Notes under the pieces: model-generated
Seen by the model: the letters and a program-made list of their open reading frames with translations, nothing else
What the model was told of the DNA's origin: nothing
Databases searched by the model: none
Assembly: GCA_964291675.2 (NCBI GenBank)
Contig: OZ219866.1
Location: forward strand, 896,001 to 960,000
Direction of reading: 5' to 3'
Source of the DNA: Alphaproteobacteria bacterium
GTDB lineage: Bacteria; Pseudomonadota; Alphaproteobacteria; MPNO01
Length of the DNA: 64,000 bases
Translations under genes and position numbers: made by a program
Shown here: positions 1-64,000 of the stretch, piece after piece
Layout: every line of letters begins with the position of its first letter
Position numbering within the stretch: the first letter of the stretch is position 1

Positions 1-113
1 GCGGCGACCGGTGAGTGGCGGCCGGATGATGCGCCTACGACGTTGATCCAGCCGCTACGGGAGCCTGCACGATCCGCAAGGTCAGGCGCGCGGCCGGAAA
101 GCTCTTCTCCAGG

Positions 114-1250
114 ATGCTGACGACGCCATCTCCGCCTTCCGCTCGGCGCGGCCCGCTCTCCGTCCTGATCGTTCACCCCAGCAGGACAAGGCGCGGCGGG
201 ATAGTGAACGCCACCTTGGCGCATGCGCTGGGTTTGCATCTGCGCGGTCATGTGGTGGAAGTTTGGACGGCGTCTCAGGCCCTGGCCGCTTCGCTCGAAG
301 CACGTGGGATTTCGGTCTTCGCGCATCCGGCGATTTCCAGCGCAATGGGGTTGAGCCTGTCGCGCGCGATACGCGCACGCGGACGAAGTCTGCGGGCGGC
401 GGGCGTCGACGCGGTTGTTCATCAAGGCGCGAAATCCTATCTCTGGTCACGGCTTGGGATGCGGCGCGCCCTTCACGCCGTGGTTTTCCATAATCGCAAA
501 TTGGGTGGTCGGCGGCGTTTCGACCATTGGTTCGTGCTCTCCCATGCGCACGCAGCGGAGCTGACTTCGAACCCGCTTCATGCCAAGGGAAAAACCTTGC
601 ACGTCATCCGCAACGGATACGCGATGGAAGACCGGGCAGGTCCCGCCGGATTTCGCGACGCCCGATCCCGGGACGGACATTGCCGTTATCGGATTGGCAC
701 GCTGTGCGAGCTGAATCGGAACAAGGGTGTCGATCTGCTGCTCCAGGCGGTAGCCGAGTTGGTCGCGGCGGGCATGCCGATCAAATTGCTGGTGGGCGGG
801 GCGGGTCCGGAAGAAGCAGCGCTAAAGCGCTCGGCGGGCGAGCTCGGTATCTCCGGCTCGGTCCGCTGGCTCGGCTGGGTGGAAGACCGTGCGGCGTTCT
901 TTCGAGAAATCGACGTATTTTGCCTGGCGTCCCGCGTCGAACCGTTCGGTCTGGCCGTGATCGAGGCAATGGCTGCGGGCGTGCCGACGATCGCGAGCCG
1001 CACGGACGGAGCGCTGGAAATTCTTGCCCACGACACCACCGGATGGTTGTTTCCCGTCAACGACCAGAGCGCGCTTTGCGACATCATCCGACGAACCTTG
1101 AACGATCCCGTGAACCGGGGCCGGGTCGCCGAACGCGCGATGGTCGATGTCGAACGCCGTTTCAGCCCGCAGGCCGCGGCCGAGACGATCGAGAGCGCGT
1201 TGACGGAGCTTTTGGGCGACAACCCGGATCGGGGCGCCAGACCGGCATGA
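114..1250 (+). CDS. Glycosyltransferase family 4 (GT-B fold)
   Basis: KGVDLLL and EPFGLAVIEAMAAG motifs typical of GT4. Confidence 0.9.
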   Translation: MLTTPSPPSARRGPLSVLIVHPSRTRRGGIVNATLAHALGLHLRGHVVEVWTASQALAASLEARGISVFAHPAISSAMGLSLSRAIRARGRSLRAAGVDAVVHQGAKSYLWSRLGMRRALHAVVFHNRKLGGRRRFDHWFVLSHAHAAELTSNPLHAKGKTLHVIRNGYAMEDRAGPAGFRDARSRDGHCRYRIGTLCELNRNKGVDLLLQAVAELVAAGMPIKLLVGGAGPEEAALKRSAGELGISGSVRWLGWVEDRAAFFREIDVFCLASRVEPFGLAVIEAMAAGVPTIASRTDGALEILAHDTTGWLFPVNDQSALCDIIRRTLNDPVNRGRVAERAMVDVERRFSPQAAAETIESALTELLGDNPDRGARPA

Positions 1251-1256
1251 AACCGC

Positions 1257-2291
1257 TCAGCCCAGCTCGTCGCGCATCATGTCGAGGCTGTCGCGGACCG
1301 GGCGGTCGCTCACCACGAACAGGTCGGCATCGCCGCCCAGCGCCTCGTGCCGCGCCCAGCTCCATTGCGGGATGGTGAACACGTCGTGCCGGGTCCATTC
1401 GACGGTCTCCTCGCCGATCGCCGACCTTCCCGAGCCGGACACGGCCAGGCAGATCTGGCTGCACAGCGACCGCCTCGGCCGCGTCGGCTGGCCCGCCGCG
1501 AGCCGCCGCGCGCAGCAGTCGAGGCTCGGCATCGCCGGCCCGCCGTCGAGCGGGTTGACGTAGCGCGCCGTCTTCGCCCCGTCCTCGCCCACGGGCGCGG
1601 CGTCGAGCAGGCGGCGCGTCGCCGCGCCGGGGTAGCGGTATCTCGGCGAATGGGAAGCGTCATGGCCGTGCCCCTCGGCCTGCAGCCCGGCCTCCTGCCA
1701 CAGCCGTTCGTCGCCCTCGCCGACCTCCCAGAACGCGTTGTCGGCGCGCGACCCGGGCTCGAAGAAATTGGCGTGCAGCGCGTTGACCAGCGGGATGTTG
1801 GCGGCGTCGAACCAGACCGTCCGCTCCGCGCCCTCGTTGATGTGGCCGTGCCAGCACATCGGCGGGGTGAGCACCAGGTCGCCGTCGAGCATCGCGCAGC
1901 GCCGGCCGTTGACGATCGTCACCGCGCCCTCGGCCCTGGTGGCGAAGCGGATCGCCGAGGCGGTGTGCCGGTGCGGCGGCGCCCGGTCGCCGGGCTCCAG
2001 CACGGTGAAGGCGGCGATCAGGTTGCCGGTGGTCACGGTCTCGCCGCCGAAGGCCGGGTGGCAGAGGATCAGCGCCCGGCGTTCGACGTCCTCGGCCCCG
2101 ACCTCGCGCGCGGCGCGCTCGGCGAAGGGCTCGATCTCGCGCCAGCGCCAGATCGCCGCCTTGTCGGGCGCGTCGGGGAGCGCCGGGGTGATCTTCTGGT
2201 AGCGGTCCCAGAGCGGGTGGATGCGCGCGGCCTCCAGCGCCGCGATCAGCGCCGCATCCGCCCGCTCCTCCGGTCCGGCGGGGCCGGACAC
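1257..2291 (-). CDS. Gentisate 1,2-dioxygenase-like bicupin
   Basis: ERRALIL, HRHTASAIRF and WHGH cupin motifs; start reassigned to GTG 2291, just after the upstream stop. Confidence 0.85.
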   Translation of the reverse strand: MSGPAGPEERADAALIAALEAARIHPLWDRYQKITPALPDAPDKAAIWRWREIEPFAERAAREVGAEDVERRALILCHPAFGGETVTTGNLIAAFTVLEPGDRAPPHRHTASAIRFATRAEGAVTIVNGRRCAMLDGDLVLTPPMCWHGHINEGAERTVWFDAANIPLVNALHANFFEPGSRADNAFWEVGEGDERLWQEAGLQAEGHGHDASHSPRYRYPGAATRRLLDAAPVGEDGAKTARYVNPLDGGPAMPSLDCCARRLAAGQPTRPRRSLCSQICLAVSGSGRSAIGEETVEWTRHDVFTIPQWSWARHEALGGDADLFVVSDRPVRDSLDMMRDELG

Positions 2292-2295
2292 CGCG

Positions 2296-3222
2296 CTACT
2301 TCTTCTTCGGCCGGATGAACTTGTCGACATTGGCCTTGTCGACCAGGACGTGGCCGACATAGACGCGCGGGTCGTGCTTGCGGCCCTTGAAATGGCCGTC
2401 CATCGTGTCGACCCCGAGGACCCCCCACTTGACCGGGTTGAGCACCACGGTCAGGTCCATCGCGCCGCGCTTGACCGCCCGTACCGCCGGCGGGATGCCG
2501 TTCATCCCGGTGACGATCACGTCCTTCTTCTTGCCCGCCGCCGCGACCGCCTGGGCGGCGCCCATGCCGAGCTCGTCATTGGCGCCGTAGATCGCCTTGA
2601 CGTCGGGATGGGCGACCAGCGCGTCCTCGCCGTGCTTGAGCCCCATCTCCCGGGTCAGCGCGAGCTCCTGCCGGTAGACGACCTCGATGCCGGGGTGGCC
2701 CTTGAGTCCCTCCTCGTAGCCGCGGGCGAAGTTCATGAAGGCCTGCGCGCCGGCGGGGCCGGCGAGCATCGCGACCTTGCCCTTGCCGCCGATCTTCCGC
2801 GCCGTCCACTCGGCGATTTCGCGGCCCACCCGAATCTCGTCCACGGCGATGTGCAATAGCTGCGCCTTGCACGCCGAGCCCCGGGCGATCGCCATCATCG
2901 GGATGTCGGCCTCCTTCGCCTTGTCGAAGGCGCTGCACAGCGCCTTGGCGTCGATGGGCGAGGCCAGTATTCCGTCGACGCCCTTGGCGATCAGGTCGTT
3001 GATGCCGTTGAGCTGGCGGGCCACGTCCTCCTCGGCGGTGACGACGCTCAGCTTGTAGCCGAGCTGCTTGGCGCGGATCTCGATGCCCTTGAGCATCGCG
3101 ATGTAGAACGGGTTGGTGTCGGAAGCGAGCGCCACGCCGATGGTCTTCTCGGCGGCCGTCGCGGCGCCGGCGATGCCCATTGCTGCGACTGCGGCCGCGG
3201 CGATCAACGCTTTGCGGATCAT
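2296..3222 (-). CDS. Sugar (RbsB-like) ABC transporter substrate-binding protein
   Basis: Signal peptide MIRKALIAAAAV; NPFY and ANDELGMGA motifs; GGAGG RBS before ATG 3222. Confidence 0.88.
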   Translation of the reverse strand: MIRKALIAAAAVAAMGIAGAATAAEKTIGVALASDTNPFYIAMLKGIEIRAKQLGYKLSVVTAEEDVARQLNGINDLIAKGVDGILASPIDAKALCSAFDKAKEADIPMMAIARGSACKAQLLHIAVDEIRVGREIAEWTARKIGGKGKVAMLAGPAGAQAFMNFARGYEEGLKGHPGIEVVYRQELALTREMGLKHGEDALVAHPDVKAIYGANDELGMGAAQAVAAAGKKKDVIVTGMNGIPPAVRAVKRGAMDLTVVLNPVKWGVLGVDTMDGHFKGRKHDPRVYVGHVLVDKANVDKFIRPKKK

Positions 3223-3523
3223 CTTTTCCTCCCCCTGGAACCGCTCCGGTCGCGGCGATCCGCCAAGCTTGCGCGCAAACGCGCCGCGTGTCGATGGGGT
3301 CGGGGCTGCACGGTCCCTCCGGCCCGCCCATGGATGCCCGGATCGAGTCCACTGCTGTCCGGTTTGCCGTGAAACAGTTTCGGTGGGGGCGCGCGAGGGC
3401 CCCATCCAACGCCGGGAGGGAGTTGGCTGAGATCGCCGGAAGGGGGCGGCGGAGACGAGCGGTGGACTTCCCCGATGTGGCCCGAAGCGGTCCCGCGCGG
3501 CGGTCCGGCGTTATGCGGGCCGG

Positions 3524-4774
3524 TCAGGTGGCCTTGGGTTCGGCGCGCCGGGGTTGGATGTAGCCGTAGCGGCGGAGCATTCGGATCCAGCGCGGGGCGT
3601 TGCGCTTGACCATCAGCGCGTCGTAGTCGGCGGTGCGGTCGTAGTAGGGCCTGCCGGTCTTGAGCACGACATAAACGATGCGCAGCATCTTGTGTGCGCT
3701 GGCCACGATGGCGCGCTTGTATCCGCGCCGGGCGGCGAGCGCGCGGTGGTGGGCCTCGAACTGGCACCCCTTGGTTCGGGCCGCGCCGTGGGCACATTCG
3801 ACGAGGCTGGCGCGCAGCGTCTTGGAGCCCCTTCGGGTGCGCGCGTTGCGGCGCTTTCCGCCGCTTTCGTTGTTGCCGGGGCAGAGCCCGGCCCAGGCGG
3901 CGAAGTGCTGCTTGGAGGCGAACGCCTCGATATCCGGGCCGATCTCGATCAGGATGGTCGAGGCGGCGATGCGGTCGATGCCGGGGATGGTGGTCAGCAG
4001 GCGGAGCTGTTCCTGCCACGGCGTCATCTGCCGGTCGATCTTCTCGCCGTAGGACGCGATGCGCGCCTCGAGCGCGTCATGCTCGTCCAGCAGATCGCCG
4101 AGCATGAAGCGGTCGTTGTCGCCCAGGCTCAGGGAGAGCGCCTCGCCGAGCCCCTCCAGCTTGTTGGCGACGTGGCCGGTGAGCGAGGCGAGGATGACCG
4201 CGCGCGGCGTGGCTTGCGCCAGCCCGTCGAGGATCTTGCGGCCGTTGACGCCGAAGACGTCGGAGAGGATGCCGCCGATGCGCAGGCCGGCGCGGTCGAC
4301 GATCTTCTGCACCCGGTTGCGCACGGTCGAGCGCTGCCTGACCAGGGTGCGCCGCTGGCGGCTCAGCGAGCGCAGCTGCCGGAACGGCTCGGGGGGAACA
4401 TGGGAAGGCGTGCAGAGCCCGAACTGGCACACGCAGGCCAGCCACACGCTGTCGGCGACATCGGTCTTGCGCCCCTTCAACTGCTTGACCTGACGCGCGT
4501 GCACCAGGATCGCTTCGATCCCCGCCGCCTCCACCGCCGCGAAGGGCGCCTGCCAGTAGATCCCGGTCCCTTCCATGACAGCGGCCTCGACGCGGCGACC
4601 GGTCAGCCAGGCGACCATCTCCGCCAGACCGCTCGGAAGCGAGCTGAAGCAGCGCGTCTCCACCACCGGCTCGCCCTCGCCCTCGCACAGGCGAACCGTC
4701 GCGGTGATCTCCATCTTGTGCACGTCCAGACCCGCCGCGCGCGGCCGCACGACGTGCAAGCCTTCCGTCTTCAT
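3524..4774 (-). CDS. IS110-family transposase (DEDD recombinase)
   Basis: GLDVHK, MEGTG, KTDVADS (DEDD), TIPGID and GLCPGNNESGGK (catalytic Ser) motifs; GAGGAGG RBS before ATG 4774. Confidence 0.96.
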   Translation of the reverse strand: MKTEGLHVVRPRAAGLDVHKMEITATVRLCEGEGEPVVETRCFSSLPSGLAEMVAWLTGRRVEAAVMEGTGIYWQAPFAAVEAAGIEAILVHARQVKQLKGRKTDVADSVWLACVCQFGLCTPSHVPPEPFRQLRSLSRQRRTLVRQRSTVRNRVQKIVDRAGLRIGGILSDVFGVNGRKILDGLAQATPRAVILASLTGHVANKLEGLGEALSLSLGDNDRFMLGDLLDEHDALEARIASYGEKIDRQMTPWQEQLRLLTTIPGIDRIAASTILIEIGPDIEAFASKQHFAAWAGLCPGNNESGGKRRNARTRRGSKTLRASLVECAHGAARTKGCQFEAHHRALAARRGYKRAIVASAHKMLRIVYVVLKTGRPYYDRTADYDALMVKRNAPRWIRMLRRYGYIQPRRAEPKAT

Positions 4775-4799
4775 CGCTGTCCTCCTCGTTGCGCTCTCG

Positions 4800-5060
4800 C
4801 CACGGCGGCGTAGGATCGCGCCGTGGCATCGCCACGGTGGAGGCGGGGACAGCGGTCGGAAGGACACGCACCCGTCGAGCGGGTGCGGTTCGATTTGCCG
4901 CGCGTCCACGGCCGCGGGCCGGGCACAGTACGGGGTGCGGAGCCGACCGCCGGAAGCAGTTTATATCTCGGGAACCACATCACCGATAAACGGAACGCTC
5001 ACGCGTCGCCGCCTCCACCATTCCCATCCTGCCACGGCAGACCCGCGCGACGATCGGCAA
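4800..5060 (-). ncRNA. Candidate IS110 bridge RNA (boundaries approximate)
   Basis: Noncoding end upstream of the recombinase with nested stems: 4836-4846/5009-5019 (11 bp), 4852-4859/4943-4950 (8 bp), hairpin 4867-4887. Confidence 0.65.
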
Positions 5061-5239
5061 ACCCTCAGCCGAACGCCCCGAGTTTCATGCCACGGGGTGG
5101 CTCAGCACCGCCGAGACCATGACGGTTTATATGAGTTGGACCGGGCGCAAAGCCTTGTTCCGGGCGGGATATCGGCGCATCCGCCGGATCGGGACACGGA
5201 TCGCCGCACGCCCGCACTTGCCGTCCCTGCCCCTCCGTT

Positions 5240-5640
5240 GTCACCCCGGCCTCGTTCCGGGCACCCACGGGCGGGGCGGTCCGCCCCCGGCTCCCGTGCT
5301 TCTCCACCGCCACCCCCACCCCGTCATGGCCGGACTTGATCCGGCCACCCATGCGCGGACTTGATCCGCGCAACCACTGGCGCCACCGGTACAACGCCCC
5401 GTCGGGAGGAGCGGCGGCGCCAGTGGATGCCCGGATCACCCCCGGACTTGATCCGGGGGCCGGGGCATGACGATGGGGGGAGGCATGGTGGTGGGGCGGG
5501 AAACGCCGGGCGCGACGCGCGTCGAAGGCTAAACCGGACAGCAGTGGATCAAGTCCGGGCATGACGAGAGGGGTGTTGGCGCTTCCCCAACCACGTCATG
5601 GCTGGCCCCCGGAACGAGTCCCGGGGGCCAGCCATGACGT
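5240..5640. repeat. Cluster of REP-like palindromes (GTCATGGCCGGACTTGATCCGGCCA family)
   Basis: Copies near 5240, 5323, 5352, 5424 and 5547; 5593-5640 is a hairpin with perfect 20-bp arms. Confidence 0.85.
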
Positions 5641-5663
5641 GGAGCGGAAAGCCCGGCGGGGGG

Positions 5664-6050
5664 TCAGGCCTGGGAGGACGGCGGCATGGGGCCGCCCGCC
5701 AGCATCGGCCCCAGCCGCTTGCCGGCGAAGACGTGGAAGTGGAGGTGCATCACCTCCTGATGCGCATCGGCGCCGCTATTGGCGAGCACGCGGTAGCCCG
5801 GCCCCGACAGGCCCAGCGCCTCGGCGGTCTCGCCGATGGCGCGGATCAGGGCCGACTGCTCCTCGGCGCTCGCCCGTGCCGCGAAATCCGCCATCGAGAC
5901 ATAGCGCCCCTTGGGGATCACCAGCGCATGGACCGGCGCCTGCGGCGCGATGTCGTGGAACGAGAGCGCGTGGTCGTTCTCGTAGATCTTGTTGCAGGGA
6001 ATTTCACCGCGGACGATCCTGGCGAACACGTTGCCGTCGTCATACGCCAT
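5664..6050 (-). CDS. HIT (histidine triad) nucleotide-binding protein
   Basis: HLHFH triad; [11 protein letters not shown]. Confidence 0.93.
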
Positions 6051-6390
6051 CGGCGTTTCCCTTGCTGCGCGCGCGCTTCTCCGCGATCCCCGACACGCCC
6101 TCGCGCCGGGCCAGCTCGGCCCACACGTCTTCCGGCGCGACGCCGGACTCGGCCCAGGCCACCAGCAGGTGGTACAGGAGATCGGCGCTCTCCGCGACGA
6201 CCTCCGCGCGCCGGCCGGCGGCGGCGGCGATCACGGTCTCGACCGCCTCCTCGCCCAGCTTCTGGGCGATCTTGTCCGGTCCGCGCGCGAACAGGCGCGC
6301 GGTGTAGGATTCCTCGGGATCGGCGTCCTTGCGGTCCTCGATCGCCGCGTAGAGCCGATCGAGGACCGCGCTGTCGTCGGTCTTCGCCAT
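6040..6390 (-). CDS. hisE: Phosphoribosyl-ATP pyrophosphatase
   Basis: [15 protein letters not shown] and ESADLLYH motifs; ATG 6390. Confidence 0.95.
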
Positions 6391-6422
6391 GGGCGTTGCA
6401 ATAGCAGATCGGCCCTGCGGGG

Positions 6423-7181
6423 TCACGGACGCACGGCCACGCCGGCCCGCGCCATATGGGCCTTGGCCTCGGCGATGGTGTGGGTGCCGAAATGGAAGAT
6501 CGAGGCGGCGAGCACGCCCGTCGCCCCGCCCTCGCGCACCCCGGCGACCAGGTGGTCGAGCGTGCCGACGCCGCCCGAGGCGATCACCGGCACCCGCACC
6601 GCATCGGCGATGCGCCGCGTGAGGTCGATGTCGAACCCCTCCCCGGTGCCGTCCCGGTCCATCGAGGTGAGCAGGATTTCGCCCGCCCCGTTGCCCTCCA
6701 TCCGCGCCGCCCAGGCGATGGCGTCGATCCCGGTGCCGCGCCGCCCGCCATGGGTGAAGATCTCGAACCCGCCGGGCGCGGACGCCTTGGCGTCGATCGC
6801 GACCACGATGCATTGCGAGCCGAATTTTTGCGCCGCCTCGGCGACGAATTCCGGGCGATGCACGGCGGCGGTGTTGATCGAGACCTTGTCGGCGCCGGCG
6901 ACCAGCAGCTTGCGGATGTCGTCGACCGTGCGCACCCCGCCGCCGACGGTGAGCGGCATGAAGCACTGCTCGGCGGTCCGCTTGACCGCGTCGAACAGCG
7001 TGTCGCGGTTCTCGTGCGAGGCGGCGATGTCGAGAAAGCACAGCTCGTCCGCCCCCTGCGCGTCGTAGATCCGCGCCTGCTCCACCGGATCGCCGGCATC
7101 GACGAGGTCGACGAAATTGACCCCCTTGACGGTGCGCCCGTCCTTCACGTCGAGACAGGGTATGACGCGGGCCTTGAGCAT
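6423..7181 (-). CDS. hisF: Imidazole glycerol phosphate synthase, cyclase subunit
   Basis: [11 protein letters not shown] and TSMDRDGT motifs. Confidence 0.98.
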
Positions 7182-7183
7182 GG

Positions 7184-7909
7184 TCAGCCGGACAGCAGTC
7201 CGATCGCCTCGGCGGGGTCGATCCGCCCGTCATAGAGCGCGCGGCCGCAGATCACGCCTTCGATGCCCGCTCGCTCGTTGGCCTTGAGCTCGAGCAGGTC
7301 CTGGGTCGAGGACACGCCGCCGGATGCGATGACCGGGGTGGTCAGGGCGAAGGCGAGATCGACGGTCGCCTCGACGTTCAGCCCGCCGAGCGCGCCGTCC
7401 CGGCCGATGTCGGTGTAGATGATCGCGGCCAGGCCGGCGCCCTCGAAGCTGAGCGCGAGATCGAGCGGCTTCACCTCGCTGGTCCTGTACCAGCCCTCGG
7501 TCGCCACGCGCCCGCCGCGCGCGTCGATCCCGATGGCGATCCGGCCGGGGTATTGCCCGCAGGCCTCGCGCACGAAATCGGGATCGTCGAGCGCCGCCGT
7601 GCCGAGAACGGCGCGCGCCACCCCGGCCGCCATCCAGTGGTCGAGGGTCGCCGCGTCGCGGATGCCGCCGCCGAGCTGGACCGGCATGTCGACGGCATCG
7701 AGGATCGCCGCCACCGCATCGGCGTTGACCGGCCGCCCCTCGACGGCGCCGTTGAGGTCGACCACGTGGAGCCATTCGAACCCGGTCGCCGCGAACTCCT
7801 GCGCCTGGTCCGCCGGATCGTGGTTGAACACGGTGGCTTCGGACATCTCGCCGCGCAGCAGGCGGACGCAGAGCCCGTCCTTGATGTCGATGGCCGGGTA
7901 GAGGATCAC
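7184..7909 (-). CDS. hisA: ProFAR isomerase
   Basis: [19 protein letters not shown] and QLGGGIR; GTG start overlaps the upstream stop. Confidence 0.96.
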
Positions 7910-8466
7910 GCGGCGTCTCCGCCCGGTTCGGGCAGCGGCGCGAGATACTTGGTGTAGAAATGACCGGCGATCAGCCTGCCGCCCGCGACCGCATAGGCCG
8001 GGTTGGTGCCCCAGCGGACATAGCCGAGAGACTCGTACAGCGCGATCGCGGCATCCTGGGTCTCCCGCACGTCGAGATTTAGCGCCAGATATCCCCGGTC
8101 GCGCGCCGCGTCCTCGACCGCCAGCGCGAGCATCCGCGCAAGCCCGTGCCCGCGCGCCCAGGGGGCGACGAAATTGGTGGTCGTGTTGGCGGCGAAGGCC
8201 TGGGCCTCGTTGTTGCGCGGCGGCTTGACGAGCTGGGCCGAGCCCGCGATCACGCCGCCATGCCGGCCGACGAAGACCTCCCGCTCGGGCACCAGCAGCA
8301 CGCCCGTCCAGTAGCGTTCGAGCACCTTGCGGGGCGGCGGGGCGAGCCAGCCGAACCCGCCGCCTTCGAGGATCGCGCTCTCGGAGGCGTCGCACAGATC
8401 GGCGAGGTCGCGCGCGGTGAAGCCCGTAGCCCGTTGCACCGAGATCGCCGGGGGGTCGGCGGTCAT
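7906..8466 (-). CDS. GNAT-family acetyltransferase within the his operon
   Basis: FVAPWARGHGLA acetyl-CoA motif; AIALYESLGY; translationally coupled to neighbours. Confidence 0.85.
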   Translation of the reverse strand: MTADPPAISVQRATGFTARDLADLCDASESAILEGGGFGWLAPPPRKVLERYWTGVLLVPEREVFVGRHGGVIAGSAQLVKPPRNNEAQAFAANTTTNFVAPWARGHGLARMLALAVEDAARDRGYLALNLDVRETQDAAIALYESLGYVRWGTNPAYAVAGGRLIAGHFYTKYLAPLPEPGGDAA

Positions 8467-9098
8467 GGGCGCCACGCGAGAAAGCGGGAGATCAGCGCGA
8501 GCCCGACGCGCTGGCTTTTCTCGGGGTGGAACTGGGTGCCGAGCACGTTGTCCCGGCCGACCGCCGCCGCTATCCGCCCGCCATAGTCGGTCACCGCGAG
8601 CACGTCGCCGGGATCGTCGGGAACCATGGTGTAGGAGTGGACGAAATAGGCGTGGGCGCCGCCGCCGATCCCGGCCAGCACCGGGTGGTCGCGGCACGGC
8701 TCGACCTCGTTCCAGCCCATATGCGGGATCCTGAGCTCGCCGGCGGAGGGGATCGGCACCACCCGTCCGGGAACCCAGCCGAGGCCGGGGTGGACGCCGT
8801 GCTCCTCGCCCGTGGTGGCCATGAGCTGCATGCCGACGCAGATGCCGAGCAGCGGGACGCCGGCATCCGCCCGCTCGCGCAGCGCGGCGACCATCCCGGG
8901 CAGCCGGGAGAGGCCGGTCATGCAGTCGACGAAGGCGCCGACCCCGGGCAGCACGATATGGTGCGCCCGGGCGAGCGCCGCCGCGTCGGCGGTCACCTCG
9001 ACCCGGGGCCGGCCAGGCGCGTCCGCGGCGGCCCGCTCGAAGGCCTTCGCCGCCGAGCGCAGGTTGCCCGACCCGTAATCGACGATGGCGACGGTCAC
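8463..9098 (-). CDS. hisH: Imidazole glycerol phosphate synthase, glutaminase subunit
   Basis: DYGSGNLRS, GICVGMQ and QFHPEKS. Confidence 0.97.
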   Translation of the reverse strand: MTVAIVDYGSGNLRSAAKAFERAAADAPGRPRVEVTADAAALARAHHIVLPGVGAFVDCMTGLSRLPGMVAALRERADAGVPLLGICVGMQLMATTGEEHGVHPGLGWVPGRVVPIPSAGELRIPHMGWNEVEPCRDHPVLAGIGGGAHAYFVHSYTMVPDDPGDVLAVTDYGGRIAAAVGRDNVLGTQFHPEKSQRVGLALISRFLAWRP

Positions 9099-9475
9099 CG
9101 CACCGGCCGCTCGCCGCGTTCGAGAAAGCGCCGCGCCGCGTCGTCCGCGTTGCGCCCGGCGACCACCGCGACCAGCCGCCGGCCCCGCCGCTCGAGCCCG
9201 CGGCAGCGCCAGTCATTGGCGCCGCCGCCGATGAAGACCGAGAGCGCGGCCACGCAGGCGAGCCCGGTGGCCGGGTGGGCGCCGGAAGCGGCGAGCGCCG
9301 CCAGCGCCGCCGCCACCCCGGCAAACAGGGCGAGCGCGGTCCACCACAGCCGGTGCCACGCCGCCCACAGGAAGGAGAACAGCAAGGCGGGCCAGCACAT
9401 GCCTTCCTTGACCAGGGTGACCGCGCGGTCCTCGCCGAGCGAGGCCGGGTCGATATAGGCCGCGTAGATGCGCAT
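9095..9475 (-). CDS. Small membrane protein (DUF2628-like)
   Basis: VKEGMCWPALLF pattern, hydrophobic segments, position between hisB and hisH. Confidence 0.7.
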   Translation of the reverse strand: MRIYAAYIDPASLGEDRAVTLVKEGMCWPALLFSFLWAAWHRLWWTALALFAGVAAALAALAASGAHPATGLACVAALSVFIGGGANDWRCRGLERRGRRLVAVVAGRNADDAARRFLERGERPVR

Positions 9476-10071
9476 CAGCCGCCGCCGAGCGTGCCCTTGG
9501 TGGAGGGGATCGCCGTCGGCGCCCTGGGATCGGTCGCGGTCGCGGCGCGCAGCGCCCGGGCGAGGCCCTTGAAACACGATTCGACGATGTGGTGGTTGTT
9601 CTCGCCATAGATGTTCTCGACATGCAGGGTCGAGCCGGAGGCCTGGGCGAAGGCCTGGAACCACTCCTTGAACAGCTCGGTGTCCATGTCGCCGAGCTTG
9701 GGCCGGGTGAAGACGACCTTCCAGACGAGATAGGGCCGCCCCGAAATGTCGATCGCCACGCGCGACAGGGTCTCGTCCATCGGGATGAGCGCCGAGCCGT
9801 AGCGCGCGATGCCGCCGCGGTCGCCGAGCGCGTCGGACACCGCCTGTCCGATGGCGAGCGCGGTGTCCTCGGTGGTGTGGTGGAAGTCGATGTGGAGGTC
9901 GCCCTCGGCGCGCAGCCTGAGGTCGATCAGGCTGTGCCGCGAGAGCTGTTCCAGCATGTGGTCGAGAAAGCCGATCCCGGTGGCGACGTCGTATCTGCCG
10001 CTGCCGTCGAGACCGACCGAGACCTCGATGCGGGTCTCGCGCGTCTCCCGCGCGAGCGAGGCCGTGCGCAT
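9475..10071 (-). CDS. hisB: Imidazoleglycerol-phosphate dehydratase
   Basis: DFHHTTED and NNHHIVE metal motifs; PSTKG. Confidence 0.97.
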
Positions 10072-10161
10072 CCTGCCTCTCCTGTTCCGGGACGGGCGGT
10101 TGTTTAGCAAATCGGTCACGCCAAGGCTACACGTCACGCCGCTTGACGGCGCCCGCCCCGC

Positions 10162-10189
10162 CTTGACCTCGCCGGGCCCCGCCCCACAT
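10162..10189 (+). promoter_or_regulatory. Putative RpoH (sigma32) promoter of hslVU
   Basis: CTTGAC...CCCCACAT upstream of a heat-shock protease operon. Confidence 0.5.
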
Positions 10190-10231
10190 TGTGAGCCTGT
10201 GATGGAACGGCAGCGGCGACGGGGAGGGCGC

Positions 10232-10783
10232 ATGGCGGACCAGCGGGAGCGCCATGCGCTCGACGGCACGACCATTCTCTCGGTCCGCAAGGGCGGCAAG
10301 ACGGTCATCGCCGGCGACGGCCAGGTCACGCTGGGCAGCACCGTGTTCAAGTCGGGCGCGCGCAAGGTGCGCCGGCTCGGCAACGGCGCGGTGATCGCCG
10401 GCTTCGCCGGGGCGACGGCCGACGCCTTCACCCTGTTCGAGCGGCTGGAGGGCAAGCTCGACCAGCATCCCGGCCAGCTGATGCGGGCCTGCGTCGAGCT
10501 CGCCAAGGACTGGCGCACCGACCGCTATCTGCGCCGCCTGGAAGCGATGATGGCGGTAGCGGACGCGGACGCCTCGCTCATCCTGTCCGGCACCGGCGAC
10601 GTGCTGGAGCCCGACGACGGGGTGATCGGCATCGGCTCCGGCGGGCCTTACGCGCTGGCCGCCGCGCGCGCCCTGGTCGACGTCGCCGATCTCGACGCCG
10701 AGGCGGTGGCGCGCCGGGCGATGAAGATCGCCGCCGACATCTGCATCTACACCAACGAGAACATCGTCATCGAGAGCATCTGA
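10232..10783 (+). CDS. hslV: ATP-dependent protease subunit HslV
   Basis: TTILSV (catalytic Thr), [12 protein letters not shown] and GSGG. Confidence 0.97.
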
Positions 10784-10788
10784 CCGCC

Positions 10789-12099
10789 TTGACCAATTTC
10801 AGCCCCCGCGAGATCGTCTCGGAACTCGACCGCTATATCGTCGGCCAGGACGACGCCAAGCGCGCGGTCGCCATCGCGCTGCGCAACCGCTGGCGCCGCC
10901 AGCAGCTCGACGACGAGCTGCGCGACGAGGTGCTGCCCAAGAACATCCTGATGATCGGCCCGACCGGCGTCGGCAAGACCGAGATCGCGCGCCGCCTGGC
11001 CCGGCTCGCCCAGGCGCCCTTCCTCAAGGTCGAGGCGACCAAGTTCACCGAGGTCGGCTATGTCGGGCGGGACGTGGAGCAGATCGTCCGCGACCTGGTC
11101 GAGATCGCCATCCACATGGTGCGCTCGCGCCAGCGCAAGGAGGTCGAGGCGAAGGCCGAGATCGCCGCCGAGGAGCGCGTGCTGGACGCGCTGGTGGGCG
11201 AGAAGGCGAGCGCCGAGACGCGCCAGAAGTTCCGCACGCTGCTGCGCGAGGGCAAGCTCGACGACAAGGAGATCGAGATCGACGTCACCGACAGCGGCTC
11301 CTCCTCGCTGCCGACCTTCGAGATCCCCGGCATGCCGGGCGCCCAGATGGGGATGGTCAATCTCGGCGACATCTTCGGCAAGGCGTTCGGCGGGCGCACC
11401 ACGCCGCGCAAGATGACGGTGGGGGATTCGCACGACGTGCTGGTCGACGAGGAGGCCGACAAGCTGCTCGACGAGGACGCGGTGGTGCGCGAGGCGATCG
11501 ACAGCGTCGAGCAGAACGGCATCGTGTTCCTCGACGAGATCGACAAGATCTGCGCCCGGTCCGACCGCTACGGCGCCGATGTCAGCCGCGAGGGGGTGCA
11601 GCGCGACCTGCTGCCGCTGATCGAGGGCACCACGGTGGCGACCAAGCACGGCACGGTGGAGACCAACCACATCCTGTTCGTCGCCTCGGGCGCCTTCCAC
11701 CTCGCCAAGCCGTCGGACCTGCTGCCCGAGCTGCAGGGCCGCCTGCCCATCCGGGTCGAGCTCAAGGCGCTGACGGAGGACGATTTCAGGCGCATCCTCA
11801 CCGAGCCCGAGACCAGCCTGATCCGCCAATACGTGGCCCTGATGGGGACCGAGGACGTGACGCTCGACTTCGCGGAGGATGCGATCAGCGAGATCGCCCA
11901 TGTCGCCGCCGAGGTCAACCGGTCGGTGGAGAATATCGGCGCGCGCCGCCTGCAAACCGTGATGGAGCGCCTGCTCGACGAGATCAGCTTCACCGCGACC
12001 GACCGGTCGGGCGAGAGCGTCAGCATCGACGCCGGTTACGTGCGCGAACGCGTCGCCGACCTCGCCAAGGACGCCGATCTCTCGAAATACATCCTGTAG
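10789..12099 (+). CDS. hslU: ATP-dependent protease ATPase subunit HslU
   Basis: [12 protein letters not shown] pore loop and [10 protein letters not shown]. Confidence 0.98.
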
Positions 12100-12146
12100 C
12101 GGGCATCTGTCCCGGCAAGGCCCACCGGTCCTCAGGCAAACGGGTA

Positions 12147-12234
12147 GATGGCCGGAACGAGCCCGGCCATGACGTAGGTGGGGAGGCTCCGACACCCCTC
12201 CCGTCGTGCCCGGACCTGTTCCGGGCACCCATGG
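12147..12234. repeat. Inverted pair of REP-like palindromes
   Basis: GATGGCCGGAACGAGCCCGGCCATGAC and GTCGTGCCCGGACCTGTTCCGGGCACCCATGG between convergent genes. Confidence 0.8.
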
Positions 12235-12243
12235 CCGCAGGCC

Positions 12244-12774
12244 TTACCCGCGGCGCTTCTTGAGCAGCACGTAGAACGCGCCGGCACCGCCGTCTTTGGG
12301 CTGCGCCTCGGCGAAGGCGAGGATGCGCGGGCGTAGCCGGCCCTGGTTGAGCCAGCGGGGAAACTCGCTGCGGATGGTGCCGCCGGCCTGTCCGACGCTC
12401 CCCTTGCCGGTGATCACCAGCACGCAGCGCCTGCCGTCCGCCGCGGCGCGGTCTATGAAGCCGGAGAGAGCCTGGTGCGCCTGGTCCAGCGTGTGGTTGT
12501 GCAGGTCGAGCCGGGCCTCGGGCCGGGTCTGGCCGCGCCTCAGCCGGAGCACGGCGCGGGCATCCACCCCGGTCGCCGCGCCGGGTGCCAGCGCCGGCGC
12601 GGACGGGGACGGCGCGAAATCGGGTTCGAGCGACGGCGCGGCGCGGCGCGGCGCGGGCGCGCCGTCCGCACGCCCGGAGTCGTCGCTCCCCACCGGCCCG
12701 ACCTCGCCGACCGCCTCCAGGAACAACGCCCGTTCCGCGGCGCTCGCCTCGCGGCCGCGACGCCTAGCCCGCAT
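12244..12774 (-). CDS. Smr/MutS2 domain protein
   Basis: LDLH, LVITGKG and DGGAGAFYV motifs. Confidence 0.9.
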   Translation of the reverse strand: MRARRRGREASAAERALFLEAVGEVGPVGSDDSGRADGAPAPRRAAPSLEPDFAPSPSAPALAPGAATGVDARAVLRLRRGQTRPEARLDLHNHTLDQAHQALSGFIDRAAADGRRCVLVITGKGSVGQAGGTIRSEFPRWLNQGRLRPRILAFAEAQPKDGGAGAFYVLLKKRRG

Positions 12775-13393
12775 CGCACACCACCACGTGCAGCGTCCTC
12801 GGCCCGTGCACGCCGATCTGCAGGATGCGCTCGATATCGCTGGAGCGCGACGGCCCGGTGATCAGCGTCACGTTGCGCGGCAGGGGCGCGCCGCCCGCCC
12901 GCAACAGCGCAAACGCGTCCTCGTAGGCGCCGACGATGCGCGCCGCATCGACCAGCGCGATATGCGTGTCGGTCAGGAAATGCAGCGCGTTGGCGATATC
13001 GGGGCCGGAGCGGACCATCAGCGTCCCGGTCTCCGCGATGCCGGCGACGGTGCCGGTGATCGACACCGCGTCCTCGGCAAGCGGCGCGCCGCGGCGGAGG
13101 CCGTCCAGCCGGTCGAGCCCGCAAGCGTCCAGCATGGGATCGCTCGAGGCGACCAGCCCGCCTGCGGCACCCGCGGCGGCGAGAAAGCGTTCGATCTCGG
13201 CGCCGACCTCCGGCCAGGCGGTCACCGTCGCATGGCTCACCCCGGCCGCGTCGAGACCGCCGAAGAAGTGCTGGCGCAGCGCGGCGGCCTCTCCCCGTCC
13301 GCGGGCGGGAATCGGTCCGGCAGACACCGGCACCGGCGGCCCCGGGCTGGCGGCGCGGATCCGGCGGAGAATGTCCTCGCGCGCGGCGCTCAT
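12764..13393 (-). CDS. lutC: Lactate utilization protein C (LUD domain)
   Basis: IAETGTL and ITGPSRSSDIE...GVHGP. Confidence 0.88.
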   Translation of the reverse strand: MSAAREDILRRIRAASPGPPVPVSAGPIPARGRGEAAALRQHFFGGLDAAGVSHATVTAWPEVGAEIERFLAAAGAAGGLVASSDPMLDACGLDRLDGLRRGAPLAEDAVSITGTVAGIAETGTLMVRSGPDIANALHFLTDTHIALVDAARIVGAYEDAFALLRAGGAPLPRNVTLITGPSRSSDIERILQIGVHGPRTLHVVVCDAG

Positions 13394-14808
13394 CTTCCGC
13401 GCCGCCTGTGCCACTGGCCGACGAAGGTGCCGCCCTCGGGGACCGGAAGATCGCGCCCGCCGGTCCACCTGCCGGCGAAGGGCAGGCGGGCGAGGCGCGG
13501 CCGGCCCATCGCCAGCAGCCGCAGCACCCTCCCGCCCATGGCGCCCGCCGCCCGGTAGGCCCAGGGCCACGCGTTCAGGGCCGACCATACGAACAGCCCC
13601 CAGCGCAAAGCGGTCGGCCCGAGATGGGCCTGGAAGGCGTCCTGCCGCCACAGGCGGAGCAGCCGGGGCAGCGGGATGCGCACCGGGCAGACCGCCTCGC
13701 AGGCGCCGCAGAACGACGAGGCCTCGGGCAGGTGCTTCGCCTTCTCCAGCCCGGTCAGCGCCGGGGTGAGCACCGAGCCCACCGGACCGGCATAGACCGC
13801 GCCATAGGCATGGCCGCCGATGGCGCCGTAGACCGGGCACACGGTCTGGCAGGCGCCGCAGCGGATGCAGCGCAGGATCTCCCGCTTGGGGCCGGCGAGC
13901 AGGTCGCTGCGGCCGTTGTCGACGAGCACGACGTGGAACGCCTCCGGTCCGGCCGCGTCGTCCGCGCGCCGGGCGCCGGTGGCGAAGGTGGTGTAGGCGG
14001 AGATCTCCTGCCCGGTCGCGGACCGCGCGAGCACCCGGACCAGGGTGAGCGCCTCCTCGACGGTGCCGAGCGCCTTCTCGATGCCGGTGACCACGATATG
14101 GGTGCGCGGCAGCGACTGGGCGAGATCGCCGTTCCCCTCATTGGTGACGATGACGACGCTGCCGGTCTCGGCGACGAGAAAATTGGCGCCGGTGATCCCG
14201 ACATCGGCGCGCAGGAAGACGTCGCGGAGCGCGCCGCGGGCCTCGTCGGTGATCGCCCGCGCCTCCTCCAGCGACCGGTCCCCGGGGAGCGCGTCATGCG
14301 CGTCGCGGAAGGTTTGGGCGAACTGGTCCTTGGTCAAATGGATCGCCGGAATCACGATATGGCTCGGCGTCTCGTCGCGGAGCTGGAGGACGTACTCGCC
14401 GAGATCGGTCTCGACCGTGTCGAACCCCGCCCCGAGCAGGGCGGCGTTGAGCTCGATCTCCTCCGAGACCATCGACTTGCCTTTGGCGACGGTCTTCGCT
14501 CCCGCCTCGCGGCAGATGCGGGTGACCGCATCGCAGGCCTCGGCGGCGTCGCGGCACCAATGGACCGCGCCGCCATTGGCGGTCACGTTCTCCTCGAAGC
14601 GTTCGAGATTGGCGCCGAGATTGGCGAGCGCTGCGTTGCGGATATCCTTCGCCGCGTCGCGCAGGGTCTCGAACTCGGGCAGCCGCGCGATCACGTCCGC
14701 GCGCCCGGCCCGGGCATCGCGCTGAAGCCTCTGCAGGGCGCCCAGCAGCGTCGGGTCGCGGCGCGCCGCGCTCGCGTTCTCGGGAAAGCGGGCGCTGTCG
14801 GCGTGCAC
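13390..14808 (-). CDS. lutB: Lactate utilization Fe-S protein B
   Basis: ETDLGEY, TNEGN and CIRCGACQTVCPVY; start uncertain by a few codons. Confidence 0.92.
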   Translation of the reverse strand: MHADSARFPENASAARRDPTLLGALQRLQRDARAGRADVIARLPEFETLRDAAKDIRNAALANLGANLERFEENVTANGGAVHWCRDAAEACDAVTRICREAGAKTVAKGKSMVSEEIELNAALLGAGFDTVETDLGEYVLQLRDETPSHIVIPAIHLTKDQFAQTFRDAHDALPGDRSLEEARAITDEARGALRDVFLRADVGITGANFLVAETGSVVIVTNEGNGDLAQSLPRTHIVVTGIEKALGTVEEALTLVRVLARSATGQEISAYTTFATGARRADDAAGPEAFHVVLVDNGRSDLLAGPKREILRCIRCGACQTVCPVYGAIGGHAYGAVYAGPVGSVLTPALTGLEKAKHLPEASSFCGACEAVCPVRIPLPRLLRLWRQDAFQAHLGPTALRWGLFVWSALNAWPWAYRAAGAMGGRVLRLLAMGRPRLARLPFAGRWTGGRDLPVPEGGTFVGQWHRRRGR

Positions 14809-14810
14809 GG

Positions 14811-15575
14811 TCAGCCTCCGCCCCCGCCGTCGCCGGCGGCGAGGATCTCGGCGACATGGCTTGTGCCGACCGCGGACCCCCGGCGGGACAGCCGGCCCTC
14901 GATATGCAGCAGACAGCCGAGATCGCCGCCCACCACCGTTTCGGCGCCGGTGGCCTCTATCGCGTCGATCTTCTTGTCCGCCATCGCCTCGGAGATCGCG
15001 GGATACTTGACGCAGAACGTGCCGCCGAAGCCGCAGCAGATGTCCGAGCCCTCCATCTCGCGCAGCTCCGGGGCGCCCGCCGCCGCGATCAGCGCGCGCG
15101 GCTGGGCGCGGATGCCGAGCTCGCGCAGCCCGGCGCAGGAATCGTGATAGGTGATGCTGCCGGCCGCCGGGCGTGCGCCTTCCGGCCGCCAGCCCGCGAC
15201 GCGGGCGAGGAAGTCGACCAGCTCGTAGCTCCTGCCGGCCAGCGCCCGGGCCCGCGCGCCCCATTCCGCGTCGTCGGACAAGAGGTCGGGAAAGTGGTGC
15301 ACGAACATCGCCGCGCAGGATCCGGACGGGGCGACGACATGCTCGAAACCCTCGAACAGGGCGACGGCGCGCCGCGCCCCGCGCCGCGCGCCCTCCCGGT
15401 CGCCGCTGTTGTAGCCGGGCTGGCCGCAGCAGGACTGGGCCCTGGGCACGACGACCCGATAGCCCGCCCGCTCGATCAGCCGCGCAGCCGCGAACCCGAC
15501 CGAGGGGCGGAACAGGTCCACCAGGCAGGTCGCGAAGAACCCGACCGCGCCTTTGGGCTCGGTATCGCTGGGCAT
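14811..15575 (-). CDS. lutA: Lactate utilization Fe-S protein A (two CCG domains)
   Basis: TCLVDL, CCGQP, YHDSC and CCGFGGTF. Confidence 0.92.
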   Translation of the reverse strand: MPSDTEPKGAVGFFATCLVDLFRPSVGFAAARLIERAGYRVVVPRAQSCCGQPGYNSGDREGARRGARRAVALFEGFEHVVAPSGSCAAMFVHHFPDLLSDDAEWGARARALAGRSYELVDFLARVAGWRPEGARPAAGSITYHDSCAGLRELGIRAQPRALIAAAGAPELREMEGSDICCGFGGTFCVKYPAISEAMADKKIDAIEATGAETVVGGDLGCLLHIEGRLSRRGSAVGTSHVAEILAAGDGGGGG

Positions 15576-15615
15576 TGCCGGGCCGGCCTCCCCGCCGGAC
15601 ATGGACACGGTATCG

Positions 15616-16857
15616 TCATACCCCGGCGGCCCGGGCGGGGTCCACCGGGAGCAGCACATAATAGCGGCCCGGGGAGCGCATCCGGCCAGCCCGCTCCTCG
15701 GCCTCCGGCCCCGCGCCGCAGAACAGATCGGCCCGCACCGCGCCGCGTATCGCGCCGCCGGTGTCCTGCGCCACCGTCAGCCGCCTGAGCGGATTGCCCG
15801 GGTCGAGCGGATCGGGCGTATCGATCCACAGCGGCACGCCGAGCGGCAGGAAGCGGCGATCGACGGCGAGGCTCCTTCCGGGCGTGAGCGCGACCCCCTG
15901 GGTTCCGACCGGCCCCTCGCCCCGGAGCTCACGGAAGAACACGTAGGACCGGTTCCTGTCGAGGATATCCCGCCGGCGTTGGGGATTGGCCCGCAGCCAG
16001 GCGCGGATCGACTGCAGCGAGACGTGCTCCAGCGCGAGAGCCCCCTCGGCGACCAGCTCGCGTCCGATCGCCGTATAGGGCCGGCCATTGGTGGCGGCGT
16101 AGCCCAGGCGCATGACTTCGCCATCGGGCAGCCGCACCCGCCCCGATCCCTGGATCTGCAGGAAGAAGGCCTCGACCGGATCGGCGACCCAGACGATTTC
16201 GAGCCCCTGGCCCGCGAGCGCTCCGTCGGCGATCTGGGCGCGGCTGTAATAGGGTTTCAGCCGCCCGTCCTCGACCCGGCCGGCCAGCCGCTCCTCGGCG
16301 TAGGCGTCGCCGAACTCCGCGAGGTTCACCGTCACCAGGTCGCGCGGCCTGGTGTAGAGCGGCACCGAGTAGGCATCGCCCGGCCGCCTCGCGCCTTCCA
16401 GCTCCGGTTCGTAGTAACCGGTGATCAGCCCCGTGTCGCCGTCCTTGCCGACCACGCGGAAGGGGCGGAAGCGGCGCTCGAAGAAGCCTCGCGCGGCGGC
16501 GTGGTCCGCGGCGGCGATGCCTGCGGCTTCCGCGCAGACCGAGCGCCAGTCCTCTGCGCGCCCGAACCGCTCCGCGCTCCCTTCGGGTCGCGGCGGGAAG
16601 CGCATCGGCCTGGTGCAGCTACGCCTGAACGCGCCCAGCGCCTCGGCATGGCGGTCCGCCGCCCAGCCGGGCAGGTCGGCGAACGACACGGGCTCCAGCG
16701 CGGGGTTGCCGCCGCTCCGCTCGTCCGGCGAGCAGCCGGGCGCGGCGGCGAGCATCAGCCCGGCGAGGGCCGCCGCGATCCCGCCAAGGGCGGCGCGGAG
16801 CGATGCAGGGCGGGGACGCGACAGCGCGGCCGTCTCAGCTCGGACTCCGCGTCTCAA
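15616..16857 (-). CDS. mltA: Membrane-bound lytic murein transglycosylase A
   Basis: TGYYEP, FFLQIQGSG and QDTGGAIRG motifs; true start may be downstream. Confidence 0.92.
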   Translation of the reverse strand: MRRGVRAETAALSRPRPASLRAALGGIAAALAGLMLAAAPGCSPDERSGGNPALEPVSFADLPGWAADRHAEALGAFRRSCTRPMRFPPRPEGSAERFGRAEDWRSVCAEAAGIAAADHAAARGFFERRFRPFRVVGKDGDTGLITGYYEPELEGARRPGDAYSVPLYTRPRDLVTVNLAEFGDAYAEERLAGRVEDGRLKPYYSRAQIADGALAGQGLEIVWVADPVEAFFLQIQGSGRVRLPDGEVMRLGYAATNGRPYTAIGRELVAEGALALEHVSLQSIRAWLRANPQRRRDILDRNRSYVFFRELRGEGPVGTQGVALTPGRSLAVDRRFLPLGVPLWIDTPDPLDPGNPLRRLTVAQDTGGAIRGAVRADLFCGAGPEAEERAGRMRSPGRYYVLLPVDPARAAGV

Positions 16858-17533
16858 TCAGCTTCCAGTTGGGATCGCGGGACCGCGTGTTGCGCGCGAA
16901 CGTCCAGATGTCGGTCACGTCGGTGACCTGCGCGGGATCGCCGTCGATCACCTCCCCGTCGGCGTCGCGGGTCACGTTGACCTGCTCGGAGACGAAGGTC
17001 ACGGTGACGATCGCGTTGCGGCCGCTCATCGAGGCCTCGACGATCTCCGCCTTCTTGATCCCGACGACCGTGGTCTCGAGGGTCTCCGCGGCGTCCAGCC
17101 GCTCGCGGATGGCGCGTTCGAAGTTGTCGTACACCTCGTCGTTTAGCAGCGCGCCGAGCGTGCCGGTATCGGCGGTGGCGAAGGCGTGGACGACGGCCTC
17201 GAACGCGGCGCGCGCGCCGGCTTCGAAGGCGGCCGGATCGAAATCCGGATCGGCGGCCTGGATGCGCGCCATGCCGCTGGCCAGGAGATCGTCGGAGGGG
17301 GACGGCTCGAACGCCTCGTCGTCGTCGCGCTCGGGCCCGGCATCGGGCTCCGTGCGGTCAGGCAGCTCGATGACGTTCCCCTCGGCTTCGGACTCCCGAT
17401 TCCGCCCCGCCATGTTGTCCGGCGGGCGCGACTGGTGGCCGGTGCGGCGGCCGAGAACGCTGCGCAGCCGGAACACCAGGAACGCGGCGATCATCGCGAA
17501 GAAGATGATATCGAGAAACTGGAAGCCTTCCAT
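16835..17533 (-). CDS. Tim44/TimA-family protein
   Basis: RLRSVLGRRTG, DIWTFAR and DPNWKL. Confidence 0.9.
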   Translation of the reverse strand: MEGFQFLDIIFFAMIAAFLVFRLRSVLGRRTGHQSRPPDNMAGRNRESEAEGNVIELPDRTEPDAGPERDDDEAFEPSPSDDLLASGMARIQAADPDFDPAAFEAGARAAFEAVVHAFATADTGTLGALLNDEVYDNFERAIRERLDAAETLETTVVGIKKAEIVEASMSGRNAIVTVTFVSEQVNVTRDADGEVIDGDPAQVTDVTDIWTFARNTRSRDPNWKLIETRSPS

Positions 17534-17640
17534 GGACGCGTCCTTTGACGCTTCGTCCCCGCGGCACTCCCGCAACCGCAGCGGGCAAATCCCCGTGATC
17601 GGTATCGCCTGACTGGCGAAGCGGTGCAACGAGAGTCTGT

Positions 17641-17669
17641 AAATAGGCCCAACGCCGCCAAAGCGCAAG
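17641..17669 (-). promoter_or_regulatory. Putative RpoH-type promoter of tim44-mltA
   Basis: CTTGCG-N16-CCTATTT on the minus strand. Confidence 0.4.
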
Positions 17670-17752
17670 CGCGAGAGCGGCGCCGCGTTTGCGCCCCGGC
17701 CTGGCGGGCGTCATCCTTGAGCGCCTTTCAATCCTCCTACTCTTCGACCGAG

Positions 17753-18307
17753 ATGATCCTGATCCGGCACGGCCAGACGATTTTCAACGCGATCTTCAGC
17801 GTGACGCGGATCGACCCCGGCGTCCCGGATCCCTTGCTGACGGCGCGCGGGCGCGGCCAGGCGCGGGAGATCGCCGCCGCCCTCGCCGGGGAGAACATCG
17901 AGCTTGTCGTCGCGAGCCCCTACCGGCGGGCGATCCAGACCGCCGACACGGTGGCGCGCGCGCTCGGCGTGCCGGTCGCGATCGATGCGGATGTGCGCGA
18001 ACGCTTCAGCTTCTCCTGCGATCACGGGAGCCGGCGCTCGGAGCTCGCCCGCGCCTGGCCGGAATACGACTTCGCCCATCTGGCGGAGCGCTGGTGGCCG
18101 GAATCGGAGGAGGGAGAGCCGGCCTTCGCGGCGCGCTGCGCCCGGTTCGCCGAACGTATGGCCGACAGCCCGGCATGGTCGGGCACCGCCGTCATCACGC
18201 ATTGGGGGGTCATCCGCGCCCTGACCGGCGAGCGGGTGACCAACGGAAGGCTGGTCCGCCTGGCCCCGCCGGGCGCCGACCTTGTACGCCCGGGGCTGCC
18301 GTGCTAG
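17753..18307 (+). CDS. Histidine phosphatase family protein
   Basis: LIRHG, SPYRRAIQTA and THWG. Confidence 0.88.
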   Translation: MILIRHGQTIFNAIFSVTRIDPGVPDPLLTARGRGQAREIAAALAGENIELVVASPYRRAIQTADTVARALGVPVAIDADVRERFSFSCDHGSRRSELARAWPEYDFAHLAERWWPESEEGEPAFAARCARFAERMADSPAWSGTAVITHWGVIRALTGERVTNGRLVRLAPPGADLVRPGLPC

Positions 18308-18333
18308 AGCCCGCGCGGTCCGGGGAGATGCAC

Positions 18334-18822
18334 ATGGCCGACGAAACCGACGCCCAGCCGCAGGAGAACGGCAGCGCCGCCGCCGCGCGGCCGATGCTGA
18401 CGATCGGCGCCCAGTACATCAAGGACCTCTCCTTCGAGAACCCGCTGGGCCCCGAAGGTCTGGCCAAGCTGACCCAGAACCCCCAGGTCGAGGTGGAGGT
18501 CAACACCAGCGCAAGGCTGCTCGCCGAGGACGCCTATGAGGTCGCCCTGTTCATCCGCGCCGAGGCGCAGAGCGGGGACGCGACGGCGTTCATCGTCGAG
18601 CTCACCTATGCCGGGATCGTGATCGTCGGCGACGTCGCCGACGAGGACGTCCAGCCGCTGGTGCTGATCGAGGGGCCGCGACATTTGTTCCCCTTCGCCC
18701 GGTCGGTGGTCGCCAACATGACCCGCGACGGCGGCTTCCCGCCGATGATGATCGACCCGATCGACTTCGCCGCGCTCTATGTGGAACACCACGCCGAACG
18801 AACGGCGCTGGACATCTCCTGA
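18334..18822 (+). CDS. secB: Protein-export chaperone SecB
   Basis: QYIKDLSFENP, LFPFAR and PIDFAALY. Confidence 0.96.
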   Translation: MADETDAQPQENGSAAAARPMLTIGAQYIKDLSFENPLGPEGLAKLTQNPQVEVEVNTSARLLAEDAYEVALFIRAEAQSGDATAFIVELTYAGIVIVGDVADEDVQPLVLIEGPRHLFPFARSVVANMTRDGGFPPMMIDPIDFAALYVEHHAERTALDIS

Positions 18823-18836
18823 CGCACCGCCGGCTT

Positions 18837-19505
18837 CTATCTCAACCAGATCGGATTGTTGAGCTTCCCGACGAACGCCGCGTGCGCGGCGCTCTCCTCG
18901 GCGTCCGGTTCGTGCCTGCGCGGCGCTCGGGCGGGACGCTCCTCCCTGGTCTCCGCCGCGACCTCCCGGGCGGCGCCCAGGCCCAACGACGGCTGCCTGC
19001 CGCCGATCAGCTCAAGATAGACCTCGGCGAGCAGCTCGGCGTCGAGCAACGCGCCGTGCTTGGTCCTCGCCGCGTTGTCGATCCCGAACCTGCGGCACAG
19101 CGCATCCAGGTTTGCCGGCGCGCCGGGGAAGCGGCGCCGCGCGAGGCTCACGGTGTCGATCGCCCGGGCCTCCGGCAGCGGCGGCCGGTCGATGCGCGCG
19201 AGCTCGGCGTTCAGGAAACCGAGATCGAACTGGGCGTTGTGGATCACCAGAACGGAGTCGCCGATGAAGGCGAGCAGGCCGTCGGCGACGTCGCCGAAGA
19301 GCGGCTTGCCGGCCAAGAACTCCTCCGACAGGCCGTGGATCTCGAACGCGCCCGAGGGCATGCCCCGCTCCGGATTCACATAGGCGTGGAAGGTCTCGCC
19401 GGAGGGGATGTGGTTGATCAGCTCCAGGCAGCCGACCTCAACGATCCGGTGGCCGCTCTCCGGGTCCAGCCCGGTGGTTTCGGTATCGAGGACGATTTCG
19501 CGCAT
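18837..19505 (-). CDS. dnaQ: DNA polymerase III epsilon subunit
   Basis: LDTETTG, HNAQFD and HGALLDAE. Confidence 0.97.
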   Translation of the reverse strand: MREIVLDTETTGLDPESGHRIVEVGCLELINHIPSGETFHAYVNPERGMPSGAFEIHGLSEEFLAGKPLFGDVADGLLAFIGDSVLVIHNAQFDLGFLNAELARIDRPPLPEARAIDTVSLARRRFPGAPANLDALCRRFGIDNAARTKHGALLDAELLAEVYLELIGGRQPSLGLGAAREVAAETREERPARAPRRHEPDAEESAAHAAFVGKLNNPIWLR

Positions 19506-20142
19506 AGCGCCCCGGCTGCGGTATATGCGCCGGCGGCGGCCAGTACTTGCCGCGGCGCCCGGACAACACTCTGACGATCGATCCGAGTCGGAGCAAGGTA
19601 TGGGCGCGCCCCAGCCCGGTCGACACGACGAAGCCGGCGCGCCGCCGCTTCTCGCGGTCGGCAAGCTGGTTGGCGAGAATGCCGGCGAGGGTCTCCTCGG
19701 TCATCCCCGGGCGCGCGAGAACCCGCGCCCGTTGCAGGAAAGCCGGCGCCGTGACCACCACCACGGCGTCGCATTGCGCGGCAAGCCCGACCTCGAACAG
19801 GAGCGGGATGTCGAGCACGACCACGCGCTCGCCCCGCGCCGCGGCGCGGCGGAGAAAGGAGCGCTGGACGCCGCGCACCAGCGGGTGGACGATCGCCTCC
19901 AGCCGGCGCAGCTCCGCGGGGCTCCCGAACACAAGCTCGCGCAGCTTTGCCCGGTCGACCGCGCCGTCCCGCACCACGCCGGGGAAGGCCTCGCCGACAG
20001 CGCCCACCGCAGCGCCGCCCGCGGCCAGGAGTCCGTGCACCGCAGCATCGGAATCGTAGACCGGCAGGCCCAGATGGCGGAACATCCCGGCCGCCGTCGT
20101 CTTGCCCATCCCGATCGAGCCGGTGAGGCCGATGATCACCAT
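19438..20142 (-). CDS. coaE: Dephospho-CoA kinase
   Basis: GLTGSIGMGKT and DIPLLFE; C-terminal tail overlaps dnaQ. Confidence 0.94.
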   Translation of the reverse strand: MVIIGLTGSIGMGKTTAAGMFRHLGLPVYDSDAAVHGLLAAGGAAVGAVGEAFPGVVRDGAVDRAKLRELVFGSPAELRRLEAIVHPLVRGVQRSFLRRAAARGERVVVLDIPLLFEVGLAAQCDAVVVVTAPAFLQRARVLARPGMTEETLAGILANQLADREKRRRAGFVVSTGLGRAHTLLRLGSIVRVLSGRRGKYWPPPAHIPQPGRYARNRPRYRNHRAGPGERPPDR

Positions 20143-20147
20143 ACCGG

Positions 20148-20996
20148 TCAGCCGAGCAGGTCGGCGGCGACGTGACGGCGCAGCGCGGCGTCGACCTCGG
20201 GCTCGGCGCCGTACCAGGCGGCGAAGCCCGGGCGGGCCTGATGAAGCAGCATCTCCAGACCGTCCACGGCGCGGCAGCCGCGCGCCCGCGCGGCCGCGAG
20301 CAGGGGCGTCTCCAGAGGGGTGTAGACGATATCGTTGACCACCGCTTCCGCCGGCAGCCCGTCCAGGCGCAGCTCCAGCGGCGCGCCGCCCGCCATGCCG
20401 AGCGCCGTCGTGTTGACCAGCAATGCGGCGCCGTCGAGCGCGGCCTCGCGCTCGTCCCAATCGACCGCGACCAGCGGCGCGCCGAAGCGCTCGCAGAGCG
20501 CGTCCGCCCGCGCCCGCGTACGGTTGACCAGCCTGATCTCGCCCGCCCCCTCGTCCTGGAGGGCCGCGACGATCGCGCGCGCCGCACCGCCGGCCCCGAG
20601 CACGGCGGCCGCGATCCCCGCCCCCGACCACGCCCCGAGGCGGCTGCGCAGGGCCTCGACGAAGCCGAACGCGTCGGTGTTGGAGCCCGACAGCGAGCCG
20701 TCGCCGCGCACCAGGACCGTGTTCACCGCGCCGATGCGCCGGGCGATGGCGTCGGCCTCGTCGACGGCGGCAAACGCGGCTTCCTTGTGCGGGATGGTGA
20801 CGTTGGTCCCGGCGAAGCCGAGAGCCGGCAGCGCACGCAGCGCCTCGCCCAGCCGGTCGGGCGGTACCGCCAGGGGGATGTAGGCGCCGTCGATGCCGGC
20901 CCGCGCCAGCCAGAAATTGTGCAAGAGCGGCGAGCGCGAATGCCCGACCGGCCAGCCCATCACGCCGGCAATGACCGCCTTCCCCGAAATCGTCAT
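20148..20996 (-). CDS. aroE: Shikimate dehydrogenase
   Basis: HSRSP, NVTIPHK and GAGGAARA. Confidence 0.96.
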   Translation of the reverse strand: MTISGKAVIAGVMGWPVGHSRSPLLHNFWLARAGIDGAYIPLAVPPDRLGEALRALPALGFAGTNVTIPHKEAAFAAVDEADAIARRIGAVNTVLVRGDGSLSGSNTDAFGFVEALRSRLGAWSGAGIAAAVLGAGGAARAIVAALQDEGAGEIRLVNRTRARADALCERFGAPLVAVDWDEREAALDGAALLVNTTALGMAGGAPLELRLDGLPAEAVVNDIVYTPLETPLLAAARARGCRAVDGLEMLLHQARPGFAAWYGAEPEVDAALRRHVAADLLG

Positions 20997-21000
20997 CGCT

Positions 21001-21627
21001 TCATTCTGCTATCGCGCCCCGGCGCCGCAGATAAGCCATCAAGGCGAGCAGCGGCAAGCCGAGGATCGTCGGCCAGTCGCCCTCGATCGCCTCGAAGAGC
21101 TGGATCCCCGGCCCCTCCACCCGGTAGGCGCCGGGCCCCGCGAGCGCGGCGTCGCCGATGCGGTCGAGATATCCCGCCGCGAATGCCGCGCCGAAATTTC
21201 GCATGGTGAGTCGCGCCTCCCCGGTCCGCCGCCAGACGGGGCTGCCGTCCTCGGCGATGCAGGCCGCGCTCAGCAATCGGTGGGTCCGCCCGGCGAGCGC
21301 GGCAAGCTGTTCCGCCGCCGCCGCTCTGTTCGCCGGCTTGTCGAACACGCGCTCGCCCAGGATCAGCACCTGGTCGGCACCGAGCACCAGCCTCCCCGGC
21401 CGGGCGACGCTCCGCGCCTTCTCCTCGGCCAGGCGCTCGGCGAGATCCGGGCCGTCGATGCCGGCGCCGCGAAGCTCGCCCTTGACACTCTCTTCGTCGA
21501 TGCCGGGCGGGACGATCTCGACCGGTACGCCGGCATCGCGCAGCAGCCGGGCCCGGGTCGGGCTGGCGGAGGCGAGGACGAGCCGCGCCTCGCGGCCCCG
21601 CTCAGCCGCCGCTGCCGTTCCCGTCAT
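21001..21627 (-). CDS. maf: Maf-family nucleotide pyrophosphatase
   Basis: LASASPTR, GADQ and ILGLPL. Confidence 0.92.
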   Translation of the reverse strand: MTGTAAAAERGREARLVLASASPTRARLLRDAGVPVEIVPPGIDEESVKGELRGAGIDGPDLAERLAEEKARSVARPGRLVLGADQVLILGERVFDKPANRAAAAEQLAALAGRTHRLLSAACIAEDGSPVWRRTGEARLTMRNFGAAFAAGYLDRIGDAALAGPGAYRVEGPGIQLFEAIEGDWPTILGLPLLALMAYLRRRGAIAE

Positions 21628-22444
21628 CCGCCGCCATCCGGTGCTTGCGGTAGAGCTGGTAGATCGCCGTCGCCGTCTCCTCGATGGACCGCCGGGTCAC
21701 GTCTATCGCCGGCCAGCCCTGCTCGGCGAAGAGCCGTTTCGCGACCAGCACCTCGTCCTTGACCGCCTCGATATCCGCGTATTCGCCCAAAACTTCCTGG
21801 CGAAGCATCAGAAGCCTGTTGCGCCGCACCTGCACGAGACGTTCGGACGCCGCGGTGAGGCCGACGCAGAACGGGTTCTTCAGCCGGAACAGCTCGGCGG
21901 GCAGGTCGATCCCCGGGACGACCGGGACGTTCGCCGCCTTGATGCCCCAATGGTTGGCGAGATAGATCGAGGTCGGCGTCTTCGACGTCCGCGACACGCC
22001 GATCAGCACGATGTCCGCCTCCTCCAGGCTCCAGGCGTTCTGCCCGTCGTCATGCGACAGCACAAAGTTCATCGCCTCCATGCGGTCGAAATATTCGGCG
22101 CTGAGCAGGTGCTGACCGCCCGGCCGGCCGCTCTGCTTGCGATGGAAATAGCGTGCCATCGCCTCGATCACCGGATCGATCACCGAGACGCAGGGGAGGT
22201 TCAGGTTGCGGCACTCCTCCTGCAGCGCGCTCCGCGTCGTGTCGTTGACCAGGGTGAAGATCACCACCCCCGGCTCCCGCCGGATCCCCTCAATCACCCT
22301 GGCGAGCGCGTCCGGGGTACGCACCATCGGCCATAGATGCTGATCCACGTCGACGCCCTCGAACTGCGCCATGCAGGCGCGGACGACGCCCTGGGTGGTC
22401 TCGCCTGTCGAGTCGGACACCAGATGCAGGTTGTACTCGGCCAT
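21602..22444 (-). CDS. Pyruvate phosphate dikinase regulatory protein (DUF299)
   Basis: SDSTGET and GVSRTSKTP. Confidence 0.95.
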   Translation of the reverse strand: MAEYNLHLVSDSTGETTQGVVRACMAQFEGVDVDQHLWPMVRTPDALARVIEGIRREPGVVIFTLVNDTTRSALQEECRNLNLPCVSVIDPVIEAMARYFHRKQSGRPGGQHLLSAEYFDRMEAMNFVLSHDDGQNAWSLEEADIVLIGVSRTSKTPTSIYLANHWGIKAANVPVVPGIDLPAELFRLKNPFCVGLTAASERLVQVRRNRLLMLRQEVLGEYADIEAVKDEVLVAKRLFAEQGWPAIDVTRRSIEETATAIYQLYRKHRMAADDGNGSGG

Positions 22445-22859
22445 GGCATTCCTTCGCTCCGCCGCTCCGGGACTATTGCGGGAATCGCCGGGACAATTGG
22501 GCAGATTCTCCGACCCGCGCTAAATCCATCCCCGAACACCCCGTTCGTTCCGCCCGCTTGCGCACGGCCCCGACAAGATTCCACATGTGGCAGACAGTTT
22601 CACCCTGTCCCTGAAATCCCCATGTTGTTCCGTCCACGGAACTTGGCCAGCTCTTTGATTTCATTGAACTACCTGCGCTGTTCCCCGTATTCCAACGAGC
22701 AGGAAGCCCTTTTCCACGACTCTCGCACCCGGGGGAAAACACGAAGCGCAATCAATAATCCTCACTATTTGGCCCTCCATCAAACACAACAACCTGATTC
22801 TGATTCTTGCAGTAGATTCGACGGGACGAACAAACCTTCCCCTCCAACGCCGGTTCATC
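22445..22859. other. Candidate chromosomal replication origin (oriC)
   Basis: AT-richer gap between DUF299 and hemE (the Caulobacter/rhizobial origin context); 7 GANTC sites; degenerate DnaA boxes (TTTTCCACG 22710-22718, GATTCCACA 22577-22585). Confidence 0.65.
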
Positions 22860-23900
22860 GTGCCCACGAACGACAAGCCGCTGCTAGCTGCCCTATCCGG
22901 CCAGACAACCGGGTCGCCGCCGATCTGGCTGATGCGCCAGGCCGGGCGTCATCTGCCCGAGTATCGGGCGCTCCGTGAGCAGGCTTCGTCGTTCCTGGAT
23001 TTCTGCTACACGCCCGAGCTTGCGGTCGAAGCGTCGTTGCAGCCCGTGCGGCGCTATCCGCTCGACGCGGCGATCGTGTTCTCCGACATCCTGGTCATCC
23101 CGGATGCGCTCGGCCAGCGGGTCTGGTTCGAGCCGGGCAAGGGGCCGAAGCTCGATCCCGTGCTGACGGCGGGCGAGATCGACCGGTTGAATCCGAACCG
23201 GCTGACGAAGCGGCTCGAGCCGGTCTACGAGACGGTCGCGAGGGTGCGCGAAGAGCTGCCCGCGGGAACCGCGCTGATCGGCTTTGCCGGCGCGCCCTGG
23301 ACCATCGCGACCTACATGATCGAGGGAGGCACGAGCCGCGATCATGAGCGGGCGCGCGGGCTCGCCTATCGTGCTCCTCACATCGTCGAGCGCCTGATCG
23401 AAATCCTGACGGCGGCGGCGGTCGAGCATCTGCTCGCCCAGGTTCGCGCCGGCGCCGAAGCGGTCCAGATCTTCGATAGCTGGGCCGGCGCCTTGCCGGC
23501 GACGCTTCGCGAACGCTATTCGCTGCGTCCGGTCGCCGAGATCGCGGCGCGGATCGGCGAGGCCTGTCCCGGGGTGCCGGTGATCGCCTTCCCGCGCGGC
23601 GTCGGCAGCGCGTATGCGGACTATGCCGCGCTGGCCGGGATTGCCGCGGTCTCGATCGACCAGACCGTCGATCCGCGCTGGGCGGCGTCGGCGGTGCAGC
23701 CGTATGCCGCGGTCCAGGGCAATCTCGATCCGGTCCTGCTGGCGGCCGGCGGGCAGGCGATGGACGAGGCCGTCGACGGCATTCTCGCGGCGCTCGGCGG
23801 CGGGCCGTTCGTATTCAATCTCGGCCACGGCGTGGTGCCCAACACGCCGCCGGCGCATGTCGAGACATTGATTGCCCGGGTGAAGGGGAACGCGGCTTGA
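22860..23900 (+). CDS. hemE: Uroporphyrinogen decarboxylase
   Basis: WLMRQAGR, FSDIL and FNLGHG. Confidence 0.97.
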   Translation: MPTNDKPLLAALSGQTTGSPPIWLMRQAGRHLPEYRALREQASSFLDFCYTPELAVEASLQPVRRYPLDAAIVFSDILVIPDALGQRVWFEPGKGPKLDPVLTAGEIDRLNPNRLTKRLEPVYETVARVREELPAGTALIGFAGAPWTIATYMIEGGTSRDHERARGLAYRAPHIVERLIEILTAAAVEHLLAQVRAGAEAVQIFDSWAGALPATLRERYSLRPVAEIAARIGEACPGVPVIAFPRGVGSAYADYAALAGIAAVSIDQTVDPRWAASAVQPYAAVQGNLDPVLLAAGGQAMDEAVDGILAALGGGPFVFNLGHGVVPNTPPAHVETLIARVKGNAA

Positions 23901-24934
23901 ACGAACGCGTTGCCGTGGTTCTGTTCAATCTCGGCGGTCCCGACCGCCTCGAAGCGGTCGGGCCGTTCCTGTTCAACCTGTTCAACGATCCGGCGATCAT
24001 GCGCCGCAGGCAGCCATTGCGCTGGTTGCTCGCGAGGCTGATCGCCTGGCGCAGGCGGGGCGCGGCTAAGGAGATCTACCGAAGCCTCGGCGGCGGGTCT
24101 CCTCTGCTACGGCAAACCGAGGCGCAGGCGTCGGCGCTGCAACGGGAGCTGGCCGATCCCGGCATCGGGGTCTTCGTGAGCATGCGCTACTGGCACCCCC
24201 GCGCGGCGGAGACGGTGCACGCGGTGAAGCGTTTCGACCCCGGAAGGGTCGTGCTGCTGCCTCTCTACCCGCAGTTCTCGTCGACCACGACGGCGTCTTC
24301 CTTCCGCGAGTGGCGGCAGGAGGCGGCCGGCATGCTCGCCGTGCCGACGGCGCGCATCTGTTGCTATCCCGAAGATCCGGGTTTCGTTGCGGCACAGGCC
24401 GCGCGCATCCGCGAGATCCTCGACCGCTGGGAAGGGCCGGAGCCCAGGATCCTCTATTCCGCCCATGGCCTGCCGAAGGCCTTCGTCGAGGCCGGCGATC
24501 CCTACCGATCACAGGTCGAGCGCAGCGTGGCTGCGATAAGCGAGACGCTGGGGAGGCCGGATCTCGACCGGGTGATCTGCTACCAGAGCAGGGTCGGTCC
24601 GCTCGAATGGATCGGCCCCTACACGGACCGCGAGATCGAGCGCGCCGGCGCTGAAGGAAGGCCGGTCGTCGTCGTGCCGGTCGCCTTCGTCTCGGAGCAT
24701 TCGGAAACCCTGGTCGAGCTCGACAGGGAGTATCGGGACCTCGCGCGGGCCTGCGGGGTGCCGCGCTACGAGCGGGCGGGGACCGTCGGGACCCACCCTG
24801 CCTTCGTCGCGGGTCTGGCTGGGCTGGTGTGCCGGGCGATGGGCTGCGGCGAAACGACGCTGCCCGGCTCGGGAGGGCAGATCTGCGAGCCGGGTGCGGG
24901 CGACTGCCCGGTCCGGCCGGCCGGCGTGCCATGA
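23897..24934 (+). CDS. hemH: Ferrochelatase
   Basis: NLGGP, PLYPQFS, SAHGLP and EHSETLVELD. Confidence 0.97.
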   Translation: MNERVAVVLFNLGGPDRLEAVGPFLFNLFNDPAIMRRRQPLRWLLARLIAWRRRGAAKEIYRSLGGGSPLLRQTEAQASALQRELADPGIGVFVSMRYWHPRAAETVHAVKRFDPGRVVLLPLYPQFSSTTTASSFREWRQEAAGMLAVPTARICCYPEDPGFVAAQAARIREILDRWEGPEPRILYSAHGLPKAFVEAGDPYRSQVERSVAAISETLGRPDLDRVICYQSRVGPLEWIGPYTDREIERAGAEGRPVVVVPVAFVSEHSETLVELDREYRDLARACGVPRYERAGTVGTHPAFVAGLAGLVCRAMGCGETTLPGSGGQICEPGAGDCPVRPAGVP

Positions 24935-25377
24935 CCTGGCTCGCCGATGCCTATCCCTGGCTGCTCGCCCTGCACATCGTCGCGGTGATCGCCTGGATGG
25001 CCGGGATGCTCTATCTGCCGCGGCTCTACGTCTATCACAGCGAGCGCGAACCGGGCGGCGAAGCGGACGAGATGCTCAAGGTCATGGAGCGCCGGCTGCT
25101 GCGGCTGATCGTCAACCCCGCGATGTTGCTGGTCTTTTTCACCGGCGGGTTGCTGCTGCTCGCCCCCGGTGTCGTCGATTGGGCGTCCGGCTGGGTCTAC
25201 GCCAAGCTGGCGCTGGTGCTTGCGCTGTCCGCCGTGCACGGGGCGTTCGCCGCCTGGCGGCGCGGGTTCGCGGAGGGGCGCAACCGGCGCTCCGCGCGGT
25301 TCTACCGGGCGGTCAACGAGATACCCACCGTGCTGATGATCGCGATCGTGGTCCTGGTCGTGGTGAAGCCGTTCTGA
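24931..25377 (+). CDS. hemJ: Protoporphyrinogen oxidase HemJ
   Basis: WMAGMLYLPRL, MERRL, NEIP and VVKPF. Confidence 0.95.
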   Translation: MTWLADAYPWLLALHIVAVIAWMAGMLYLPRLYVYHSEREPGGEADEMLKVMERRLLRLIVNPAMLLVFFTGGLLLLAPGVVDWASGWVYAKLALVLALSAVHGAFAAWRRGFAEGRNRRSARFYRAVNEIPTVLMIAIVVLVVVKPF

Positions 25378-25573
25378 CCCGGCGGGCGGGGCCGCAATCG
25401 AGGTTTGACTCCGCCTCGCCCATTCGCTAAGTGGTAGTGGCCAAGTTCGCCCCGACGCGTTCACCATCCCGCCGGAAAAAACAAACGAGCTCGCGAGGGC
25501 GGCCCGCTCGTTTTCGTTCATCGCTTCGTGTGCGAGAGCGAAGACCAACCGCTTCCAACCAACCGGTAATCCA

Positions 25574-26830
25574 ATGAATCTGCAAGAACTGAAGCAGAAG
25601 TCGCCGGCCGACTTGCTCAACTACGCCGAAGAGCTGGAGATCGAGAACGCATCGACGCTGCGCAAGCAGGACATGATGTTCGCGATCCTCAAGCAGCTCG
25701 CCGAGAACGATGTCGTCATCTCGGGCAATGGCGTGCTGGAGATCCTGCAGGACGGCTTCGGCTTCCTGCGCTCGCCGGAGGCGAACTATCTGCCTGGCCC
25801 GGACGACATTTACGTTTCGCCGAGCCAGATCCGGCGTTTCGGGCTCAGGACGGGGGACACCGTCGAGGGGCAGATCCGCTCGCCCAAGGACGGCGAGCGG
25901 TATTTCGCGCTGCTCAAGGTGAATTTGATCAATTTCGACGAGCCGGAACGCATCCGCCACCGGATCAATTTCGACAACCTCACCCCGCTCTATCCCGAAG
26001 AGAAGATCGGCCTCGAGGTCGACGATCCGACGCGCAAGGACCTGACCACCCGCATCATCGACCTGATCACGCCGCTCGGCAAGGGCCAGCGGGCGCTGAT
26101 CGTCGCGCCGCCGCGCACCGGCAAGACCATGATGCTGCAGGGCATCGCGCATTCGATCAGCGCGAATCACCCCGAGGCCTATCTCATCGTGCTGCTGATC
26201 GACGAGCGTCCCGAGGAAGTCACCGACATGCAGCGCTCGGTGAGGGGCGAGGTGGTCAGCTCGACCTTCGACGAGCCGGCGTCGCGGCACGTCCAGGTCG
26301 CCGAGATGGTCATCGAGAAGGCCAAGCGCCTGGTCGAGCACAAGCGCGACGTGGTGATCCTGCTCGATTCGATCACCCGGCTCGCGCGGGCCTACAACAC
26401 CGTCGTGCCGAGCTCCGGCAAGGTGCTGACCGGCGGCGTCGACGCCAACGCGCTGCAGCGCCCCAAGCGGTTCTTCGGCGCGGCGCGCAATATCGAAGAA
26501 GGCGGCTCTCTCACCATCATCTCGTCGGCGCTGATCGACACCGGCTCGCGCATGGACGAGGTGATCTTCGAGGAGTTCAAGGGCACCGGCAATTCCGAGA
26601 TCGTGCTCGACCGCAAGCTCGCCGACAAGCGCACCTGGCCGGCGATGGACATCGCCAAGTCGGGCACCCGCAAGGAAGAGCTGCTGGTCGACCGCGGCAC
26701 GCTGTCGAAGATGTGGGTGCTCAGGCGCATCCTCACCCCGATGGGCGTGACCGACTCGATGGAGTTCCTGATCGACAAGATCAAGGACACCAAGAACAAC
26801 CCGGACTTCTTCGAGGCGATGAACCAGTAG
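25574..26830 (+). CDS. rho: Transcription termination factor Rho
   Basis: [16 protein letters not shown] and FEEFKGTGN. Confidence 0.99.
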
Positions 26831-26849
26831 GCCGCGGCTGCGCCCCGCC

Positions 26850-27045
26850 CATGGATGCCCGGATCAAGTCCGGGCATGACGGGGGGAAGGCATGGCGATG
26901 CGGCGAGCCGCACCACCCAGCGCTCCCTTTCCCCTTCGCTACCCCCGCCCCGGCCCTGGATGCCCGGAACGAGTCCGGGCATGACGAAGGGGGTGTCGGC
27001 ACGGCCCCCACCCCGTCATGGCCGGACTTGATCCGGCCATCCATC
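26850..27045. repeat. Three REP-like palindromes downstream of rho
   Basis: GGATGCCCGGATCAAGTCCGGGCATGAC, a variant of it, and an inverted copy GTCATGGCCGGACTTGATCCGGCCATCC. Confidence 0.88.
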
Positions 27046-27079
27046 CGGGGCCAGCCGTGACGGTGGCGAGAAAGCCCGG

Positions 27080-28054
27080 CTATGGGACCAGGATCGTCGA
27101 GCCCGTCGTCTTGCGGCCTTCCAGATCGCGATGCGCCTTGGCCGCGTCCTTGAGCGCGTAGGTCTGGTTGATCCCGATCTCCACCGCGCCGCCGCGCACC
27201 GCCCGGAAAAGGTCGTTCGCCGTCGTCGTCAAATCCTTGCGCGAGGCGGTGTAGTGCGGCAGCGAGGGCCGGGTCAGGAACAGCGAGCCCTTGGCGGCCA
27301 GCATCCCGGTCTCGAAGGGGGGCACCGGGCCCGAGGCGTTGCCGAAGCTCACCATCAGCCCGCGCGGGGAGAGGCAGTCGAGCGATCCCTCGAAGGTCTG
27401 CTTGCCGACCGAATCGTAGACCACCGGCACCCCCGCACCCTTGGTGATGCGGCGGACCCGGTCGGTGAAGTCCTGCTCGGTATAGACGATCGCATGGTCG
27501 CAGCCATGCGCGCGGGCGAGCTTCGCCTTCTGCCGGCTGCCGACGGTGCCGATCACGGTTGCGCCGAGATGCTTGGCCCACTGGCACAGGATCAGCCCGA
27601 CCCCGCCCGCCGCGGCATGGACCAGGATGGTGTCGCCCTTCCCGACCCGGTAGGTCTCGCGGATCAGGTAGCGCACCGTCATGCCCTGCAGCATCATCGC
27701 CGCCGCGGTCTCGTCCGAGATTCCGCGCGGGATCTTCACCACCCGGTCGGCCGGGATCAGCCGTTCCTCCGAATAGGCGCCGAGCGGCGTGGTCGCATAG
27801 GCCACCCGGTCGCCCGCCTTGAGGTCGGTTACGCCGCGGCCGAGCGCCTCGACGACGCCCGCCCCCTCCATGCCGAGCGTCAGCGGCAGCGGAAGCTGGT
27901 AGAGCCCGGAGCGGTGATAGACGTCGATGTAGTTGAGGCCGACGGCGGTATGGCGGATGCGGACCTCGCCCTTCCCGGGATCGCCGATCTCGACGTCCCG
28001 CCACTTCATCGCCGAGGCGGGGCCCGGCTTGTCGATCTGGATCGCTCGCGGCAT
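27080..28054 (-). CDS. qor: NADPH:quinone oxidoreductase (MDR family)
   Basis: GLNYIDVY, HAAAGGVG, YDSVGK and KGSLFLTRP. Confidence 0.9.
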   Translation of the reverse strand: MPRAIQIDKPGPASAMKWRDVEIGDPGKGEVRIRHTAVGLNYIDVYHRSGLYQLPLPLTLGMEGAGVVEALGRGVTDLKAGDRVAYATTPLGAYSEERLIPADRVVKIPRGISDETAAAMMLQGMTVRYLIRETYRVGKGDTILVHAAAGGVGLILCQWAKHLGATVIGTVGSRQKAKLARAHGCDHAIVYTEQDFTDRVRRITKGAGVPVVYDSVGKQTFEGSLDCLSPRGLMVSFGNASGPVPPFETGMLAAKGSLFLTRPSLPHYTASRKDLTTTANDLFRAVRGGAVEIGINQTYALKDAAKAHRDLEGRKTTGSTILVP

Positions 28055-28067
28055 GTCTCGGCCTCCC

Positions 28068-28763
28068 CTAAGCCAGATGGGCCTTGAAGAATTCGGCCGT
28101 GCGCCCGTTCGCAAGCTCGGCCGCCGCCCGGTCGTAATGCTCCCCGCCGATGCGGGCGAAGGCGTGGTCGACCCCGGGATAGACATGGACGGTGAACAGC
28201 GCGTTGCCGGCGAGCGCGTCCTGGATCGTCTTCTGCGCCTCGGGCGGGCAGTAGTCGTCCTCCGCGGCGATGTGCAGCATGGCCGGTTTCGATGCGCCTT
28301 CCGCCTTGTCCATGTTGCCCTCGATCTGCACCGGGTAGTAGCCGACCGAGGCGTCGGAATCGGTGAAGCAGGCCGACATGTAGGCGAGGCTTCCGCCCAT
28401 GCAGTAGCCGACCGTGCCGACCTTGCCGGAACACCCGCCGAGGCCGCGCACATGGCCGATGGTGGCGGCGATGTCGGCCACCCCCTTCTCGAAGTCGAAG
28501 CCCTGGAGGTAGCCGAACGCCTTCTCCCACTCCGCCTCGGTCTTGTCGGTGAGCTGGACGCCCGGCTCCTGGCGCCAGAACAGGTCGGGCGCGCAGGCGA
28601 TGTAGCCGTCCGCCGCGAGGCCGTCGCAGATGTCCCGCATGACCCGGTTGACGCCAAAAATCTCCTGGATGACGACGACGCCCGGCCCCGAGCCGGATGA
28701 CGGGCTGGCGAGGTAGGCGCCGAAGCTGCCGCCGTCCGAGGCGGCGATGGTGATGTCAGGCAT
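28068..28763 (-). CDS. Dienelactone hydrolase family protein
   Basis: QEIFGVN, GYCMGG nucleophile and HAF. Confidence 0.92.
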   Translation of the reverse strand: MPDITIAASDGGSFGAYLASPSSGSGPGVVVIQEIFGVNRVMRDICDGLAADGYIACAPDLFWRQEPGVQLTDKTEAEWEKAFGYLQGFDFEKGVADIAATIGHVRGLGGCSGKVGTVGYCMGGSLAYMSACFTDSDASVGYYPVQIEGNMDKAEGASKPAMLHIAAEDDYCPPEAQKTIQDALAGNALFTVHVYPGVDHAFARIGGEHYDRAAAELANGRTAEFFKAHLA

Positions 28764-28829
28764 GTCCGGTTCTCCCCCAAACGGTTGCTGGCCGATTGCC
28801 CGGCAAGATAGCCGCGCGGCCCGGACGAG

Positions 28830-31151
28830 TCATCGCCGCGCGCGCTCGATGGCGCGCCACACCGTCTCCGGCGAGGCCGGCATGTCGATGGCCTCGACGC
28901 CGAGCGGGGCGAGCGCATCGAGGATGGCGCTGGTCACCGCCGGCAGGGCGCCTACCGTGCCGGCCTCGCCCGCCCCCTTGACGCCGAGCGGGTTGGTCGC
29001 GGTCGGCACCGGGTTGGCCTCCACCTTGAAGCCGCACATGTCGTCGGCCCGCGGCATCGCGTAGTCCATGAACGAGCCCGAGAGGTTCTGGCCCGAGAGG
29101 CGGTCGAACACGATGCGCTCCATCACCGCCTGGCCCAGCCCCTGGGCGACGCCGCCATGGATCTGGCCCTTCAGGAGCAGCGGGTTGAGCACCGTGCCCA
29201 CATCGTCGACGACGCAGTAGTCGACGATCCGGGTCTCGCCGGTGTCGGGGTCGATCTCGACCTCGCAGACATGGCAGCCATTGGGAAAGTTCTCCACCTT
29301 GGCCACATATCCGGCGCCGGCCTCCAGCCCCGGTTCCACGCCGGCCGGCAGCCTGGCGGGGAGGTAGGCCGCCCGGGCGACCTCGACCAGCGGCACGGAC
29401 CGGTCGGTGCCGGCGATGCGGAAGCTGCCGTCGACGAATTCGAGGTCGTCCGCCGCGGCTTCGAGGAGATGCGCCGCGACCGGCCGGGCGTGATCGACGA
29501 TCTTCTCCGCCGCGCGCAGCACCGCCGAGCCGCCGAGCGTCGCCGAGCGCGAGCCGCCGGTGCCGCCGCCGATCGACAGCGCATCCGAATCGCCCTCCGC
29601 CACGCGTAGCGTCGCCGGGTCGATGCCGAGCGTCTGGCAGACGATCTGCTTGTAGACCGTCTCATGCCCCTGGCCGTGGCTGATGGTGCCGACGAACAGC
29701 GTCGCCGTGCCCGAGGGATCGAAGCGCAGCAGCGCGCGTTCCTGGCTCGGCGCGCCGGCGCGCTCGATGGTGTTGGAGATGCCGATGCCGCGCAGCCTGC
29801 CTCGCGAGCGCGCCGCCCGGCGGCGTTGCTCGAACCCCGCGTGACCGGCAAGCTCGAGCGCCCGGTCGAGGTTCTTCTCGAACGCCCCGCAATCGTATTC
29901 GAAGACCAGCCCCGTCCGGAACGGCATCGCGTCCTCGGGGATGGTGTTCTGCCGCCTGAGCCCGACCGGATCGCGGCCGAGCCGGCGCGCCGCGGCATCG
30001 ATGAGCTGCTCGATCACATAGGCCGCTTCCGGGCGCCCGGCGCCGCGATAGGGGCAGGTCGGGTTGGTGTTGGTGAACACGCCCGCGGTCTCGACATGGA
30101 TGGCCGGGGTGACATAGGTGCCGGCGAGGGTGCCGAGATTGGCGGTCGCCGGCCCGCCGGCCATCGACGCCACATAGGCGCCGATATTGACCCTTGTGCG
30201 CACCCGCATGGCGAGGAAATTGCCCGCATCGTCGAGGGCGAGCGCGGCGTCGGTCACGTTGTCGCGGCCCTGGTGGTCGCTGATCAGCCCCTCCGAGCGC
30301 TCGCAGGTCCATTTCACCGGCCGGCCGGTCTCGCGCGAGGCCCAGAGCACCAGGATCTGTTCCGGGTACATGCCGCCCCTGAGCCCGAAGCTGCCGCCCA
30401 CGTCGTTGGCGATCACCCGGACCCGGTTCTCCGGCAGCCGGAAGATATCGCGCGCCAGCGCGCTCCGAGTGCGATGCGGGTAGTGGACGGCGGCGTATAG
30501 CGTGTGGCGCCCGGCGCGGTCGACGTCGCCCAGGAAGGCGCGCGGCTCCATCGTGTTCGAGGTCACGCGCGAGATCGCGAAGCGGCGCTCGACGACATGC
30601 GCGGCGCGCGCGAAGCCCGCCTCCACCGCGCCGCGGTCGCCGAGGAAATGGACGAAGCTCTCGTTCCGCGGCGCCTCCGGCCACAGCGCCGGCGTGGTTT
30701 CGGCATCGGCGACGGCGGTGTCGATGTTGGCGTCCAGCGGCTCGAAATCGAGATCGACGGCCTCGGCCGCGTCCCTGGCACGGGCGAGCGTGTCGGCGAC
30801 CACGACCGCGACCGCCTCGCCCACATGCACCGCCCGGTCGATCGCCAGCGGGGCGAAGGGCGGGCGGACCATCGGCGCGCCGTCGCGGGTCTTGAGGACG
30901 AGCTGGGCCTGGATCGTCCCCAGACCCGACGCCGCGTAATCCGCGCCGGTCAGCACGGCGTGGACCCCCGGCATCGCCCGCGCGGCATCGGCGTCGATCC
31001 CGCGGATCGCCGCATGGGCGTGAGGCGACCGCAGGATATGGGCGTGGCAGAGGCCCGGCAGGTCGATGTCGTCGACATACCGCCCGCCGCCCGACAGCAG
31101 CCGCGGATCCTCGGTCCGCGGCACCGCATTGCCGATGTCGAACTCGCCCAT
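28830..31151 (-). CDS. Xanthine dehydrogenase/CoxL-family molybdopterin-binding subunit
   Basis: RSPHAHA, VGGSFG, YRGAGRPEA and KGAGEAG. Confidence 0.93.
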   Translation of the reverse strand: MGEFDIGNAVPRTEDPRLLSGGGRYVDDIDLPGLCHAHILRSPHAHAAIRGIDADAARAMPGVHAVLTGADYAASGLGTIQAQLVLKTRDGAPMVRPPFAPLAIDRAVHVGEAVAVVVADTLARARDAAEAVDLDFEPLDANIDTAVADAETTPALWPEAPRNESFVHFLGDRGAVEAGFARAAHVVERRFAISRVTSNTMEPRAFLGDVDRAGRHTLYAAVHYPHRTRSALARDIFRLPENRVRVIANDVGGSFGLRGGMYPEQILVLWASRETGRPVKWTCERSEGLISDHQGRDNVTDAALALDDAGNFLAMRVRTRVNIGAYVASMAGGPATANLGTLAGTYVTPAIHVETAGVFTNTNPTCPYRGAGRPEAAYVIEQLIDAAARRLGRDPVGLRRQNTIPEDAMPFRTGLVFEYDCGAFEKNLDRALELAGHAGFEQRRRAARSRGRLRGIGISNTIERAGAPSQERALLRFDPSGTATLFVGTISHGQGHETVYKQIVCQTLGIDPATLRVAEGDSDALSIGGGTGGSRSATLGGSAVLRAAEKIVDHARPVAAHLLEAAADDLEFVDGSFRIAGTDRSVPLVEVARAAYLPARLPAGVEPGLEAGAGYVAKVENFPNGCHVCEVEIDPDTGETRIVDYCVVDDVGTVLNPLLLKGQIHGGVAQGLGQAVMERIVFDRLSGQNLSGSFMDYAMPRADDMCGFKVEANPVPTATNPLGVKGAGEAGTVGALPAVTSAILDALAPLGVEAIDMPASPETVWRAIERARR

Positions 31152-31223
31152 GCCTGGCCTGCTCCTGATTGCCGGGAAACCGCGCTACACTGCGGCGCCA
31201 AACTAGCAGCGGGGAGAGCGCGG

Positions 31224-31970
31224 GTGAAATTCGAGGGGCAGGTCGCGATCGTGACGGGGGCGGGGCGCAATATCGGCGAGCGCATCGCCGAGGTGCTGGC
31301 CGGGGACGGGGCGAAAATCGCCGTCGTCGACCTCGATCCGGGGCGCGCCGGACAGGTGACGCACAAGCTCGCCGAAGCCGGGCACGAGGCCGAGACCTTC
31401 GTCGCCGACGTGTCCGACAACGACGCCGTTCAGGAGCTGGTCCGGGCGGTGGTCGCGCGCTTCGGCCGCATCGACATCCTGGTCAACAACGTCGCGATCT
31501 CCGACAACCGCCACGTCCTCGAAATCACCGAGGAGGAATGGGACGACACCATCCGGGTCACCCTGAAGGCGCCGTTCCTGATGGCCAAGCACGTCGCCCA
31601 CCACATGGTCGACCACGGGATCGCCGGCAAGATCGTCAATATCGGCTCGACCTCCGGCTATCGCGGCCGGGGCAGCGCGTGCGCCTATTCGGCGGCCAAG
31701 GGCGGCGTCGCCAACCTCACCCGGTCGCTCGCCTTCCAGCTCGCGCCGCACGGGATCCGGGTCAACTCGGTCTCGCCCAACCGCACCGGCTCGCCGGTCG
31801 GCATCCAGGAGGTCGACCCCAACCGCTACTTCAAGAACCTGGTCAACCGGGCGGGCGTGCCGGACGACACGGCGCAGGTCGTGGCCTTCCTGTGCAGCGA
31901 CGCCGCGAGCTTCGTCTGCGGCGAGAACATCTTCGCCGATGGCGGGGTGATGGCGATGGAGGCGAGCTGA
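31224..31970 (+). CDS. Short-chain dehydrogenase/reductase
   Basis: TGAGRNIG and YSAAK; GTG start after GGGGAG. Confidence 0.92.
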   Translation: MKFEGQVAIVTGAGRNIGERIAEVLAGDGAKIAVVDLDPGRAGQVTHKLAEAGHEAETFVADVSDNDAVQELVRAVVARFGRIDILVNNVAISDNRHVLEITEEEWDDTIRVTLKAPFLMAKHVAHHMVDHGIAGKIVNIGSTSGYRGRGSACAYSAAKGGVANLTRSLAFQLAPHGIRVNSVSPNRTGSPVGIQEVDPNRYFKNLVNRAGVPDDTAQVVAFLCSDAASFVCGENIFADGGVMAMEAS

Positions 31971-31989
31971 CCGCCCCTCTTCCCAGCTC

Positions 31990-32032
31990 GTCATGCCCGG
32001 CCCCCGGGCTTGTCCCGGGGGCCAGCCATGAC
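31990..32032. repeat. REP-like palindrome
   Basis: GTCATGCCCGGCCCCCGGGCTTGTCCCGGGGGCCAGCCATGAC between convergent genes. Confidence 0.8.
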
Positions 32033-32042
32033 GCGGGGGGTC

Positions 32043-32897
32043 CTAATCCTTCGGCACCGCACCCTCGCCGGTCCAGTCGGGCGGGTTCGACGCCTTGATG
32101 CGGCGCGCCTCTTTGACGGTCTCGCGGATCTGGCCGGCGAGCGGCATGGATTCGCCCAGCGCGTCGGCCATCTGCGAGACGATCTGCATGTCCTTGAGCG
32201 CCCAGGTGAAGGTCATCCGGTCCCAGTCCTCCAGCGTCGCCGACCGGGCCGAGCTGATCAGCAGCGCCTCGCGCAGCTTGACGAGATCGGCGCCGAAGGC
32301 CTCGGCGAGCCGGCCGGCCTCGATCAGCCCGACCCCGGCGATCCACATCAGGAAGTTGTTCATCGCCTTGCCGAACTGGCCGTGCCCGACCGGGCCGAGA
32401 TGGGCGATGTCGGAGCAGAAGGTCTCGAACACCGGACGCGAGCGCTCGACCACGGCGTCGGTCCCGCCGACCAGGGCGAGCAGCGTCCCCTCGTCCGCCG
32501 CCCAGCGGCCGCGGCAGATCGGCGCATCCAGCACGTCGATCCCGCGCCCGGCCGCGCGCTCGGCCACCATGCGGACGGTCTCCGGCGACGACGTCGAGCA
32601 GACCGCGATGCAGGATCCGGGCGCCATCGCGCCGACCAGCCCGTCGCCGCCCACCGTGACCGCGACCGTCTCGGCGTCGAACCCGACGGCGACGATCGCG
32701 TAATCCACGTTCCCGCCGAGCTCGGCCGCCGAGGCGAAAGGCTGTGCGCCCCACTCCCCGGCCCTTGCAAGCCGTCCGGCGTCGATATCCGTTGCCGCGA
32801 CCGGGAACCCGGCCTTGACCAGATGCCTGACCATGGCGAGACCCATCCGTCCCGGCCCGACGATGCCGACGCGATCCATCGCGTGCTCTCCCCTCAT
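32043..32897 (-). CDS. Beta-hydroxyacid (3-hydroxyisobutyrate-like) dehydrogenase
   Basis: GPGRMG, DAPI and KAMNN. Confidence 0.88.
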   Translation of the reverse strand: MRGEHAMDRVGIVGPGRMGLAMVRHLVKAGFPVAATDIDAGRLARAGEWGAQPFASAAELGGNVDYAIVAVGFDAETVAVTVGGDGLVGAMAPGSCIAVCSTSSPETVRMVAERAAGRGIDVLDAPICRGRWAADEGTLLALVGGTDAVVERSRPVFETFCSDIAHLGPVGHGQFGKAMNNFLMWIAGVGLIEAGRLAEAFGADLVKLREALLISSARSATLEDWDRMTFTWALKDMQIVSQMADALGESMPLAGQIRETVKEARRIKASNPPDWTGEGAVPKD

Positions 32898-34543
32898 CGA
32901 TAATCCCGCTCGGCGGCGGCTTCGCTGACATAGCCCTCGGCGATGTCGCGGGCGACCGCTTGCGGTGAGCGCGCCGCAGGATCGCCATAGCCGCCCCCGG
33001 CCGCGGTCTCCAGCAGGAAACGCTCGCCGGCGGCGAGCTCGAAGCGCCCGGCGGGCGGGGTCTCCTCCTCGGCCGCCGTGCCGTAGCGGATGACGAAGCG
33101 GCTGCCCTGCCCGTCCCTGCCGCCGGCGAGCCCGACCGGCGGGAAGCGGGCGCGGTCGTAGCGCCTGATGACCACGGCGTCCTGCAACAGCTCGTATTCG
33201 CGCCTGAGTCCCAGCCCGCCGCGCCAGGTGCCGGCGCCGCCCGAATCCGTCATCAGCTCGAAGCGCGGGATTCGGCAGGGAAACTCGGACTCGATGATCT
33301 CGATCGGCGTGATGTGCAGGTTGGAGAGATGGGTCGCGCAGGCCGACGCGCCGTCATGCCCGGCGCCGCCGCCATAGGCCGAGCCGATGATCTCGTATTG
33401 CAGGCTGGCCTGGCCCTCGCGCCCGCCTTGCAGCCACTGGATCATCACCGCGCCGCTGGAGGCGGCGTTGGCCACCGCCCGGTCGGGGCGGAACGCCGAC
33501 AGCGCCTCCAGGATCACGTCGACCAGCTTGAGGTTCGCCATCTGGTAGCTGGAGACCGGCGCCGGCGCGGAGGCGTTGGTGATCGTCTCCGGCGCGTAGA
33601 CGAAGCGCACCGCCTCGCGCATGCCGTCATTGTACTGGAGGTCGGGGCCGAGGCAGCCGATCAGGGCGTAGAAGCAGCACGCCTCGACCATCGACGGGCG
33701 CAAGTTGATCGGCCCCCTGGCCTGGCGGTCGGCGGCGCTGAAGTCGAAGGTCGCGCACGCCCCCTCGACCGTCACCGTGCAGGCGAAACGCACCGGGCGG
33801 TCGCGTTCGACCCCGTCGGAATCCATGAACCCCTCGGCCGAGGCGGTGCCGTCGGGGAGCGCGGCGATGGCGGATTTCAGCGCCGCGCCGGCGCCGGCGA
33901 GGATCGCGGCGAAGGCCGCGCGCACGGTCTCGCCGCCGAAGCGGGCGCAGATCCCCTCGATGCGCTCCACCCCCAGCCCGGTGGCGGCGATCTGCGCCCG
34001 CATGTCGCCCTGGACCAGCTCGGGCTGGCGGCTGTTGGCGAGGATCAGCCGCTCCAGATCGTCGTTGTAGCGCCCCGCCTCGGCGATGCGGATCGGCGGC
34101 AGCAACAGCCCCTCGTGGTAGATCTCGGTGGCGTTGGCCGAGGTGCTGCCGGGGTTGGTGCCGCCGATATCGGCCTTGTGGGCGATCGAGCCGGCGAAGC
34201 CGACGAGCGCGCCGTCGGCGAAGATCGGCGCGACGAACGCCATGTCGGAGACATGCGGCAGCCCGCCCTCATAGGGGTGGTTGCAGACGAAGACGTCGCC
34301 CGCGGCGAGCCCGGCGCCGTAGAGTTCAAGGATGCGCCCCACCAGGTGCTTGTAGACCGGGGCGTGGAAGAACATCGGTGGGGCAACGATCAGCCCGCCG
34401 GCCGCATCGAGGATGACGCAGCTGAAATCCCGCGACTCGCGGATGATCGTCGAGTAGCCCGAGCGGTAGAAATGGTAGTGCATCTCCTCGACCAGCCCCG
34501 CCACCTTGTTGCGCAGGATCTGGACGGTCACCGGGTCAGCCAT
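32894..34543 (-). CDS. Hydantoinase B/oxoprolinase family subunit
   Basis: YSTIIRESRDFS, HKADIGG and GGGYGDP. Confidence 0.92.
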   Translation of the reverse strand: MADPVTVQILRNKVAGLVEEMHYHFYRSGYSTIIRESRDFSCVILDAAGGLIVAPPMFFHAPVYKHLVGRILELYGAGLAAGDVFVCNHPYEGGLPHVSDMAFVAPIFADGALVGFAGSIAHKADIGGTNPGSTSANATEIYHEGLLLPPIRIAEAGRYNDDLERLILANSRQPELVQGDMRAQIAATGLGVERIEGICARFGGETVRAAFAAILAGAGAALKSAIAALPDGTASAEGFMDSDGVERDRPVRFACTVTVEGACATFDFSAADRQARGPINLRPSMVEACCFYALIGCLGPDLQYNDGMREAVRFVYAPETITNASAPAPVSSYQMANLKLVDVILEALSAFRPDRAVANAASSGAVMIQWLQGGREGQASLQYEIIGSAYGGGAGHDGASACATHLSNLHITPIEIIESEFPCRIPRFELMTDSGGAGTWRGGLGLRREYELLQDAVVIRRYDRARFPPVGLAGGRDGQGSRFVIRYGTAAEEETPPAGRFELAAGERFLLETAAGGGYGDPAARSPQAVARDIAEGYVSEAAAERDYR

Positions 34544-36626
34544 GGCCGCGCTCCAGCACCAAATTGCGAAAACCGTCGACCGCGGCGCTCCACCCCGCCG
34601 GCACCACGGTCGTCGCATCGAACTGCTCGACGATGGCGGGGCCGGCGAACCACACCCCCGGCGCCAGAAGGGCGCGGTCGACGAGCAGGGTCCGGGTCGC
34701 CCCTCCGGCATCGAAATGGACGCAGCGCTTACCCGCGATCGCGGCCTCCGGCAGGGCGGCCTCCGCGGCCGGCTCCGCCACGGGGCGGTATTTCGGGACC
34801 TCGACCGTCACGCGCAGCCGGTAGCTCACGATCTCCACGTCCTTCTCCGTCGCGGCGTGGCCGTGGATGCGGGCGTGGCGGGAATCGAAGCGGCGGCGCG
34901 CCTCCGCCATGGCCGCATCGTCGAGCCCGCCGCCGCCGAGACCGTCGAGGGGGGTGCGCAGCTCGTAGCCCTGCCCGACATAGCGCAGGTCGAGCTCGCG
35001 CGAATGCCGGGCGGCGGCGGGGTCGAATCCCTCGGCGGCGAGCTCGCCGGCGGCGCGGGCCTCCAGCCCGGCGAACACGCTCTCCGCATGCGCCGGGCTC
35101 ACCCGGTTGAGCGGGCGCAGCTCCGAGCGCACATAGTCGTGCACCACGTCCGAGCAGAGCAGGCCGAGCGCCGAGAACGCGCCCGGGCGGGCCGGGACCA
35201 GGATGCGGCGCATGCCGAGCTCGTCTGCGACCGCCGCCGCATGCACCGCCCCCGCCCCGCCGAACGGCAGCAGGGTGAAGTCGTGCGCATCCACGCCGCG
35301 CTTGGCGGCGACGACGCGGACCTCGTCGGCCATCCGCATGTCGACGATGCGCCTGATCCCCCGCGCCGCCTCGTGGACCTCCATGCCGAGCGGGCGCGCG
35401 ATCCGCTGTTCCAGCGCATCCAGCGCGGCGCCGAAATCGAGCGTCTGGGCGCCGCCCAGCAGATGGGCGGGGTTGAGATAGCCGCAGACGATATCCGCGT
35501 CGGTGACCGTCGCCTCGCCGCCGCCCTTGCCGTAGCAGGCGGGGCCCGGATCGGAGCCCGCGCTGCGCGGGCCGACGGCGAGCAGCCCGCCGCCGTCGAT
35601 CCAGGCGATCGACCCGCCGCCGGCCGAGATGGTGGTCAGGTCGAGCGTCGGCACGGCGATCGGGCGGCGGCCGATCTCGCTCTCGGTGACTTCGAGCGGC
35701 GCGCCGCCCTCGATGAAGGCGATGTCGCAGCTCGTCCCGCCCATGTCGAGCGAGACCAGCCCGGTGCGGGCCTCGTCCGGGGCGAGCCAGGCGCAGGCCC
35801 TGGCGCCGGCGGCGGGTCCGGACAGCATGGTATGCACCGTCTTGCCGCCGGCGAGCGCGGCCGAGAACGGCATGACCCCGCCGTTGGACTGCATCAGGAA
35901 GCGCTGCGGCGTCTCGACCCCGGTCTCGTCCAGCCCGCGAGCGAGGTCGCGCACATAGCGCACCAGCACCGGTTCGAGATAGGCGTTGAGCAACGTCGTC
36001 GACATGCGCGGCCACTCGCGCAGCCGCGGCAGGACGACGCTGGAGAGCGATATCGCGGCCTCGGGGAACTCCTCGGCGAGAATCCGCCGCGTCTCGGCCT
36101 CGTGCGCCGGGTTCATGAAGGAGAACAGGTAGCAGACGGCGATCGATTCGACGCCCGCCTCGCGCAGGCTCCGCGCCGCCCGCCTGACCGCATCCGCATC
36201 GAGCGGGGCGAGCTCGCTGCCGTCGTGGTCGATCCGCCCGCCGACCTCCCGGGTCAGGCTCTGCGGCGCGATCGGGTCGGGGCGCCTGAAGAAATAATCG
36301 AACGGGTTGCCGTCGCGGGCCTGCGACTGGACCTCCTGGACGGCGCGGTAGCCGGCGGTGATCAGCATGCCGACGCGGGCGCCCCGCATCTCCAGCAGCG
36401 CGTTGGTGGTGATCGTCGTGCCGTGGCCGAAGAACCCGATCGCCCCGGGCGCGATGCCCCGGGCGAGGAATCGCCCGAGCCCGTCGAGCACCGCCGCCGC
36501 CGGGCTGGCCGGGGTGCTCGGCACCTTCTCGATCAGGATGTCGCCGCTCGCGCTATCCAGCAGGACCAGGTCGGTATGGGTTCCGCCGACATCGACGCCG
36601 AGGCGCCAGGGCGCGGGCTCGCTCAC
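34536..36626 (-). CDS. Hydantoinase A/oxoprolinase family subunit
   Basis: DVGGTHTD, SGPAAG, DMGGTS and PGPACYG. Confidence 0.93.
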   Translation of the reverse strand: MSEPAPWRLGVDVGGTHTDLVLLDSASGDILIEKVPSTPASPAAAVLDGLGRFLARGIAPGAIGFFGHGTTITTNALLEMRGARVGMLITAGYRAVQEVQSQARDGNPFDYFFRRPDPIAPQSLTREVGGRIDHDGSELAPLDADAVRRAARSLREAGVESIAVCYLFSFMNPAHEAETRRILAEEFPEAAISLSSVVLPRLREWPRMSTTLLNAYLEPVLVRYVRDLARGLDETGVETPQRFLMQSNGGVMPFSAALAGGKTVHTMLSGPAAGARACAWLAPDEARTGLVSLDMGGTSCDIAFIEGGAPLEVTESEIGRRPIAVPTLDLTTISAGGGSIAWIDGGGLLAVGPRSAGSDPGPACYGKGGGEATVTDADIVCGYLNPAHLLGGAQTLDFGAALDALEQRIARPLGMEVHEAARGIRRIVDMRMADEVRVVAAKRGVDAHDFTLLPFGGAGAVHAAAVADELGMRRILVPARPGAFSALGLLCSDVVHDYVRSELRPLNRVSPAHAESVFAGLEARAAGELAAEGFDPAAARHSRELDLRYVGQGYELRTPLDGLGGGGLDDAAMAEARRRFDSRHARIHGHAATEKDVEIVSYRLRVTVEVPKYRPVAEPAAEAALPEAAIAGKRCVHFDAGGATRTLLVDRALLAPGVWFAGPAIVEQFDATTVVPAGWSAAVDGFRNLVLERGHG

Positions 36627-36629
36627 CGC

Positions 36630-37055
36630 CTAGTGGTCATGGTGGTGGTGATCCGTCTTCACCAGCGCCGAGCGCGGCAGCGCGCGCTCGATCTCCCGGT
36701 GCAGCGCGGCGAGCTGCGGCCGGGTCACGGTGAAGCCGAGGTCGAAGCCGAACATGCGGGCGACCAGGATCACCTCGCCGTCCTCCAGCCCCCGCGCCAG
36801 GCCGACATCCGAGGTCTGGATCGGCTCGGCGAGCACCCGGTCGGTATTGCCGAAGAAGCTGGGCGTGACATCGCCCCGGCGCGCCGCCGCCCGGCCGCCG
36901 AGCCCGGCGAGATAGGCGACGATCCGCTCCAGGTCGTCCGCGCGGCAGGCGATCTCGACTCCCGTTCCGTGCTCGTCGCGGATGGTGAAGGCAACGCCGC
37001 CGCCGTCCGCCGAGACCGACGGGTTCTCCAGCCGGTCGAGCGCCAGTCTGCTCAC
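36630..37055 (-). CDS. Hypothetical protein with His-rich C-terminus
   Basis: Co-oriented frame filling the gap between pip and hydantoinase A; ends DHHHHDH; GTG start inferred. Confidence 0.6.
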   Translation of the reverse strand: MSRLALDRLENPSVSADGGGVAFTIRDEHGTGVEIACRADDLERIVAYLAGLGGRAAARRGDVTPSFFGNTDRVLAEPIQTSDVGLARGLEDGEVILVARMFGFDLGFTVTRPQLAALHREIERALPRSALVKTDHHHHDH

Positions 37056-37114
37056 CTCTCGCACCCCCTGACCTTCTCTCTGCGGCCGGAGTGTGCCGGC
37101 ATGCCGGCCCCGGT

Positions 37115-38071
37115 TCAACGCCCGGCGCGCGACCTGAAGCGTTCCGTCGCGCCGACCAGGGCGGCGCAGATGCCGGGGTCCATGGCCGAGTGGCCGGAAT
37201 CCGGAACCACCACGTATTCCGCCTCCGGCCAGGCCCGGTGCAGCGCATCGGCGGTGACGATCGGGCAGATCATGTCGTAGCGCCCCTGCACGATCACGCC
37301 GGGCAGATGGCGGATGCGCTCGACGCCGGCGAGCAGCGCGCCGGGTTCGACGAAGACCCGGTTGACGAAGTAATGCGCCTCGATGCGCGCCAGCCCGACC
37401 GCCATCGAGTCCTCGCCGAAGGCGGCGATGGTCTCCGGGCTCGGCAGGAAGGTCGAGCACGCGCCCTCGTAGCGGCTCCACGCCCGCGCCGCCGGCAGCA
37501 GCACCGCCGGGTCGCGGCTCGACAGGCGGCGGTGATAGGCGGCGAGGATGTCGCCGCGCTCGTCCTCGTCGAGCACCTCGGTCAGCGCGTCCCAGGCCTC
37601 GGGAAACACGTGGCGGATGCCGTAGAGGAACCAGTCTATCTCCGCCTCGCTGCCGAGAAAGACCCCCCTGAGCACCAGCCCGAGCGCCCGTTCGGGATGG
37701 GTCTCGGCATAGGCCAGCGCCAGCGTGCTGCCCCAGGAGCCGCCGAACAGCAGCCAGCGGTCGATGTTGAGCATCGCGCGGATGCGTTCCATATCCTCGA
37801 CGAGATGCGCAGTCGTGTTGTCGCGGAGCTCTCCGACCGGCGTCGACCGTCCCGCGCCGCGCTGGTCGAAGACCACGATCCGGTAATGCGCCGGGTCGAA
37901 GAACCGCCGATGCGCCGGGATCGCCCCCGCCCCCGGCCCGCCATGCAGGAAGACCGCCGGAACCCCGTCGGGATTGCCCGAGACCTCCCAGTACAGCTCG
38001 TGCACGTCGTCGACGGCGAGCCGTCCGCTGTCATGCGGCTCGATCGGGGGGTAGAGCTGCTTGCGCGCCAT
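37115..38071 (-). CDS. pip: Proline iminopeptidase
   Basis: LHGGPG, DQRG, GGSWGS and GRYD. Confidence 0.95.
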   Translation of the reverse strand: MARKQLYPPIEPHDSGRLAVDDVHELYWEVSGNPDGVPAVFLHGGPGAGAIPAHRRFFDPAHYRIVVFDQRGAGRSTPVGELRDNTTAHLVEDMERIRAMLNIDRWLLFGGSWGSTLALAYAETHPERALGLVLRGVFLGSEAEIDWFLYGIRHVFPEAWDALTEVLDEDERGDILAAYHRRLSSRDPAVLLPAARAWSRYEGACSTFLPSPETIAAFGEDSMAVGLARIEAHYFVNRVFVEPGALLAGVERIRHLPGVIVQGRYDMICPIVTADALHRAWPEAEYVVVPDSGHSAMDPGICAALVGATERFRSRAGR

Positions 38072-38170
38072 TTGCGGGTTCCGCGCCTCGGCCGGTTGCG
38101 CGAAGGGTTTGGCCGGGGGCGGCGCCCCGCGGCGGGCGCGGCATATTATCTTCGCCGCGCCGCCCGGCCA

Positions 38171-38938
38171 ATGCCGGCGCTCGCGGTTCTGGCCCTGTGC
38201 TGGCACGCCGCGGCCGCCGCCGAAACGCCGCGCCGGGGGGTCGTGGCCACGGCGATCGACGGCGACACGGTAGCGCTGGAGAGCGGCGTCGAAATCCGGC
38301 TCGTCGGCATCCAGGCGCCCCGGCTGGCGCTCGGCCGCGCCGGGATGCGCGACTGGCCGCTCGCCGCCGAGGCCAGGGCCGCGCTCGAGGCGCTGGTCGT
38401 CGGTGCCCGGGTGCGGCTGGTCTATGGCGGGCGCCGGATCGACCGGCACCGGCGCCTGCTGGCCCATCTCGAGCGCGAGGCGGCGCCCGGCCGGCCGGCG
38501 CTCTGGGTGCAGGGCGAGATGCTTCGCCGCGGCCTCGCGCGGGTCTACACCTTCCCCGACAACCGCGCCCGGGCGGCGCCGATGCTGGCCCTCGAACGGG
38601 AGGCCCGCGCCGCCCGGCGGGGGATCTGGCGGCTGCGCAACTACCGCGTGCTCGCCCCGCAGGAGGCGCGGCGCCGCATCGGCCGGTTCGAGCTGGTCGA
38701 GGGGCGGGTGCTGCGCGCCGCCGCCGTGCGCGGCCGCTTCTACCTCAACTTCGGACCCGACTGGCGAACGGACTTCACCGTCGCGATCGCCCGCAAGCAC
38801 CGGCGCCGGTTCCGCCGTGCCGGAATCGATATCGCTTCACTCGCCGGGCGCATGATACGTGTGCGCGGCTGGCTGTCGTGGCAGAATGGGCCGATGATCG
38901 AGGCCACCCATCCCGAACAGTTGGAGACGGTCGAGTGA
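38171..38938 (+). CDS. Secreted thermonuclease (SNase-like) with C-terminal OB-like domain
   Basis: IDGDT, IRLVGIQAP and ARRGIW; signal peptide. Confidence 0.85.
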   Translation: MPALAVLALCWHAAAAAETPRRGVVATAIDGDTVALESGVEIRLVGIQAPRLALGRAGMRDWPLAAEARAALEALVVGARVRLVYGGRRIDRHRRLLAHLEREAAPGRPALWVQGEMLRRGLARVYTFPDNRARAAPMLALEREARAARRGIWRLRNYRVLAPQEARRRIGRFELVEGRVLRAAAVRGRFYLNFGPDWRTDFTVAIARKHRRRFRRAGIDIASLAGRMIRVRGWLSWQNGPMIEATHPEQLETVE

Positions 38939-40434
38939 GCGGGCGATGGGGCGTTCTCGCGGCCGCCGCGCTCGGCGCCGCGCTGGCGGCGGGCGGGCCC
39001 GGCGGGTGCGCGGTCAATCCGGCGACCGGCGAGAAGGTGTTCACCGGCGGGATCTCCGGGGCGCAGGAGCAGGCCGAAGGGCGCAGGCTGCATCCCGAGA
39101 TCCTCAGGCAGTTCGGCCCGGCGCTGGAGAACCCGTCGCTGCAGCGCTATGTCGACTCGGTCGGCCAGCTGCTGGCACGGACCGTCGAGCGGCGCGATCT
39201 CGCATACACCTTCACGGTCATCGACAGCGACGTCGCCAACGCCTTCGCGATCCCCGGCGGCTACATCTACGTCACCAGCGGGCTGCTCGCCCTGTTCGAC
39301 AGCGAGGCGGAGCTCGCCGCCGTGCTCGGCCACGAGCTCGGCCACATAACGGCGCTGCACTACGCGCGCGGGCGCGGCCAGGCCATCCTGGCGCAGCTCG
39401 GCGTGCTCGCCGCGGGGATTCTCGCCGGCCGGGCCGCGCCCGGCAGCGGGGCGGAGCGCATCGTCGGCGAGCTCGGCGGCAAGGCCGCCTTCGCCTATCT
39501 GCGCAGCTTCTCGCGCGAGAACGAATACGAGTCCGACGATCTCGGCATCCGCTATCTGGCGCGGGCGGGCTACGACACCGGCGCGGTGGCCCGCATGCTC
39601 GGCAAGCTGCGCGCCCATGGCCGGCTGGAGGCGGAGCTCGCCGGCCGGTCGCCCGAGGGGATCGACCGCTTCGACTACACCGCCACCCACCCCGCGCCGA
39701 TGGCCCGCATCCGGCGCGCCGCGGCGAAGGCCGCCCGGACCAAGCCCCGCGACCCGATGGTCGCGCGCGAGATCTATCTCGGCAAGATCGACGGGATGGT
39801 CTATGGCGGCAGCCGCCAGCAGGGCTTCGTCCGCGGCCGGCACTTCATCCATCCCGAGCTGCGCTTCCGCTTCTCGGTGCCGCGGCGCTTCATCCTGCAC
39901 AACATGCCGAAGGCGGTGGTGGCGAACGGAAGCGGCGGCGGACAGATCGTCTTCCGCCTGCAACCGCGCGGCGCCAGCCTGTCGGCCGCCGGGTTCCTGC
40001 GCGCCAAATGGGGAGCCCGGTTCCGGCTCGGCCGGATCGACGAGTTCACCCTCAACCGCATGCCGGCGGCGTCCACGCGGTTCGCCGCGCGCGGCCGGGG
40101 CGGCGTCGTGGACATCGCCGTGCTCGCCGCAGGCGCCCGCGGCGGCAAGGTCTACGAGCTGGTCTTCGTCTTTCCGCACAAGCCCGGCTCGCGCCTCCAG
40201 GAGGCGTATCGCACCGTCAGGCGCAGCCTGCGCGAGATGACCGCCGCCGAGGCGGCGACGCACCGTCCCTGGCGGATCCGGACGGTCAGGGCGCGCCGGG
40301 GCGACACGCAGCAGAGCCTGGCGCGGCGCATGGCGGTGGCGGAGCGCCGGCTGGCGCGGTTCCGGGTGCTCAACGGGCTCGGCCCGGGCGAGGCGATCGC
40401 CGCCGGGCGGACGGTCAAGATCGTCGCGGAGTAG
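38935..40434 (+). CDS. M48 zinc metalloprotease lipoprotein
   Basis: CAVNPATG, NAFAIPGG, HELGH and THP; LysM-like C-terminus. Confidence 0.9.
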   Translation: MSGRWGVLAAAALGAALAAGGPGGCAVNPATGEKVFTGGISGAQEQAEGRRLHPEILRQFGPALENPSLQRYVDSVGQLLARTVERRDLAYTFTVIDSDVANAFAIPGGYIYVTSGLLALFDSEAELAAVLGHELGHITALHYARGRGQAILAQLGVLAAGILAGRAAPGSGAERIVGELGGKAAFAYLRSFSRENEYESDDLGIRYLARAGYDTGAVARMLGKLRAHGRLEAELAGRSPEGIDRFDYTATHPAPMARIRRAAAKAARTKPRDPMVAREIYLGKIDGMVYGGSRQQGFVRGRHFIHPELRFRFSVPRRFILHNMPKAVVANGSGGGQIVFRLQPRGASLSAAGFLRAKWGARFRLGRIDEFTLNRMPAASTRFAARGRGGVVDIAVLAAGARGGKVYELVFVFPHKPGSRLQEAYRTVRRSLREMTAAEAATHRPWRIRTVRARRGDTQQSLARRMAVAERRLARFRVLNGLGPGEAIAAGRTVKIVAE

Positions 40435-40897
40435 CCGCCTCCGCCAGGATCAGGGCGACGACCCGCCGCGCCCGGTCTTCGGCCTCGGGCCGCGAGCTGG
40501 CGCGCGGGCCGGCCACGTTGAGCGCCCCGATGCGCTCGGCGGCGATCCACGCGCCGGCCCGGGCGGCGGCCTCCCCGTCGCCGAGCCGGCTCATGTCGAG
40601 CACCAGGCACGGCTTCGCCAGGCGCCCGGCGAAGGCGACGGTCCTCCTCGTGCCGCCACTCGGCTCGCCCCAGGCGAGCACCAGCGTGGCGTCGGAGTCC
40701 CGCACGTTGCGGCGGGTCCGCTCGACATAGCGGGGCGAGGCGGTCTCCTCCAGCGGGTAGCGCCCGGGGATCGGCCCGTCCTCCGCCCGGCGGCCGCGCG
40801 GGCACCAGCCGCCGCACGGGAACCCGGCGTCGAGCGCGGCATCGAGCGCCCCGCGGTCGACCCCGGTCTGCCCGCCCGAGAGAATCTTTTCGAACAC
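40415..40897 (-). CDS. Putative molybdenum carrier / SLOG-family protein
   Basis: SGGQTGVDR, GGWCP, NVRDSD and LNVAGPR. Confidence 0.85.
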   Translation of the reverse strand: MFEKILSGGQTGVDRGALDAALDAGFPCGGWCPRGRRAEDGPIPGRYPLEETASPRYVERTRRNVRDSDATLVLAWGEPSGGTRRTVAFAGRLAKPCLVLDMSRLGDGEAAARAGAWIAAERIGALNVAGPRASSRPEAEDRARRVVALILAEAATPRRS

Positions 40898-40924
40898 CTG
40901 TTCCGGGTCGCGGCGATGCGGCGA

Positions 40925-41425
40925 TCACGCGGGCTTGGCGAGGACCGCCTCCAGCTTCTCCGCCGCCGCGTCGCGGTCGATCTTGTCGACCAGCGCCAGC
41001 TCCTGGGCCAGCCGGTCGAGCGCCGCCTCGTACATCTGGCGCTCGGAATAGGACTGGTCGGGCTGGCCGGCGGCGCGGTGCAGGTCGCGCACCACCTCGG
41101 CGATCGCCACCGGATCGCCGCTGTTGATCTTGGCGTCGTATTCCTGGGCGCGGCGCGACCACATGGTGCGCTTGCCGCGGGCGCGGCCCTTGAGCGTCTT
41201 CATCGCGGTCTTCATCTTGGCCCGCGACGAGATCTTGCGAAGCCCCGAGTCCTTGACCTTGTCCACCGGCACGCGGAGCGTCATCTTCTCCGACTCGAAC
41301 GAGATCACGAACAGCTTGAGATCGAACCCCGCCACCTCGCGGTCCTCGATCCCGAGCACCCTGCCGACGCCATGCGTCGGGTAGACGACATAGTCGCCTT
41401 CGGAAAACGCCGATTTGTTCGTCAT
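40925..41425 (-). CDS. carD: CarD-family transcriptional regulator
   Basis: VVYPTHGVG, WSRR and QSYSER. Confidence 0.95.
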   Translation of the reverse strand: MTNKSAFSEGDYVVYPTHGVGRVLGIEDREVAGFDLKLFVISFESEKMTLRVPVDKVKDSGLRKISSRAKMKTAMKTLKGRARGKRTMWSRRAQEYDAKINSGDPVAIAEVVRDLHRAAGQPDQSYSERQMYEAALDRLAQELALVDKIDRDAAAEKLEAVLAKPA

Positions 41426-41582
41426 CGGGCGGTACTCACCCCTTCGTATCGAACCGTCGCCGCCGCCATGCGCCCGGGCTCCCCGGTCGAACCCGCCCGG
41501 AGACCCGGAGCAGCCGGCAATCAGGTCGCGCCTATCACAAAACCGTTTGAAATGTAAGGAGCATCGCGGAGAAGGGCCGCGC

Positions 41583-41921
41583 TCAGCTGCCCTGGCCCGG
41601 GTTCTCCGAGAAGTGCTCGGCGAACTTGTTCTTCACCTCCCGCCAATCGTCGGCGTCGGCCGGCGACTCCCCCTTGCGGGTGATGTTGGGCCACGTATCG
41701 GCGTATTTGCGGTTCATCTCGACCCACTCCTCGGCCCCTTCGTCGGTGTCGGGACGGATCGCCTCGACCGGGCATTCGGGTTCGCAGACGCCGCAATCGA
41801 TGCATTCGTCGGGATGAATCACCAGCATATTCTCGCCCTCGTAGAAACAATCCACTGGGCAGACCTCTACGCAGTCCATCAATTTACACCGGATGCACAT
41901 ATCGTTGACAATATAGGTCAT
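41583..41921 (-). CDS. fdxA: Ferredoxin (FdxA type)
   Basis: [10 protein letters not shown] and [12 protein letters not shown]. Confidence 0.96.
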
Positions 41922-42012
41922 GGTCTGGCGACTCCCGGTTTCGAAGCGACAGGGAACTTAGTACCGGAGCCCGTGTCAGCCAACATCTTTTCGCCCGTCG
42001 CGTGCGACCGGC

Positions 42013-42486
42013 TCACCCCCCGCCCGCTTCGAGCCGCGCGGCCGCCCGCCGCCTGGCCAGCGCGCCGTCGCGGTCGGACACGTAGATCAGCCCGCCGATC
42101 CGGCGCATCAGCTGGGCCTCGTGCGCATCGACCCGGCCGTCGGCAAGCACCACCTCCCACAGCATCTCCACCAGGGCGACGCGCTGCTCGTAGCTGTAGC
42201 GGTCCTTCACGGTGCGGGTGAAGCCGAGGATCTGCACCGCCCCCGCCGCCCTGTCCTCGGCCGCGGCGAGCAGGGTCTCGGCCTCCTCCGCATCGAGCGA
42301 GAACCGCCGCAGCAGGATGTCGAGGATGCGGCGGCGCTCGACCTCGTCGAAGCTGGCATCGACCGATGCGGCGTGGACCAGCAGGGCCGCCGCGGCGATC
42401 TCCAGCGGATCCTGCGGCCGCACGGCTTGCGGGGCGTCCGGTTCCGCCGCGCGGCCGCCCAGCAGGTCCCTGATCCGGTTGATCAT
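42013..42486 (-). CDS. TerB-family protein
   Basis: AAAALLVH and LWEVVLADG...HE. Confidence 0.85.
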   Translation of the reverse strand: MINRIRDLLGGRAAEPDAPQAVRPQDPLEIAAAALLVHAASVDASFDEVERRRILDILLRRFSLDAEEAETLLAAAEDRAAGAVQILGFTRTVKDRYSYEQRVALVEMLWEVVLADGRVDAHEAQLMRRIGGLIYVSDRDGALARRRAAARLEAGGG

Positions 42487-42773
42487 GGGGCGGTCGCCTG
42501 CGGCGCGCGCGGCGGGATGGTCTCGTAGAGCCGCCTCGCCTCCTCCGGCGGGCCGCGCCGCGTGCCGACCGCCAGCACGCGCACCACCTGGATCTCCCGC
42601 GGCATGGGCACCGTCAGCACGCTGCCGGGGGCCACGCGGTGATCGGCCTTGCGGGTCACCCTCCCGTCCACCCTGATACGCCCCTCCCGGCACAGCCGGG
42701 TCGCCTTGCTGCGGCTCTTGAACAGCCGCGCGTACCAGAGCCACTTGTCGAGCCGGATCGCGTCCTCGGTCAT
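42483..42773 (-). CDS. S4 RNA-binding protein (Hsp15-like)
   Basis: RLDKWLWYARLFKSRS and RRGPPEEARRLY. Confidence 0.92.
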   Translation of the reverse strand: MTEDAIRLDKWLWYARLFKSRSKATRLCREGRIRVDGRVTRKADHRVAPGSVLTVPMPREIQVVRVLAVGTRRGPPEEARRLYETIPPRAPQATAP

Positions 42774-45268
42774 ACCGGTTTCTTGAGGCCCTGGAGCTTG
42801 GCGAAAGGCGAGGACGACGGGTTGCGCCGCCTCCCCGGCCGGCGCCCCCGCCGTTCCCGCGCGGCGCGTTCGGGTGCGGCGCGGACATAGCGCGCGCCGT
42901 CTTCGGTGTCCTGCAGGCGGTATCCCAGCCCGTTCAGCACCGGCCCGGCCTGCTGCGCCGAGAGCCCGGCCCCGGAGAGCAGCCCGGGAGCGAGCTCGAA
43001 CGGGCCGTTTCGCGCCGCCCGGGCGAGCGCGATGGCGAGGCGGTCGAGAATGTCGATGCGGATCGCGGTGCCGCCGATCAGTCGGAACCCGCAGGCGGCG
43101 TAGAAGGACGGGTCGGGGTCGGCGTCGGGCACCACCGAGCACAGGCCGGGCGGCGGCGCCGGCCGGGGCGGCCGGCCGCGGTGGATCGACCACAGAAGCG
43201 CCCTGAGCCGCGCCGCCCTCGGCTTGACCAGCGCCGGCAGGTAGACCGCCTCCATCCCGAAGCGTACGCCGAGCGCGCGCATGCGGCGCCGGTCCGCCGC
43301 CGGCAGGTCGGCGATCAGCGAGCGCACGTCGCGCCGCGGCAGCGAGCCCAGCGCCTCCACAAGCTGAAAGACGAGGCCGCGCGCCGCCCCCGCGAACCCG
43401 GCATCGCGGAGCGCGAACAGCGGCGCGAGGTCGGCTTCCAGATGGCCGGCGAGCCAGGCTTCGATGCGGCGCCGCGCCCGCGCCGCCGGATCCGCGCCGA
43501 GGCCCTCGTCGGCGCGCAGCTCGATCCGCGGCGCAAGCGGGCTCGCGCCGGCCGCGAGCCGGGCGACGACGGCGCCCCGCCAGGCGATGCCGGCATCGTC
43601 CCCGAGCGCGAACGCATCGTCCCCGTCCCCGGCCAGCGCGGCGGCGCGTTCGCGCAGGCTGCGCCGGACGGCGCGGTCCGCCAGAGGCCGCACCTCTCGG
43701 CCGCTGCGCGCGCCCTCCGCCGCGTCGACCGCGAACCGCAATCCTTCGACCCGGCCGACGGACTCGCCCGCGATCCGCACGATCCCGTCCGCATCCACCG
43801 TCGCGGCGAGGGAGGACCGGCCCCTGGCGCGGTTGAGCAGCGCCGCGCGGCGGTCGACGAAGCGCTGGGCCAGCCGGTCGTGCAGCGCATCCGACAGGCG
43901 GTCCTCGATCGACCGGGCACGCGCCTGCCAGGCCTTGCCGTCGTCCAGCCAGTCGGCGCGATGGGCGATATAGGTCCAGGTCCGCACATGGGCGATGCGC
44001 GCCATCAGCGTGTCGATCTCGCCGTCGGTGCGGTCGAGACCGGCGATCTGCCCGGCGATCCAGTCGGCCGGCAGCCGCTCTTGCGGCCCGGAGAGATGGC
44101 CGAACACCGTGGCCAGCAGGCTCGTGTGCTCTTCGGCCATGGTCTTGCGGTAATCGGGGATCTGGCACACCTCCCACAACAGCCGCAGCGCGGCGCCGCC
44201 CGCGGCGCGGCGGCGGATGTCCCCGTCGCCGAGCAGGGCGCCGAGCGCGCGCCGGTCGTCGCTCTCGCGCGCCCGCACCAGCTCGGCCCGGGGCGGCGTG
44301 GCGTCGAGGCTCTCCAGGAGCGCCTCCGGCGAGCGGAAATCGAGCGCCGCGTTGCGCCATTGCAGCGCGGCGAGCGGCTTGAAGCCGTGGTTCTCGATGG
44401 CCTCCACGACCTCCGGCTCGAAGGCGCCCAGCCCGCCCGTGGTGCCGAACGTGCCGTCGTTCATGTAGCGCCCGGCGCGGCCGGCGATCTGCGCCAGCTC
44501 GGCCACGTCGAGCTCGCGGTGCAGCCTGCCGTCGAACTTCTTGCGCTCGAAGAACGCCACGTGGTCGAGCCGCATGTTGAGCCCCATGCCGATCGCATCG
44601 GTCGCGACCAGAAAATCCACCTCGCCGTCCTGGTACATCGCGACCTGGGCGTTGCGGGTGCGCGGGCTGAGCGCGCCGAGGACGATCGCCGCGCCGCCGC
44701 GCTGGCGCCGCAGAAGCTCGGCGATCTCGTAGACCCGCCCGGCCGAGAAGGCGATCACCGCCGAGCGCGGCGGCAGCCGGGTGAGCTTCTTCGCCCCGCT
44801 CCAGGAGAGGCGGGACAGCCTGGGCCGGCCGACGAACTCCGCATCCGGCACCAGCCTGCGGATCAGCGGCCGCATGGTATCGGCGCCGAGCAGCATGGTC
44901 TCCACCTCGCCGCGGGCGCGCAGCAGCCGGTCGGTGAACACATGTCCCCGCTCGCCGTCGGCGCACATCTGGACTTCGTCCACTGCGAGGAAATCGAAGT
45001 CCCTTTCCAGCGGCATCGACTCGGCGGTGCACAGGAAGTAGCGCGCCCGGGCCGGTACGATCTTCTCCTCGCCGGTGACCAGGGCGACATGGCGCGCGCC
45101 CTTCAGCCGGACCACCCGGTCGTAGTTCTCGCGCGCGAGCAGGCGGAGCGGAAAGCCGATGACGCCGTTCCGGTGCGCCAGCAGGCGCTCGATCGCGAAA
45201 TGGGTCTTGCCGGTGTTCGTCGGGCCAAGAACGGCGGTCACGGATGCGCGCGGCCCGATGGCGGACAT
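42770..45268 (-). CDS. SUV3-like SF2 helicase
   Basis: GPTNTGKT, DEVQ, ATDAIGMGLN and QIAGRAGR. Confidence 0.93.
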   Translation of the reverse strand: MSAIGPRASVTAVLGPTNTGKTHFAIERLLAHRNGVIGFPLRLLARENYDRVVRLKGARHVALVTGEEKIVPARARYFLCTAESMPLERDFDFLAVDEVQMCADGERGHVFTDRLLRARGEVETMLLGADTMRPLIRRLVPDAEFVGRPRLSRLSWSGAKKLTRLPPRSAVIAFSAGRVYEIAELLRRQRGGAAIVLGALSPRTRNAQVAMYQDGEVDFLVATDAIGMGLNMRLDHVAFFERKKFDGRLHRELDVAELAQIAGRAGRYMNDGTFGTTGGLGAFEPEVVEAIENHGFKPLAALQWRNAALDFRSPEALLESLDATPPRAELVRARESDDRRALGALLGDGDIRRRAAGGAALRLLWEVCQIPDYRKTMAEEHTSLLATVFGHLSGPQERLPADWIAGQIAGLDRTDGEIDTLMARIAHVRTWTYIAHRADWLDDGKAWQARARSIEDRLSDALHDRLAQRFVDRRAALLNRARGRSSLAATVDADGIVRIAGESVGRVEGLRFAVDAAEGARSGREVRPLADRAVRRSLRERAAALAGDGDDAFALGDDAGIAWRGAVVARLAAGASPLAPRIELRADEGLGADPAARARRRIEAWLAGHLEADLAPLFALRDAGFAGAARGLVFQLVEALGSLPRRDVRSLIADLPAADRRRMRALGVRFGMEAVYLPALVKPRAARLRALLWSIHRGRPPRPAPPPGLCSVVPDADPDPSFYAACGFRLIGGTAIRIDILDRLAIALARAARNGPFELAPGLLSGAGLSAQQAGPVLNGLGYRLQDTEDGARYVRAAPERAARERRGRRPGRRRNPSSSPFAKLQGLKKPV

Positions 45269-45333
45269 GGCCCCAGCATCGGCAATCGGCGGGCGGAAGG
45301 CAAGGCCCGGCGGGGTAGGGGGTCACCCCCTCG

Positions 45334-45425
45334 TCGTGGCCGGACTTGATCCGGCCATCCATGCAGCCTCTCCGCCCGCACGGCGGTCGGACGGGACGGG
45401 CGGCGGCGCCCATGGATGCCCAGAT
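45334..45425. repeat. REP-like palindrome plus truncated inverted copy
   Basis: GTCGTGGCCGGACTTGATCCGGCCATCCATG, then CCATGGATGCCCAGATC running into the Fic stop codon. Confidence 0.75.
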
Positions 45426-46597
45426 CAAAGTCCCGGCAGCCGGGGAGACTCGGCTCCCGAGACCTCGGGCAGCTCGTAAGGGTCGAGAACGGTCCGGTCG
45501 CGTCGTGCCCTTTGCCTTGCCTCCTTGAGTTCTCTACCGGCTGTATAATATCTGCCTCGCCGCTCTCCGTGCGGGATGAGAATTTCTAAGTCGGTTAAAG
45601 TTCTGAGGTCCCGGCCGGCAACGTAAGAACTTTCTTCCGTCTCTTTTTGATATCTCGAATTCGTCACTCTTATGCCCAGCGCCGCATTGAATAACGGTAT
45701 CGTCATCCTTTCTATTAGCCTTTCGCGCGCAACTAGTTTCTCTATGCTTTCGAAGACCGACTCGTATTCTTCGTATCGTCGGATCAACGTGTTCGCTTGC
45801 TGATAGTGGGCCTTGAGACAGAACCTGACCCAGGGAAGCGCGGTGCGAGAAGGATTCCAGCTTCCTATCCCGACCTCACCGAGAATTTTGTAATATTCCT
45901 GAGTATTGCGCCCTAACCATTCTTCAATGCTGGAAAAGAGAGGATGAATAACCCCTTCCCTTGCAAGAACAAGTGTTTGCAGCCCCCGCGCCATCCGACC
46001 GTTGCCGTCCTTGAACGGGTGGATCATTGTCAGGTTCAGGTGCGCCATCGCCGCAGCAACGATGACCGATTGGTGATCCTGGTTGTCCAGGTACGCCACC
46101 AGCTCGCCGACCAAGGGATCCACTGTCTCGACATCCGGTGCTTCATACACGACCGCCCCGGTTTCATCGTTCACGACGCGCACGTCGCCCGGCCGCCACT
46201 TTCCTGGATGCGCTGTCATGTCGAACTGCGTCATCATGAAGTGCAGGCTCTTGAGGAGCTGTTTGTTGAATTCGAAATAGGGGTCCTCCGCCGCCTGCAT
46301 TATGTAGGTCATTGCGGCCCTGTACCCGTTGATGGCCGCCCACGTCTCTGTCTTTTCGTCCAGCGGCGGCTCATCTTCCACGGCCGCCATGGCCTCGTCC
46401 ATTGAGGCATTGTACCCCTCGATTGCGTTCGACCCTTGAATTGCGCGCGCAAGGGTGCTCTTCCGAAGGGTTCCGGACCAGCGGCGAGGATTGTTCTGGG
46501 TCGCGATTCTCAGACGAACCCTTTGACCCTTAAGTATTTCCAGCACCTTGTGGTCTTCTGCCGACAAGGCGGGCTCACCGAAGATCATGCCAGACAT
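45425..46597 (-). CDS. Fic-domain protein (putative AMPylase)
   Basis: Canonical HPFKDGNGRMAR motif; N-terminal SNAIEG inhibitory motif; visibly lower GC. Confidence 0.92.
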   Translation of the reverse strand: MSGMIFGEPALSAEDHKVLEILKGQRVRLRIATQNNPRRWSGTLRKSTLARAIQGSNAIEGYNASMDEAMAAVEDEPPLDEKTETWAAINGYRAAMTYIMQAAEDPYFEFNKQLLKSLHFMMTQFDMTAHPGKWRPGDVRVVNDETGAVVYEAPDVETVDPLVGELVAYLDNQDHQSVIVAAAMAHLNLTMIHPFKDGNGRMARGLQTLVLAREGVIHPLFSSIEEWLGRNTQEYYKILGEVGIGSWNPSRTALPWVRFCLKAHYQQANTLIRRYEEYESVFESIEKLVARERLIERMTIPLFNAALGIRVTNSRYQKETEESSYVAGRDLRTLTDLEILIPHGERRGRYYTAGRELKEARQRARRDRTVLDPYELPEVSGAESPRLPGL

Positions 46598-46665
46598 CCC
46601 GATTCATATTTGCGTACTGCAAGAATATATCTAGCAGTACGCGCAAACCAATTCAAATATCTAGC

Positions 46666-46929
46666 ATGAACAGGTTGGATATCGAGACCGGCAAGCCGAT
46701 CGTCCGGTGCCTCGTGGAAGGCCAGCGCATCCGGGCTACGGTGCGGATGGCGGACGTTTCCGAGAACACCGTCACCAAGCTTCCGACCGACGCCGGCAAG
46801 GCGTGCCCCGCCTATCGGGACGAGGCGCTACGCGACCTGCCATGCCAGCGCATTCAGGCCGACGAAGCGGCCCCAAGGCCCGGCTCGCGCGGCCCTTGCG
46901 AGAATGGGAATTCAAACTGAGACACCACC
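46666..46929 (+). pseudogene. IS1-like transposase remnant with probable terminal repeat
   Basis: N-terminal HTH (CLVEG..IRATVRM...NTVTKL...IQADE) truncated at 84 aa, followed by IS-end-like TCAAACTGAGACACCACC (46912-46929). Confidence 0.65.
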
Positions 46930-46938
46930 CCGCCGGGG

Positions 46939-46969
46939 CTTGAACGCGGGGCGCCGCTTGCGCATATCT
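46939..46969 (+). promoter_or_regulatory. Putative RpoH promoter of htpG
   Basis: CTTGAA-N16-CGCATATCT. Confidence 0.55.
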
Positions 46970-47026
46970 TCGCCTGTCGCGCGCGGCGGAGAGCGCCGTC
47001 CACATCGCACGATCGGGGAGGAGTCG

Positions 47027-48895
47027 ATGGCCGAGGAGACGCTGAGCTTCCAGACGGAAGTCTCCCGATTGCTGCGAATCGTCGCCAACTCGCTGTACAG
47101 CGAGAAGCGGATCTTTCTGCGCGAGCTGATCTCCAACGCATCCGACGCCTGCGACCGGCTGCGCTACGAGGCGCTCGCCGAGCCCGGGCTGATCGAGGAC
47201 GATCCGGATTTCCGGGTCCGCATCGAGCTCGATGCGGAGGCGCGGACCATATCGGTGGTCGATAACGGGATCGGCATGAACCGCGAGGGGCTGATCGCCG
47301 ATCTCGGCACCATCGCGCGGTCCGGCACCACCGCCTATCTGGAGCAGGTCTCCGGCGACGCGGCGGAGGACATGGCGCTGATCGGGCAGTTCGGCGTGGG
47401 GTTCTACTCCGCCTTCATGGTGGCCGACCGGGTCGAGGTCATCAGCCGGCGCGCCGGCGAGGACGCGGCGTGGCGCTGGGCCTCCGAAGGGCTCGGCGAG
47501 TTCGTCGTCGGCGAGGCCGAGCGCGCCGGCCGCGGCACCACGGTGACGCTGCACATACGCGACGGCGAGGACGGGTTCCTCGAGCCCGCCGGCCTGCGCG
47601 GCATCGTCAAGACCTATTCGGACCACATCGCGCTGCCGATCGTTCTCGTCGAGGACGGCAGCGAGGAGACCGTCAACGAGGCCTCCGCGCTGTGGACCCG
47701 GCCGCGCGGCGAGATCGACGACGACCAGTACGGCGAGTTCTACCGCCATGTCGGCCACGCCTTCGACGAGCCCTGGATGACGGTCCACTGGCGGGCCGAG
47801 GGGGTGCACGAATACACCACCCTGGTCTTCATCCCCTCCCAGCGGCCGTTCGACCTGTTCGACCCGCAGCGCAGGCACGGCGTGAAGCTCTACGTGAAGC
47901 GCGTGTTCGTCACCGACGATTGCGCCGAGCTGGTGCCGCAATGGCTGCGCTTCCTGCGCGGGCTGGTCGACAGCGAGGATCTGCCGCTCAACATCAGCCG
48001 CGAGATGCTGCAGAACAACCCGCTGCTGGCGCGCATGCGGGCGGCGATCGTCCGCCGCGTGCTCGGCGAGCTCGCCAAGAAGGCCGAGGCAGAGCCCGAA
48101 AGCTATGCCGGGTTCTGGGAGAATTTCGGCCCGGTGCTGAAGGAGGGTTTGTACGAGGACGCCGACAACCGCGACGAGCTCCTCGAGCTCGCGCGCTTCC
48201 ACTCGACCGCCGATGGCGGGCCGGTCGGGCTCGATGCCTATGTCGAGCGTATGAAGGAGGGCCAGGAGGCGATCTACTACATCGCCGGCGAGGCGCTCGA
48301 TGCGGTGCGCCAGAGCCCGCAGCTCGAAGGCTTTCGCGCGCGCGGCATCGAGGTCCTGCTGATGACCGACCCGGTGGACGAGTTCTGGATCCCGGCCGTC
48401 GGCACCTATTCCGGCAAGGCGTTCAAGTCGGCCACGAGGGCCGGCGCCGACCTCGCCGACATCGCGGTCGAAAGCGAGGCCGAGGGCGGCGGGGAGGCGA
48501 TCGACCAGGGACGCATCGACAGCGTGATCGCGATGTTCAAGCTGGCGCTCAAGGACGAGGTGAAGGACGTGCGGACCTCCGACCGGCTGACCGACAGCGC
48601 CGCCTGTCTGGTCGCCGACGAGGGGGATCTCGACATCAACCTCGAACGCCTGCTGAGGCAGCACCGGCAGCTCGATACCGGTTTTAGGCGCATCCTCGAG
48701 ATCAACCCGCGGCACGCGCTGATCCGCAGCCTCGCCGATGCCGTCGGCAAGGGCGCGGCGGCCGCAAGGCTGTCCGACACGGCGTGGCTGGTGCTCGACC
48801 AGGCGCGCATCATGGAGGGCGAGACACCGCCCGACCCCGCCGCCTTCTCCAGGCGCATGTCGGAGGCGCTCGCGCGCGGCCTGGAGGCCGGCTGA
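47027..48895 (+). CDS. htpG: Chaperone HtpG (Hsp90)
   Basis: FLRELISNASDA, IGQFGVGFYS and LPLNISRE. Confidence 0.98.
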   Translation: MAEETLSFQTEVSRLLRIVANSLYSEKRIFLRELISNASDACDRLRYEALAEPGLIEDDPDFRVRIELDAEARTISVVDNGIGMNREGLIADLGTIARSGTTAYLEQVSGDAAEDMALIGQFGVGFYSAFMVADRVEVISRRAGEDAAWRWASEGLGEFVVGEAERAGRGTTVTLHIRDGEDGFLEPAGLRGIVKTYSDHIALPIVLVEDGSEETVNEASALWTRPRGEIDDDQYGEFYRHVGHAFDEPWMTVHWRAEGVHEYTTLVFIPSQRPFDLFDPQRRHGVKLYVKRVFVTDDCAELVPQWLRFLRGLVDSEDLPLNISREMLQNNPLLARMRAAIVRRVLGELAKKAEAEPESYAGFWENFGPVLKEGLYEDADNRDELLELARFHSTADGGPVGLDAYVERMKEGQEAIYYIAGEALDAVRQSPQLEGFRARGIEVLLMTDPVDEFWIPAVGTYSGKAFKSATRAGADLADIAVESEAEGGGEAIDQGRIDSVIAMFKLALKDEVKDVRTSDRLTDSAACLVADEGDLDINLERLLRQHRQLDTGFRRILEINPRHALIRSLADAVGKGAAAARLSDTAWLVLDQARIMEGETPPDPAAFSRRMSEALARGLEAG

Positions 48896-49113
48896 GCGGC
48901 TGCCCGCGGCGTCCCCCCGCCCGTTCCCTCGGCATGGCCCGGCATGACGGTTGGGGGTGCAGGGCGCGGTCGCCCGCGCCGCGGGGCTCGCGCCGCCGCT
49001 ACTCGGCCGGGGCTTCTGCGGCTGCCGCCTCGGTGCGGGCGAGGATGAATCTTTCCACCAGGCCGAGCCTGCCCTTCACCTCGGACAGACCGTCTTCGAC
49101 CGAGCGCAGCCGC

Positions 49114-49228
49114 GCGTCCTTCGATACGCCTGCCTGCGGCAGGCTACTCAGGATGAGGGGTGAGGGTGTGCGGCCCAAGCTCTCACCCTCATCCTGAGTA
49201 GGCGCGCCAGCGCCGTATCGAAGGACGC
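49114..49228. repeat. Second-type palindromic (cruciform) repeat element
   Basis: Outer arms GCGTCCTTCGATACG / CGTATCGAAGGACGC; inner arms CTACTCAGGATGAGGG / CCCTCATCCTGAGTAG. Confidence 0.8.
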
Positions 49229-49336
49229 CCCCCGAGGACGCGGGCGCGGATTCGGGCCGAAGCGCGATTTTCCACACTGCCGTTACCGCTTCCGGCAACG
49301 TCTTCAAGCGATACATAGGTCAACCATGTTGACCAT

Positions 49337-49352
49337 TGTTTCACGTGAAACA
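49337..49352. promoter_or_regulatory. parS: parS centromere site
   Basis: Perfect consensus TGTTTCACGTGAAACA. Confidence 0.93.
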
Positions 49353-49373
49353 TTAGGCGCGGTTCCGCCCCGG

Positions 49374-52055
<2,682 letters not shown>

Positions 52056-52369
52056 TGCCCCGTCCTCCGCGTCAGATCAATCCGATGCCCCGCGCGATGC
52101 ATAGCCTGCCGGCGCCGCCTTGGCGAGGGGTTATTGGTCCGCCGGGAGACGGTCGCACCGGCCGGCCGGGCGCGAGAAATCACAATATTGCCGCATTCCC
52201 GGCTGGCGGCGGCCACAATCCGCCACCATGTATGCTGCATCCTAACCCCTCGGACGCCTGCCCCGGGCGTCCAGCCGGCCGTCAGGCCAAACTCCACGGG
52301 CCGCCGGAGCCTCTCCCGGCGGCCCGTTCTTATGCGCGCCCGGGGCCGCGGTGCTACGATCCGCCGCCC

Positions 52370-53383
52370 ATGTCCACAGCCTGCCGTCCCGTCCCCCGCC
52401 GCGCGCCGGCGGCCGCCGCCCTCGCCCTCGCGATGGCGGCCGGGCAGGCGGGTGCCGATGCCGTCGGCTTCCGCGACATCGAGTTCGAGGCCGACGGCGA
52501 GAACCTGGTGGCCGCGCTGTGGTACCCGACCGGCGCGGCGCCGGGGCGGACGGCGCTCGGTCCGATCTCGATGGAAACGGCCCGGGACGCGCCCCCCGGC
52601 GCCGGGCGCTACGGGCTGGTCCTGATCTCGCACGGCACGGGCGGCGGCCGGCTGAACCATCGCGGCACGGCGATCCGGCTCGCCCGCGCGGGCTATGTGG
52701 CGGTGGCGCCGGAACACGCGGGCGACAGCTGGCGCGACGGCCGGTACAGCGGCACCTCGGCCAACTGGCGCCGCCGGCCGCGCCAGCTAAGCGCGGCGCT
52801 CGACCGGGTCCTGGGGGATGCCGAGTTCGGCCCGCGCATCGACCGTGCGCGCATCGGGGCGCTCGGCCACTCCGCCGGCGGCTACAGCGTGCTCGCGCTG
52901 GCCGGCGCCCGGGCGGATCTGTCGGCGCTGGCCCGGCATTGCACCCGCCGCCGCGACCGGGACCCGGAGTTCTGCGCCTATGGCCGGCGGGACGCGGCGG
53001 CCGGCGGTGCGCTGCCCGATCTGTCGGACCGGCGCGTCCGCGCGGTCGCGGCGGTCGCCCCGGTGGGCGCGCTGTTCGGCGCCGGCTCGTTCGCAGGCGT
53101 GGCGGTTCCGGTCGAGATCCACCGCCTCGGCAAGGACCGCGTGCTGCGCCGGCCCTTCCACGCCGACCACATCGCGCGGCTGATCGGGCGCGGGGTCCGG
53201 CTCGCGGTGCACCCGGGCGCCCATCACTTCGCCTTCATCGCACCCTTTCCCGCCGCCCTGGTCGCCGAGGTCGGGGAACCGGCCCGCGACCCGCCGGGAT
53301 TCGACCGCCGCGCCTTCCTGTCGCGCATCGACCGGCAGATCGTCGCGTTCTTCGACCGCGCCCTGCCGGCGGCGCGAAAGTAG
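52370..53383 (+). CDS. Secreted alpha/beta hydrolase (predicted dienelactone hydrolase-like)
   Basis: LWYPT, LISHGTGG, GHSAGG nucleophile elbow and AHHFAF; start inferred. Confidence 0.82.
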   Translation: MSTACRPVPRRAPAAAALALAMAAGQAGADAVGFRDIEFEADGENLVAALWYPTGAAPGRTALGPISMETARDAPPGAGRYGLVLISHGTGGGRLNHRGTAIRLARAGYVAVAPEHAGDSWRDGRYSGTSANWRRRPRQLSAALDRVLGDAEFGPRIDRARIGALGHSAGGYSVLALAGARADLSALARHCTRRRDRDPEFCAYGRRDAAAGGALPDLSDRRVRAVAAVAPVGALFGAGSFAGVAVPVEIHRLGKDRVLRRPFHADHIARLIGRGVRLAVHPGAHHFAFIAPFPAALVAEVGEPARDPPGFDRRAFLSRIDRQIVAFFDRALPAARK

Positions 53384-53399
53384 TACCGTTTCAGGCTAA

Positions 53400-53415
53400 T
53401 GTTTCACGTGAAACA
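53400..53415. promoter_or_regulatory. parS: parS centromere site
   Basis: Perfect consensus TGTTTCACGTGAAACA. Confidence 0.93.
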
Positions 53416-53515
53416 ATGGTCAGCATTGCTGACCTATTCTGATCGCCGTTCTTCGGGGTTGGGCGGCGGATTTCAAGACATCCGCGAGATGCCGACCTAC
53501 CCACGCCAGCTCCCG

Positions 53516-53716
53516 ATGTCCCGGGCCGATGTGGTTTACAGGATCACCAAAACGTTCTGGGAGCACATCGACGAAGTCCATAGGAAGTCGGTGGGATTCA
53601 AGGACTTGACCCTGGCAAACGCGTTCAGGGGAACGGCCTCGCCAATCCACCCGGGCGCAGTGCAGTACTATCGCGAGATCGGGATCGAAGTGCCTGAGCG
53701 CCTGTTGCACAACTAG
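53516..53716 (+). pseudogene. C-terminal fragment of a TAXI-family TRAP solute-binding protein
   Basis: DVVYRITKTFWE...PIHPGAVQYYRE matches the TAXI C-terminus; N-terminal part absent. Confidence 0.7.
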
Positions 53717-53846
53717 CCCTTCCCGCGAGGCCGCTCAGATGGCCGGCAGGACATCGATTGCGTCGCCGTAACGACGGCAGTCGCCTGACAGCCTGGCCAG
53801 CGCCGGCGCGCGGCCGTCAAGGGTTCCGCGCGCCGGGGGTGACGGG

Positions 53847-54662
53847 CTAGGCACGCGCCATGTTGTAGGCGGCCAGACGATCCCTGGCCTGATCGACCAG
53901 CGCCAACCCGGCTCTTGCATGATCCGAAGTCAGGTCGGCGGTGTGCCCCTCATACTCGTCGAGCCCGAGAACGCTTGAACGATTGCCCAGCGCCTGCCAC
54001 CATCGCGAGACGTTCGGCCGGAACTCGAACCATATGTCCAGCCACTTGATCATATCCAGCACCTTGATCAGCGGCGCATAACAGCACTCCACGAGCGTAA
54101 ACCGCTCGCCCATGATCCAGGGCCGGTCGTCGGACAGGGTCGCTTCCATTTTGGCGAAAATTCGGTCCCACCCCACGAGCCCGCGCAACACCCACTCCGA
54201 GTCCATGCCATCCTCGATGACCGATTGTTGCCGCAGCGTTTTCTCCAGATCGGGTTGCTTCTTCCACCGGCTCTCCAGCTTCCCGATATCGATCGTCGAG
54301 CGAAAGCGCGTCACGAAATTCAAGGCGGCGACCCCCGGAAACCCCACTTCATCCGAGTCCTTGATCCACTCGCGCATATAGGTCCGCTGGAGAAGGTCCG
54401 CCGGTTTGAGGGCCGGCTCCGGCTTCAACTCGTCGATGTAGTCGCAAATGATCGAGGATTCGCGGACCGGATTGCCGTCGTGAACGAGTGTCGGCACGAC
54501 AGCCTTCGGGTTGATCGCCAGGTAGTTTTCATCGAAATGATCTTCATCGAGCAGATGAATATACCGCGGTGTCCAGTCCTCGATCCCTTTTTCGATGAGC
54601 GTAACGACAGCCCGGTTGGAACATACTGAATCCGCTTCCTTGAGGTAGTAGAGTTCAAGCAC
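53847..54662 (-). CDS. Glutathione S-transferase family protein
   Basis: SVCS, INPKAVVPTLVHDG and ESSII. Confidence 0.9.
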   Translation of the reverse strand: MLELYYLKEADSVCSNRAVVTLIEKGIEDWTPRYIHLLDEDHFDENYLAINPKAVVPTLVHDGNPVRESSIICDYIDELKPEPALKPADLLQRTYMREWIKDSDEVGFPGVAALNFVTRFRSTIDIGKLESRWKKQPDLEKTLRQQSVIEDGMDSEWVLRGLVGWDRIFAKMEATLSDDRPWIMGERFTLVECCYAPLIKVLDMIKWLDIWFEFRPNVSRWWQALGNRSSVLGLDEYEGHTADLTSDHARAGLALVDQARDRLAAYNMARA

Positions 54663-54722
54663 TTCGATATCTTCCCGCCATCTCCAAAGGGAGCCGCCGG
54701 CATTCTACCGCGAGGGTCGTCC

Positions 54723-54751
54723 TTGACAAGATCGCGCTACTCCGTCGTAAT
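54723..54751 (+). promoter_or_regulatory. Putative sigma70 promoter of the GST-selenoprotein unit
   Basis: TTGACA-N17-CGTAAT. Confidence 0.5.
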
Positions 54752-54813
54752 GAGTTCCCCGGAGATTTGCTGAAGTCCGAATTCGTTCAGGGTCGTGGAA
54801 CAGGATACGGAAT

Positions 54814-55659
54814 ATGGTCGTTGTCGTTCCTTCCAACGGGTCGGTTCTCGAATTGAGGGGTATTCACCTCTATCACGCCAATCGCTCTAACTGCTCGGCG
54901 CGTGTCCGATTGCTGCTGGAAGAGAAGGAACTCGACTGGACGAGCCATCACATCGATCTCGGAAAGAAGGAAAACATCTCGGAAGATTATTTCGGGATCA
55001 ATCCAAAAGGCGTGGTCCCCGCACTGGTACATGACGGCACGGTAATCACCGAGTCGAACGACATACTGAGCTATCTCGAGGAAAAATTTCCGGAGCCGGG
55101 ATTTCGCGCGGTATCGTCGGATCGACAACCCGAAATCGACCATTGGCTGAAGATGTCCGGCGACCTTCACATACCGGGTATCAAGACCTTTCAATACTAT
55201 AAGCTGAACGCGGCACTCCTGGTGAAGACCGACGAGGAGCTCGCGCTCTACAGGAAGCTGCAGACCGACCCCGAGCTGCTGGCCTTTCACGGTAAACACA
55301 GCGAGGGAAGGAGCTTTTCGAAAGCCGACGCGGATGCGGCGGTTGCCTTGCTCGACGAATACTTCGCGAAACAGGAGCAGGCGATCGCGGACGGCGGCTG
55401 GCTGGTCGGCGCCTCGTACACCCTGGCCGACATCTCCTGGTCGCCGACCATAACGACTCTGTTGGCGGGAGGTTTCGACTTCGGCAAATATCCCAACATC
55501 CAGGAGTGGTATGCGCGCATATCCCGGCGGCCACAGTTCGAAAAGGCCGTCTTCGAATGGCGCAACCAGGCGACCTACGCGGTGACCGATCCGACGATTG
55601 CGGGCGCGGCGAATACCGCCCCATTGTCGAGCAATCGCACGGGAGAAGCGGAAAAATGA
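54814..55659 (+). CDS. Glutathione S-transferase family protein
   Basis: SNCSARVR, INPKGVVPALVHDG, ESNDI and TLADI. Confidence 0.9.
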   Translation: MVVVVPSNGSVLELRGIHLYHANRSNCSARVRLLLEEKELDWTSHHIDLGKKENISEDYFGINPKGVVPALVHDGTVITESNDILSYLEEKFPEPGFRAVSSDRQPEIDHWLKMSGDLHIPGIKTFQYYKLNAALLVKTDEELALYRKLQTDPELLAFHGKHSEGRSFSKADADAAVALLDEYFAKQEQAIADGGWLVGASYTLADISWSPTITTLLAGGFDFGKYPNIQEWYARISRRPQFEKAVFEWRNQATYAVTDPTIAGAANTAPLSSNRTGEAEK

Positions 55660-56762
55660 CCCTCTACGCAGACTCGCAATACCCGGTACGGGAGGATCTC
55701 GAAGCCGTTCATGCCGAACAGTTGGATCGGTTGGCCGACCCCGGCACCTGGGGTACCGGCGCGCTGCGCCTGGCGGTCGCCGGAGAGGTTCGCCAGGCGT
55801 GTTATGACGCGGGTATACAGGAAGAACCGGAAGACGGCGGCCCGCCGAGCCATGCCGAGCTGCCGGAGCCGGTTTGCGCGACGATCCGGAAATTGGCCGT
55901 CGCGCCCAAGGACTTCGTCGAGGACTCTTACGAGGAGGCCAGGAGCGGCGGTCTGAGCGACGAGGAATTTGTCGAGCTTGTCGGCATCGTATCGCGCCTG
56001 ACCGACATGGATGTGTTCGCCCGCGGCATCGGCGTTCCTCTACGTCCCCTGCCGGCCGCGCGCGAGGGCCGGCCGTCGCGGGCCCGCCCCCGGGTGGCCA
56101 GGAAGGAAATGGCCTGGGTGCCGACCGTGCCGAATCTCCCGGAGGGCGGCGAGGAGGCTGCCGAGATTTACGGCGAGGACTATCGACCCTACATCATCCG
56201 TTCGCTCAGCCTGGTGCCGGATGAAATGCGGCGCCATCTTGAGCTGGAAGAAGTTCAGTACCTTCCGATGAAGAGCGTTTTTATCAAGGATTTTCAGCAT
56301 CACGAGGGGTTCACCCGCGCTCAGGTCGAGCTCATTGCGGGCCGGGTATCCGCCCTCAACGAGTGCTTCTACTGAACGGCGGGCCATGCCTGGTTCCTCC
56401 GTGAGAGTGGACGCGAGACCGGCCTCAACGTTAATCTGGGAGCGCTGCTCGACCCGGGTCAGGACAGCGGGGTACCCGGCGGCAGGGAAATCCTGGCCTT
56501 CGCCGACGCCGTCATCGGACCCGACCGGGCCGCGCTGGACCGGGCGCGGCAGACTCTCGCCGACGCGGTAGGGGCGGCGGCGGTGCCGGCGGCGGCGGCC
56601 ATTGCCGCGACCTTCACCAAGAACGATCGCATCGCCAATGGCGTCGGCATCCCCTCCGAGCTGAGGATGTTGCGGAATTCCAGAGAGATCCGGGCGGAGC
56701 TCGGGATAAACGACTTCCGGTCGTCGGCGAGCACGTTCAGGCACTACCCCGACGAGCGATAG
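55656..56762 (+). CDS. AhpD-like alkylhydroperoxidase-related protein, probable selenoprotein (in-frame TGA at 56373-56375)
   Basis: ATGA-coupled start; ...VSALNECFY-TGA-TAGH gives CxxU-xxx-H; the frame stays open to TAG 56760-56762. Confidence 0.8.
56376..56425 (+). promoter_or_regulatory. Candidate bacterial SECIS element
   Basis: Imperfect stem-loop potential right after the UGA (GCC-TGGTT...TCC-GTGAGAGT-GGA...GACC-GGC); not computationally folded. Confidence 0.45.
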
Positions 56763-56790
56763 GCGGCCACCGGGAGGCCGGCGCCGGGTT

Positions 56791-57369
56791 CTACCTGTCG
56801 ATATAGCCGAGCGTGATCGGGTGCCCCTTGCGCTGTTCTTCCGTGGCCCCGGTGTGTTTGCCGGACCTCCAGCCGACGGGGCGCAGCACGCGCTCGGCGA
56901 AGTCGATCGATTCCTGGTCGGTGACCGTTGCGATGGTGTCGTTCCAGCGGTTCAGGAAGCCGCCGACCGCGATCACCGCCAATATCTCGATGATCTGATC
57001 GTTCGAGTAGTGCTTGCGCAGCTCGACATAGTTCTCCGGCTCGACGGCGTTCGGCGAGACGCCCGCCGCGAAGGCCAGATCGAGGGCCGCCCGCTCGGCA
57101 TCGGAAAATTCGGGAGAGGTTCGATAGCTCCAGAGCGCCTGGATTCTTTCGTCCGCGACCCCGAGCTTGTGCAGATGATAGGAGCCATGCGACTGACAAT
57201 GCAGGCATCCGCTCGCCAGGCTCGCGGCCGTGAAGATCAGCTGCTTGAGCTCCCCGTCGATGCCGCGGCCCGGAAAGACGAGTTTCAGGAGATCGTTCAC
57301 CTTCTGCCGCAACTCAGGCCAATGGTGCATCTCGAGGTCTTGCCGGCTTTCATATCCTGGCGCTGCCAT
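56791..57369 (-). CDS. Carboxymuconolactone decarboxylase/AhpD-family protein
   Basis: GCLHCQSH (CxxCxxH), FSDAERAAL and FLNRWND. Confidence 0.9.
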   Translation of the reverse strand: MAAPGYESRQDLEMHHWPELRQKVNDLLKLVFPGRGIDGELKQLIFTAASLASGCLHCQSHGSYHLHKLGVADERIQALWSYRTSPEFSDAERAALDLAFAAGVSPNAVEPENYVELRKHYSNDQIIEILAVIAVGGFLNRWNDTIATVTDQESIDFAERVLRPVGWRSGKHTGATEEQRKGHPITLGYIDR

Positions 57370-57631
57370 AAGCTTCCTCCCGGGCCAATCGTCGGCGCAG
57401 AGTCCGGTGTAGCGATCGGGTCGTATATTGCAATGCGTTCATCGGTTGCGTCAGAGGGATAACCGGCGAGCGGGTCGGCGGTGGCGATCGCCATACGGAC
57501 GGAATTGCTGGAACCGCGATTGCGCACGGCCCGGTCCCCCGCACCCTGCGCGAGCCCTCGGCCGAAGCGGGGACGCGTCTTGGGGTAGGTTTGCCACCCG
57601 CGCCGGCGTGGCTGCCGGGGCGTCCGGCGGC

Positions 57632-57856
57632 TCAGCCGATGCCGAGCCCCTTGAACCGCTTGTTGAATTTCGCGACCTGACCGCCGGTGTCGACCAGGCG
57701 CTGCTGCCCGCCGGTCCAGGCCGGGTGGGTCTTCGGGTCGACGTCGAGCTTGACCGTGTCGCCGGCCTTGCCGTAGGTCGACCGGGTCGTGTAGGTCGTG
57801 CCATCGGTCATCACCACGTTGATCTCGTGGTAGTCCGGGTGGATGTCCTTCTTCAT
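57632..57856 (-). CDS. rpmE: 50S ribosomal protein L31 (Cys-free type)
   Basis: [16 protein letters not shown] and KFNKRF. Confidence 0.97.
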
Positions 57857-57882
57857 CGTCGCGTCTCCGGCGGGGCCGCGGG

Positions 57883-57911
57883 TGTATATCGGAAGGTGTT
57901 GCGGTTGACAA
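57883..57911 (-). promoter_or_regulatory. Putative sigma70 promoter of rpmE
   Basis: TTGTCA-N17-TATACA on the minus strand. Confidence 0.55.
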
Positions 57912-57929
57912 GCCTCGGGGATCCCCGCC

Positions 57930-59732
57930 TTGCGTGACGGCGACAGGCCGGGCGAGCCCGCCCGCGGCGACATAGGCAGCCTGCGCGCGCTGATCCCGTG
58001 GCTCGCGCCCTACCGCTTGCGGATAGCCGGCGCCGGGGCGGCGCTGACCGTCGCCGCCGGGTCGGTGCTGGTGCTCGGCCAAGGGCTGCGCGGGCTGATC
58101 GACCAGGGCTTCGGCGCGGGCGACGGGGCGCTGCTCGACCGGGCGCTGGCCGGGCTGTTCGTCGTCATCGCGCTGCTCGCGCTGGCCACGTTCGGGCGGT
58201 TCTACCTGGTCGCCTGGATCGGCGAGCGCGTGGTCGCCGATCTCAGGCGCGCGGTGTTCGAGCGGATGCTCGCGCTCAGCCCGTCCTTCTTCGAATCCGC
58301 GCGGGTCGGCGAGGTGCTGTCCAGGCTCACCACCGATACCACGGCTCTCCAGGTGGTGGTCGGCTCGACGGTCTCGGTGGCGCTCAGGAACGTGCTGCTG
58401 TTTCTCGGCGGCACGGTGCTGCTCTTCGTCACCAGCCCGCGGCTCGCCGCGCTGGTGTTCCTCATCGTGCCCGTCGTGGTGCTGCCCATCGTGGTGTTCG
58501 GCCGCCGGGTGCGCCGCCTGTCGCGCGAGAGCCAGGACCGCGTCGCCGACATCTCGGCGCATGGCGAGGAGACGCTGAACGCGATCCGCACCGTCCAGGC
58601 GTTCGGCCACGAGCCGGTCGACGGGCGCCGCTTCGCCACCCGCGTGGATCGCGCGCTGGCCACCGCGCTCCGGCGCAACATGGCGCGCGGGCTGCTGACC
58701 GCCTTCGTCATCGTCACCGTGTTCAGCGCCGTGGGCGTGATCCTGTGGATCGGCGGGCACGACGTGATGGACGGGCGGATCTCGCCCGGCGAGCTCTCCG
58801 CCTTCGTGTTCTACGCCGTGGTGGTCGCGGGCTCGGTCGGCGCGGTCAGCGAGGTGATCGGCGATCTGCAGCGCGCCGGCGGCGCGACCGAACGCCTGCT
58901 CGAGCTGATGCGGATCGAGTCCGAGATCGCGGCGCCGCCCGCGCCCGCCAAGCTGCCCGACCCGCCGGGCGGCGCCATCGCCTTCGAGGCGGTCCGCTTC
59001 CACTACCCCTCGCGCCCCGACGACGCCGCGCTCGATGGCGTGAGCTTCGACATCGCGCCCGGCGAGCGGGTCGCCCTGGTGGGCCCGTCGGGCGCCGGCA
59101 AGTCGACCGTGTTCGAGCTCTTGCTCCGGTTCTACGACCCGGCGGCGGGGCGGGTGCGGTTCGACGGCGTCGACCTCTGCGACGCCGACCCGGCGGCGCT
59201 GCGCGCGCGCATCGGGCTGGTGGCGCAGGAGCCTTTCGTGTTCTCGGCCGATGCCTGGGACAACATCCGCTACGGCCGGCCCGGCGCCACCGACGCGGAG
59301 GTGCGGGACGCCGCCGAGGCCGCCGCCGCCGCCCAGTTCCTCGACGCCCTGCCGCAAGGCTTCGACACCTTCCTCGGCGAGAAGGGGGTGCGCCTCTCGG
59401 GCGGGCAGCGCCAGCGCATCGCCATCGCCCGCGCGCTCTTGCGCGACCCGGCGCTGCTGCTGCTCGACGAGGCGACGAGCGCGCTCGACTCCGAGAGCGA
59501 GCGCGTCGTGCAGGACGCGCTCGACCGGCTGATGGCGGGGCGCACCACGCTGGTGATCGCGCACCGGCTCGCCACGGTGCAGGCGGCCGACCGGATCATC
59601 GTCCTCGACCGCGGGCGGATCGACGCGATCGGTGCCCATGAGGAGCTGGTCCGCAACAGCGCGCTCTACGCCAGGCTCGCCGCGCTCCAGTTCGGCGAGG
59701 CGGCGGAGGAGGTCCGCCTCAGCGCCGGGTGA
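57930..59732 (+). CDS. ABC exporter, fused permease/ATPase (MsbA-like)
   Basis: TM domain, [17 protein letters not shown] and [11 protein letters not shown]. Confidence 0.95.
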
Positions 59733-59926
59733 GCTTGAACTCGACGCGGCGGTTGCGGCGACGCGTCACAAGTCTTCTCGGATTGGGTTATGAAGTCCTC
59801 CGAGCGATTGTCATCTGGTGCTTCTTTGAGCGACAGGGGGTCCGATATCTCGCTCCCCTGATTCGGCATTTGCGGTTGTCTTCTTGAAAAGTGTATCGTA
59901 CGTGCCGCAAAACGGAGTGAACTTGG

Positions 59927-60577
59927 GTGGACCAAGCAGAGACCAAGATCCACGCCGCGTTCAGCGAGGACCAAGTCGAACGGCTGACCGGCATCTCTAA
60001 GAGACAGCTCCGGTATTGGGATCGGACGGGCTTCTTCAAGCCCCAGTTCGCCGAAGAAAATAGGCGTGTAGCCTTTAGTAGAGTCTATTCGTTCACGGAC
60101 GTAGTTTCTCTGCGCGTTCTCAACGTCCTGAGGAACCAGTATACCGTTCCCCTGCAACATCTCCGTCAAGTCGCCGAAGCGCTTCCCCAAATGTCCGAAG
60201 CGAAGTGGGGCTGCACCCAGCTTTTCGTATTTGGTCGAAGGGTCGTGTTTGCTGAGCCCGGGACGGTTGATTATTGGGAAATCGTGAGCAAGCAGTATGT
60301 TATCCCCATTGCACTTCAAAGCGTCGTCAAAGACACGCGGCGCGATATCGAAGCACTAAAGGAACGAAATGAAAATACGGTCGGCAGAATAACGAGGGCC
60401 CGGAACGTCTGTCACAATGCCTGGGTGATCGCAGGCACAAGAATACCAGTAGCCGCCATACAAAGATTTTCCAGTGCGGGCTACTCAGTTCAAGAAATAA
60501 AAGAAGAATATCCGAGCCTGACCGACGCAGACATTGAATCTGCTATTCAGCATAAGGGCGACGGTATTGCCGCGTGA
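59927..60577 (+). CDS. MerR-type HTH + DUF433 antitoxin-like protein
   Basis: LTGISKRQLRYWD HTH; IAGTRIPV...EEYPSLTDADI DUF433. Confidence 0.85.
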   Translation: MDQAETKIHAAFSEDQVERLTGISKRQLRYWDRTGFFKPQFAEENRRVAFSRVYSFTDVVSLRVLNVLRNQYTVPLQHLRQVAEALPQMSEAKWGCTQLFVFGRRVVFAEPGTVDYWEIVSKQYVIPIALQSVVKDTRRDIEALKERNENTVGRITRARNVCHNAWVIAGTRIPVAAIQRFSSAGYSVQEIKEEYPSLTDADIESAIQHKGDGIAA

Positions 60578-60975
60578 CATCTCCGATGCCGGGGTTAAAG
60601 GTCTTCCTTGATGAAGGTGTGCCGGTATCCGTAGGTCGCTGCTTTGAAGAGCATGGACACACTGTAATTTATTTCGAAGATGCGGCCGTTCCCGGGTCGC
60701 CCGATCCCTTGGTCGCTACGGTGGCAACAACAAACGATGCGGTCTTGGTTGCCATTGATGGCGACATGAGAAAGATCGCCCGAGAACGGGGAATTGGCCA
60801 GAACCGCTATAAGAGGCTGAGTTTAATCAAGCTGTCTTGTCCAGAGACGGAGGCAGTAAACCGACTCGAACAAGCGATGTCTCTTATCGAGCATGAATGG
60901 TCACTGGAAAAAGACCGTTCAAAACGAAGAATATTTATAGAAATCGGCAAGACGTACATTCGGACTGTCAGGTAA
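60574..60975 (+). CDS. PIN-like (DUF5615/VapC45-like) toxin
   Basis: FLDEGVP, GH, D and LVAIDGD acidic PIN pattern; GTGA overlap with the antitoxin. Confidence 0.8.
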   Translation: MTSPMPGLKVFLDEGVPVSVGRCFEEHGHTVIYFEDAAVPGSPDPLVATVATTNDAVLVAIDGDMRKIARERGIGQNRYKRLSLIKLSCPETEAVNRLEQAMSLIEHEWSLEKDRSKRRIFIEIGKTYIRTVR

Positions 60976-61179
60976 CCGCGTCAAGGGGATAACACCGAAA
61001 ATTCATTAAGGACGCTCCCGCAGCACTCCAGTCGCGGCGGTATCGGCCGGCTCGCAAGTGTCGGTCGGCGGCGAGCCGAAGGGACCGAAGCCGCTTTCCT
61101 GTCGTCGAGCGAACGATTCGGGACATCGTGTCGATCGTGTCTCCGCTGCGCCCGGCAGTGGCGTAGCCCGCGCCCCGCC

Positions 61180-62604
61180 TCAGCGCTGGGTGAGCTTGAA
61201 CTCGATGCGGCGGTTGCGGCGGAAGGCGGCGATGGTGTTGTCCGGGTCGATCGGCTGGAACTCGCCGAACCCGGTGGCGGCGAGCCGGGTGGCGGGAACG
61301 CCCCGGTCGATCAGGTATTTCACCACCGCTACCGCGCGCCCGGTCGAGAGCTCCCAGTTCGACGGGTAGGCCGGGGTGGAGATCGGTATCCGGTCGGTGT
61401 GGCCGTCCACCCGGAGCACCCAGTTTATGTCGGTCGGGATCTTCGCCGAGATCTCCTTGACGGTCTCGGCCAGCTTGTCGATCTGGGTGCGCCCGCCGGG
61501 CTGCAGCGTCGCCTGGCCGGAGGGGAACAGCACCTCCGACTGGAAGACGAAGCGGTCGCCGACGATGCGCACGTCGCTGCGGTCGCCGAGCGCCTGCCTG
61601 AGCCGGCCGAAGAACTCGGAGCGGAAGCTCGCGAGCTCCTGCACCTTGCTGGCGAGCGCGGCGTTTAGCCGCTGCGACAGGTTGACGATCTGGATGCCCT
61701 TCTCCTCGGCCTCGCGCTCGGAGGCTTCGAGCGCCGCCTCGATGCGCGCGAGCTGCTGGCGCAGCGCGGCGATCTGGAGGTTGAGAAGCCGCACCTGCTC
61801 CTGCGCCTGCCGCGAGACCGCCTGCTCCGCGCTGAGCGCCTCCTCGCCCTGCGATACCCGCGCGCCGAGGTCGCGCAGCCGCACGTCGCGCGCCTCGATC
61901 TCGCGCTGGGCCAGCCGGGTCCGTTCCTCGGCCGAGGCGAGCTCGGCGACGAGCTCCTTGGAGCGGTCGCGCAGCGCGCCGGCCTCCCGCGTCCGCTCCT
62001 CCAGCGAGCGCTTGAGCCCGGCGACCTCCTGCGACTGGGCCCTGAGCGTGTCGTCGAGCTCGCCGACCCGCTTCTCCAGCGCGTCGCGGACTTCGCGCAA
62101 GGCGGCGATGTCGCGCTCCAGGCTGACGATGTTGCGCAGTTGAAGCTCGATCTTCTCGCGGTCCGCGCCGATCGTCTTGTAGGCGTCCTCCAGCTCGGCG
62201 GCGGTCTTCTCGGAGGTCGCCTTGAGCGCGTCGCGCTCGGCGGAGAGCGCCGCGACCTCGTCGCTCAGCCGGTCGCGCTCGGGCAGCAGCGAAGCGAGCT
62301 GGCTCGACAGCCTGTCGCGCTCGGCGGTCAGCGTGCCGAGATCGACGGTGAGCTGCGCCAGCCTGCCCTCCAGCTCGGACTTCTCCGCCTGTTCGAGGGA
62401 CAGCATCTCCGTGAGCTGGGCGATCTGCCGGTTGAGCCGGTCGAGCGCCCGGTCGCGCCCGCTCAGCACCTCGCTCAGGAAGTACTGCGCCAGGGTAAAC
62501 ACCATCAGCAGAAAGATGACGATGATCAGCAATGCCGCCAGCGCGTCGACGAAGCCGGGCCAGATGTCGGCCCCCGAATGCTGCCTGGTCCTGCCGACGG
62601 CCAT
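61180..62604 (-). CDS. OmpA/MotB-family peptidoglycan-binding coiled-coil protein
   Basis: WPGFVD TM, VDGHTD, NWELS and NRRIE. Confidence 0.9.
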   Translation of the reverse strand: MAVGRTRQHSGADIWPGFVDALAALLIIVIFLLMVFTLAQYFLSEVLSGRDRALDRLNRQIAQLTEMLSLEQAEKSELEGRLAQLTVDLGTLTAERDRLSSQLASLLPERDRLSDEVAALSAERDALKATSEKTAAELEDAYKTIGADREKIELQLRNIVSLERDIAALREVRDALEKRVGELDDTLRAQSQEVAGLKRSLEERTREAGALRDRSKELVAELASAEERTRLAQREIEARDVRLRDLGARVSQGEEALSAEQAVSRQAQEQVRLLNLQIAALRQQLARIEAALEASEREAEEKGIQIVNLSQRLNAALASKVQELASFRSEFFGRLRQALGDRSDVRIVGDRFVFQSEVLFPSGQATLQPGGRTQIDKLAETVKEISAKIPTDINWVLRVDGHTDRIPISTPAYPSNWELSTGRAVAVVKYLIDRGVPATRLAATGFGEFQPIDPDNTIAAFRRNRRIEFKLTQR

Positions 62605-62613
62605 CTTGCCGGC

Positions 62614-63750
62614 CTAGTCCGTCTCTTTTCGCCCGGTCGCCGCTATGGTGCGCGACAGCACGCGGATCTCGTTCCTGATCTCCTGCACCATCTCGCTGCG
62701 CCCGGCCGAGAGCTGCTCGATGAGCCGGGCCACGTGGACGTCGATGTTGCGCATGTGCTGCTGCACGTTGTCGTCGAAGCCGCCGCCCGGCCGCGCCTCG
62801 GCCAGCCGGGCCAGGATCGGGCGCAGCTCGAGCTGGGTCTCCGCGATCTGGGTCATCAGCGCCTGCTCGGCGCGCATCTGGTCGGTGAGCGCCGACAGGT
62901 TCTCGGCCAGCAGCGAGATCGACTGGTTCGACGAGATCCGGCTCTCCTCGCCGCGCTCCATGGTGCGTTGCAGGTTCTCCAGGCTGTCGGCGGTCTGCTC
63001 CAGCAGGGCCTGGACATAGGCGGGGACCGCCTGGTCCTGGTCGATCCCTGCCCCGCCGCCCGACAGCCGGGTCTGGCCGGCCAGCCAGTCCTCCAGATCG
63101 TTGAAAAAGCGGTTCTGCGCCTGGCTCGCCTGGAGCTCGAGAAAGCCCAGCACCAGCGAGCCGGCGAGGCCGAACAGCGAGGACGAAAACGCCGTTCCCA
63201 TGCCGGTGAGCGGCGCCTGGAGCCCGGTCTTGAGGTCCTGGAACACCGCATCCAGCTCGCCCCCGCTGACGCTGAGGCCGCCGATCACGCCGCCCACCGC
63301 GTGGATGGTCTGGAGCAGCCCCCAGAAGGTCCCCAGCAGGCCGAGGAAGATCAGCAGCCCGATCATGTAGCGCGCGATGTCGCGCTGTTCGTCGAGGCGC
63401 GCCGCGATGCCGTCGAGCAGCGATCTGAGCGCCAGCGCCGAGAGCCGGAAGCGGCGGGTCTGCTCGCCGAGGATCGCCGCCAGCGGGGCGAGCAGGCGGG
63501 GTGCCGCCTGGACCGATATGCCGGGCCGTCCGGTGCGGACGTTGACGATCCAGTTGACCTCGCGCCTGAGCGTCATCACCTGGCGGAAGCTGTAGGCGAT
63601 GCCGAGCACCAGAACGCCGATAATCAGCCCGTTGAGGGCGGGGTTGGCATGGAACGCCCGCAGCAAGGGCTCGTACAACGCGCCCGCCACCGCGATCACG
63701 GCGAGCAGGAACAGGACCATCCTGGTCAGGTAGTTTCGCGGGCTGGTCAT
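62614..63750 (-). CDS. MotA/TolQ/ExbB-like membrane protein
   Basis: LGLLGTFWGL and GMGTAFSSSLFGL. Confidence 0.88.
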   Translation of the reverse strand: MTSPRNYLTRMVLFLLAVIAVAGALYEPLLRAFHANPALNGLIIGVLVLGIAYSFRQVMTLRREVNWIVNVRTGRPGISVQAAPRLLAPLAAILGEQTRRFRLSALALRSLLDGIAARLDEQRDIARYMIGLLIFLGLLGTFWGLLQTIHAVGGVIGGLSVSGGELDAVFQDLKTGLQAPLTGMGTAFSSSLFGLAGSLVLGFLELQASQAQNRFFNDLEDWLAGQTRLSGGGAGIDQDQAVPAYVQALLEQTADSLENLQRTMERGEESRISSNQSISLLAENLSALTDQMRAEQALMTQIAETQLELRPILARLAEARPGGGFDDNVQQHMRNIDVHVARLIEQLSAGRSEMVQEIRNEIRVLSRTIAATGRKETD

Positions 63751-63841
63751 GTCGCGCGGTTTCTCGGCATCCGGCCGCAACCCGTGCCTGGTTCGTCCGG
63801 CCGGCTGTGCCTGCCGGCCGAATCAGCCGATTTTAGGCGCC

Positions 63842-64000
63842 CTAGCTCGCCAGAGCGAGATCGGATTCGTTCAAACTTTCGCGCAGCATTCGCCGGACCG
63901 ACGCGTGCAGCCGGTCGTTGGCGGCGACGATGGAAGGGCCGTCGAGGCGTGCCGCGCCGCCCTTGAGGTCGGTCGCGAACCCGCCGGCCTCGCGCACCAG
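63842..64000 (-). CDS. Inositol monophosphatase family, 3' end (runs off window)
   Basis: Manual translation LVREAGGFATDLKG...IVAAND. Confidence 0.75.
   Translation of the reverse strand: MVREAGGFATDLKGGAARLDGPSIVAANDRLHASVRRMLRESLNESDLALAS

Follow-up and report, generated by a model that had tools for sequence, protein, structure and literature searches.

An IS110-group insertion sequence at the terminal repeat of a MITE in an alphaproteobacterial genome and the guides of its predicted bridge RNA

Structure of the locus

The window, that is the whole stretch of 64,000 nucleotides analysed here from the genome of an alphaproteobacterium, contains at 3364-5128 an intact insertion sequence (IS) of the IS110 group, which is approximately 1.76 kb long and carries its recombinase on the minus strand. 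The intact recombinase gene (3524..4774, minus strand), identified by Pfam, NCBIfam and PDB alignment, encodes an IS110-family DEDD recombinase of 416 aa. The original prediction had already named the insert IS110, and this assignment was confirmed by Pfam matches to PF01548 (N-terminal DEDD, RuvC-like; E 4.9e-22) and PF02371 (C-terminal Transposase_20; E 3.5e-23) as well as by the NCBIfam model NF033542 'IS110 family RNA-guided transposase', for which 266.2 bits were obtained at a cut-off of 140. PDB matches were found with ISCro4 (9t56, E 9e-15) and IS621 (8wt6, E 2e-14, C-terminal part only). The motifs GLDVHK, MEGTG, KTDVADS and ESG align with ISCro4, and hand-counting along this alignment gave the residues D17, E68, D105, D108 and S304, the last of which is probably the equivalent of the catalytic Ser of IS621. 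A plasmid search returned only homologues with <44% identity, all annotated 'IS110 family transposase' and with no named IS among them.

Two non-coding ends flank the gene, both read on the minus strand. The right end (RE; 158 nt, 3366..3523) terminates with ...TTTCACGGC beside the dinucleotide AA, and the left end (LE; 352 nt, 4775..5126) starts with ACCGTCATGG... after it and carries the predicted bridge RNA. Both are conserved in relatives, where the RE end reads TTTC(A/G)C(G/A)GC plus AA, with variable sequence past AA, and the LE start reads AC-NN-(T/A/C)CATGG. A comparison of 79 related loci revealed AA (TT on the plus strand, at 3364-3365 next to RE and 5127..5128 next to LE) as the sole sequence common to donor and target at all left and right junctions. 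Across the relatives, the junctions show no target-site duplication but this short common core instead. The original prediction had pointed to the hexamer CGGTTT, which is indeed present at both junctions (3360-3365 and 5123-5128) as the inner end of the host terminal repeat; it recurs there in all eight full-length copies of the IS in the genome, hence its double occurrence is not due to chance. Judged from the junction sequences, it is the 2-bp core plus four coincident bases and not a target duplication, the four bases matching because the IS left end (ACCG...) and the MITE to the right of the core (ACCG...) start alike by chance.

Inverted repeats between the IS ends were not found, the best match between the two 60-nt ends being 6 nt, which was equalled in 488 of 500 shuffles. 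Membership of the IS1111 group was considered and rejected, because there are no sub-terminal inverted repeats (7-17 bp) above chance and the longer non-coding end is situated upstream of the gene, not downstream. Natural tail-to-head junctions RE-AA-LE exist in a relative (L028, L033, L034). The circle junction given in the original prediction is consistent with them and with the family model, and the element would presumably form a circular intermediate in which the right and left ends abut. No sigma-70-type promoter was found by scanning 3300-5200 and the natural RE-LE junction of L028.

The IS interrupts a MITE that spans 3350-5546 (C2:899350-901546), has 17-bp terminal inverted repeats and measures ~415 bp without the IS. 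The outer 16 nt of its left terminal repeat (CACTGCTGTCCGGTTT, 3350..3365, plus strand) end with TT, the copy of the core next to the IS right end, and the 17th base is the A at 5129 past the IS. As had been proposed, removal of the IS restores the terminal repeat, which then pairs one base further with its inverted partner TAAACCGGACAGCAGTG (5530-5546). The rest of the MITE (5129..5546, plus strand) consists of a body with internal REP-like hairpins and this right terminal repeat. Outside the MITE lie the two arms of a REP hairpin: the left arm (3330..3349) finishes with GATCGAGTC (3341-3349), the left one of the two 9-bp copies of the putative MITE target duplication, and the right arm (5547..5566) includes the right copy GATCAAGTC (5547-5555). 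The two copies differ by 1 mismatch and were classed as direct repeats.

The suggested three-level nesting with MITEs in REPs was supported. The genome contains 419 REP-like hairpins of the form [CG]CCGGA-N5-TCCGG[CG], in which the loops CTTGA and TCAAG dominate, and 13 of 26 complete MITE copies have 9-bp direct repeats (<=1 mismatch) from the loop; however, four copies have inverted 9-mers and nine have neither, and the near-palindromic REP-loop targets make similarity alone weak evidence. Complete MITE copies without IS are 177-458 bp long, mostly ~415 or 331 bp, and lack an ORF of transposase size. The description of the host as 'IS4-like' was not upheld, as none of the 12 PF01609 (DDE_Tnp_1) matches is flanked by MITE repeats. 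MITE repeat pairs 1-3 kb apart in the same genome likewise enclose no transposase; at ~93.7% genome completeness the absence of an autonomous partner is unproven. An ISAs1-type origin, which was considered from end motifs only, was discarded in view of the lack of any PF13808 match in the genome.

Occupancy of MITE ends

The eight full-length IS copies in the genome are 99.5-100% identical, and all share one insertion point and one orientation in the MITE left end, with the same two junctions. The MITE sequence adjoining them (160 nt) is more variable, with a lowest identity of 94.4% and a mean of 96.4%, compared to 99.5-100% for the IS. The alignment of flanks of homologous copies, which had been proposed as a check, gave MITE-end flanks in eight of eight cases, together with the conserved ends and the common AA core in relatives. 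BLAST retrieved 41 copies of the studied MITE end, among them the eight occupied ones and 33 without insert, 32 of which read CACTGCTGTC and then directly CGGTTT....

A wider set comprised 102 MITE ends with <=2 mismatches from the repeat, of which eight are occupied and 94 empty. Their occupancy follows the agreement with the 8-mer of the left target guide described below: five ends without mismatch are all occupied, one mismatch is found in three occupied and 26 empty ends, and all 68 ends with >=2 mismatches are empty (Fisher p = 6.7e-7). Sorted by the bases before AAAC, the occupancy is 5/5 for ATAT, 2/7 for ACAT, 1/18 for ATCT and 0/31 for GGCT. The last group consists of opposite MITE ends that read GGCT before AAAC and have the same repeat and REP neighbourhood. 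Three ATATAAAC sites outside MITEs are empty and differ to the right of the core, which fits with a contribution from a right guide.

Predicted bridge RNA and guide-flank agreement

Covariation in an alignment of relatives predicts a bridge RNA at 4836..5019 on the minus strand; the alignment excludes L049 (5' part diverged or replaced), L068 (anchors unmatched) as well as L064 and L075 (duplicates of L055 and L077). In the predicted layout, stem P1 closes the molecule, the loop that binds the target is built from a stem, the 5' guide, a stem-loop and the 3' guide, and the donor-binding region lies within stem P2 with two hairpins. Its 50 pairs are realized in 90.6% of the alignment cells, compared to 38.6-50.3% with slid partners; 14 pairs have changed on both sides, and the covariation score was reached by none of 500 shuffles. 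An Rfam search at E up to 1 over 3000-6000 returned no bridge-RNA family, the only hits being three by chance to a miRNA, an lncRNA and an sRNA. The RNA from the IS left end is presumably made and bound by the recombinase.

The left target guide AUAUAAAC (4959..4966, minus strand), AUAU-AA-AC, is identical to the MITE top strand at the insertion point (ATAT + AA core + AC), and its programmable part comprises only 3-4 nt. The probable right target guide UCCGUUU (4988..4994, minus strand) is complementary to AACCGGA, i.e. the second core A plus MITE repeat, at 6 of 7 positions as read by eye from both sequences. Its register is supported by 47 Watson-Crick pairs out of 90 over 15 variants, compared to 34.3 +/- 3.3 after permutation (0/2000 as high), and it is weaker than the left guide, with one mismatch in the studied element and a worse match in L011. 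The left donor guide CGGCAAAUCG (4891..4900, minus strand) matches the IS right end and core (CGGC + AA + A); over 6 nt, 17-18 of 18 relatives show identity between this guide and the RE end, and a G/A change covaries in all 18. For the right donor guide, a column-by-column search found only signals explained by relatedness. Three other candidates were rejected: GCUGUCC (LE 276-282), considered as right target guide, actually forms the 3' strand of stem P1, which closes the RNA; GGUUUGCCG (LE 66-74), a 9-nt donor complement, belongs to sequence that varies or is missing in relatives; and ACCGUGGCG as right donor guide was unsupported.

The relation between guides and flanks was analysed in 80 sequences, namely the 79 related loci and the window copy. 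Guide columns were anchored on AAAC, and 67 sequences could be parsed with anchors, with L021, L025, L049, L064, L065, L068-L075 and others dropped for lack of one anchor. One locus was kept per distinct guide pair, which resulted in 15 variants. The left guide equals the own flank at positions -1, -2 and -3 in 15/15 variants each and at -4 in 11/15, and none of 2000 permutations gave agreement as high. In another genome, the relatives L011/L013 (99% aa identity) have the guide AUCU and are located in MITE ends reading ATCT; that genome contains seven empty ATCT ends, and the ATAT end is absent among its 22 exact ends. Relatives with other guides occupy unrelated, non-repeat sites matching those guides. 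Together with the uniform site and orientation of the eight copies, the identity of guide and MITE sequence and the occupancy of the 102 ends, this covariation corroborates the original idea that the recombinase is aimed at the MITE end.

Discussion

The IS at 3364-5128 very probably represents an intact IS110-group element that entered a MITE of ~415 bp by bridge-RNA-guided recombination, at an AA core just inside the left terminal repeat, after this MITE had itself landed in a REP hairpin loop. This explanation draws on the observed anatomy of the locus, the copy-number and flank statistics, the covariation in the RNA structure and the covariation between guides and flanks. In the proposed sequence of events, the MITE would have been inserted first, into the REP hairpin loop. 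The long left end of the IS would then supply a structured RNA, whose left target guide AUAU-AA-AC equals the MITE insertion point, and in which a second region would hold the left donor guide (CGGC-AA-A) matching the right end of the IS itself. The DEDD recombinase would exchange strands at the AA common to donor and target; such an exchange would leave no target duplication and fix the orientation.

Among the alternatives, a joint spread of the MITE and its resident IS110 as a composite, by the MITE transposase or gene conversion between MITE copies and without repeated targeting by IS110, is the least improbable, though it does not hold as a general explanation. The insertion leaves 16 of the 17 terminal bases at the outer edge of the occupied MITE, where a MITE transposase could act on them. 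Moreover, two of the eight copies, own7 (C1:1046199) and own8 (C1:543813), have in common a frame-breaking 1-nt deletion in the recombinase gene and one substitution, both absent from the other copies, and two MITE-body variants that are unique to them in the genome, despite different loci and outer flanks; own7 is also bordered by a perfect 9-bp direct repeat. Therefore, at least one of the copies need not be an independent IS insertion, and this pair may have spread as a MITE+IS composite. However, the same pattern is equally explained by a working recombinase of another copy moving the frameshifted one in trans, and no MITE transposase was found in the genome. Among 37 MITE bodies placed on a tree, those with the IS are scattered and do not form one clade, six changes being needed and at least three of them forced by well-supported branches, and two sets of identical bodies contain occupied as well as empty copies. 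The MITE nearest to that of the window (C2:2793096, 97.9% over 425 nt) is empty. Joint spread also disagrees with the variation of the 1-4 nt next to the junction among occupied copies (ATAT, ACAT, ATCT) and with the relatives that carry other guides at matching sites outside of repeats.

Even less probable is the recognition of the MITE end by protein-DNA contacts or by structural features of the DNA, for instance the inverted repeat or the nearby REP hairpin, with an incidental match of the left guide. The programmable match is short (4 nt plus the fixed AAAC), every target in this genome adjoins palindromic DNA, and a structure component has been proposed for another IS110 element (preprint 10.64898/2026.03.19.712850). 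Against this stand the agreement of all 15 guide variants with their own flanks at three positions, the empty GGCT ends in the same repeat and REP surroundings, and a 41-locus relative with dispersed insertion sites that have only ACA+AA in common (32/41, hand count). That the MITE is just part of one longer IS110-containing element with its own inverted repeats, as the embedding of 8/8 IS copies in MITEs could indicate, can be given practically no credence and is already refuted by the 94 MITE ends without IS, in addition to complete IS-free copies of 331-434 bp with their own 9-bp repeats and related IS copies in other genomes without MITE flanks.

The proposed guided insertion at the MITE end resembles several known systems. 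IS621 is a bridge-RNA recombinase of the IS110 group with REPs as natural targets (Durrant et al. 2024, PMC11208160; Hiraizumi et al. 2024, PMC11208158). Both elements possess a DEDD recombinase with a C-terminal Ser-bearing domain and a long non-coding left end upstream of the gene that encodes a structured RNA, their left guides repeat the top-strand sequence of target and donor as far as a common 2-nt core, and they share the lack of target duplication, the fixed orientation and repeats as natural targets. However, the protein match to IS621 and ISCro4 is weak (E ~1e-14), with 416 aa compared to 328 and 341. The core is AA instead of CT, only 3-4 programmable nt lie left of it, the order in the target loop is reversed (top-strand complement first, bottom-strand match second), the donor guide is placed in a three-helix junction rather than a simple internal loop, and the target is a transposon end and not a REP. 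The guide order is also opposite to that of the IS110-type seekRNAs, in which the bottom-strand match comes first (Siddiquee et al. 2024, PMC11187229).

A terminal inverted repeat of another transposable element, entered in one orientation, is also the natural address of IS1111-group elements at Tn3-family transposon ends; those carry sub-terminal inverted repeats as well as a guide RNA downstream of the gene, whereas the element studied here has neither, its RNA being upstream, and its host is a non-autonomous MITE in a REP. Another parallel is IS1111 in QMITE2 of Coxiella burnetii, where 20 of 21 copies reside within the MITE and empty MITE copies exist alongside (Wachter et al. 2018, PMC5896051). 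In both cases an IS110-family element is found almost only within MITE copies (8/8 here), but the target there is a GTAG REP inside the MITE instead of the inner edge of the terminal repeat, the element belongs to the IS1111 and not the IS110 group, and that description does not include guide-target covariation. Natural redirection, with altered guide bases and correspondingly altered targets, is known from the seekRNA pairs ISEc11/ISXne4 and ISEc21/ISMch6 (Siddiquee et al. 2024, PMC11187229). The same mirroring of guide changes of close relatives in their targets occurs here (AUAU versus AUCU), yet between two elements with 99% identical proteins, in which a single guide base tracks variants of one MITE end. 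A search of the open-access literature found no IS110-group element described as targeting the terminal repeat of a MITE; such cases may nevertheless be listed in the target tables that supplement Durrant et al. and Siddiquee et al., which lie outside that scope.

A broader joint reading can be put forward only tentatively and is rather doubtful as a whole. It holds that the ~406-416-aa IS110-group recombinases might form a clade with a distinct bridge-RNA layout (right guide before left, 3-4 programmable bases beside a fixed AA core, donor guide in a three-helix junction), and that the element might be a hyperparasite of the MITE, whose guide follows MITE-end variants by drifting one base at a time (AUAU in this element, AUCU in its 99% identical sister), with a second route of spread via the MITE transposase. 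Because the IS enters just inside the terminal repeat, the outer 16 bases of the MITE remain and the composite of 2.2 kb should therefore still be movable by the MITE transposase. Such movement would give the IS a second way to spread, for example in the case of own7 and own8.

The element is clearly a further case of a mechanism already known, which remains unchanged by it. It provides a clean natural experiment on bridge-RNA targeting, with 102 near-identical candidate sites in one genome that differ mainly in the four left-guide bases: occupancy drops from 5/5 via 3/29 to 0/68 with rising mismatches, and the one-base guide change of the sister element is matched by its targets. Furthermore, an IS110-group bridge RNA with a guide order and donor region unlike IS621 could widen the scaffolds available for programmable recombinases. 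Finally, the locus illustrates how selfish DNA can be nested in three layers, REP, MITE and IS110, with a hint that the inner two can travel together.

Results

The 416-aa product of the single long ORF in the insert (minus strand, 4774-3524) carries the Pfam domains DEDD_Tnp_IS110 and Transposase_20 and scores 266 bits, at a cut-off of 140, against NCBIfam NF033542 ("IS110 family RNA-guided transposase"), which confirms the suspected IS110-family element. Its only relatives with solved structures are the ISCro4 and IS621 transposases (E about 1e-14), and its DEDD and ESG motifs align with ISCro4. On the window sequence, the left flank ...GGATGCCCGGATCGAGTC is followed by CACTGCTGTC CGGTTT at 3350-3365, the insert extends from GCCGTGAAACAG at 3366 to ...GAGACCATGA at 5122, and CGGTTT (5123-5128) and then ATATGAG follow on the right. 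The inverted partner of the terminal repeat of the host MITE (3350-5546) is TAAACCGGACAGCAGTG at 5530-5546. All coordinates of the original prediction were correct.

The true ends were defined by aligning the upstream and downstream regions of related loci and parsing their junctions; scanning, with each species represented by a single genome, gave 79 loci with 58-99% protein identity. The right end (RE) always terminates with ...TTTC(A/G)C(G/A)GC, followed by AA, and the left end (LE, upstream of the recombinase gene) always continues after AA with AC-NN-(T/A/C)CATGG; the sequences outside these termini are unrelated from element to element. At four loci (L052, L055, L060, L066) the right junction consists of AA alone before the flank diverges, hence AA is the common core, which corresponds to TT on the window plus strand at 3364-3365 and 5127-5128. 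The CGGTTT predicted for both junctions is present, but it is better described as this 2-bp core plus four agreeing bases, which agree because ACCG begins both the IS LE and the MITE stretch on the right of the core. Natural tail-to-head junctions RE-AA-LE occur in one many-copy relative (L028, L033, L034) and represent the form that would be expected of a circle. No inverted repeat beyond chance was found between the two IS ends and the longer non-coding end is situated upstream of the gene, which places the element in the IS110 group and not in the IS1111 group.

The MITE has 17-bp terminal inverted repeats and internal REP-like hairpins. Its complete copies without the IS measure 177 to 458 bp, mostly about 415 or 331 bp, and no transposase-size ORF was found in it. 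Among 26 left-right pairs of MITE ends under 2.6 kb, 13 were flanked by 9-bp direct repeats (at most one mismatch), 4 by inverted 9-mers and 9 by neither. The flanking 9-mers read GA-N5-TC, which corresponds to a REP hairpin loop with its first stem pairs, and the genome (4.8 Mb, two contigs C1 and C2, 69% G+C) contains 419 REP-like hairpins. Taking the MITE and one 9-mer out of the window restores a single hairpin; hence, the proposed three-level nesting of IS110 in MITE in REP is real here. MITE copies have also entered one another: insertion into the internal REP gives 330-bp tandem arrays, as at C1:545568-546962, where MITE pieces follow each other with a 330-bp period and each next copy begins within the internal REP hairpin of the one before. 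A long perfect palindrome just right of the MITE (5585-5645, CCACGTCATGGCTGGCCCCCGG ... CCGGGGGCCAGCCATGACGTGG) is a further REP-type hairpin, and the Rfam miRNA match there is due to chance. An autonomous partner of the MITE was not found in this genome, which leaves its earlier designation as IS4-like unsupported.

The genome harbors eight full-length IS copies and one 147-nt fragment. Both flanks and the orientation are identical among all eight copies. BLAST searches with the host element retrieved 41 copies of that MITE end, 8 occupied and 33 empty, and 32 of the 33 empty ends read CACTGCTGTC plus CGGTTT without gap; the host MITE thus exists independently of the IS. The IS copies are 99.5-100% identical (12 variable columns in 1757), whereas the adjoining 160 nt of MITE share on average 96.4% (lowest 94.4%), which dates the IS later than the divergence of its hosts. 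Joint spread of a MITE/IS composite or gene conversion could also produce shared flanks; however, these processes cannot explain the whole pattern, because the occupied state needs six changes on a tree of 37 MITE bodies, at least three of them forced by well-supported branches, and two sets of identical MITE bodies include both occupied and empty copies. They may explain one pair. The copies own7 (C1:1046199-1047953) and own8 (C1:543813-545567) have a common 1-nt deletion splitting the recombinase frame, which is hence intact in six of the eight copies, and two MITE-body variants found nowhere else, although they occupy different loci. Either a 2.2-kb composite moved as a unit, which would be possible because the outer edge retains 16 of the 17 MITE terminal bases, or the broken copy may have been mobilized in trans by a working recombinase and inserted into a sister MITE. 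The view that MITE and IS form one long element is contradicted by the empty MITE copies.

Some junctions deviate from the common form. In the copy own3 (C2:1937614-1939936), the final 147 nt of RE occur once more after the full IS, on its RE side; the junction lies at AA inside ...GCAT-AA-CGCC of RE, a site partly like the target of the guide, and the arrangement looks like self-insertion followed by loss of one copy. In own7 (C1:1046168-1048355), the last 15 nt of RE (AAACTGTTTCACGGC, recombinase strand) are duplicated in tandem with AAAC on each side, as would result from recombinase action at a pseudo-core 15 nt inside RE. The copies own4 (C1:829228) and own8 (C1:543813) show AA instead of AAA before CCGGACAG at the right junction, where either the target may have had one A fewer or a base may have been lost later. 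An unrelated second IS110-family element of about 1.5 kb is present in four copies with 97-98% identity (approximate ends C2:328243-329740, 1414126-1415620, 2996636-2998115, 1391704-1393176) and has REP hairpin sequence on both borders; in two of these copies a MITE left end is no more than about 130 nt away, and one of the two is about 460 bp from the IS copy own2.

Alignment and folding of 18 left ends gave a conserved structure, hand-refined and then tested, of 50 pairs in six helices. Standard pairs occupied 90.6% of the cells, compared to 38.6-50.3% when partners were slid by 1-3 columns; 14 pairs were changed on both sides, and the covariation score of 0.232 (0.125 in shuffles) was reached in none of 500 shuffles. 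The predicted bridge RNA comprises a closing stem P1, a target loop and a stem P2, which encloses two hairpins with a donor-matching segment between them. Two variable strands belong to the target loop, a 5' one between a 5-bp stem and a stem-loop and a 3' one after the stem-loop. This 3' strand, AUAUAAAC (4966-4959, minus strand), has the same sequence as the top strand of the MITE where the IS is inserted. The 67 parsed loci contained 15 distinct guide variants, in which guide and flank agreed in 15 of 15 at each of the three bases before the AA core and in 11 of 15 at the fourth (0 of 2000 permutations as good), and positions further out gave no signal. This covariation contradicts site recognition by the protein alone. 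The 5' strand, UCCGUUU (4994-4988) in the window element, shows complementarity to the part of the top strand that follows the core on the right, and it pairs with AACCGGA at six of seven positions (by-eye reading). Its pairing across variants, in the register that sets its 3' end against the second core A (47/90 versus 34.3 +/- 3.3 permuted, 0/2000) suggests a real right target guide with a weaker signal than the left one. The donor segment C(G/A)GC-AA-A equals RE plus core in 17-18 of 18 relatives, and the G/A difference covaries with RE in 18/18. No right donor guide was found. A CCGUGG(C) motif occurs five times in the left-end RNA (4775-4835 and elsewhere in the left end; LE about 34, 91, 217, 291, 323). 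It could form wobble pairs with TCATGG, which is conserved at the left end of the IS; covariation for such a role was not found.

Site choice within the genome follows the guide match. The 8-mer ATATAAAC occurs 16 times, eight times as guide inside IS copies, five times at occupied MITE junctions and three times at unoccupied sites outside MITEs, two of which belong to one duplicated sequence; these unoccupied sites read ACGA... right of the core versus ACCGGA in the MITE. Of 102 MITE ends (up to two mismatches to the 16-nt repeat, the 8 IS right junctions removed), 8 are occupied and 94 empty. Ends without guide mismatch comprise five occupied and no empty ones, ends with one mismatch three and 26, and ends with two or more none and 68 (0 versus 1 or more, Fisher p = 6.7e-7). 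Two of the three occupied one-mismatch ends have ACAT, so that the guide U would be opposed to G in a wobble pair. At the opposite MITE end, AAAC is usually preceded by GGCT, and none of 31 such ends is occupied, which explains why the IS is found only in the left MITE end. Identity of guide and insertion site, covariation in 15 variants and occupancy that tracks mismatches support the original prediction that the IS is programmed for the MITE end.

A sister element in another genome, present in three copies, provides a natural case of changed specificity. Two copies (L011, L013), with a protein 99% identical to the window recombinase, carry the guide AUCU and are inserted in MITE ends of the same family with the sequence CATCT-AAACCGGACAGCAGTG. 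Among 22 exact repeat ends in that genome, two are IS right junctions, seven are empty ends with ATCT, and ATAT is absent; thus, guide and target changed together. The third copy (L012, C1:1400312-1402072 of that genome) occupies the site ...GCACGGCT-AA-AGGAG (...CACGGCT-AA-A), which resembles the element's own RE (CACGGC-AA-A) rather than a MITE end, and is possibly a donor-like off-target. Another relative (L015-L059, L078, L089; 89-92% protein identity), most copies of which are held by one MAG genome besides two other genomes, has at least 41 parsed copies with one common guide, GAUGACA-AA-AC. ACA precedes the core in 32 of its 41 flanks (hand count), right flanks vary, and tail-to-head abutting copies were seen at L028, L033 and L034 and in the left flanks of L018, L029, L033, L037 and L078.

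Discussion

Terminal repeats of transposons are reportedly the targets of IS4321 and IS5075. REPs are described as targets of IS621 (PMC11208160) and other IS110 elements, and IS1111 is reported to sit in QMITE2 of Coxiella (PMC5896051). The described logic of IS621, with left guides identical to the top strand, a complementary right guide and the core inside the pairing (PMC11208160, PMC11208158), is the same here; however, the two target guides come in reverse order, and a multi-helix junction is predicted for the donor region. In this regard, the IS110-type seekRNAs described by Siddiquee et al. (PMC11187229) carry the bottom-strand match first, opposite to the guide order of the window element. 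A description of an IS110-group element that has an upstream RNA and targets a MITE terminal repeat at its inner edge was not found in the open-access literature searched. Judged from sequence comparison, the present case unites known traits, i.e. an IS110-group element, a predicted upstream RNA and, as the address, the inner edge of the terminal repeat of a MITE. Its value would lie in the within-genome dose-response, the natural retargeting by one base and the variant RNA layout.
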